DNA of 33,482 nt from contig JADFXY010000005.1 of assembly GCA_015233355.1 (NCBI GenBank), positions 1 to 33,482 on the forward strand, read 5' to 3'. Shown piece after piece: positions 1 to 33,482 of this stretch. The notes beneath the pieces were generated by a model. The model made no database searches. It saw only the letters and a program-made list of their open reading frames with translations, and was not told the origin of the DNA. Source of the stretch: Deltaproteobacteria bacterium. GTDB lineage: Bacteria > Desulfobacterota > JADFXK01. Numbering within the stretch: the first letter of the stretch is position 1; every line of letters begins with the position of its first letter. The translations under genes and the position numbers were made by a program.

Positions 1-1
1 C

Positions 2-808
2 GACATCTTGGATCATGCGGCGGAGATTTTCGCTGACTTCATTAGTCCCGGCGCACATCCGGCTAAGCTCATCCGAGCCGTAAATCTTCAGCGTGTGAGT
101 GAAATCACCGGCTTTTATTTTGTTGGTCACCGTTTGCAGGTTCTGAATAGGCCGATTGACCAGTCGTTGAAACAGATAGTAAATCAATAAAATAATGATA
201 CCCAACCCCAGCGCCCCGACGATGAGATTGAGATTTCGGGCCCGGACAATGGATTGGGTCAACCGGTCGGTAGACGCCCGGACCACCATCCCGCCCAAGA
301 TATTCCTTGATTTGCCATGACAATGGTAACACCGGCCATCATTGGCGATGGGCCGCACAATGTCGAGGTAAGGTCGGCCGGCCACGTCTTGCTCCATGGC
401 CTTGTTCGTGCCTTTTCCAGCGGTTAGTTCCCGGCCGATTGCCTCGATGGCCACCTGGTCGGTGATCAGGCCGGCCAGGGGCTTTCCAATCAGGGCCGGA
501 TCTGTGGCAAATCTGATCACCAGATCAGGTCCGTACACCGCCACTTCCACGTCGGGGACTCGGACCTTTACTCGCTTGAATTGTTGTCTGACTATTTCGT
601 TATTGCCTATCGACAAGGCGTCCTCGATACTACCCTCGATGGATTCCGACAACATCTCACACTGGTGCCTGACCTGGTCCCGAAACACCGACTTCATACT
701 AAACAAGTTAAGTGCGATCATTACACCCATAACAGCCACAATCACGACGGACAGAGCCGTCAGTACCTTAACCCAGAGGTGTTCCGAATAACTTGACATC
801 AAGGACAT
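2..808 (-). CDS. Membrane sensor, probably a methyl-accepting chemotaxis protein, with a periplasmic c-type heme site (DcrA-like); 3' truncated by window edge
   Basis: Not in ORF track. Manual translation from ATG 808: MSLMSSYSEHLWVKVLTALSVVIVAVMGVMIALN (TM1), periplasmic domain with CYHCH (317-331), TM2 (LIVGALGLGIIILLIYYLF), HAMP (RPIQNL..AGDFT..DELSRM). Open to window start; output domain not visible. Confidence 0.8.
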   Translation of the reverse strand, partial: MSLMSSYSEHLWVKVLTALSVVIVAVMGVMIALNLFSMKSVFRDQVRHQCEMLSESIEGSIEDALSIGNNEIVRQQFKRVKVRVPDVEVAVYGPDLVIRFATDPALIGKPLAGLITDQVAIEAIGRELTAGKGTNKAMEQDVAGRPYLDIVRPIANDGRCYHCHGKSRNILGGMVVRASTDRLTQSIVRARNLNLIVGALGLGIIILLIYYLFQRLVNRPIQNLQTVTNKIKAGDFTHTLKIYGSDELSRMCAGTNEVSENLRRMIQDV

Positions 809-823
809 GTTGACGCCTTTCGG

Positions 824-1324
824 TTAGTGGGCTCCCCCAAAGACTAACGGCTTGTAGTTAAAAGTCTTGATTCGTTCCGGGCTATGACATTTTTCGCAAT
901 CGGCCATGTTTAGTTTTCTTTTAATATCCTTAGCGTCCTCCGATTTAACATGCAGGCTTCCCGGACCATGGCAAACCTCGCAGCCGGGATCTTTTAGGTG
1001 AGGAGTTTCTCCTTCAGACCGAAATCCGCCTGGTTGCCCATATCCGGTGGTGTGACATTCAAGACAGCCGCGAAATTCCTGTTCCGTAAGCTCCCTTTTC
1101 ATCACCTCTATCTTCGAGTAAGAATGCGCTTTTTTAGCATAGGCCGTGAAATTCTTAAATTCCGTTGCATGGCAATCCTTACATGCCGCGGCTCCCACAA
1201 AAGTCTTCTCGCCGTTCGATTCGGCCAGGCCGGCTCCCCCACCCCACCAACCGGCCATAATCAAGATCAAAAACAGCAACCAACCACCCGGGATTACCTT
1301 ATGCCGTTTGTCAATGTTGGTCAT
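824..1324 (-). CDS. Periplasmic tetraheme cytochrome c (cytochrome c554-like)
   Basis: Four CxxCH motifs (CKDCH, CLECH, CEVCH, CEKCH), signal peptide, FVGAAAC and CHGPGSLH motifs. Start set at ATG 1324 after GGGGGG, not the ORF-track 1453. Confidence 0.9.
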   Translation of the reverse strand: MTNIDKRHKVIPGGWLLFLILIMAGWWGGGAGLAESNGEKTFVGAAACKDCHATEFKNFTAYAKKAHSYSKIEVMKRELTEQEFRGCLECHTTGYGQPGGFRSEGETPHLKDPGCEVCHGPGSLHVKSEDAKDIKRKLNMADCEKCHSPERIKTFNYKPLVFGGAH

Positions 1325-1644
1325 AGCCCCCCCTAACGGACATTTAAATGAAATGGCAAAGGTTAGGATTGCGAGACACATTCGAAACCGGGATAAAATC
1401 CAGCGGCCATCCCGGCCCCATAAAACGTCTGGGTCATACCCGCTGGTCGGCAACAGGTGAGCATTGATTAATGTGTTAAAATATTTCTACAAATATGTCA
1501 ACCAATTTTGGTCAGGTTAAAAGAACAAACGCTTGAAAAATTCTTTTGTCGAGGTTTTATGTTGTTGAATAGAGCCGGCAAGAAAACTCCGAGGGGGACG
1601 GGCCGGACCAACCCACGGACAGCGGTAGGGCCCGGTCTTTCGCC

Positions 1645-1673
1645 TTGACACCGGGGGCACCCCACCCTATAAT
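1645..1673 (+). promoter_or_regulatory. Consensus sigma70 promoter
   Basis: TTGACA (1645-1650), 17-nt spacer, TATAAT (1668-1673); exact consensus, pointing at the BASS gene. Confidence 0.85.
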
Positions 1674-1864
1674 TACATTCCTTTGGTCACCGGCCTGAAC
1701 GCGGCGTAAAGAAATGAAAAAATGGTATTGTCGGAATAGGTCCGGCCAAAAACAAAGAGATACTCAGGTTGCAGCCGGCCCTCCGATATAACAAACGGAA
1801 TCCCTCCGCTTAACCGGCCCGGCCTGACCTGGTCCATCCGACCATACCTTAATTGAGTGGCGCC

Positions 1865-2773
1865 ATGTTCCGCACAAATGACTTAATACTTTTGCTGGTG
1901 GTTTTTTCTTCTATGGCCGTGGGAATTTTGTGGCCTCGATTCGGATTGTGGTTTCAGGCGCTACCTGTTTACATGGTCATGTGCCTGCTGTTCTTGAGTT
2001 ACCTGTCCATCACCCCGGAAGACCTCTGGGATACGCTCAAGATTTCGACCAAGACCATCTTTTACCTCACGTTATTGAAGATGGTGGCCTTACCGGTGGG
2101 GATATATTTCCTCTTCCGGGTCGTGTTGCCGGATTACGCCATGGCCGCCCTACTCCTCACCGGGGTCTCGACGGGGGTGGTGGCGCCGTTCATCTCCTCC
2201 CTGGTCAAGGCGAATACACCCTTGGTCCTGGTCATGGTCATCATCACCTCACCCCTGACGCCCTTGACTCTCCCCTGCCTGGTCAAGCTCGTATCCAGCC
2301 AATCTATTCAGATTCCCTTCGCCGACATGATCAAGATGCTGGGGCTGGTTATATTCATCCCCATTATGGCCGTTGAGGTTCTGAGACGGGTCGCCCCGGT
2401 TATTCCAGCCAAAATTATCCGGCGACGTTATCCAGTGTCGTTGGCTATTTTCGCCGTGATCAATTTCGGCGTTTTTTCCAGGTATTCGGATTTCCTGCTG
2501 CGACACCCAGCCACCCTGCTCACCGCCACGCTGGTGGGTCTGGCCTTGGCCGGGCTGTACATCGTGGCCGTTATCCCATTTTTCGGGAACCTGCCGGTGG
2601 CCGACCAGTTAGCCGCAGTGATCAGCTTTGGAAATATGAATAACGTCTTGGTCATTGTCTTCGCGGCCAAGTTCTTCGGCCCGCTCGAACCAACCGTGGC
2701 GGCCATGTACCTGATACCTTTTTTTGGTCTCATCCTCCCCCTGCGGGCATACCGAAAATGGCGGTCGGATTAG
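1865..2773 (+). CDS. Bile acid:sodium symporter (BASS/SBF) family transporter
   Basis: About 300 aa, ~9-10 hydrophobic segments, BASS-like segments (LLKMVALP, GVSTGVVAP, SFGNMNN). Start taken at ATG 1865. Confidence 0.8.
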   Translation: MFRTNDLILLLVVFSSMAVGILWPRFGLWFQALPVYMVMCLLFLSYLSITPEDLWDTLKISTKTIFYLTLLKMVALPVGIYFLFRVVLPDYAMAALLLTGVSTGVVAPFISSLVKANTPLVLVMVIITSPLTPLTLPCLVKLVSSQSIQIPFADMIKMLGLVIFIPIMAVEVLRRVAPVIPAKIIRRRYPVSLAIFAVINFGVFSRYSDFLLRHPATLLTATLVGLALAGLYIVAVIPFFGNLPVADQLAAVISFGNMNNVLVIVFAAKFFGPLEPTVAAMYLIPFFGLILPLRAYRKWRSD

Positions 2774-2814
2774 CCGCCTCAGTTGGAGATACGGCAGGCA
2801 GGATTCAAGAGACT

Positions 2815-3582
2815 TCACTCGTCGGCCGGAGACTCCGGCTCTACCGCGGCCACATCTTTATAAACTCCCAGTGGGAAGTAGGGGATCATTTCGTCGATCA
2901 CGCGCTGATTAGCCCGGATGGAGTCCATCTTCCAGTTGGTCGGGCAGGAAGATAGGAACTCGACGAAGGCAAATCCTCGCCCCTCCATTTGATATTGGAA
3001 GGCTGTTTTAAGCACCTTTTTGGCCTTCATCAGGTGTTTCGGGGTACACACGGCGACCCGGGCGGCATAGGCGGTGCCCCCCAAGGTGGCCAGGATCTCA
3101 GTCATCTTGATGGGGTATCCGGCGGTGGCCACTTCCCGGCCAAAGGGCGTGGTGGTGGTGACCTGTCCCGGCATGGTGGTCGGCGCCATTTGGCCGCCGG
3201 TCATACCAAATACGGTATTGTTTACAAATATGACCGTCACGTTTTCGCCCCGGTTGGCACAGTGGATGATTTCCGCGGTGCCGATGGCCGCCAGATCTCC
3301 GTCGCCTTGATAGGTGAACACAAAATTATCCGGCCGAGAGCGTTTCACGCCCGTGGCCACTGCGGCGGCCCGTCCATGGGGCGACTCCAGAACATCAACG
3401 TCAAAGTAGTCGTACATGAACACTGAACAGCCCACCGAGGCCACCCCGATCGTCTTGTCCCGGAGACCAAACTGATCAATCTGCTCGGCCACCAGCCGAT
3501 GAATAATTCCATGATGGCATCCGGGACAGAAATGAGCCGGTACGTCGATAAGACTCTCTGGTCTTTTGAATACTTGTTTCAT
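2815..3582 (-). CDS. 2-oxoacid:ferredoxin oxidoreductase beta subunit (TPP-binding, Vor/Kor-like)
   Basis: [21 protein letters not shown] motif [23 protein letters not shown]. Confidence 0.95.
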
Positions 3583-3639
3583 AACTGATCCGTCCGATTA
3601 TATAAAATGTGTGCCGGCCGTTTTGTTTCATCTGGATCT

Positions 3640-4701
3640 TCAACAGCCGATTAATTTTTCATAGGCCTTCTTGATCTCACTGAGCAGCTCATTGGGAGAA
3701 GGGATGGAACCCGGAGGCCGGCCATAGAACTCCACCTTGGTGGGGTCATTAACCGAAAGTCTGACATCCTCGACCATTTGGCCGGTACTCAGCTCCACCA
3801 CCAAGCAACTGGGAATTCTCTCAGATATCCGGCGCAGAGCCGCCTCGGGAAATGGATATAAAGTTATGGGGCGGAAGAGGCCGACCTGCATCTTATCCGC
3901 TCGGGCCATCTTGACTGATGTCTTGAGAATCCGGGCCACCGAACCGAAAGCCGTGACGACCATCTTGGCGTCATCCAACAAAAACTCTTCAAACATCACG
4001 TCTTTTTTCATTGACTGATATTTTTGATGCAGCTTCCAGTTGTGTTCGGTCAGTTCACCTTCAGAAAGATAAAGGCTCTTAATTAGTCTCGGCCGGCGGC
4101 CGGCGCACCCGGTCAGGATCCAGTCTCGATCATAATCCTTTCCCTGGTATGGATGCAAGACCACCGGCTCCTTGATCTGGCCCAACATGGCATCACCTAA
4201 GATGAGCACCGGGTTGCGATATTCATCAGCCAGATCAAAAGCCTTCATGGTCAGGTCATAATTCTCCTGGGCAGTGGATGGAGCTAAGACGATAGTCCGG
4301 TAGTCACCGTGGCCGCCGCCTCGGGTGGCCTGGAAGTAGTCTCCTTGTGACGGTGAAATGCCGCCCAAACCAGGTCCGCTCCGGCTCATATTGACGATCA
4401 CCCCCGGAATCTGGCTCCCGGCCATGTATGAAATGCCTTCCTGTTTCAGCGAAATACCCGGACTCGAGGAGGAAGTCATGGCCCTGGCCCCGGTCGCTCC
4501 GGCGCCCAGCAACATGTTTATAGAGGCTATCTCACTCTCGGCCTGAATGAATGTACCCCCGATGCCGGGCAGGTGGGCGGACATGTATTCGGGGATTTCG
4601 TTTTGAGGCGTGATAGGGTAGCCAAAATAGAAACGGCACCCCGCCTCAATGGCCCCCATGGCAATCGCTTCATTACCTTTGACAAACTTTCTATCTGGCA
4701 C
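3640..4701 (-). CDS. vorB: 2-oxoacid:ferredoxin oxidoreductase alpha subunit (VorB-type)
   Basis: KGNEAIAMGAIEAGC, GYPITPQ, QAESEIA, TSSSSPG, RSGPGLG, GGGHGDY; GTG start. Confidence 0.93.
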   Translation of the reverse strand: MPDRKFVKGNEAIAMGAIEAGCRFYFGYPITPQNEIPEYMSAHLPGIGGTFIQAESEIASINMLLGAGATGARAMTSSSSPGISLKQEGISYMAGSQIPGVIVNMSRSGPGLGGISPSQGDYFQATRGGGHGDYRTIVLAPSTAQENYDLTMKAFDLADEYRNPVLILGDAMLGQIKEPVVLHPYQGKDYDRDWILTGCAGRRPRLIKSLYLSEGELTEHNWKLHQKYQSMKKDVMFEEFLLDDAKMVVTAFGSVARILKTSVKMARADKMQVGLFRPITLYPFPEAALRRISERIPSCLVVELSTGQMVEDVRLSVNDPTKVEFYGRPPGSIPSPNELLSEIKKAYEKLIGC

Positions 4702-4730
4702 TGTTGTCTCCTGATAGCTGGAACAATTTG

Positions 4731-4796
4731 GGGTTTCGGGTTACGGGTTTCGAGTTGCGGGTCAATGACATTGACACGTAACCCGCAACACGCAAC
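4731..4796. repeat. Degenerate 7-mer array forming an inverted repeat around a 15-bp palindrome
   Basis: gggttt cgggtta cgggttt cgagttg cgg-GTCAATGACATTGAC-acg taacccg caacacg caac. Confidence 0.8.
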
Positions 4797-4807
4797 AATA
4801 GGAAAAA

Positions 4808-5932
4808 TCACTGCTCCAGGTATTTATAGATGGTGTCTTTCCATTCAGTTTCCTGAGTTCTATTTAAGATGGCGCGGTTAATATTCTCTCGCAGGGGGCT
4901 GCCATCAGGCAAAGCAAAACCGTATGCCCAGTGGTCAAAGGAATTTGGTAACACCTTCAATTTGCCCCGATAGGAATTCTTTATCCAATAGGCCAGAGAC
5001 GGCAAATCATAAACAAAAGCTTCAATCTTACCTTCAGCCAGGTCTTGCAGGCCATGGATCGTTTTCTGGTAAGATCTAAATGGAATACGGTTGGCAGTCA
5101 GATAAGTTGTCCCGGCGGAGTCAATAACCGTCCCGACCCGGAGTCTGGGCAGATCCTCCGGCCCTTGAACCGGCGGGAGCAGATGGGTTATGGTCAGGGC
5201 CGAGGTCATGGCGGCGGTGAAACCAGTCAAAATAATGATAGACACATACATCCAGATGACGGCTATAATCCGGCCCCCGGTGGTAATCGGCACCTTGTCC
5301 CCATACCCGACCGACGTCATCGTGGTCGCCGACCACCAGAGACCGGCCCCGATCCCCTTAGTCAAACTACCGCCAAAATGTTCGTAGTTCTTCCGGCGTT
5401 CAAACAACCAAACGATCATCCCCACCAGCAATAACAATAGGATTAAGACGGCCACGACGCTAAGGAACTTAACGGAGAAGAGGCGTTTCATGGCCGTAAT
5501 CCAGATGCCCTTTTGAGCTTCGTCCACCCCGATGGCCAGTCCCGTGGTATAAAATGAATGGGTGAAATCAAAGAGCTTTTCCCGTTCCGGAGTCATCCGG
5601 ATAGGAGCCACGATCACATCGACGCCACCTTGAACGATCTCCGCCAATAGGGTATGAATATCACTTTCATGCCATTCATACTTGATCTTCAAATCTGAGG
5701 CGACCCTGACCCACAAATCCACAGCAATGCCCACCCACCGGCCTTTCTCGTCTTTCATGGAGAACGGTGGCAGTTCGGCCACTCCGACCTTTAATATCCG
5801 ATCCGGCGATGGATTACCGTCGGCTTCCGTCCTGAGCGGGCTTAGACATACCACCAGGGCCAAGACGATGATCAGGTTTAGGCGGCCAGGTCGAAGACAC
5901 CCGAAAAAGGATGATAGATGGGCACGAACCAT
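4808..5932 (-). CDS. Prokaryotic ionotropic glutamate receptor-like (GluR0-type) ligand-gated K+ channel
   Basis: Signal peptide, S1 (LKVGVAELPPF, MTPEREKLFDFTHSF), M1, pore loop GLWWSATTMTSVGYGD (filter 5297-5317), M2 with GFTAAMTSALT, S2 (VGTVIDSAG, AFVYDLP, YGFALPDGSPLRENINRAIL). Confidence 0.9.
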   Translation of the reverse strand: MVRAHLSSFFGCLRPGRLNLIIVLALVVCLSPLRTEADGNPSPDRILKVGVAELPPFSMKDEKGRWVGIAVDLWVRVASDLKIKYEWHESDIHTLLAEIVQGGVDVIVAPIRMTPEREKLFDFTHSFYTTGLAIGVDEAQKGIWITAMKRLFSVKFLSVVAVLILLLLLVGMIVWLFERRKNYEHFGGSLTKGIGAGLWWSATTMTSVGYGDKVPITTGGRIIAVIWMYVSIIILTGFTAAMTSALTITHLLPPVQGPEDLPRLRVGTVIDSAGTTYLTANRIPFRSYQKTIHGLQDLAEGKIEAFVYDLPSLAYWIKNSYRGKLKVLPNSFDHWAYGFALPDGSPLRENINRAILNRTQETEWKDTIYKYLEQ

Positions 5933-6057
5933 AACACCGAATCCCCGGTCATACCGATAAAAAGCTCGTTAATCCGTCAAAGAATATTTGTCGAGTCGTT
6001 ATATATCCGTTGACCTTGGGGCAGCCAACCGGCTGGGTGGCTCGACCAGACCGAATG

Positions 6058-6270
6058 TCAGTCTTTAAAGACCTCAATAACTACATCAGGACACATTTCG
6101 GCGCACATGGCGCAACCGGTACATCCGTCTGAAGACCGGACATGGGCCACGTTGTAGCCCTGGTTGTTCAATCTGCCTGAGAGCTCAATCATTTTTTTAG
6201 GGCAAGCCATGATGCACAGGCTGCATCCCTTACATCTATCTTCCCGAAAAAGCACTTTACCTTTGGCCAT
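6058..6270 (-). CDS. 2[4Fe-4S] ferredoxin, oxidoreductase delta subunit
   Basis: CKGCSLCIMACP and CTGCAMCAEMCP. Start at ATG 6270 (MAKGKV), 70 aa. Confidence 0.93.
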   Translation of the reverse strand: MAKGKVLFREDRCKGCSLCIMACPKKMIELSGRLNNQGYNVAHVRSSDGCTGCAMCAEMCPDVVIEVFKD

Positions 6271-6567
6271 ATAATCACCATGACAAATCGGCGGGCCGGA
6301 TTGCACAGGCCGCCAATCCAAATAAACCCACAGTTGTTGTTAGAAGATCCGCTATTTCGTCAGAGCATTCCGAAGGGATCTGACTGAATCGTACACAAAG
6401 CCCAAGTGATGGGCCGTCCAAATCAAAACCAGATGACGATATCCTGTTAGCTCCCCGATCGGCTTAGGTCTGAACTTAAGCATCAAACGATAAAAGAAAA
6501 CTATTTTCATGATATGCCAGACCCGGCAGGGCCTAAGATCATACCTTTCGTCCATTGGTCCCATGAT

Positions 6568-9500
6568 TCAACCCTTATGTCGGCAAATATCAATGAAGTA
6601 AAGAAGTTTCTTCCACAATCCCTCTCCATCGAGCTGAGACATACTGTAATGCCAACCAATTTGTTTTAACTTGGTATACGTTGTCGATCGCGATTGCATC
6701 CGGCGTGCGGTCAACTCCTTTAGATCCATAAAGTGGTCGCTGCCCCAGTCATCGGAGTGGACTAGATTGGAGAAATGCTTGACCTCCGCGCTGGTCGGGT
6801 AGACGACGGCCCTTTCGATCAAGGTCATGATGAAAGGTTTAATCTCCCGGCAGGAATAGTTCGTTAGCTGGATAGCCCGGACAAACTCGTCGCAAAAGTC
6901 CAAGATACCGTTTTGAAGCTTTAAAATCGTCGGATTAAATTCAATTTCCGCCTGGCGGTCGGGACTATCATCGCCCTTCAAGACAGGCTGGACTTGGCCA
7001 TTATAATCATAATAATAATTAATGGTTGTGGCATGGGTGGCGCGAGCAGCTTCTTCAAATATTTCCACAAAATTCATCATGGCCCGTTCCGAGGCGAGCT
7101 TTCGGCGTGCATCGTACATCACGCCCTCGATGTAGCTACGAGGGGGGAATTGGTATGGTATGCCATCACAATACCCCATGTAACATCCATAAAGCGTAGG
7201 AAAATCATTCCGTTCTGAAAAAGATTCGCCGAGAAAGTATTGGATCGTGGCGTTCCAACCGACATCAACTAAGCCCACACAATCATGCGAGAAAAAACCG
7301 TGTTGAGAGAGATAATCCTGTAAGATGTCAAATCCGGGTTGACTTAAGTCCTTTATTTTGGCCTGGACGTGGTCGTCGGCGATAAAGGTTAAGAGTCTCG
7401 GATCATGCCAATTATGGATCGGTTCGGCTATATTGTCAAATCCGGCCCGGCGGGCTGAGTCTTCAAATTCTTCCGGGGGCAGGCCGAAGGCTTTGAGAAC
7501 GGAATAGACACCTTTTTGGCGAGGATTGTAAAAGGCCGTCATGGCTTTAAGATGGCTGAGCCCTTTGTTAACCGCGGCGGGGGACGTTGTCATTCGGGTC
7601 AGATACAGATATTCATCTTCCGGGTATTGTCCTTCCCGGCCGAGCAGCGATATCATCTTCCGGTAAAGGCTCTGCAGCAAATACCCATCTCGGGCCAAAA
7701 AGAATATCCTCTTTGCTTTAGCTCCGGCTAAGGTATCCAATATCCCAAATATATACGTACAAAACACCGGCCCCAGGACGTCATAACCGTATCTATAATA
7801 AAAATCACTTTCCGTGTTTTCCCGGAACAGGCTGCCGGCATGGGCCACCTGCAACAGATGTCGACCTTTCCAATAATCAGTTTGTCTGGATAAATAGGAA
7901 TAGGCCCGAAGCAGACGAAGGCGTTTCTTCTCGGTCTTATTCTTGAAAAGAACAGCCCGGATAGCCATCGCAGACGGTACGTCATGATCGGCGATGGGAT
8001 TGTCGCCGACATGGACGACCTGCTTTGGAGACACGCCGTAATCACTCATCATCAGAGAAAACAACCGGCCTGAGTACTTGCACAAAAACTTCTCGCTCGA
8101 CATATAAATCCGGTCGAAATACTTTAGCAAGTCCATTTTTTCAAGAATATAAGATATATCATCTGATTCTAGATACATATCGGATAGAGCCACGATTGGT
8201 TTTCCAAATCCCTTGACCATATCCAGGAGTCGCCGCGCCTCCGGGTCCACCATCAAGGCATTCACCTCCAACTCCAATTCCCGCTCCCTAATCCAATTCT
8301 TGAGCCCCGGATCGATCTGTTGCGTCCCGAACATCTCCTGAATCCACCGATCAAGAATTTCCGAGTACCGGCATTCATAATCGAAACCCGCCGCTTGCGC
8401 CTCCTCGCGAAGGTCCGTCACCGCCTGGATACGGCATGCCAGGATGTCTTCCCATAAGATAACGTTGTTAATCCGGTCGGAGAGATGCCGGCACAGCGCT
8501 TGATGGACCTGCTCGGGTGGCTCAATTCGGCGGACGAGGAGAGTGTCAAACAAGTCGAAAGAAAAAACCGATACCTTATCATTCAAGGCACTAAGCAACT
8601 CGTTCAATTTATTGAAGGTATCTATGCGGTCTAGTAATCGTAGGCCAACAGTCTTAGTGAATGCTATGGGGTGTAGGGCAGCTTTTCCCAACCGATAGCT
8701 GAAGGAAGCGGTCAGTCGGGCCATTTCCCGGCGAGCCGAGGCAAGCTGATTAACATAATGATTTATTTTTTTATTTCTGTCTGCAAAAAGATTGGCGTTT
8801 TCACGCTCTTTCTGCTCCAGACGGGTTTGTATTAGAGAGAGGTTCTTATCGTATTCAAGAGCAAGCTCACGGATAGCCGCTTCCTGTTGAACAGCGATCG
8901 CATCTATTTCCTTTCGATGTGAATCAACCGTTTCCTGTTGCATCTCCTGATGTGAGTTCACCGTATCCTGAAGCATGTTGTGAAATGATATGGTCATTTC
9001 TTCTTCTATGTGGTGATGCACCTTGGTCATCTGCCGGCTAAGGGAAAAAAAGATGTCCCGTGTGGCACTATCCAGGAAATTTGGAAATTCTTTCAACAAG
9101 ACATCAAAGTTTTCCTGGTTTGCTTTGAGAGGATTTTCCTTGATAGAGTTGGAGCCGTGTAACCGGTAGTGCAACAGCTTTTGGTCATGCAAGAACAAAA
9201 TACCGTCTCGGTTCGCCGAAAGAAAACGCAAGATAAAATCATAGTCCAGCAGGTACTTATAACTACCAAAGTATCCTATTCCATCATAAACGCTTCTCTT
9301 AAGAAAAAAATTAGAGGTGGTGATAAGAAAGTTGCCCTGTAAAATGGCCTGCAAAAAATCCCCGGTATCGTAATAAATTTGTTTTAACCCTTCATACCAT
9401 TCCAGCCACCAGTGCGTCTTGTCGGTAATGGGCCGGCTGTCGGCATCGACCAGCTCAATATCCGTGGCCAAAAACTCCTTACCGCCAGTCCCGGCCGCCT

Positions 9501-9822
9501 CGACGAGAATCTCCAACCGCCGCGGATCATAATAATCATCAGAATTGATGATGGTCACATAATTTGATTGGACCATCCGGATACCGTTGTTTATGGTCTC
9601 TGACGACCCCAGGTTCTTGTCTTGCCTAAAAAACTTGACCCTGCGATCAGTTAGGTACGGTCTGATCACCTCCACGGAATTATCGGTCGAGGCATCATCT
9701 AAAATAATAAGCTCTAAATCTTCGTAAGTCTGATTAAGGACGCTTTCAATAGCTTGCGCTACATATTGCTCGTGATTGTACACCGGCATAATCACACTGA
9801 CGGCTGATTGTTCCACATCCAT
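6568..9822 (-). CDS. Multidomain glycan enzyme: GT2 + coiled coil + HAD phosphatase + PRTase-like domain (probable ribofuranosyltransferase module)
   Basis: GT2 (SVIMPVYN, LDDASTD, NSDD); coiled coil ~aa 270-370; HAD motifs FDLFDTL, LSDMY, K, HVGDN..D; then FLARDG and VDVGWNATIQ. Confidence 0.85.
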   Translation of the reverse strand: MDVEQSAVSVIMPVYNHEQYVAQAIESVLNQTYEDLELIILDDASTDNSVEVIRPYLTDRRVKFFRQDKNLGSSETINNGIRMVQSNYVTIINSDDYYDPRRLEILVEAAGTGGKEFLATDIELVDADSRPITDKTHWWLEWYEGLKQIYYDTGDFLQAILQGNFLITTSNFFLKRSVYDGIGYFGSYKYLLDYDFILRFLSANRDGILFLHDQKLLHYRLHGSNSIKENPLKANQENFDVLLKEFPNFLDSATRDIFFSLSRQMTKVHHHIEEEMTISFHNMLQDTVNSHQEMQQETVDSHRKEIDAIAVQQEAAIRELALEYDKNLSLIQTRLEQKERENANLFADRNKKINHYVNQLASARREMARLTASFSYRLGKAALHPIAFTKTVGLRLLDRIDTFNKLNELLSALNDKVSVFSFDLFDTLLVRRIEPPEQVHQALCRHLSDRINNVILWEDILACRIQAVTDLREEAQAAGFDYECRYSEILDRWIQEMFGTQQIDPGLKNWIRERELELEVNALMVDPEARRLLDMVKGFGKPIVALSDMYLESDDISYILEKMDLLKYFDRIYMSSEKFLCKYSGRLFSLMMSDYGVSPKQVVHVGDNPIADHDVPSAMAIRAVLFKNKTEKKRLRLLRAYSYLSRQTDYWKGRHLLQVAHAGSLFRENTESDFYYRYGYDVLGPVFCTYIFGILDTLAGAKAKRIFFLARDGYLLQSLYRKMISLLGREGQYPEDEYLYLTRMTTSPAAVNKGLSHLKAMTAFYNPRQKGVYSVLKAFGLPPEEFEDSARRAGFDNIAEPIHNWHDPRLLTFIADDHVQAKIKDLSQPGFDILQDYLSQHGFFSHDCVGLVDVGWNATIQYFLGESFSERNDFPTLYGCYMGYCDGIPYQFPPRSYIEGVMYDARRKLASERAMMNFVEIFEEAARATHATTINYYYDYNGQVQPVLKGDDSPDRQAEIEFNPTILKLQNGILDFCDEFVRAIQLTNYSCREIKPFIMTLIERAVVYPTSAEVKHFSNLVHSDDWGSDHFMDLKELTARRMQSRSTTYTKLKQIGWHYSMSQLDGEGLWKKLLYFIDICRHKG

Positions 9823-10778
9823 TAACTATCTCCTAAGAACATCCCGTATAGTCTGGATATCCTATTTTTGACTCTTTCCAACATGAAGGGGAACGGCAGG
9901 CCACGGAGCGCCCATGTTTCGTTGATTCGCCCAATTGCTGCCTTTATCCGAGTCAAAAGGTCAACATCGGGTTGGGCGGTGGTTGGTGATATGTCAGCCT
10001 TATCCGGCATCATATCATGGAATTCTTCCCACAAGAATTGTCTGAAAACCGGAACCGCTTCCGGCCGGATCTGATCCCACCATCGATATAAAAGTTCTTG
10101 TTCCGTCTTCTCCAGGAGTTCTGGTGGAAACCTATGCCCAGAAACGGTAGAATTACCGAATGATCTGTAATAGGCGGTGACCTTGGGCACGTAACAAAAA
10201 TTTACCAGCCTGGATAGCTTGACCAGATACTCCCAGTCTTCAAATACGACCAGGGTTTCATCCAATAAACCGACCTCGGCCGCAAGGGACGATTTCCACA
10301 ATATGCCGATAAATGGTATATAATTTTGCAGCAGTAAAAGCCGCCGGTCAAAAGGCCGACCAAACACCTTAACCCGGCCGGTCCTATCAACCCGGCCCTC
10401 AGCAGTCAAGGACAAGTGGATCACTTTGCCGTAGACCACTCCCACTGCCGGATCGCCGGTGGCCGCCATCAGCACCTGGATGGCCCCTCGATCAAGGATG
10501 TCATCGTCATCCAAAAAACCGATCCATTCACCGCTAGCCGTCCGAAGTCCGGTATTTGCGGCACCCGACCGACCTAGATTCCGCCCATGAACGGCGTATC
10601 TTATGTTTTCCAGGCCCCGGCCATACCTGCTTATTAAGTCTTCGACGTCACAGCCGCCATCATTAACCACCACCAGTTCTATCGGCCGATATGTCTGAGC
10701 GGCCACGCTCCGGACGGCTTCAATGAGCAATTCAGGACGGTCCTTCGTCCGAATAATAATCGACACCAGAGAATTCAT
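9822..10778 (-). CDS. Glycosyltransferase family 2
   Basis: SIIIRTKDR, VVNDGG, GFLDDDD, EDWEY. Stop overlaps next start (TAATG at 9822). Confidence 0.92.
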   Translation of the reverse strand: MNSLVSIIIRTKDRPELLIEAVRSVAAQTYRPIELVVVNDGGCDVEDLISRYGRGLENIRYAVHGRNLGRSGAANTGLRTASGEWIGFLDDDDILDRGAIQVLMAATGDPAVGVVYGKVIHLSLTAEGRVDRTGRVKVFGRPFDRRLLLLQNYIPFIGILWKSSLAAEVGLLDETLVVFEDWEYLVKLSRLVNFCYVPKVTAYYRSFGNSTVSGHRFPPELLEKTEQELLYRWWDQIRPEAVPVFRQFLWEEFHDMMPDKADISPTTAQPDVDLLTRIKAAIGRINETWALRGLPFPFMLERVKNRISRLYGMFLGDS

Positions 10779-11095
10779 AACGTTGCTGTTTCAGGTTGCG
10801 TTGCCGGTTGCCTGCCGCCTATTGCCGGTTCAGAACAACCAGGGCCGGGGAATCAGCCCCTCCATAATATTCAAATATACAACTCCCGGTCGTCCGAGGC
10901 AGACAAAACCACGTTAGACATTCCACCTAATCCCAGGCTGATAACACCAAGAGCAACCACCGTCAACCACATCTTCTAAAAAGTCTCGTCGCGTTCATCC
11001 GCAGATACCCCCTGAATAAGATATTTATTGTATGATAATGTTATGTTAGTTCCAGGATACAGATCGGTGTTTCAACGTGGTGAATTTGCCGTCAT

Positions 11096-14000
11096 CTAAA
11101 ACGGCATCAGGTGTGGATTAAAGAAAGGATCTCTTTTTATTACCTGGCCCCACCTGTCCCGCATATACTCCTTCTCATCTACCTTGTCCGGCACGTGCCC
11201 CCGGCTCTTGGATTCATGGTGTATGAGACAAGCGTAAGGAGTGTAAACAATCCAGTATCCGGCTTTGCCCAGGCGAAGGCAGTAGTCCACGTCTTGGAAA
11301 GCCGTCCCCAGTTTTTCTTCAAACCCGCCGAAGCCTTTAAAGAGGGCTTTACGGGTCATTAAACAGGCGCCGGTCACCGCACTGTAGTTCCGGATGACAT
11401 TCAGGTAGCCGTTATAACCTGGACTATCCCCAGGGAGACCTTGATAAACATGCCCGGCTACACCGTTATGGCTCAAACCCAAGACTACCCCGGCATGCTG
11501 CACCGTCCTATCCGAGTATAAAAGTTTTGCCCCGGTCGCCCCCACTTCAGGCCGGCAGGCGTGCTCCAATAACGCAGTAAGCCAATAGGACGATATAATC
11601 TCAATGTCGTTATTTAAAAATAGGAGAAAATCACCGTTGGCTTGGCCGGCGCCCAGATTGTTTATCTTCGAATAGTTAAACGGCAAATCATAGGATATAA
11701 TCCGATGGGGTAGCCTGGCCAAATATTCTTTGGTCTGGGCATCACTCCCGTTATCCATTATGATTATTTCATAATTATCGTATTCAGTCTTCTGGGTCAA
11801 GGTAGTTAGACATTTGTCGAGTAAATCGGCCTTGTTCTTGGTGGGAATGATGATCGATACCAGGGGCCGACCGGGAATCCGGCGGGTCACCCGAAAAAAA
11901 TTGAAAAATTGTCCTACGGTTACTTTTCCCGGGATGTTTCGCCGAGCCAGGGCATCGGTCAGGGCTTTTATAGACGCGCTGTTGGTTTCTTCCACGGCCT
12001 GCTCCTGGGCGGAGATTGAGCCGCTATGCTTGCGCCAATGGTACAATACCTTCGGGATATGGTGAATTCGGTCTGTTTTCTCAGTGAACCGGAGCACCAG
12101 GTCGTAGTCCTGGCTGATCTTAAACTCAGAGCGAAAGCCGCCGATCTGGTCGAGAATACTCTTTCTAAAGACCCCCAAATGGACGGTGTACATAGTAGAC
12201 AGAATAAGGTCTGGAGACCAATCGGGTTTAAAGAAGGTTTCGATAGCTTCACCGTCTTCATTTATCTTGACCTCATCGGTATAGATCATATCGGCGTGGC
12301 GATGCTTTTGCAAATAATAGGCCAGTTCAAATAAGGCCAGCGGTGGAAGTTCGTCATCGTGGTCCATTAAGCAGATGAACTCCATAGTGGCCAGAGCAAT
12401 GGCCCGATTCGACGCTTCGGCGACGCCCAAATTCTTTTCGGACCGGCCCACTTTTATTCGGTTGTCCCTTTCCGCGTACCTGGAGACGACATCGAAGACA
12501 TGCGACTTAGTCGAGGCATCGTCAAAAACAATAAGTTCCCAGTGAGGATAAATCTGACTCGTTATTGAGTCCAGGGTCTTTCTGAGATGGATCAGCCGGG
12601 TGTTGTAGGCCGGAATGACAATTGAAAATGTCGGGTAATAGTCGAACAAGGCCATATCCTTACGGGCTTCATCGTATGTTTCCTCAGAACAGGCAATTTG
12701 CTCGGTCAATTGCTGGTATTTTCGCTGGGGGTCCATCTTCGGCTGGCTATGATGGTGCATAAGCCTATAGTATAACATGGGTAAACTGCCCTTCAAACCA
12801 TGTCTTCTAATTCCCTTCGCCTCACGGATCAAAGGCTTGACCAGACCCAAGACTATGTTTTTTGCCCGATAGTAAACTTGCAGAACCCGCCAGCCTCGGG
12901 CGGAGTAAATCTGCATCAATGTTCCTTGAATCTTCTCAATCCGGACGTTAGCCTTGTCCAGATCTGATCTAGCCAGGTCTAATTCCGCCTCTTTTTCATG
13001 CAGCATGTCTTGCTGACAACGTAATTTTTGGTCCAACTCTCCCATGTCGTTTTCCACTTGCCCATGTTCCGGCTGGTCGACGGCGGTTGGGAGGGCTTTT
13101 TCTTTCCGAAAACCCGATGTCAATTCGTCAAATATATCTAACTTACGGTATTCATTTAACATTTCTATATTATTACTTCCGCCGGCGAGTTCCTCGGAAG
13201 ATACCCCCGCTGTCTTTTCGGCATAAATTTCTTGATAATATGTGAGAAAACTATTTCTCAAAAAATCATACAGGGTCCGGCTGGATAAGCTCTCTGTCTT
13301 TGAAACTGATCCGGCCTGAGATAATTGTGGATACCGGCAAAACCGGCTGAGGGGCTCTATAACCTTTTCCCACCGGAAATGGGTGCCGGCTAAAAGGGAT
13401 GCCTGACGTGACATGTCTTCCATCAAAACCGGGTTTTCCAACAGGTGAAAAATTTTTTCCGCCACATCGGCAGGATCACCCGGTCTCACCTTGAACCCCG
13501 CAGCGTTCTTGTCAATCAACTCACTCAACCAGTCCCCTTCGGTGCAGATTACCGGTTTGCCCCCCCAGAGACAGTCCACGATCCTGGTTCGAAACGAAAA
13601 CTTTGTTTCCAATGTATCCAGATAGGTCAAGACCACCATGTCGGATTCTCTGTACATATCGGCCCGGTCATCATAGGGCAGCCAATCGAAGAAAAAAACC
13701 CGCCGGCCTAATAAGCCGGAAGATTCAGCTAATTCCTTTGTTACCTTAAATCCGTCTTGGGAAAAAGTAGGGGACACCGGATTATGGGCACCGACAAAAA
13801 CCAAAGCCACACGCTCTATTTGTTCGGCCACCAAAGCAAAGGCCCTGACCGCTGTTTCTCCATCAAACCAGGGATAAATGCCTCCCGGCCACAGAATTAT
13901 ACGCCAGTCTGCCGGAACCAGCTTCTCCTTGATAAATGGAGTTCCAGTGGTTTTGGGCGGAGCGGTGGGAACGCCGGTGGGAATAACCCCAAACATGTGA

Positions 14001-14542
14001 TCAGTTAGTTCACAGGGGCCAATCCGGCCCAACGCCGACAACATACCCAATAAAAAATCTTTTTGACGTTCGTTAGCCGTTAGGAAAAAATCACCATACA
14101 GTAGAGCCGCAAATATATTTTCCTTTATCCGTTCCAGATCCATAAAAAACGCCTCACGCCGACCATATAAGTTGGAACAAGCCAGGGTCGCGAAAAGCTC
14201 AGGATCAAAAAGGTCTACCACTGTCGGGATCTGCTTGACTTTGTTTAAGAATCTTTTAGCAATATAATGACTAAGTATACAAACATCTTTTCCGGAGCAG
14301 AGTTCCTCAAACTTGTCGTCAGACCAATAGGCAAACGTAAGAGAAGGCGGCTGGTCCAAGATACCGGAACCGTCAACATCGGCCGCCGCCTCAATTGCTC
14401 CGTTGGCCGGCTCGGCCAAGACGACCTCATGCCCTGACCGGCATAAAGCCCGGGCCATCTCAAGTGACCGAATGGCCGGGCCGGTAATAACCCGATCTTT
14501 GGTCCGTAAGCGCATGGTAGATATGATCAGCACTTTACTCAT
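11096..14542 (-). CDS. Multidomain glycosyltransferase: GT4-like (GT-B) + coiled coil + two GT2 domains
   Basis: N-terminal GT-B (GPAIRSLEMARAL, WPGGIYPWFD, GKPVI); coiled coil ~aa 500-550; GT2-1 (SIVIPAYN, DDAS, MDHDD, QDYDL); GT2-2 (SIIIPTKN, LNND, AVTGACL, QDVDYCLR, HHESKSRG). Confidence 0.92.
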   Translation of the reverse strand: MSKVLIISTMRLRTKDRVITGPAIRSLEMARALCRSGHEVVLAEPANGAIEAAADVDGSGILDQPPSLTFAYWSDDKFEELCSGKDVCILSHYIAKRFLNKVKQIPTVVDLFDPELFATLACSNLYGRREAFFMDLERIKENIFAALLYGDFFLTANERQKDFLLGMLSALGRIGPCELTDHMFGVIPTGVPTAPPKTTGTPFIKEKLVPADWRIILWPGGIYPWFDGETAVRAFALVAEQIERVALVFVGAHNPVSPTFSQDGFKVTKELAESSGLLGRRVFFFDWLPYDDRADMYRESDMVVLTYLDTLETKFSFRTRIVDCLWGGKPVICTEGDWLSELIDKNAAGFKVRPGDPADVAEKIFHLLENPVLMEDMSRQASLLAGTHFRWEKVIEPLSRFCRYPQLSQAGSVSKTESLSSRTLYDFLRNSFLTYYQEIYAEKTAGVSSEELAGGSNNIEMLNEYRKLDIFDELTSGFRKEKALPTAVDQPEHGQVENDMGELDQKLRCQQDMLHEKEAELDLARSDLDKANVRIEKIQGTLMQIYSARGWRVLQVYYRAKNIVLGLVKPLIREAKGIRRHGLKGSLPMLYYRLMHHHSQPKMDPQRKYQQLTEQIACSEETYDEARKDMALFDYYPTFSIVIPAYNTRLIHLRKTLDSITSQIYPHWELIVFDDASTKSHVFDVVSRYAERDNRIKVGRSEKNLGVAEASNRAIALATMEFICLMDHDDELPPLALFELAYYLQKHRHADMIYTDEVKINEDGEAIETFFKPDWSPDLILSTMYTVHLGVFRKSILDQIGGFRSEFKISQDYDLVLRFTEKTDRIHHIPKVLYHWRKHSGSISAQEQAVEETNSASIKALTDALARRNIPGKVTVGQFFNFFRVTRRIPGRPLVSIIIPTKNKADLLDKCLTTLTQKTEYDNYEIIIMDNGSDAQTKEYLARLPHRIISYDLPFNYSKINNLGAGQANGDFLLFLNNDIEIISSYWLTALLEHACRPEVGATGAKLLYSDRTVQHAGVVLGLSHNGVAGHVYQGLPGDSPGYNGYLNVIRNYSAVTGACLMTRKALFKGFGGFEEKLGTAFQDVDYCLRLGKAGYWIVYTPYACLIHHESKSRGHVPDKVDEKEYMRDRWGQVIKRDPFFNPHLMPF

Positions 14543-15498
14543 GACGACTCCACTTTAGTGGTTACAGTAATGCCTGGATCGGACAAACCAGACGCCGTTC
14601 CAGGGAAATGTGTGGTTGAGGCCCAATTCTTGATACTCCGCCGCGCCGCCAGAGCCTGAGGGAGCAATGCCATTGTTTCCCGAGCACACGGTGGCTTAAG
14701 AATATATCTCCGGTATCTAAAAGCTATAGTCAAAAATTGCCAGACGACCTGCGGGACAGAGCCGTTCTTGACGTTCATCAGGAGCAAATTCTTTGCACTA
14801 TGATGCAGCGCCAGAGGGCTCAGATAGGAAGTGGAACCGCTCCCATGGTGATAAACCACGGAGGTTGGGGTCAAGATGATTTTCCAACCGGCTCGCCTGA
14901 GACGCCAGGACAGATCAACATCTTCATGGTAAGACCAAAAGGACTCGTCAAAAAGTCCCACCTGCCTCAGTGCCTCCCTGCGGTAAATGGCGCTGCAGGC
15001 GCAGGCGGCGGAAACCGGTCCCGACCGGCCGGCCGAGGCTTGCTTTTCTCTGAAACCTCGGTTCCGGGGATACCCCGTGGAAGAAATATCTATCCCGGCA
15101 TTATAGATCAATTCCGGATCATCATAAAACAAGACAAGCGACTGGCAGGCTCCGATTTCTTTATCGGCGTCCATGGCCTTGACCAACTCCAGCAGCCAGT
15201 CCTGCTCGACTCTGGTGTCGTTGTTCAAGGTAACCAGGTAGGTTCCTACGGCTTCAGATATCCCCTGGTTTGTCCCCCGGGCGAATCCCTGGTTGGCCGA
15301 GTTGGAGATAATTCTCACCCAGGGGTACTTGCGGTTAACGTAATCGACGCTGCCGTCATGGGAGCCGTTATCCACCAGGATCAGCTCAAAATCATTGAAT
15401 GACTGATCCTTCACCGAGGTTAAGCATTCGTCTAAGAACCTGATTCCGTTCCAGTTTAGGATAACAATGGACACCCGCGGGGTTCCCGGTAACGGCAT
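14539..15498 (-). CDS. Glycosyltransferase family 2 (WbbL/rhamnosyltransferase-like)
   Basis: SIVILNWNG, VDNGSHDGS, NQGFARGTN, LNND, FDESFWSYHEDVDLSWR. ATGA overlap with downstream gene. Confidence 0.92.
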   Translation of the reverse strand: MPLPGTPRVSIVILNWNGIRFLDECLTSVKDQSFNDFELILVDNGSHDGSVDYVNRKYPWVRIISNSANQGFARGTNQGISEAVGTYLVTLNNDTRVEQDWLLELVKAMDADKEIGACQSLVLFYDDPELIYNAGIDISSTGYPRNRGFREKQASAGRSGPVSAACACSAIYRREALRQVGLFDESFWSYHEDVDLSWRLRRAGWKIILTPTSVVYHHGSGSTSYLSPLALHHSAKNLLLMNVKNGSVPQVVWQFLTIAFRYRRYILKPPCARETMALLPQALAARRSIKNWASTTHFPGTASGLSDPGITVTTKVESS

Positions 15499-15511
15499 TG
15501 GCTGTCCTTCT

Positions 15512-17497
15512 CTAAACGGAGACCTTAATTATGTCGTCCCGATAGTTAACCTTCTCCAATTTGACCCGCAGATGGTCGCCGGGGAACAACGGGATGGAAT
15601 TCGCCGTAGGCATATTCAATTCAAAAAGATATTCCTCCAGGATCATTCGGTATGAATGGGAGGATTTATCTAATACTTGAGCCGGCAACCAGTCGCCCAC
15701 CCGGGCGGACAGATGCTTCAACAGCCAGTATCTGGTCCGCTTTTGCCTGACCAGGTTAGCCCGTTGCACCGCCGGCTTGACCACGGAAATTATCTCTTTC
15801 AATTCCTCATCCTGGTAGCCCCGTTTGCCCTCTCGTATGTAATCCATTAATTGCCGTTGGGCGATCAAGTCTAAATACCGTCTGATCGGGGAAGTGACGT
15901 TGGTATAGGCCGGCAGCCCCAATCCGGCGTGCGGTTCCGGCGTGATATCCAACAAGAACCTGTTTAAGGCCCGGCGTTGCTTATAATCCAGGTAGAGATC
16001 AATCTCGCCCTCCGGCCGTTCAACTCTTTCCCGAGGCTCCCCCTGGCTCCGAAAGGGAATGGGCAGGCCGTTATCCATGGCAAATTGGGCCATTAACCCA
16101 TTGGCCATGATCATCAGTTCCGATATCAGCATCCGGGTTGGGGATTCGCGACTGATCAACTTGACCGTGATATTCTTGTTCTCATCCACCCAAAGGAGCA
16201 ATTCCGGAACAGATAAATCCACGGCTCCGGACTCCAGCCTTTTCTGACGGAATTTTCTCGTGATCTCGTATAACAAGGTCATATCCTGATCCGAGCCGAT
16301 CATTTCATCCGCCTCAACATAGGTAAGCTGTCGATGGATGGTAATCAAGCTGGGCACAATCTGAAACGACCTGATCTCAAAGTTTTGGTCCAGATCCACC
16401 AGGACGCTTACCCCCGGCTTTTCATCGTTGGGCAAAAGGCTTAGGACCTGTTCGCTCATCACTTCGGGAAGCATGGGGATGCGCCGGTCTGGCAGGTAAA
16501 TAGATGTCCCCCGTTCCCTGGCCTCCCGATCCAGTGGAGATCCTTTAGGGATGAACCTGGACACATCGATGACGTGGACGCCCAGACGGTATCCCTCAGG
16601 AAGTCGTTCCAGGCTAATGGCGTCATCATGGTCGCGGGTCCCGCTGGCATCGATGGTGATCAATGGAAGGGAGGTTAAGTCGACCGTATCGGAGCAAGAG
16701 CGGGGAGGCGGAATGTCCAGGGAGCACGCCTGGCTAAGTAATTCTTCGGAAAAGCCTAAAGGGACGCAGCACCGATGAAGAAACACATTTTCGTCCTGAT
16801 CAAAAATACCAAAGTCTACCAGCAACTTAAATGGCATCTCCGGATGAAATTTGTTGGCCCGTTGCATCACTTCCTTAGCCAACAGATAGCACTCCGCCTC
16901 GCTGTTAAAAATGGCCACTTCTTTGAGCAAAGGCACGATAAGGGCCAGTTCATCTTCTTTCAACTGATCCGGGGAATCGACCATCATCTTTAGGATACCG
17001 GCCAGTTGTTCAATTTGGCGTTCTTTGGCCGCCTCCCTTTCCAGATTGAGTTTGATCGCTTCAACCTTATCGATAGAGTTGGGGACGACCTGATCTTCCA
17101 GCATCTTAAAATGAAGTTTGTCTTCAAACACGGCTCGGCAAACAGCCGAAAGATGATGAATGGTGACCGTTTCACCAAAAGTCAACTCGGCCAGATACCG
17201 GTAAGAAAAAGGACCGGTTTCAGCATTCAACAGGTCCCACAGGTCCTCCGTTGAGACCCTTTTCTTAAGCTCCTCTCGTTTCTGAACGGTGGCTTGCATG
17301 GCTTGAAGCAAGCGGCCCCGGCCATCATCCACGTTGCCCAAAAAAGGGCCGTCTATTAGAAGCCGCTTGGCCGACAAACTGACTTCCTTATTATTTTCGG
17401 TCAACAGCAATACCCGCGGCCCCTTGGCCTGCAGACATACGGCCGCAATTATCGACCTTTCATTTATAAATTCGACAAGTTGTCCTGGCTCTGGCAT
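15512..17497 (-). CDS. rnb: RNB-domain exoribonuclease (RNase II/R family)
   Basis: Catalytic TIDASGTRDHDDAIS, RGTSIYLPD..PMLP, ELMIMAN, HAGLGLPAYTNVTSPIRRYLDL. Confidence 0.93.
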   Translation of the reverse strand: MPEPGQLVEFINERSIIAAVCLQAKGPRVLLLTENNKEVSLSAKRLLIDGPFLGNVDDGRGRLLQAMQATVQKREELKKRVSTEDLWDLLNAETGPFSYRYLAELTFGETVTIHHLSAVCRAVFEDKLHFKMLEDQVVPNSIDKVEAIKLNLEREAAKERQIEQLAGILKMMVDSPDQLKEDELALIVPLLKEVAIFNSEAECYLLAKEVMQRANKFHPEMPFKLLVDFGIFDQDENVFLHRCCVPLGFSEELLSQACSLDIPPPRSCSDTVDLTSLPLITIDASGTRDHDDAISLERLPEGYRLGVHVIDVSRFIPKGSPLDREARERGTSIYLPDRRIPMLPEVMSEQVLSLLPNDEKPGVSVLVDLDQNFEIRSFQIVPSLITIHRQLTYVEADEMIGSDQDMTLLYEITRKFRQKRLESGAVDLSVPELLLWVDENKNITVKLISRESPTRMLISELMIMANGLMAQFAMDNGLPIPFRSQGEPRERVERPEGEIDLYLDYKQRRALNRFLLDITPEPHAGLGLPAYTNVTSPIRRYLDLIAQRQLMDYIREGKRGYQDEELKEIISVVKPAVQRANLVRQKRTRYWLLKHLSARVGDWLPAQVLDKSSHSYRMILEEYLFELNMPTANSIPLFPGDHLRVKLEKVNYRDDIIKVSV

Positions 17498-17631
17498 ATC
17501 GCCTTCTAATCCTGTAGCAGGTTACGGGGTTCGGGGCAAAGGTAGTGTGGCAACGGCAGACAATCTTGTGGTCGACTCAAGCAGAGAAAGACAGTCCAAG
17601 ACTCATAATTAGCGACACACAACCAAAAGTA

Positions 17632-18438
17632 TCAGATTACTCCCTGCCCAATCAGGTCACAAAGGAGTCGTTTGTAATCCAGCCCAGCCAGTTTGAACCC
17701 GGCCCGGCCGTACAGCATATTGGCTTCCAGCAGGTAGTACCTTCCGCCAGCCAAACATATATCAAGCCCGACATCGTCAAACCGGCATCTCCGGCTGACT
17801 TCCAAGGCCATAGACGATACTTCCGAAGGGATATTCCCAAAAGCAACCTGGGCCCCTTGAGACAGATTACCCCGGAAACCGCCTCCGGCCAGCACCCGCC
17901 GGTAGACCAGGGCAATGCGGTGAGCAATCACCACCACCCGGTATTCTGATTCGATATCAAGGAATTCCTGGATAAGAGCCACCTTGGTGATGCGGCGGTA
18001 GGCGGCCAGGTCCGATGGCTGCTGGACCAGGAAGACACCACGGCCACCGTCCGAGGCCCGAGGCAGCTTAGCCACAAAGGGAAAATCAAAATCCTTCAGG
18101 ATTAAGTCCGTCTGGCGGCCATAATAGCACTTAGTTCGGGGAAATGGAATATCAAGGAGATTAAACAGGGTTGCTTGCTTTATTTTGTCCCCGGCGTACT
18201 CGTAGTCGTTGATCCCGGGAAAAATGCGCTTTCCCATAGAGGATAACGAGTGGGCATATAATTTGGTGGGAAAATAGATGACCTCCGCCTGTTTGATAGC
18301 TTCTATTTGCCAGGGCTCATAATCAGTTAAATTAGGGCGGATTCCAAGAGTCACCAGATAAGGGCAATTCGCCAGGCGGCGGCCCAAGGCATACTTCAGA
18401 GGGTTCCCGTGTTTAACTTGTATCTTTTCCTCCGGCAC
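17632..18438 (-). CDS. RimK-like ATP-grasp ligase
   Basis: DKIKQ, PFVAKLP..GGRGVFLV, LIQEFL, EYRVVV, FRGNLSQGA, GLDI..LLEAN. Confidence 0.88.
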   Translation of the reverse strand: MPEEKIQVKHGNPLKYALGRRLANCPYLVTLGIRPNLTDYEPWQIEAIKQAEVIYFPTKLYAHSLSSMGKRIFPGINDYEYAGDKIKQATLFNLLDIPFPRTKCYYGRQTDLILKDFDFPFVAKLPRASDGGRGVFLVQQPSDLAAYRRITKVALIQEFLDIESEYRVVVIAHRIALVYRRVLAGGGFRGNLSQGAQVAFGNIPSEVSSMALEVSRRCRFDDVGLDICLAGGRYYLLEANMLYGRAGFKLAGLDYKRLLCDLIGQGVI

Positions 18439-18527
18439 CGTTTATCATGGGTTAATAAATGAAGCATTCCGATGCCGGTCAGGTGACGCCGGAACCGTCT
18501 CGGGGTGGCCCGTCGGCCGGGGAGTCA

Positions 18528-19427
18528 TTACTCGCGGCCCAAAGAAAGGAGTGGAGAAATAAACATCGGCGCCGCCCCCCGAAGATTCAACCGGTCCATG
18601 ACAACATTAGCCAGTGTGGCGGTAAAAAGTTCCATAATTGACTTTTTATCCTGATCGGAATAAACAACTTTGGCATCGGCCGCGGCGCCGGAAAGCTTCT
18701 TGGCTAATTCCACCGCATCCGCCAATCCCCCGAGCTGATCCACCAGGCCCATTTTTTTAGCTTGCTCTCCGGTAAAAATCCGGCCATCGGCAATCGCCCT
18801 GATCTTGTCTTGTGGAATCTTCCGTCCTTCAGCTACCGCCCGAATGAACTGAGCATGGACATCGTCTAAGACCGATTGGAGGAGATCCTTTTCTTCGGCG
18901 GTCATACGTCGGGATACAGAACCGATATCTTTGAATTTTCCGGCCTTGAGAGTGATAAAATCAAGCCCGACTTTCTTTAATAATTCTTCCACGTTGGCAA
19001 AGTCCATGATCACCCCGATACTCCCGGTCAACGTGGCCGGGTTGGCGACGATTTTGTCCGTCGGTGCGGCCACATAATAGCCTCCGGACGCGGCCACGTT
19101 GCTTAGCGAGGCAACGATCTTTTTGCTCGCCTTGGCGCTCTTGATCGCCTCATATATCTCCTGGGCCGGGCCTACGGCCCCACCGGGGGAATCGATCCTG
19201 ATGATAATGGCCTTGACTGTTCTATCTTTTCTATATTTTTCAATATCTTCGATGGTCTTCCGGGACTCCAGCATAACCCCTTTGATAACGACCACGGCGA
19301 TCTTATCACTCAAGGAAATGCCGGCGTTACCTTTGAATAGGAGACCGGTGGCAGCCATGCCGGCTAAGGCGAAAGCAGCCACGGTAAATGCCACGGCCAG
19401 GCCTAAGATTATGGGATGCTTCTTCAA
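18528..19427 (-). CDS. sppA: Signal peptide peptidase SppA (36K type)
   Basis: N-terminal TM, RIDSPGG, AASGGYY, TGSIGV, KAGKFKD, ADGRIFTG. Confidence 0.96.
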   Translation of the reverse strand: MKKHPIILGLAVAFTVAAFALAGMAATGLLFKGNAGISLSDKIAVVVIKGVMLESRKTIEDIEKYRKDRTVKAIIIRIDSPGGAVGPAQEIYEAIKSAKASKKIVASLSNVAASGGYYVAAPTDKIVANPATLTGSIGVIMDFANVEELLKKVGLDFITLKAGKFKDIGSVSRRMTAEEKDLLQSVLDDVHAQFIRAVAEGRKIPQDKIRAIADGRIFTGEQAKKMGLVDQLGGLADAVELAKKLSGAAADAKVVYSDQDKKSIMELFTATLANVVMDRLNLRGAAPMFISPLLSLGRE

Positions 19428-19465
19428 TTAGCGGCCTCACTAGTACCGATACCGATGCTGGTATT

Positions 19466-19532
19466 CAGGTTCCATGTTACTTGTTTCTCGCCACTCGTTG
19501 AGGACAACCGGCAACGAGGAACTAAAAAACCA
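19466..19532. repeat. Degenerate 7-mer array with inverted second half
   Basis: caggttc catgtta cttgttt ctcgcca ctcgttg agga caaccgg caacgag gaactaa aaaacca. Confidence 0.65.
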
Positions 19533-19624
19533 TGTCACTTCTAAAAGCGCCGATTATGCACATTAAGAATATATGCTTTTTCTCTTTGACCCTTATTCTC
19601 TCTTCTCACCGGTCCCGTAACTGA

Positions 19625-19693
19625 TCACCGCAAGGGCGCCCGGCCAGCAGGAAGAGCTTGTTCACCCTGCCGGCCCGGACGTCTTTGCGGTGA
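19625..19693. repeat. Long imperfect inverted repeat (REP-like hairpin) between rpsA and sppA
   Basis: Arms tcaccgcaagggcgcccggccagcagg (19625-19651) and cctgccggcccggacgtctttgcggtga (19666-19693). Confidence 0.75.
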
Positions 19694-19772
19694 GTTTTAG
19701 ATCAAAATCGAGAATGGAAAATGGATACAAACACTGACCCAAAGGGCATGATGGGGACGCCGGCCGGGTAAT

Positions 19773-21713
19773 TTATTCAGCCTTAACCTCTGGCTTGTCG
19801 GCTGTCTCGTTTTCGAGTTTCTTTTGCTCAGCCAGTTCCAGCCCTTCTTTTATCAGTTGCCCGACATTGGAGGTGGCGGCTTTTTGTCCCGTCAGGTAGT
19901 CTTGGTAAATAGACTTCTCGTCGTCTTCTTCCAACCGCTTAATGGACAGGCCGATCTTTCTCTCTTTGTTGGAGACGCTGATGACTTTAGCCGTAACTAG
20001 ATCTCCGGAATTAAAATGCCCCACCGGCGACTTTAGTTTGTCTTTGCTGGCTTCCGAGACATGGACCAGTCCCTCTATCCCTTCCTCGATCTCCACAAAC
20101 ACCCCAAAGTCGGTGACGTTGGTAATAGTTCCGGTGACCTTGCTGTTTATCGGGTATTTGCGGGGAACATCTTCCCAGGGATCCGGGGTCAGTTGTTTAA
20201 TCCCCAACGAGAATCTTTCATTTTCCCGGTCTATGTTCAAGACAATGGCCTTAACGTCCTGGCCCTTGCGATATAGCTCGGAGGGGTGCTTAATCCGTTT
20301 CGTCCAAGAAATGTCGGAGATATGCACCAGGCCGTCGATTCCTTCTTCAATGCCGATGAAGATACCGAAGTCGGTGATGTTCTTGATCCGGCCTTGAATG
20401 ACCGTACCCACTGGATATTTCTCTCCGATAACGTCCCAGGGGTTGGGTTCGACCTGCTTCATCCCCAGGGAGATCCGTTTGTTCTTAGAATCGATATTCA
20501 ACACCACCGCTTCGACCACGTCACCTATGGACACGACTTTGGACGGATCATGAATCTTCCGGGTCCAGGACATCTCGGAGACATGGATCAAACCTTCAAT
20601 CCCTTCTTCAATCTCAATGAAGGAACCATACTTGGCCAGACTGACGACCTTCCCCGTGACTTTGGTGCCGACCGGATATTTCTCATCAGCCGTGGTCCAG
20701 GGATCCGGCGCCAGTTGTTTCAGACCCAATGACACCCGTTCCCGGTCTCGGTCAAAATTCAGCACCTTGACTTTGATCTCATCACCGATGGAGAACATTT
20801 CGGAAGGATGACCCACCCGGCCCCAAGAGATGTCAGTGATGTGCAGCAATCCGTCTATCCCGCCCAAGTCAACAAAGACACCGTATTCCGTGATATTTTT
20901 GACCGTACCGGTAACCACTTGTTCTTCGGCCAGGTTGGAAATGGTCCGGGTCTTGAGTTGTTCTTTTTCTTGTTCCAGGATAGCCCGGCGGGAAAGAACG
21001 ATATTCCCACGTTTTTTGTTAAATTTAAGTATCTTAAAATCATATGATTTGCCCACCATGGCGTCCAGGTTCCGGACCGGCCGGAGGTCTACCTGAGAGC
21101 CGGGCAAAAAGGCCGGAATCCCGATATCAACGGACAGCCCGCCTTTAACCTTGGAGGTGATTATACCGGTGATGACCCCGTCTTCATTGTAGACCCGGCT
21201 AATCTCATCCCACACTTTGATTTTATTTGCTTTTTCTTTGGAGAGAAGGATGCCGCCCTCTTCATCTTCCGTCTGTTCCAATAAGACATCCACGTAATCG
21301 CCGATCTGGGCCGTTACGTTTCCATCCTGATCAAGGAATTCATCAATGGATACCAGCCCTTCCGACTTATATCCGATATCAACCAAGACGTTTTCATTAT
21401 CAATCTTGATAATCTTGCCTCGGACGACATCACCTTCCTGGAATTTCTTGAGACTCTCCTCTATCACCTGATCATTGAAGGCCATCTGGTCGTCTGAGTC
21501 AGTGTCCTCCATTTCGTCCTGATCATCGGAGTCATCGGCCGACTCCTCATCAAGCCGGCTGCTGTTTTTTTGCCTGGTTCCGGCCGCGACACCATCCTCG
21601 GACTTGCTCATGGTCTGGATTTCGTCGGGTGCGGAAGCCACCGGCTCCTCAGCCAGGGAAATAGCGGTTACGTCTGGTTTTTGTTCGGTTGAGTTTTCTG
21701 TCATTATATCCAT
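19773..21713 (-). CDS. rpsA: 30S ribosomal protein S1
   Basis: Six S1 repeats (VDIGYKSEG, AFLPGSQVD, GLLHITDISW, GLIHVSEMSW, GLVHISDISW, GLVHVSE); downstream of cmk. Confidence 0.98.
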   Translation of the reverse strand: MDIMTENSTEQKPDVTAISLAEEPVASAPDEIQTMSKSEDGVAAGTRQKNSSRLDEESADDSDDQDEMEDTDSDDQMAFNDQVIEESLKKFQEGDVVRGKIIKIDNENVLVDIGYKSEGLVSIDEFLDQDGNVTAQIGDYVDVLLEQTEDEEGGILLSKEKANKIKVWDEISRVYNEDGVITGIITSKVKGGLSVDIGIPAFLPGSQVDLRPVRNLDAMVGKSYDFKILKFNKKRGNIVLSRRAILEQEKEQLKTRTISNLAEEQVVTGTVKNITEYGVFVDLGGIDGLLHITDISWGRVGHPSEMFSIGDEIKVKVLNFDRDRERVSLGLKQLAPDPWTTADEKYPVGTKVTGKVVSLAKYGSFIEIEEGIEGLIHVSEMSWTRKIHDPSKVVSIGDVVEAVVLNIDSKNKRISLGMKQVEPNPWDVIGEKYPVGTVIQGRIKNITDFGIFIGIEEGIDGLVHISDISWTKRIKHPSELYRKGQDVKAIVLNIDRENERFSLGIKQLTPDPWEDVPRKYPINSKVTGTITNVTDFGVFVEIEEGIEGLVHVSEASKDKLKSPVGHFNSGDLVTAKVISVSNKERKIGLSIKRLEEDDEKSIYQDYLTGQKAATSNVGQLIKEGLELAEQKKLENETADKPEVKAE

Positions 21714-21808
21714 TAATGGAACCCCCTGATTTTTTATAGCCTATCATGTCAAAATCGATGATAGGTTACGGCCGACAAAACTGTCGTACCGTAGGCAACG
21801 CAAGGTGA

Positions 21809-22546
21809 TTAATTCATTTTTTTATTGATAAAGTCAAGCATTTTTTCGACCACCTGGTTGATCGTCAGGTTGGTTGAGTCAACGATTAAGGCGTCTTCCG
21901 CAGGGCGGAGGGGGGCCACGGGTCTGGTCTGGTCGTTATGATCCCGCTGTCTCATATCCGCGGCAACCCGGTCAAGTGTCAGGTTATCGGAACTATCTTT
22001 CAACTCTAGAAAACGCCGCTCGCTTCGGGATTGAATATCCGCGATTAAAAAGAACTTCGCCGCCGCCCCGGGAAAGACCACCGTGCCCATATCGCGGCCC
22101 TCAAACACGGCTCTTCCTTTTTGGCCAAGACGCCGCTGCAGTTCCGTCATTGCCGCTCGGACCGCGGGGCGAGCCGATGTTCTGGAAGCCAACATGCTGA
22201 TCTCCGGCTCTCGGATGGCCGCGGTCAGGTCTTCGCCCGATTCAAAGATGCGCCATTCTTCCCCATCCCGTTGAAAAGTGATGTCGAGTTCCCGGCAGAG
22301 TCGCTCCAATGCGCCGTCATCATGGGGATCAATATCCAAATCTTTAGCCCGGAGCGCCACCACGCGGTACATGGCCCCGGTATCGACATAATCGAACCTG
22401 AGCCGCTCGGCCAAGATGCGGCTGACCGTACTTTTCCCGGCTCCGGCCGGGCCGTCGATGGTCACCACAGCCGATTTTTCTGCATCCACGTGCCGGATTG
22501 TCTCAGTCGGAAGCTTTTCCCGGTAAGATACCAAAATTTTTTCCAT
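21809..22546 (-). CDS. cmk: Cytidylate kinase
   Basis: TIDGPAGAGKST, DTGAMYR, EGRDMGTVVFP, RDHND..R..APL. The true start may be slightly downstream. Confidence 0.97.
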   Translation of the reverse strand: MEKILVSYREKLPTETIRHVDAEKSAVVTIDGPAGAGKSTVSRILAERLRFDYVDTGAMYRVVALRAKDLDIDPHDDGALERLCRELDITFQRDGEEWRIFESGEDLTAAIREPEISMLASRTSARPAVRAAMTELQRRLGQKGRAVFEGRDMGTVVFPGAAAKFFLIADIQSRSERRFLELKDSSDNLTLDRVAADMRQRDHNDQTRPVAPLRPAEDALIVDSTNLTINQVVEKMLDFINKKMN

Positions 22547-22645
22547 GCTGAATTTCGAGGAAAAGTAGGTGTGGCTAAGTTGGGGGCAGGTGCTGATGGT
22601 GCGGCAGAAATGAGGTGATGGTTATTAACGGAATCAGAAAACCTG

Positions 22646-22677
22646 GCCTTTAACTTGCTCTGCCTTTAACTTGCTCT
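22646..22677. repeat. Perfect 16-bp tandem duplication
   Basis: gcctttaacttgctct x2 in the cmk upstream region. Confidence 0.9.
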
Positions 22678-22883
22678 GATGGATCTCCTACTGATAGTTA
22701 TACTTTGACGATATAGGTAGTCACCATACTATCCCTTGATAAAAAAATCAACATTTTTTTTGCCGCCCGGTATAGGGGCGTTCTATTTTAATTATTGATA
22801 AACAAACCGGCGGCAAGCCTCGCCCCGGCCACCTGAACAGTCCGCAGCCGCCCGCCTATAATTGACGCCTAAGTCCGGCCGGC

Positions 22884-23315
22884 TCATCCCTTGATCTTAC
22901 TAATTACTCGAATGTCAGTGATGACCGTGGTCGGATAAAGGCCCAGGTCGTCTTTTTCCAGATACTTGACCATATCCAGGATGGTGTTCAGAGCTATCGT
23001 AACACCAACTAAGGCCTCCATCTCCACTCCCGTCTTGGCCATACATTTGACCCGGCAGGTGGCCTCCACCCCTTCGTCCGTCACCAAAAAGTCAAAATTG
23101 ACCTGATCAAGCGGAAGTAGGTGACAATGGGGAATCAACAGTGAAGTTTGTTTGGCGGCCGTCATCCCGGCCACTTCCGCGACGGCCAGGGGATCACCTT
23201 TTTTTACCTGCCCTTGACGAATGGCCGCGATACTTTGAGGATTGAGGATGATCCGGCCTCCGGCGGAAGCGGATCGAGGAATGACTTTTTTCTCAGAAAC
23301 ATCCACCATGCCCAT
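22884..23315 (-). CDS. moaC: Cyclic pyranopterin monophosphate synthase MoaC
   Basis: MVDVSEK, KKGDPL, AAKQTSLLIPHCH, KTGVEMEAL, DMVK. Confidence 0.96.
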   Translation of the reverse strand: MGMVDVSEKKVIPRSASAGGRIILNPQSIAAIRQGQVKKGDPLAVAEVAGMTAAKQTSLLIPHCHLLPLDQVNFDFLVTDEGVEATCRVKCMAKTGVEMEALVGVTIALNTILDMVKYLEKDDLGLYPTTVITDIRVISKIKG

Positions 23316-23331
23316 CTATAAGCTCACTTTT

Positions 23332-23390
23332 CCGGTTGCGGGTTTCAGGTTACGGGTTGCGTGTTCGGGTTGCGCGGGTTGCTCGTTACC
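23332..23390. repeat. Degenerate 7-mer (CGGGTTN) tandem array
   Basis: ccggttg cgggttt caggtta cgggttg cgtgtt cgggttg cg cgggttg ctcgtta, just upstream of moaC. Confidence 0.8.
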
Positions 23391-23652
23391 TATACTGTCA
23401 ATGGTTTAATGCCGATTGTCAAGCCGTATAATGCTATCGCTGAGGATGTGCGGCCGGGCCCAAAAAAATTCCATCCGCCGACGTTTTCTTTATGCCGTTT
23501 ATAGATAGCTTTATTCTTGACAAAATTAGGTTTTTTTGAGAATCTTCGGGTCAAGGCGGGCACCCGGATGGAGTCGCCATGGCTTGTCTACCCACACCAT
23601 ATCATTCAACTAAACAGATACCTTTTTAACCAGATGAATCGAGTTGACATAT

Positions 23653-26600
23653 ATGAATAAGATATCACACCTGCTTGAAAAGTTCTTAAAAATATATAAA
23701 GAGGAGACCATCTTTTTTTTATGGATGGGGTCGTTATTCTTTCTCATCAGTTTAGATGGGATGTTTCTGGATAATTACGCCGACACGGTGTTTTTGAAAC
23801 GTTACGGGGTCAAGTTTCTTCCGAATATATTCATTATCAATGCCGTAGTGATCTTCGTATTGATGAACTATTTGATGGCCTATCTGGACCGGTATTCCTC
23901 CTTGCAGATATTGAAGGTGTTTATTATTGTTTTCGGAGGCATCACGGTCATCGGCCGGATCGCCGTCCATTACAAGATATCCGCCGCTTACCCGGTGCTC
24001 TACATCCTGAATACCCAGTACGAAACCCTGTTGATGTTATTCTTCTGGAATATCGCCAATGAATTGTTTAATACCCGCCAATCCAAGCGGCTGTTTCCAC
24101 TGATTACCGCAGCCGGGGTGCTGGGCAGGATCGTGGGCAACTTTTTCACCAAACCGCTGCCCAAATTGATCGGCATCGATAACATTCTGCTTCTTTACGT
24201 GGCGATATTACTGGTCGGGCTGTTCATGTTGATCCGGTTCCAAAAACACATGCCCCCTCCGTCCGGCCAGGTGACCAAAGCAAAGAGAAAGAAAAAAAAC
24301 ATAATGGGTGAATTGAAAGATATCGCCCCATTGTGCCGGCGGTCCCGGCTCTTTTTCATTCTGGTCATCATTACCCTGCTGCCGAACATTGTCATTCCCA
24401 TCTTTAACTATCAATTCAACTTTATAGTGGACAAATCGTTCCATTCAGAGGGCGGGTTGATGGCTTTTTTCGCCATCTTCCGGGGCTGTTTCAACATCAT
24501 CACCTTTGTTCTGCTGTTGCTCACCGGAAGGTTTTATGCCTATTTCGGTCTCGGCTTGTCTTTAATGTTCCATCCTTTCAATTATGCCCTGGTCTTTATC
24601 AGTCTGTTCTTTTTCTTTAATATATACAGTGCAGTATATGGTCGGATGAGCACCAATATCCTGCGGGCGACCTTAAACAATCCAGCCCGGAGTGTCTTGC
24701 TCAGTCTGTTTCCGTCCGATATCCGGCTTAAAGCCCGGCCCATTCTCCGGGGAACCATCGTCCGCATCGGGAGCGTCCTGGGATCTCTATATTTGATCCT
24801 CCTTAAAGGGATGGTCTCACCCGCTCACCTGGCTATTTTCGGCTTCATTTGCTCGGCCCTTTGGCTTTTGACGAATATTTACATGAAAAAGCACTATGCT
24901 TCCATCCTAATGGAAGTCCTTACGGAAAAACGAGTGGACCTCCAAGAGCTACCAGAAGCGGAGATGAAGCTCCTGCTCAAAGACAACACCTTTGTCAAGG
25001 GATTGCTTGACGGCTTGTCCAGGGAGACCGGTCCCGACTGCCTGTGGTACGCCGGACTCTTGCGGCAGGCGGAATACCCTGAGTTGAATCGGATTATCCT
25101 GGCCCTCTTACCAGCCAAGGATGCAGCCGTGCAAAAAGAGCTGCTGACAATGCTCACCGCCGTGGATGAGTCGGCCTTACCCCAAAAATTCGATGAACTG
25201 CTGAACAAAGTCGCCCCCTCCACCCAGCCCGACCTGGTCCGGGCCATGACCACCTGGGCATCTCTCCCTGAAATGGGTGAACGATTCTACCACCTGGCCC
25301 AGACCGGGCCTCCGGAACTGGCCGTGGAAGCCTGGACCGGGGTATACCGCCGGCCGGATCATCAGGAGCAAGCCTGGGAGGCCCTGAATAGTTACTTATC
25401 AACCGGAGACGAGGACCTGTTGGCCCGGGCCGCCTTGGCCGCCGGAAAAACCGGTGACTCCAGGTTTAAGGACCGTCTGGTCTATCTGGCCGGTCAGGCC
25501 GAAAACGACCAGGTCCGGGCCGCGGCCATCACCGGCTTAACCCATCTGGTCGATGTCAACATTGAAGACACATTATTGGCCGGCTTAGGCGATTCCTCAG
25601 CCTGGGTTCGTCTGGCCGCGGTGCAGGGCCTGGAAATCAATTCCGACATTCGGCTGCGGACATGCCTAAGGCAACTGGCCGACCCGGAAATCAAACTCCG
25701 GCAGGCCGCGATTGACAAGGCTCTGAATTCCGAGTATGTCACCACCAACCGGTTGCTCCAAAACCTGGATACCCCCTTCCACGAGGTCAAAGAGGGAATA
25801 TTAACCATTCTGGAAAGGCAGAACGAGGGTAAAACCAATCTGGAGCAGGCCGACGACGATGAAATTGAGGCCGTGGGTTCCAGACAATCCACCACTTTTG
25901 ATCTGAATCAATACATCCAGCAAGAGTTGAACACAGCCTATATCAACCTCATATTAAAAAACAAACTGACCGGCTTTGATTCTCCCTGGGCCGCCTTGTT
26001 GACTAAAAAGATGGACGAGGCCAACTATGAGTCCATTTACGCGATTATCAAGCTATTGGAAATTCAACTGCAAGACGAGGACATGCGGGTGGTGCTCAAA
26101 TCGATCCTGGAGGGAACCTCTTGGGACAGGTCCAACGCAGTTGAACTCCTGGAAAACAAATTGCACCCCTCGCTAAAGCGGGTACTGGTGCCCTTAGTCG
26201 ACGAGGTCCCCATGGTTGAGCGCATGAAGGTGGCCTCCAAATACCTGAACCTGACGGATTTCGTCAATAAAGATATTAAGGAGTTAGTTCAGATCCTGGG
26301 CCGGCGGCCGGATCCGGTGCTGAGAATGTGCTTACTTCAGTTCCTGGCCCATCATTTCCCAGGCCCCGATGTCGCCGAACTGGCCTCGTCCCTAAGCAAG
26401 AGCCGTCATCGTCCGTTACAGGAAACCGCCACCCAGATCTACGGCCGGTTAACCGGCGCGGAACCCGTTTCAGATGGAGGAACCCCGATGCTGCCTATTA
26501 TGGATAAGATACTTCTATTAAAAAAAGTGAAGATATTCTCTGGATTGAAAGTCAATGAGTTAGCCGCCATCGCCTCCGTCGTGACGGAAAAGGAATTTGA

Positions 26601-26937
26601 AGCCGATGCGGTGGTGGTCAAAGAAGGTGAAGCCGGCGCCACCCTTTATCTGATTATGGAAGGCAACGTCTCGGTGATTAAGAACATGGGGCAACCCGGC
26701 GAAGTGACTTTGGACAAACTAACCGAGAATGATTACTTTGGTGAAATGGCTTTGTTTGATTCCAAGCCGCGTTCCGCTTCGATCAAGACGCTCGGCCCGA
26801 CTAAGATGCTGACCTTAAACAAATTGGAATTTGAGGAAATCGTCAAAGAATATGGTAAGATTGCCCTGGCCTTTTGCCAGGTTTTCGGGGACCGGCTGCG
26901 GAAGCTGCATGATAAGATCAACGCCGCTGTAGCCTGA
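23653..26937 (+). CDS. NTT/TLC (ATP/ADP translocase-like) membrane domain + HEAT repeats + C-terminal cNMP-binding domain
   Basis: ~12 TM N-terminal region with YADTVFLKRYGVKFLP and FWNIANELFNTRQSKRLFPLI; HEAT-like repeats (VRAAAITGL, VRLAAVQGL); cNMP motif FGEMALFDSKPRSAS. ATG 23653 (ORF track uses TTG 23644). Confidence 0.88.
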   Translation: MNKISHLLEKFLKIYKEETIFFLWMGSLFFLISLDGMFLDNYADTVFLKRYGVKFLPNIFIINAVVIFVLMNYLMAYLDRYSSLQILKVFIIVFGGITVIGRIAVHYKISAAYPVLYILNTQYETLLMLFFWNIANELFNTRQSKRLFPLITAAGVLGRIVGNFFTKPLPKLIGIDNILLLYVAILLVGLFMLIRFQKHMPPPSGQVTKAKRKKKNIMGELKDIAPLCRRSRLFFILVIITLLPNIVIPIFNYQFNFIVDKSFHSEGGLMAFFAIFRGCFNIITFVLLLLTGRFYAYFGLGLSLMFHPFNYALVFISLFFFFNIYSAVYGRMSTNILRATLNNPARSVLLSLFPSDIRLKARPILRGTIVRIGSVLGSLYLILLKGMVSPAHLAIFGFICSALWLLTNIYMKKHYASILMEVLTEKRVDLQELPEAEMKLLLKDNTFVKGLLDGLSRETGPDCLWYAGLLRQAEYPELNRIILALLPAKDAAVQKELLTMLTAVDESALPQKFDELLNKVAPSTQPDLVRAMTTWASLPEMGERFYHLAQTGPPELAVEAWTGVYRRPDHQEQAWEALNSYLSTGDEDLLARAALAAGKTGDSRFKDRLVYLAGQAENDQVRAAAITGLTHLVDVNIEDTLLAGLGDSSAWVRLAAVQGLEINSDIRLRTCLRQLADPEIKLRQAAIDKALNSEYVTTNRLLQNLDTPFHEVKEGILTILERQNEGKTNLEQADDDEIEAVGSRQSTTFDLNQYIQQELNTAYINLILKNKLTGFDSPWAALLTKKMDEANYESIYAIIKLLEIQLQDEDMRVVLKSILEGTSWDRSNAVELLENKLHPSLKRVLVPLVDEVPMVERMKVASKYLNLTDFVNKDIKELVQILGRRPDPVLRMCLLQFLAHHFPGPDVAELASSLSKSRHRPLQETATQIYGRLTGAEPVSDGGTPMLPIMDKILLLKKVKIFSGLKVNELAAIASVVTEKEFEADAVVVKEGEAGATLYLIMEGNVSVIKNMGQPGEVTLDKLTENDYFGEMALFDSKPRSASIKTLGPTKMLTLNKLEFEEIVKEYGKIALAFCQVFGDRLRKLHDKINAAVA

Positions 26938-27087
26938 CAGATGGTCCTGGGCACCTGGCAACAAATAGTCTTGCTTGATTTTGACAATCGACCCCGCCGG
27001 CGCCGGGTCTTCATGCAGGTTATGGGACGGGACGGTGAGACGTAGGCGGTGAGGCATAGCTAGATAACACCGGCAGCAGGAGTAAAC

Positions 27088-28074
27088 GTGGCAGAAAAGA
27101 GCAACCGAAAAGGAGGCAAACAAATTCAATTAGAATTTGAAAGCAACAAATTCATTGGCGCCCTGTATGGCGAGCACAACGCCAATGTGAAGCTCATAGA
27201 ACGCACTTTGGGCATCAAGGCCGATGTCAAGGGAAATACCGTGATCCTGCGCGGCGAGCAAGCCGACCTGGAACTGGCCCGGCAGGTCTTGACCCAACTG
27301 TACGGACTGATCGAAGAAGGCTTTCCGATCTACCCCAGTGATGTGGATTATGGTCTCCGAATCATCAAAGGGAATAGGGACGCCCGCCTCAAAGACATTT
27401 TTCAAGACGCCGTCTATATCTCCACCAAAAAACGAGCGATCACGCCCAAAAGCCTGACCCAAAAGAAATACATCGAGGCGATCCGGAAACATGATATCGT
27501 CTTCGGCATCGGCCCGGCCGGGACGGGGAAAACCTACCTGGCCATGTCCATGGCCGTGGCATCTTTGATGAAAAAAGAAGTCAGCCGGATTGTCTTGACC
27601 AGGCCGGCGGTGGAGGCCGGAGAACGGCTGGGGTTCTTGCCCGGTGACCTGGCTGAAAAAGTCAATCCCTACCTGAGACCACTCTATGATGCCCTCAATG
27701 ATCTGCTGGATTTTGAGCAAACGACCCAGTTGATCACCCGGGGCGTCATCGAAGTGGCCCCCCTGGCCTTTATGCGGGGCCGGACTCTGAACGATGCTTT
27801 CATCATTTTAGACGAAGCCCAAAACACGACCTCAGAGCAGATGAAGATGTTTCTGACCCGGCTGGGCTACAGTTCTAAGGCGGTCATTACCGGTGATATC
27901 ACTCAAATAGACCTGCCCAACGGCAAGGGCTCGGGACTGGTGGAAGCCAAAAAAATTCTATCAAATATCAGCGGGATAGAGTTCATCGCCTTTTCCCAGG
28001 AGGATGTCGTCCGGCACCAACTGGTCAGGGATATTATCTCCGCCTATGAACAGATGGAAAAAGACAAACCGTAA
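27088..28074 (+). CDS. phoH: PhoH family ATPase
   Basis: GPAGTGKT, LTRPAVEAGERLGFLPGD, LAFMRGRTL, LDEAQN, TGDITQIDLP. AGGAG RBS before GTG. Confidence 0.96.
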   Translation: MAEKSNRKGGKQIQLEFESNKFIGALYGEHNANVKLIERTLGIKADVKGNTVILRGEQADLELARQVLTQLYGLIEEGFPIYPSDVDYGLRIIKGNRDARLKDIFQDAVYISTKKRAITPKSLTQKKYIEAIRKHDIVFGIGPAGTGKTYLAMSMAVASLMKKEVSRIVLTRPAVEAGERLGFLPGDLAEKVNPYLRPLYDALNDLLDFEQTTQLITRGVIEVAPLAFMRGRTLNDAFIILDEAQNTTSEQMKMFLTRLGYSSKAVITGDITQIDLPNGKGSGLVEAKKILSNISGIEFIAFSQEDVVRHQLVRDIISAYEQMEKDKP

Positions 28075-28083
28075 ACTCACTGA

Positions 28084-28830
28084 TCACCCGATGGTGTCCA
28101 CGGCGGCGAAACCGGGTTCATGTAGCGGTAACAAAATTTCGGCCATAGACCGGATCATCAACAGCAGGTCATAGGCCTCATAAACGTGGACGTGGGTTCC
28201 CGGAGGGATGACCTCCATTTCCATTCCGGTAATCGCGGGCGGCGGATTGAAGTTTTCCATGATGCAACAAAATCCGGTAATTACCGCTTGACCGGCGGCT
28301 GTCTGGATGACCACGCTGCACCCCCCCTGAGTGTGGGCCGGGGTATGGATCACCTGAATTCCGGGAACGATCTCGATATCCCGGTCGATGGTCTTGATCT
28401 GGCCCCGCTCTTCCACCTCCAGGATAAAATCCTCATTATACCTGAAATCCAGCGGGTGGGGATTGTGGACGTGGTCGATTTCCAATTGGTGGACATAAAT
28501 GGCGGCGTTGACGCAGCTCTCGTCGTTTTCGCAGTGGTCATTATGCAGATGGGTATGGATGATAATGTCGATATCCTCAGGGCGCAAGTTCCATTTGGCC
28601 AACCCCTCCTCAAAGGTAAAGATCTTCCCGCTGATGGCTTCCTCCCGAGCGGCTGACCGGACGGGGCTGTACTCACCTGTGTCAACCAGAATCTTCCCCG
28701 CGGGACCTTCCAGGTACCAACTATAAATTGGAATGGTATATTTCTGTCCCTGGCCATGCTGGTAAGTCATCATGGACTTGTCAAACACCTTCGTGCCCAA
28801 GACAATCGGATGTATCTTATATAGACTCAC
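28084..28830 (-). CDS. Metallo-beta-lactamase-fold hydrolase, N-acyl homoserine lactonase-like family
   Basis: LVDTG, THLHNDH (HxHxDH), TPAHT, terminal PLHEP. GGAGG RBS before GTG. Confidence 0.85.
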   Translation of the reverse strand: MSLYKIHPIVLGTKVFDKSMMTYQHGQGQKYTIPIYSWYLEGPAGKILVDTGEYSPVRSAAREEAISGKIFTFEEGLAKWNLRPEDIDIIIHTHLHNDHCENDESCVNAAIYVHQLEIDHVHNPHPLDFRYNEDFILEVEERGQIKTIDRDIEIVPGIQVIHTPAHTQGGCSVVIQTAAGQAVITGFCCIMENFNPPPAITGMEMEVIPPGTHVHVYEAYDLLLMIRSMAEILLPLHEPGFAAVDTIG

Positions 28831-28868
28831 GGTTACCTCCTCGGCACCTTTCCGGCAGGTCCCACAGG

Positions 28869-29342
28869 TTAATCGGACATTGATACATAGGGCTCTAGCT
28901 GATTCGAGGCGACCCTGGTGATGAGTTCCGCCGTTCCCGCGGTCAAGTCATATCCGGCCAGGTCGTCGAGGGACACCAACTCGGCTTCGAGGACATCTGA
29001 ATCCGGTCTCAGGTTTCCGTCCAAGACCCGGCACAGGAAGTCCACCAGGACGTAATGATACTGGATCCGCCCGGTTTCATCAGGGAAAATCCGATCCAGG
29101 ACAGAGACAATCCGGTCTGCCCGAACCTGCAATCCGACTTCTTCGGCCACTTCCCTCTCCACAGCTTCCTGGAGGGTCTCACCCAGTTTCACTGCGCCTC
29201 CCGGGATGCTCCATTTCAGATACCCTGGAGGCCGCCCCCTTTTGACCAGTAGGACCGATCCCCCGATAAAAATGACGGCGCCCACGCCCACAATGGGCCG
29301 CTCCGGGTAGATTCTGTTGTCGGTCTTAAGTTGTTTGATCAT
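28869..29342 (-). CDS. NUDIX hydrolase (ADP-ribose pyrophosphatase-like)
   Basis: Nudix box GGAVKLGETLQEAVEREVAEEVG; YPERPIVGVGAV; YHYVLVDF. Start uncertain (ATG 29342 chosen). Confidence 0.9.
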   Translation of the reverse strand: MIKQLKTDNRIYPERPIVGVGAVIFIGGSVLLVKRGRPPGYLKWSIPGGAVKLGETLQEAVEREVAEEVGLQVRADRIVSVLDRIFPDETGRIQYHYVLVDFLCRVLDGNLRPDSDVLEAELVSLDDLAGYDLTAGTAELITRVASNQLEPYVSMSD

Positions 29343-29532
29343 CACAACCACAAAGCAAGAGAAGGCAAAGGATGCCCTGGGTTTCAGCCATTTTTTGATA
29401 TGCCCGTTTTGGCGCCCCGAAATAAAATTTGACAACTGCCGGAAAAGGGATAATTATTAATATACGAAGAGTGTTGCAAAAGGCTCTAGTGAAAATAAAA
29501 TTTGAACGAATCTCTTATCGAGGTAGGTTATT

Positions 29533-30195
29533 ATGAGACCTGATGACGGGTTATTCAACAAAGGAATGCCTGTGTCGCTGACTTTTCATCACCAACGGCA
29601 GTTGGCTGTCTTTTCCGGACTGGTCGGCGATGACACCTTCGCCGTCAAAATGACCCATCCTATCCCGGCATCAGACATTTCCGATCCAAACGAAAAGTGG
29701 ATCATTACCTTCATCCTCAAGGACGGCCTGGCCTACCGCTTTGAAACCCGGTTGAAGGATAAGGATAAGTGGATAACCAGCCTGGTATTTCCATTCCCGG
29801 AGGTTATGCCGGGACAGCCCGTCCGGAGACATATCCGCTATGGTACATACTACTGGGCATTACTCTACGATCCGGAACAGAATGGAGCGGAAGGCCGGGT
29901 ATCCGAAATAGGAAATGGAACGGTGGTGGATCTGAGTCTAAGTGGCGCCAGGATCATGACGGATATGTCATCCCTCAGGATAAACCAGCGGGTGGTCTTG
30001 AAAATAGATTTAGGGGATGACGATATTGATCTGGATGAGAAGACCGGCAATTTACTTTACCAGGTATCTGCGGCAGTGCGTTATGTTGATCCGGCGCCGG
30101 ACGGATGCAGATACGCGGGTCTGGAGTTCCTTGAAAAGGAACCGGTCGTTAGCCAAAGGTTGAGGCAAATTATCTCCAAGTTTGAAACCCACTGA
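29533..30195 (+). CDS. PilZ-domain c-di-GMP receptor (YcgR/flagellar-brake-like)
   Basis: RRHIR (RxxxR) and DLSLSG (DxSxxG), AGLEF; N-terminal PilZN-like half; GAGG RBS. Confidence 0.85.
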   Translation: MRPDDGLFNKGMPVSLTFHHQRQLAVFSGLVGDDTFAVKMTHPIPASDISDPNEKWIITFILKDGLAYRFETRLKDKDKWITSLVFPFPEVMPGQPVRRHIRYGTYYWALLYDPEQNGAEGRVSEIGNGTVVDLSLSGARIMTDMSSLRINQRVVLKIDLGDDDIDLDEKTGNLLYQVSAAVRYVDPAPDGCRYAGLEFLEKEPVVSQRLRQIISKFETH

Positions 30196-30341
30196 TAACT
30201 TAAGCCGGCTCCACCGATCCGGTCGGCATTCAAGCCGCGCCGGTCACCCCTACCCCGTGCCCGTTACCCCATAAACAGCCCCGAAAATATACCATAAGAC
30301 GACCTACCCTTCGCCGCCGGAAACGGGGCTTCAAATGCCGG

Positions 30342-30680
30342 CTAGTTATTGGGCCGGTATCTGGCGGGCTCGTCAAAGTAGTCAAGTATCTGCGACCTGA
30401 CTCTGAAAGTGGCCGAATGAACTGCTCCGGCCGGAATAAAGTAAGAATCGCCTTTTTTCAGGTTCAGCGTCTGCCCATCGATCGTCAAGTCCAATTCACC
30501 GTCAATGACAATACCCCATTGGGCCCCGTGGGAATGGGGCGGGATTTTGGCAGAGGGTAAAATATCAAAAAAAACCATCTGTTGATCACCGGCCTGGACA
30601 AGCTTCCCCCTAACCCCAACCACGGGCAGGTCTATATCGGGCAGCCTTTCAATCATCTCCGGATAGTTACAGTCGTCCAT
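30342..30680 (-). CDS. Cupin domain protein
   Basis: PPHSHGAQWG and GDSYFIPAGAVH cupin motifs. Confidence 0.88.
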   Translation of the reverse strand: MDDCNYPEMIERLPDIDLPVVGVRGKLVQAGDQQMVFFDILPSAKIPPHSHGAQWGIVIDGELDLTIDGQTLNLKKGDSYFIPAGAVHSATFRVRSQILDYFDEPARYRPNN

Positions 30681-30742
30681 AGGAATTCTTTCCCGGCCTT
30701 TAAGCTCATGATCGGATTCGGCATGAGATTCATCTTCGGCCG

Positions 30743-31114
30743 TCAGTTGTTTATCCGCAGATGCTTCCGGATTGCTTCCTTTAATTCCGTCAGGTCCGAG
30801 GACTTGATCACATATTCATCACAAGCCCACGATCTGAAATCCTGTTTGTAGACTCCGTAGGCAGAGCAGAGAATAACGGGAAAGTCGGGCTTTAGTTCCT
30901 TAATTTGACGCAGGGCCTCGATACCGTTCATAACCGGCATTTTTATATCCATGACGATCAGGTCCAATGGAGTAGAGGTAAAGAAATCCACCGCCTCCTG
31001 CCCATTCCTGGCGATCAAGACTTCATATCCTTCATCCTCTAATTCCTCTTTATAAAGGATATTTATTCCCTCTTCATCATCTACGACCAGAATCTTTTTT
31101 TTGGCCTCATCCAT
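30743..31114 (-). CDS. Single-domain response regulator
   Basis: ILVVDDE, MDIKMPVMNG, CSAY, VIKS; no output domain. ATG 31114 (alternative GTG 31123). Confidence 0.93.
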   Translation of the reverse strand: MDEAKKKILVVDDEEGINILYKEELEDEGYEVLIARNGQEAVDFFTSTPLDLIVMDIKMPVMNGIEALRQIKELKPDFPVILCSAYGVYKQDFRSWACDEYVIKSSDLTELKEAIRKHLRINN

Positions 31115-31219
31115 AAGCTGCACCTCTCGTGAAGACTTGGCGGTCGACTGGAGTAAGTTCTATGGGGTGACATGAACCGGTATCAGTGTGGTCCCTTTTG
31201 ACACCAAGGTAATCTTAAA

Positions 31220-31247
31220 ATTTTACAAAAAAAGCCGGTCTTGTCAA
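31220..31247 (-). promoter_or_regulatory. Probable sigma70 promoter for the response regulator
   Basis: Minus strand TTGACA, 16-nt spacer, TAAAAT. Confidence 0.55.
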
Positions 31248-31370
31248 CATGAAAAAAGGGACCCCGACGCGTTTGTCAAGTCGATCACCCTTAATTCCCG
31301 CTTCCACAATGACTTGCCCTGACCGGCCACCAGGGCTAAAATGTGCCGGCAACAGGAACACCGCCTTTGC

Positions 31371-32465
31371 TCATGGCTCGATGGGCAGTTCCATGATCAC
31401 CGATACGCCTTGCCCAGGGCTGGTAATTATTTTTATCTCGCCGTCATGGTCTTCAATGATTCGCCTGGTCATGGCCAGTCCCAGACCCAATGTTTTTTCC
31501 TTCGTCGTGAAAAACGGATTAAACACATTAGCCAGGATATGACTATCCATCCCAGGCCCGTCGTCAGACACGGTGACCAGGGCAAAGCCCAGTTGTAGTT
31601 GCGTCTTGATGGTCAACGTCCCGGAGCACTCCTGGCACTCCAGGGAATTCTTAATCAAATTGATCAAGGCCTGTTTAATCAGTTCCCGATCCATCTGGAA
31701 AGCGGGCAGATCCGGATCAAAAAAAGTCTGCACCCGCCACTGGTGAACCCGAATTTGGGCATCCAGCATGGCCAAGGTTTCCCTGACCAGGGCGTTAAGA
31801 TCGGTCTCTTGCCGGAGTAGCTCATGGGCCCGGGCATACTCCATGATCCTCTTCAGCACCTGCTCTAGCCGGTTGGTCTCGTCGATGACGATGCGGAGCT
31901 TGTGTTGATCCGAGTTATCAGTCAGCCTGGGTGAGTTAAACACGGACCTGGCAAATCCGCCGATAGAGACCAGGGGGTTCCGAATTTCATGGGCGATAAA
32001 CGAGGCCAGCTCCGCCACAAGTTCCAGGCGCCGGGCATAGGAACGCTTTCGCTCCACCTTGACCCGTTCCTGGTCGATTCTGATCATGTCCAAGAACAAC
32101 CCGGCACTCACATGATCCATGACCTGAACATGAGGGAATTTGGCGGCCATGATTTGGTCCCGGACCTGGTCACTTCCGGTTAGTTCTATAATAATATCAA
32201 TATCTTTTCTGGTTATTGCGGCAAGTTCCAAACTGGTCGGAATACCTTTTTCTTGGGCGGCCAACATCCCGGGCGCCTGGAGGTCAAAATCCACCACCAC
32301 CTGAATAGTCACCTGCAACGGTCCAAAGGAGTCGGTCTGAAAAAGATCTTGAAAAAGCCTGCTTTCTTTCCCGCCACCGACTATGGCCACGTTAGTGTTG
32401 CGGGGGGCGATCTTCAGCCTGGCGGCAATCCTGGCCAGGTCTTCCAGGTCTCTATTATTGTGCAT
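31371..32465 (-). CDS. Cytoplasmic histidine kinase with N-terminal Rossmann-like domain
   Basis: NVAIVGGG..VVVD..IIIELTG; H-box AHEIRNPL; N-box QALINLIKNS; DDGPG; FNPFFTTK; GLGL. No TM. Start 32465 or 32486. Confidence 0.9.
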   Translation of the reverse strand: MHNNRDLEDLARIAARLKIAPRNTNVAIVGGGKESRLFQDLFQTDSFGPLQVTIQVVVDFDLQAPGMLAAQEKGIPTSLELAAITRKDIDIIIELTGSDQVRDQIMAAKFPHVQVMDHVSAGLFLDMIRIDQERVKVERKRSYARRLELVAELASFIAHEIRNPLVSIGGFARSVFNSPRLTDNSDQHKLRIVIDETNRLEQVLKRIMEYARAHELLRQETDLNALVRETLAMLDAQIRVHQWRVQTFFDPDLPAFQMDRELIKQALINLIKNSLECQECSGTLTIKTQLQLGFALVTVSDDGPGMDSHILANVFNPFFTTKEKTLGLGLAMTRRIIEDHDGEIKIITSPGQGVSVIMELPIEP

Positions 32466-32587
32466 AATATATTTGCCCCGCGGCAAGGTCCGGTCGTCCG
32501 AAATTTAAATATTCCCTTCTCGATTCAGACGCGACATTGGAATTCGGCCTGGGCCTGACAGAGAATGTTTGATCAAAAACACACCCC

Positions 32588-32812
32588 TTAATCAACCACC
32601 TCCTCAACTTGAACTACATCTGTTTCCCTCTGAAGCCTGCAGGCTATTTCCCCCGACGAGGCCGTGTCAAGAAATGATTTGACCGCTTCTTGCAAATTTT
32701 CCCGGGCCTGATCCAGGCTGTCGCCTTGGCTGGAAATACCCAACTCCGGGCATCGGGCCAGATACCCGGCTCCTTCGGGTTCGATCAGCGCGGTCAATTT
32801 GTACTTGGACAT
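32588..32812 (-). CDS. hicB: HicB-family antitoxin (short form)
   Basis: LTALIEPEGAGYLARCPELGISSQGDSLDQARENLQEAV; strong AAGGAGG RBS. Confidence 0.88.
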   Translation of the reverse strand: MSKYKLTALIEPEGAGYLARCPELGISSQGDSLDQARENLQEAVKSFLDTASSGEIACRLQRETDVVQVEEVVD

Positions 32813-32901
32813 ATAGACCTCCTTGGGAAATATCCATTCAAACTCATGGGTGCATCCGTCGTGGGACTTCCACCAAGAGAGCCGGCACCTTCCCTAAGAC
32901 G

Positions 32902-33480
32902 CTAGGCCGCGATTCGATTTAAAATTATGCCCTCTAACAACCCGGCGTCGGTGACCCGTAAATCCCGGCATCCGAACATGGTCATCACCTCAAGCACTAC
33001 GGCCGCCCCGCTCAGAATAATATCTTCACGGCCCGGATAAAGCCCTGGCAGAGTCAGCCTGGCTTGGGCCGGCAGACCGGCCATCCGATGATAAAGGCTC
33101 TGCAGCCGGTCGTAAGTCAACAAATGATTATCAATGACGGCCGGATCATAGTTGGTCATGGCCAAATCCATGGCGGCCAAGGTCGTGGCAGTGCCGGCCG
33201 TCCCGATCAGGCGGACCCGGCCTTTGATCGTCCGGATGGCGTCATCCAGCTCTGATTTGGCCCCGGTCAAGGCATCCTGAATGTATTGGGACATGGCCTC
33301 CTGTTGCCCCGGAGTAGGCGGATCAGTGACGATAAACCTCTCCCACAAACCCACCGCGCCCAGGCGGAGACTTAGCTTGCAAAGCACCTTATCCGAATGG
33401 AAGGCGATCAGCTCGGTGCTGCCCCCACCTACATCGACCAGAAGACCGGCCCGATTATCCTCCTCGGAAAGGACGGAGCG
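32902..33480 (-). CDS. ppx: Ppx/GppA phosphatase, 5' truncated by window edge
   Basis: Frame extends to window end: LLVDVGGGSTEL, LGAV, GTAGTATT, GREDIILSG, DAGLLEG. Confidence 0.92.
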   Translation of the reverse strand, partial: RSVLSEEDNRAGLLVDVGGGSTELIAFHSDKVLCKLSLRLGAVGLWERFIVTDPPTPGQQEAMSQYIQDALTGAKSELDDAIRTIKGRVRLIGTAGTATTLAAMDLAMTNYDPAVIDNHLLTYDRLQSLYHRMAGLPAQARLTLPGLYPGREDIILSGAAVVLEVMTMFGCRDLRVTDAGLLEGIILNRIAA

Positions 33481-33482
33481 CA

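Follow-up and report, generated by a model that had tools for sequence, protein, structure and literature searches.

Gene order, subunits and spacers

The window (the whole stretch of DNA analysed, 33,482 nucleotides) carries on its minus strand the gene of a 70-aa 2x[4Fe-4S] ferredoxin, the delta subunit of a 2-oxoacid:ferredoxin oxidoreductase (6058-6270; assigned from Pfam Fer4 families and Cys motifs). It is followed by the genes of a 374-aa GluR0-type channel, P0001 (4808-5932; Pfam SBP_bac_3, Lig_chan, Ion_trans_2 and Lig_chan-Glu_bd), a VorB-type alpha subunit of 353 aa (3640-4701; POR_N, PFOR_II and NF005507) and a TPP-binding beta subunit of 255 aa (2815-3582; TPP_enzyme_C). The spacer between delta and channel measures 125 nt (5933-6057, minus strand), and that between channel and alpha 106 nt (4807-4702). 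The order of the four genes on one strand with short gaps, as claimed by the sequence-only reading, is confirmed by the open reading frame list, Pfam and the sequence itself. All open reading frames listed at the locus are intact, and a TTG upstream at 6321 is a possible alternative start of delta. With the channel gene inside, delta and alpha are not contiguous and lie 1.36 kb apart.

The enzyme genes possess the domains expected of a four-subunit oxidoreductase, as evident from POR_N and PFOR_II in alpha, the TPP-binding domain of beta and the two 4Fe-4S sites of delta, whose two CxxCxxCxxxCP motifs were read from the sequence. Delta is 41-67% identical to the delta genes heading orthologous operons; the orthologs in the phylum are 59-74% identical for alpha and 58-75% for beta, the latter placed immediately after alpha. 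The NCBIfam model NF005507 matches alpha at 539.6 bits (cut-off 399) and is the sole subfamily model past its cut-off; among solved structures, the alpha chains of 1YD7/4WBX and 8YS5 come closest. A gamma gene (POR domain, PF01558) was not found beside beta, and none of the seven PF01558 matches of the genome, which is 62% complete, falls on the contig of the locus. In gamma's place relative to relatives stands a convergent gene of an SBF-family transporter (1853-2773, plus strand; Pfam SBF). The absence of gamma after beta had been missed by the sequence-only reading. A lone gamma on another contig (C441, 702-1256) is a candidate partner in trans; it is 63% identical to gamma of the closest orthologous operon as compared to 42% for the paralogous gamma of contig C69, and is probably the ortholog of the operon's missing gamma.

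A REP-like hairpin (4730-4797, minus strand), recognized by its RNA fold and genome-wide copies, lies in the channel-alpha spacer. Its arms are tandem heptamer repeats, with a palindrome at 4761-4775; it folds at -29.3 kcal/mol (z -2.11) and is not followed by a U-tract. The hairpin 15-mer has 31 exact copies genome-wide, one in the window, and one copy pair of the repeat flanks an IS110-family transposase gene. The fold of the delta-channel spacer is ordinary (z -1.57); no sigma-70-like site was found on its minus strand, and a weak 5-bp stem is present at 5949-5936. The sequence scan detected no canonical terminator or promoter in either spacer, the promoter and terminator sites counted (3 and 3, where shuffled sequences would give 3.8 and 4.5) being uninformative, and Rfam gave no match over 2600-6700 at E≤1. 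As both spacers are short and devoid of a canonical terminator or promoter, one transcript is possible. Two peat runs contain 5-7% of the sampled words, and the RNA contigs assembled from them reach beta, alpha and delta in part, leaving the channel and both junctions uncovered; a contig of 265 nt lies on 3330-3594 and another of 193 nt partly on 6200-6329.

Architecture and predicted ligand of the channel

The channel displays the S1-M1-P-M2-S2 architecture, in which a two-helix pore module splits a solute-binding domain. SBP_bac_3 covers residues 47-373 in Pfam and is split by Lig_chan (162-262) and Ion_trans_2 (164-247), with S1 at about residues 46-137 and S2 at about 258-372. The selectivity filter TSVGYGD (residues 206-212) carries the K+ signature T-x-V-G-Y-G-D, and VGYGDK is invariant across a 22-sequence alignment. 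In the AF2 model (pLDDT 85.8), two alpha/beta lobes flank helices 154-178, 190-206 and 218-251; Foldseek matches the model to the AMPA receptor LBD-TMD over ~370 columns (E 6e-23), and PDB 2PYY matches both lobes (E 1.9e-22). There is neither an amino-terminal domain nor an M4, since a signal-like helix (15-30) leads into S1 and the chain ends after the S2 helices (362-372). In its sequence features, the channel is typical of the large bacterial family to which it belongs. The prokaryotic GluR0-type family is described, in passages of PMC11479355, as gated by amino acids and devoid of both the amino-terminal domain and M4; an amino-acid-gated K+ function of the channel is predicted from this family membership. 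The composition of the gene is ordinary (GC 0.516, GC3 0.608). Its recent horizontal transfer was considered and rejected, composition and codon use being unremarkable.

In alignment A1, no sequence departs from R117 or D309, and T112 is conserved at 90% or above; the putative residues for both the alpha-carboxylate and the alpha-amino group of a ligand are present. From GlnBP and GluA2, we take Arg and Thr to hold the alpha-carboxylate and Asp or Glu to hold the alpha-amino group. In both the R117/T112 and the D309 stretch, the channel can be aligned with 2PYY and with glutamine-binding proteins, and the roles given to the ligand-site residues are based on the consensus motif that appears in a part of PMC11479355. 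The invariance of D309, the acidic residue predicted to grip the ligand alpha-amino group, makes unlikely a 2-oxoacid ligand, which the sequence-only reading had put forward as a possibility.

Conservation within the genus and distribution outside it

The delta-channel-alpha-beta order also occurs in the congeneric MAG G001, and channel-alpha-beta-SBF is seen in a further one, G002; the two genomes were assembled separately and show 91-98% nucleotide identity. The arrangement is present in 3/3 species of the genus, the G002 contig ending within the channel. Values of dN/dS are 0.09-0.13 for the channel, 0.04 for delta (against G001), and 0.04-0.05 for alpha and 0.03-0.11 for beta over the three species. 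These ratios (0.03-0.13) indicate purifying selection on each of the four genes, conservation being judged only over dS up to 0.3, as the collection holds no genomes between the same genus and the same phylum. The dS of the channel against G001 (0.115) equals that of its neighbours (0.118 for alpha), which makes the insertion older than the split of the species. An insertion that is recent and neutral, in the sense of unselected, as had been entertained earlier, is contradicted by this age and by the dN/dS of the channel.

Over 126 alignment columns, the delta-channel spacer differs from that of G001 by 3 mismatches and 1 gap, the other 122 columns matching, and the flanking-gene dS is 0.12-0.15; the low divergence may reflect constraint, although this is one pair with small numbers. 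The channel-alpha spacer measures 106 nt here as compared to ~460 nt in G001, where it holds a MITE-like insert, and ~250 nt in G002. The hairpin site carries differing inserts in the two congeners, and the hairpin centre varies among species.

When 8000 candidates were scored, 199 proteins matched the channel at E≤1e-10, the best outside the genus being 52% identical. The 105 channel-homolog loci outside the genus comprise 80 metagenome, 7 genome_contigs and 18 same-phylum loci, and 65 of the 105 extend 1 kb or more to either side. The delta-channel-alpha arrangement was found at none of them. An oxidoreductase gene of any kind lies nearby at a single locus (L140), on the opposite strand, convergent and of the fused gamma-alpha/beta type. 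The commonest neighbours are not catabolic enzymes but MscS-type channels (10/105) and two-component proteins (9/105), clusters of which three members each were checked against Pfam. The 19 orthologous operons of the phylum hold no channel gene; 16 are contiguous delta-alpha-beta-gamma with an apparent delta-alpha gap below 200 nt, in two, from one family, delta-alpha and beta-gamma lie apart, and one is cut by a contig end. The premise that delta, alpha and beta normally adjoin is borne out by these 16 loci. Synteny, which had been proposed earlier as a check, extends over the three species of the genus and stops short of all 19 operons and 105 loci.

Origin and meaning of the arrangement

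We consider it about 75% probable that an ordinary GluR0-type channel gene was inserted, in one lineage, into a delta-alpha-beta-gamma oxidoreductase operon. The arrangement is confined to one genus and the operon is otherwise rearranged, which gives it the look of a lineage-specific insertion and not of a new coupled system. The operon would have been reshuffled in the ancestor of the genus, gamma moving off, and the channel-alpha spacer would be a hot spot of repeat elements. In the protein, a periplasmic two-lobe clamshell would bind an L-amino acid via Arg117, Thr112 and Asp309, and closure of the lobes would open a tetrameric K+ pore made of M1, the pore helix, the TSVGYGD filter and M2. 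Channel and enzyme genes would each be retained by selection with nothing pointing to joint work, and co-transcription, if any, would be a by-product of position. Between sensor-channel coupling and neutral insertion, the two options left by the sequence-only reading, insertion is the one favoured by the restriction to one genus.

We regard functional coupling of channel and enzyme as unlikely. The channel would be co-transcribed with the enzyme genes, sense an external amino acid (for example, the precursor of the 2-oxoacid substrate) and adjust K+ flux or membrane potential while that amino acid is oxidised. The common strand and short spacers, the absence of a terminator with a U-tract from both spacers, the order kept in 3/3 congeners with the channel under purifying selection, and the little-diverged delta-channel spacer are consistent with such a role, as is the gating by amino acids described in passages of PMC11479355. 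However, there is no recurrence beyond the genus (0/19 orthologous operons, 0/105 homolog loci), and the channel-alpha spacer tolerates insertions of ~130 to 380 nt in congeners. The loss of gamma in cis argues for reshuffling and against design. Homologs elsewhere adjoin MscS channels and regulators, and as to the substrate of the enzyme, no subfamily model other than that of alpha scores above its cut-off.

A physiological study also speaks against coupling, as it ties GluR0 to the response to K+ upshock in portions of PMC13099474, the sole physiological role found in the literature searched. Nothing was found there that joins a ligand-gated potassium channel with a ferredoxin oxidoreductase operon, and a title and abstract search on gene neighbourhoods of prokaryotic glutamate receptors returned no operon context. 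The survey of prokaryotic receptors PMC2950845 does not use the words operon, neighbor, adjacent or genomic context, so gene context is not addressed there. A more specific version, in which delta-channel-alpha-beta would form one transcript and the channel would sense, outside the cell, the very amino acid that yields the 2-oxoacid substrate of the enzyme, tying amino-acid fermentation to K+ flux or membrane potential, is more doubtful still. If coupling were true, the locus would be a rare case of bacterial glutamate-receptor homologs with a physiological setting; a true sensor would put an ionotropic receptor to a metabolic use not described in bacteria.

It is very improbable that the insertion broke the operon and left delta, alpha and beta on their way to pseudogenes. 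The absence of gamma in cis and the 1.36 kb separating delta from alpha would fit such a decay, but the frames are intact, the dN/dS values of the three genes remain at 0.03-0.11 across three species, and a candidate gamma ortholog is available in trans. Least credible of all is a misjoin of channel and oxidoreductase genes in a fragmented MAG (633 contigs, 62% complete), for which an inverted piece within beta of a congener contig (L016) could also be cited, since the full order in G001 and channel-alpha-beta-SBF in G002 come from independent assemblies. With lineage-specific insertion as the preferred reading, the locus mainly shows that a conserved four-gene operon can gain a gene from outside and have one of its subunit genes move elsewhere while all parts are still selected, and it counsels caution when function is deduced from a gene order seen in a single genus.

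The nearest channel systems are GluR0 of Synechocystis sp. PCC 6803, a prokaryotic K+-selective glutamate receptor, and the homolog of Nostoc punctiforme (binding core PDB 2PYY), of a family described in parts of PMC11479355 and PMC13099474. GluR0 has been assayed by complementing an E. coli strain deficient in K+ uptake (PMC13099474). The present channel shares with them the S1-M1-P-M2-S2 order, the lack of an amino-terminal domain and M4, a filter with the K+ signature, and the Arg and Asp conserved at the putative amino-acid site. It differs from these relatives in being placed inside an oxidoreductase operon and in its low sequence identity to solved members. The enzyme resembles other four-subunit 2-oxoacid:ferredoxin oxidoreductases in the domains of alpha, beta and delta and in its 41-75% identity to genes of contiguous operons, whereas here the channel gene parts delta from alpha and gamma lies outside the locus. 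The hairpin, for which the REPs of E. coli serve as a comparison, is similar to REP/MITE elements in being GC-rich, intergenic and present in many genomic copies, and it departs from them in that its arms are built of tandem heptamers and its centre is variable between species.

The channel gene and its operon

The delta, channel, alpha and beta genes lie on the minus strand, and their open reading frames, domains and sequences agree with the coordinates and gene calls of the sequence-only reading. The product of delta (6270-6058) is a ferredoxin of 70 aa that has two CxxCxxCxxxCP motifs; next comes the channel gene (5932-4808; 374 aa), in which a solute-binding domain is split by a pore module. 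Alpha (4701-3640) carries POR_N and PFOR_II, and its subfamily model is the only one of the oxidoreductase models to pass its cut-off (NF005507, 539.6 bits vs 399); beta (3582-2815) is the TPP-binding subunit. The channel gene was thereby confirmed between delta and alpha, with spacers of 125 and 106 nt, respectively.

Between delta and a glycosyltransferase-HAD gene lies a 70-aa ORF (orf70; 6352-6564, minus strand), for which the family search gave no match. Relative to the copy in G001, a MAG of another species of the genus, it carries four non-synonymous substitutions and one synonymous (dN/dS about 1.1), and it may not be a real gene. The glycosyltransferase-HAD gene (6568-9822, minus strand) encodes a 1084-aa protein in which a family-2 glycosyltransferase domain is fused to a HAD-type hydrolase domain; next to it is another GT2 gene (9822-10778).

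The sequence and the AF2 model (pLDDT 85.8) of the channel display a signal-like helix, lobe S1, M1, a pore helix, a TSVGYGD filter, M2 and lobe S2, after which the protein terminates; it has neither an amino-terminal domain nor M4. Foldseek aligns the model with the ligand-binding and membrane part of AMPA receptors over ~370 columns (E 6e-23, TM up to 0.68); among solved receptor-type structures, 2PYY, from the Nostoc GluR0 homolog, is the best match by sequence (E 1.9e-22). The channel lacks none of the sequence features of a GluR0-type protein.

When the channel is aligned with 21 homologs, R117 and D309 do not vary and T112 is almost unchanged. These positions correspond to the ligand-holding residues of the fold, which contact the alpha-carboxylate and alpha-amino groups of the ligand (consensus motif in PMC11479355, together with general background on the fold). 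This match leads us to expect an amino acid, rather than a 2-oxoacid, as the ligand.

Conservation of the arrangement and the missing gamma subunit

The order delta-channel-alpha-beta also occurs in G001, while G002, a MAG of a third species, shows channel-alpha-beta-SBF, its contig ending inside the channel. The arrangement is conserved within the genus and not beyond, in a genome collection that holds no relatives between the same genus and the same phylum. A channel homolog (E<=1e-40) was detected in 21 of 400 phylum genomes, three being the genus itself. Outside the genus, 105 homolog loci (31-50% identity) were collected from the phylum search (18), genome_contigs (7) and metagenome contigs (80). 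Flanks of 1 kb or more are available on both sides in 65 of them, and on one side or both in 93. Searching them by tblastn with the window's alpha, beta and delta and a gamma placed oxidoreductase genes near the channel homolog once, in L140 (G322:C303, 2494-6234). There, a homolog of 35% identity faces an opposite-strand, convergent oxidoreductase of the fused gamma-alpha/beta type; by rough estimate, this is about the number expected by chance in genomes with several such loci.

In the reverse direction, the 19 best alpha orthologs of the phylum (59-74% identity) were inspected. Delta-alpha-beta-gamma is contiguous in 16, with apparent delta-alpha gaps of <200 nt; one locus ends at a contig edge, and two, from a single family, have delta-alpha apart from beta-gamma. 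The search for channel homologs between delta and alpha in relatives thus succeeded in the genus only (0/105 homolog loci, 0/19 orthologous operons). The position of the channel is a genus-specific insertion into a reshuffled locus.

The two exceptional loci, L112 (G013:C17) and L113 (G054:C6), show that the operon has been divided more than once, since their delta-alpha pair lacks a following beta-gamma; the genes after the pair in L112 include a small ORF and an ArsR-type regulator.

No gamma follows beta in the window, where a convergent SBF-family transporter gene is found. The genome, a fragmented MAG (633 contigs, 62% complete), contains seven PF01558 matches, one being a lone gamma at C441:702-1256 (L006), preceded by a hexapeptide-repeat gene and followed by convergent Hpt and ABC-binding genes, with no alpha or beta. 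Its identity is 63% to gamma in the most similar orthologous operon as compared to 42% to that of the complete paralogous operon on C69; by the former value, on a short contig of an incomplete genome, it probably represents the partner that the window's enzyme has lost from its operon. At L016 (G001:C46, 7209-8545), G001 has the counterpart of window 1828-3164, with the SBF gene and the 3' portion of beta, in inverted orientation; a 78-nt piece (window 3087-3164) is present there as two oppositely oriented copies, the second at the end of the contig. Either the contig is misassembled or a true inversion has cut beta.

Spacers, repeats and selection

Scanning of the delta-channel and channel-alpha spacers found no canonical promoter or terminator, and an Rfam search gave no match; the four genes may therefore share a single transcript. 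Public sequencing runs covered neither the channel nor the two junctions. Over 126 aligned columns, the delta-channel spacer and its G001 counterpart show 3 mismatches and 1 gap, which is below the dS of the genes on either side and hints weakly, from one species pair, at constraint; the orf70-delta spacer is similarly little diverged (3/81). The sequence-only reading had proposed either a sensor coupled to the enzyme or a neutral insertion. A shared transcript would be compatible with coupling, and the arrangement is restricted to one genus; functional coupling is not supported and appears improbable.

The channel-alpha spacer contains a hairpin (4730-4797; −29.3 kcal/mol, z −2.11, no U-tract) built of tandem heptamer-repeat arms flanking a 15-nt palindrome. 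The palindrome has 31 exact copies genome-wide, one within the window, and in 30 of them forms the end of a longer, MITE-like element. At <=3 mismatches, 114 left and 95 right ends were counted, giving 36 adjacent pairs, 17 of them of 377-381 nt, the modal element length; an IS110-family transposase gene lies within one pair. The family is dispersed, for example at C6:9328-9706, C499:13636-13807 and C632:10688-12356. At the same spot, G001 carries a ~380-nt element of the family, and in G002 the heptamer arms enclose a different insert (~130 nt); the spacer is thereby extended to ~460 nt in G001 and ~250 nt in G002. The centre between the arms thus differs among the three congeners, and the final ~35 nt before alpha, including the ribosome-binding site, are retained.

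The dN/dS of the channel is 0.13 against G001 and 0.09 against G002. The corresponding values are 0.05 and 0.04 in alpha and 0.00-0.11 and 0.03 in beta; delta gives 0.04 against G001. The dS of the channel (0.115 against G001, 0.232 against G002) resembles that of neighbouring genes and its composition is unremarkable, and therefore the genus-specific insertion predates the three species. The low dN/dS indicates that all four genes are functional. Neither a decaying operon nor an assembly artefact is compatible with these findings.

Function of the channel and comparison with known systems

The family is large, with 199 proteins at E<=1e-10 among 8000 candidates scored, most annotated merely as substrate-binding proteins; the closest homolog outside the genus among these candidates is 52% identical, and the window's genome has one copy. 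The channel gene is a further member of an already known family. None of the papers found in the literature search places a GluR0-type channel among the genes of an oxidoreductase operon.

The evidence best supports a channel that would act like its family, as a K+ pore opened by amino acid binding outside the cell. The commonest neighbours of homologs elsewhere, classed by BLAST clusters with three members each checked against Pfam, are MscS-type mechanosensitive channels (10/105 loci) and two-component proteins (9/105). In the only physiological study found (PMC13099474), Synechocystis GluR0 is linked to the K+ upshock response and, in E. coli, to K+ uptake, and these neighbours agree with a role of GluR0 in the K+ upshock response.
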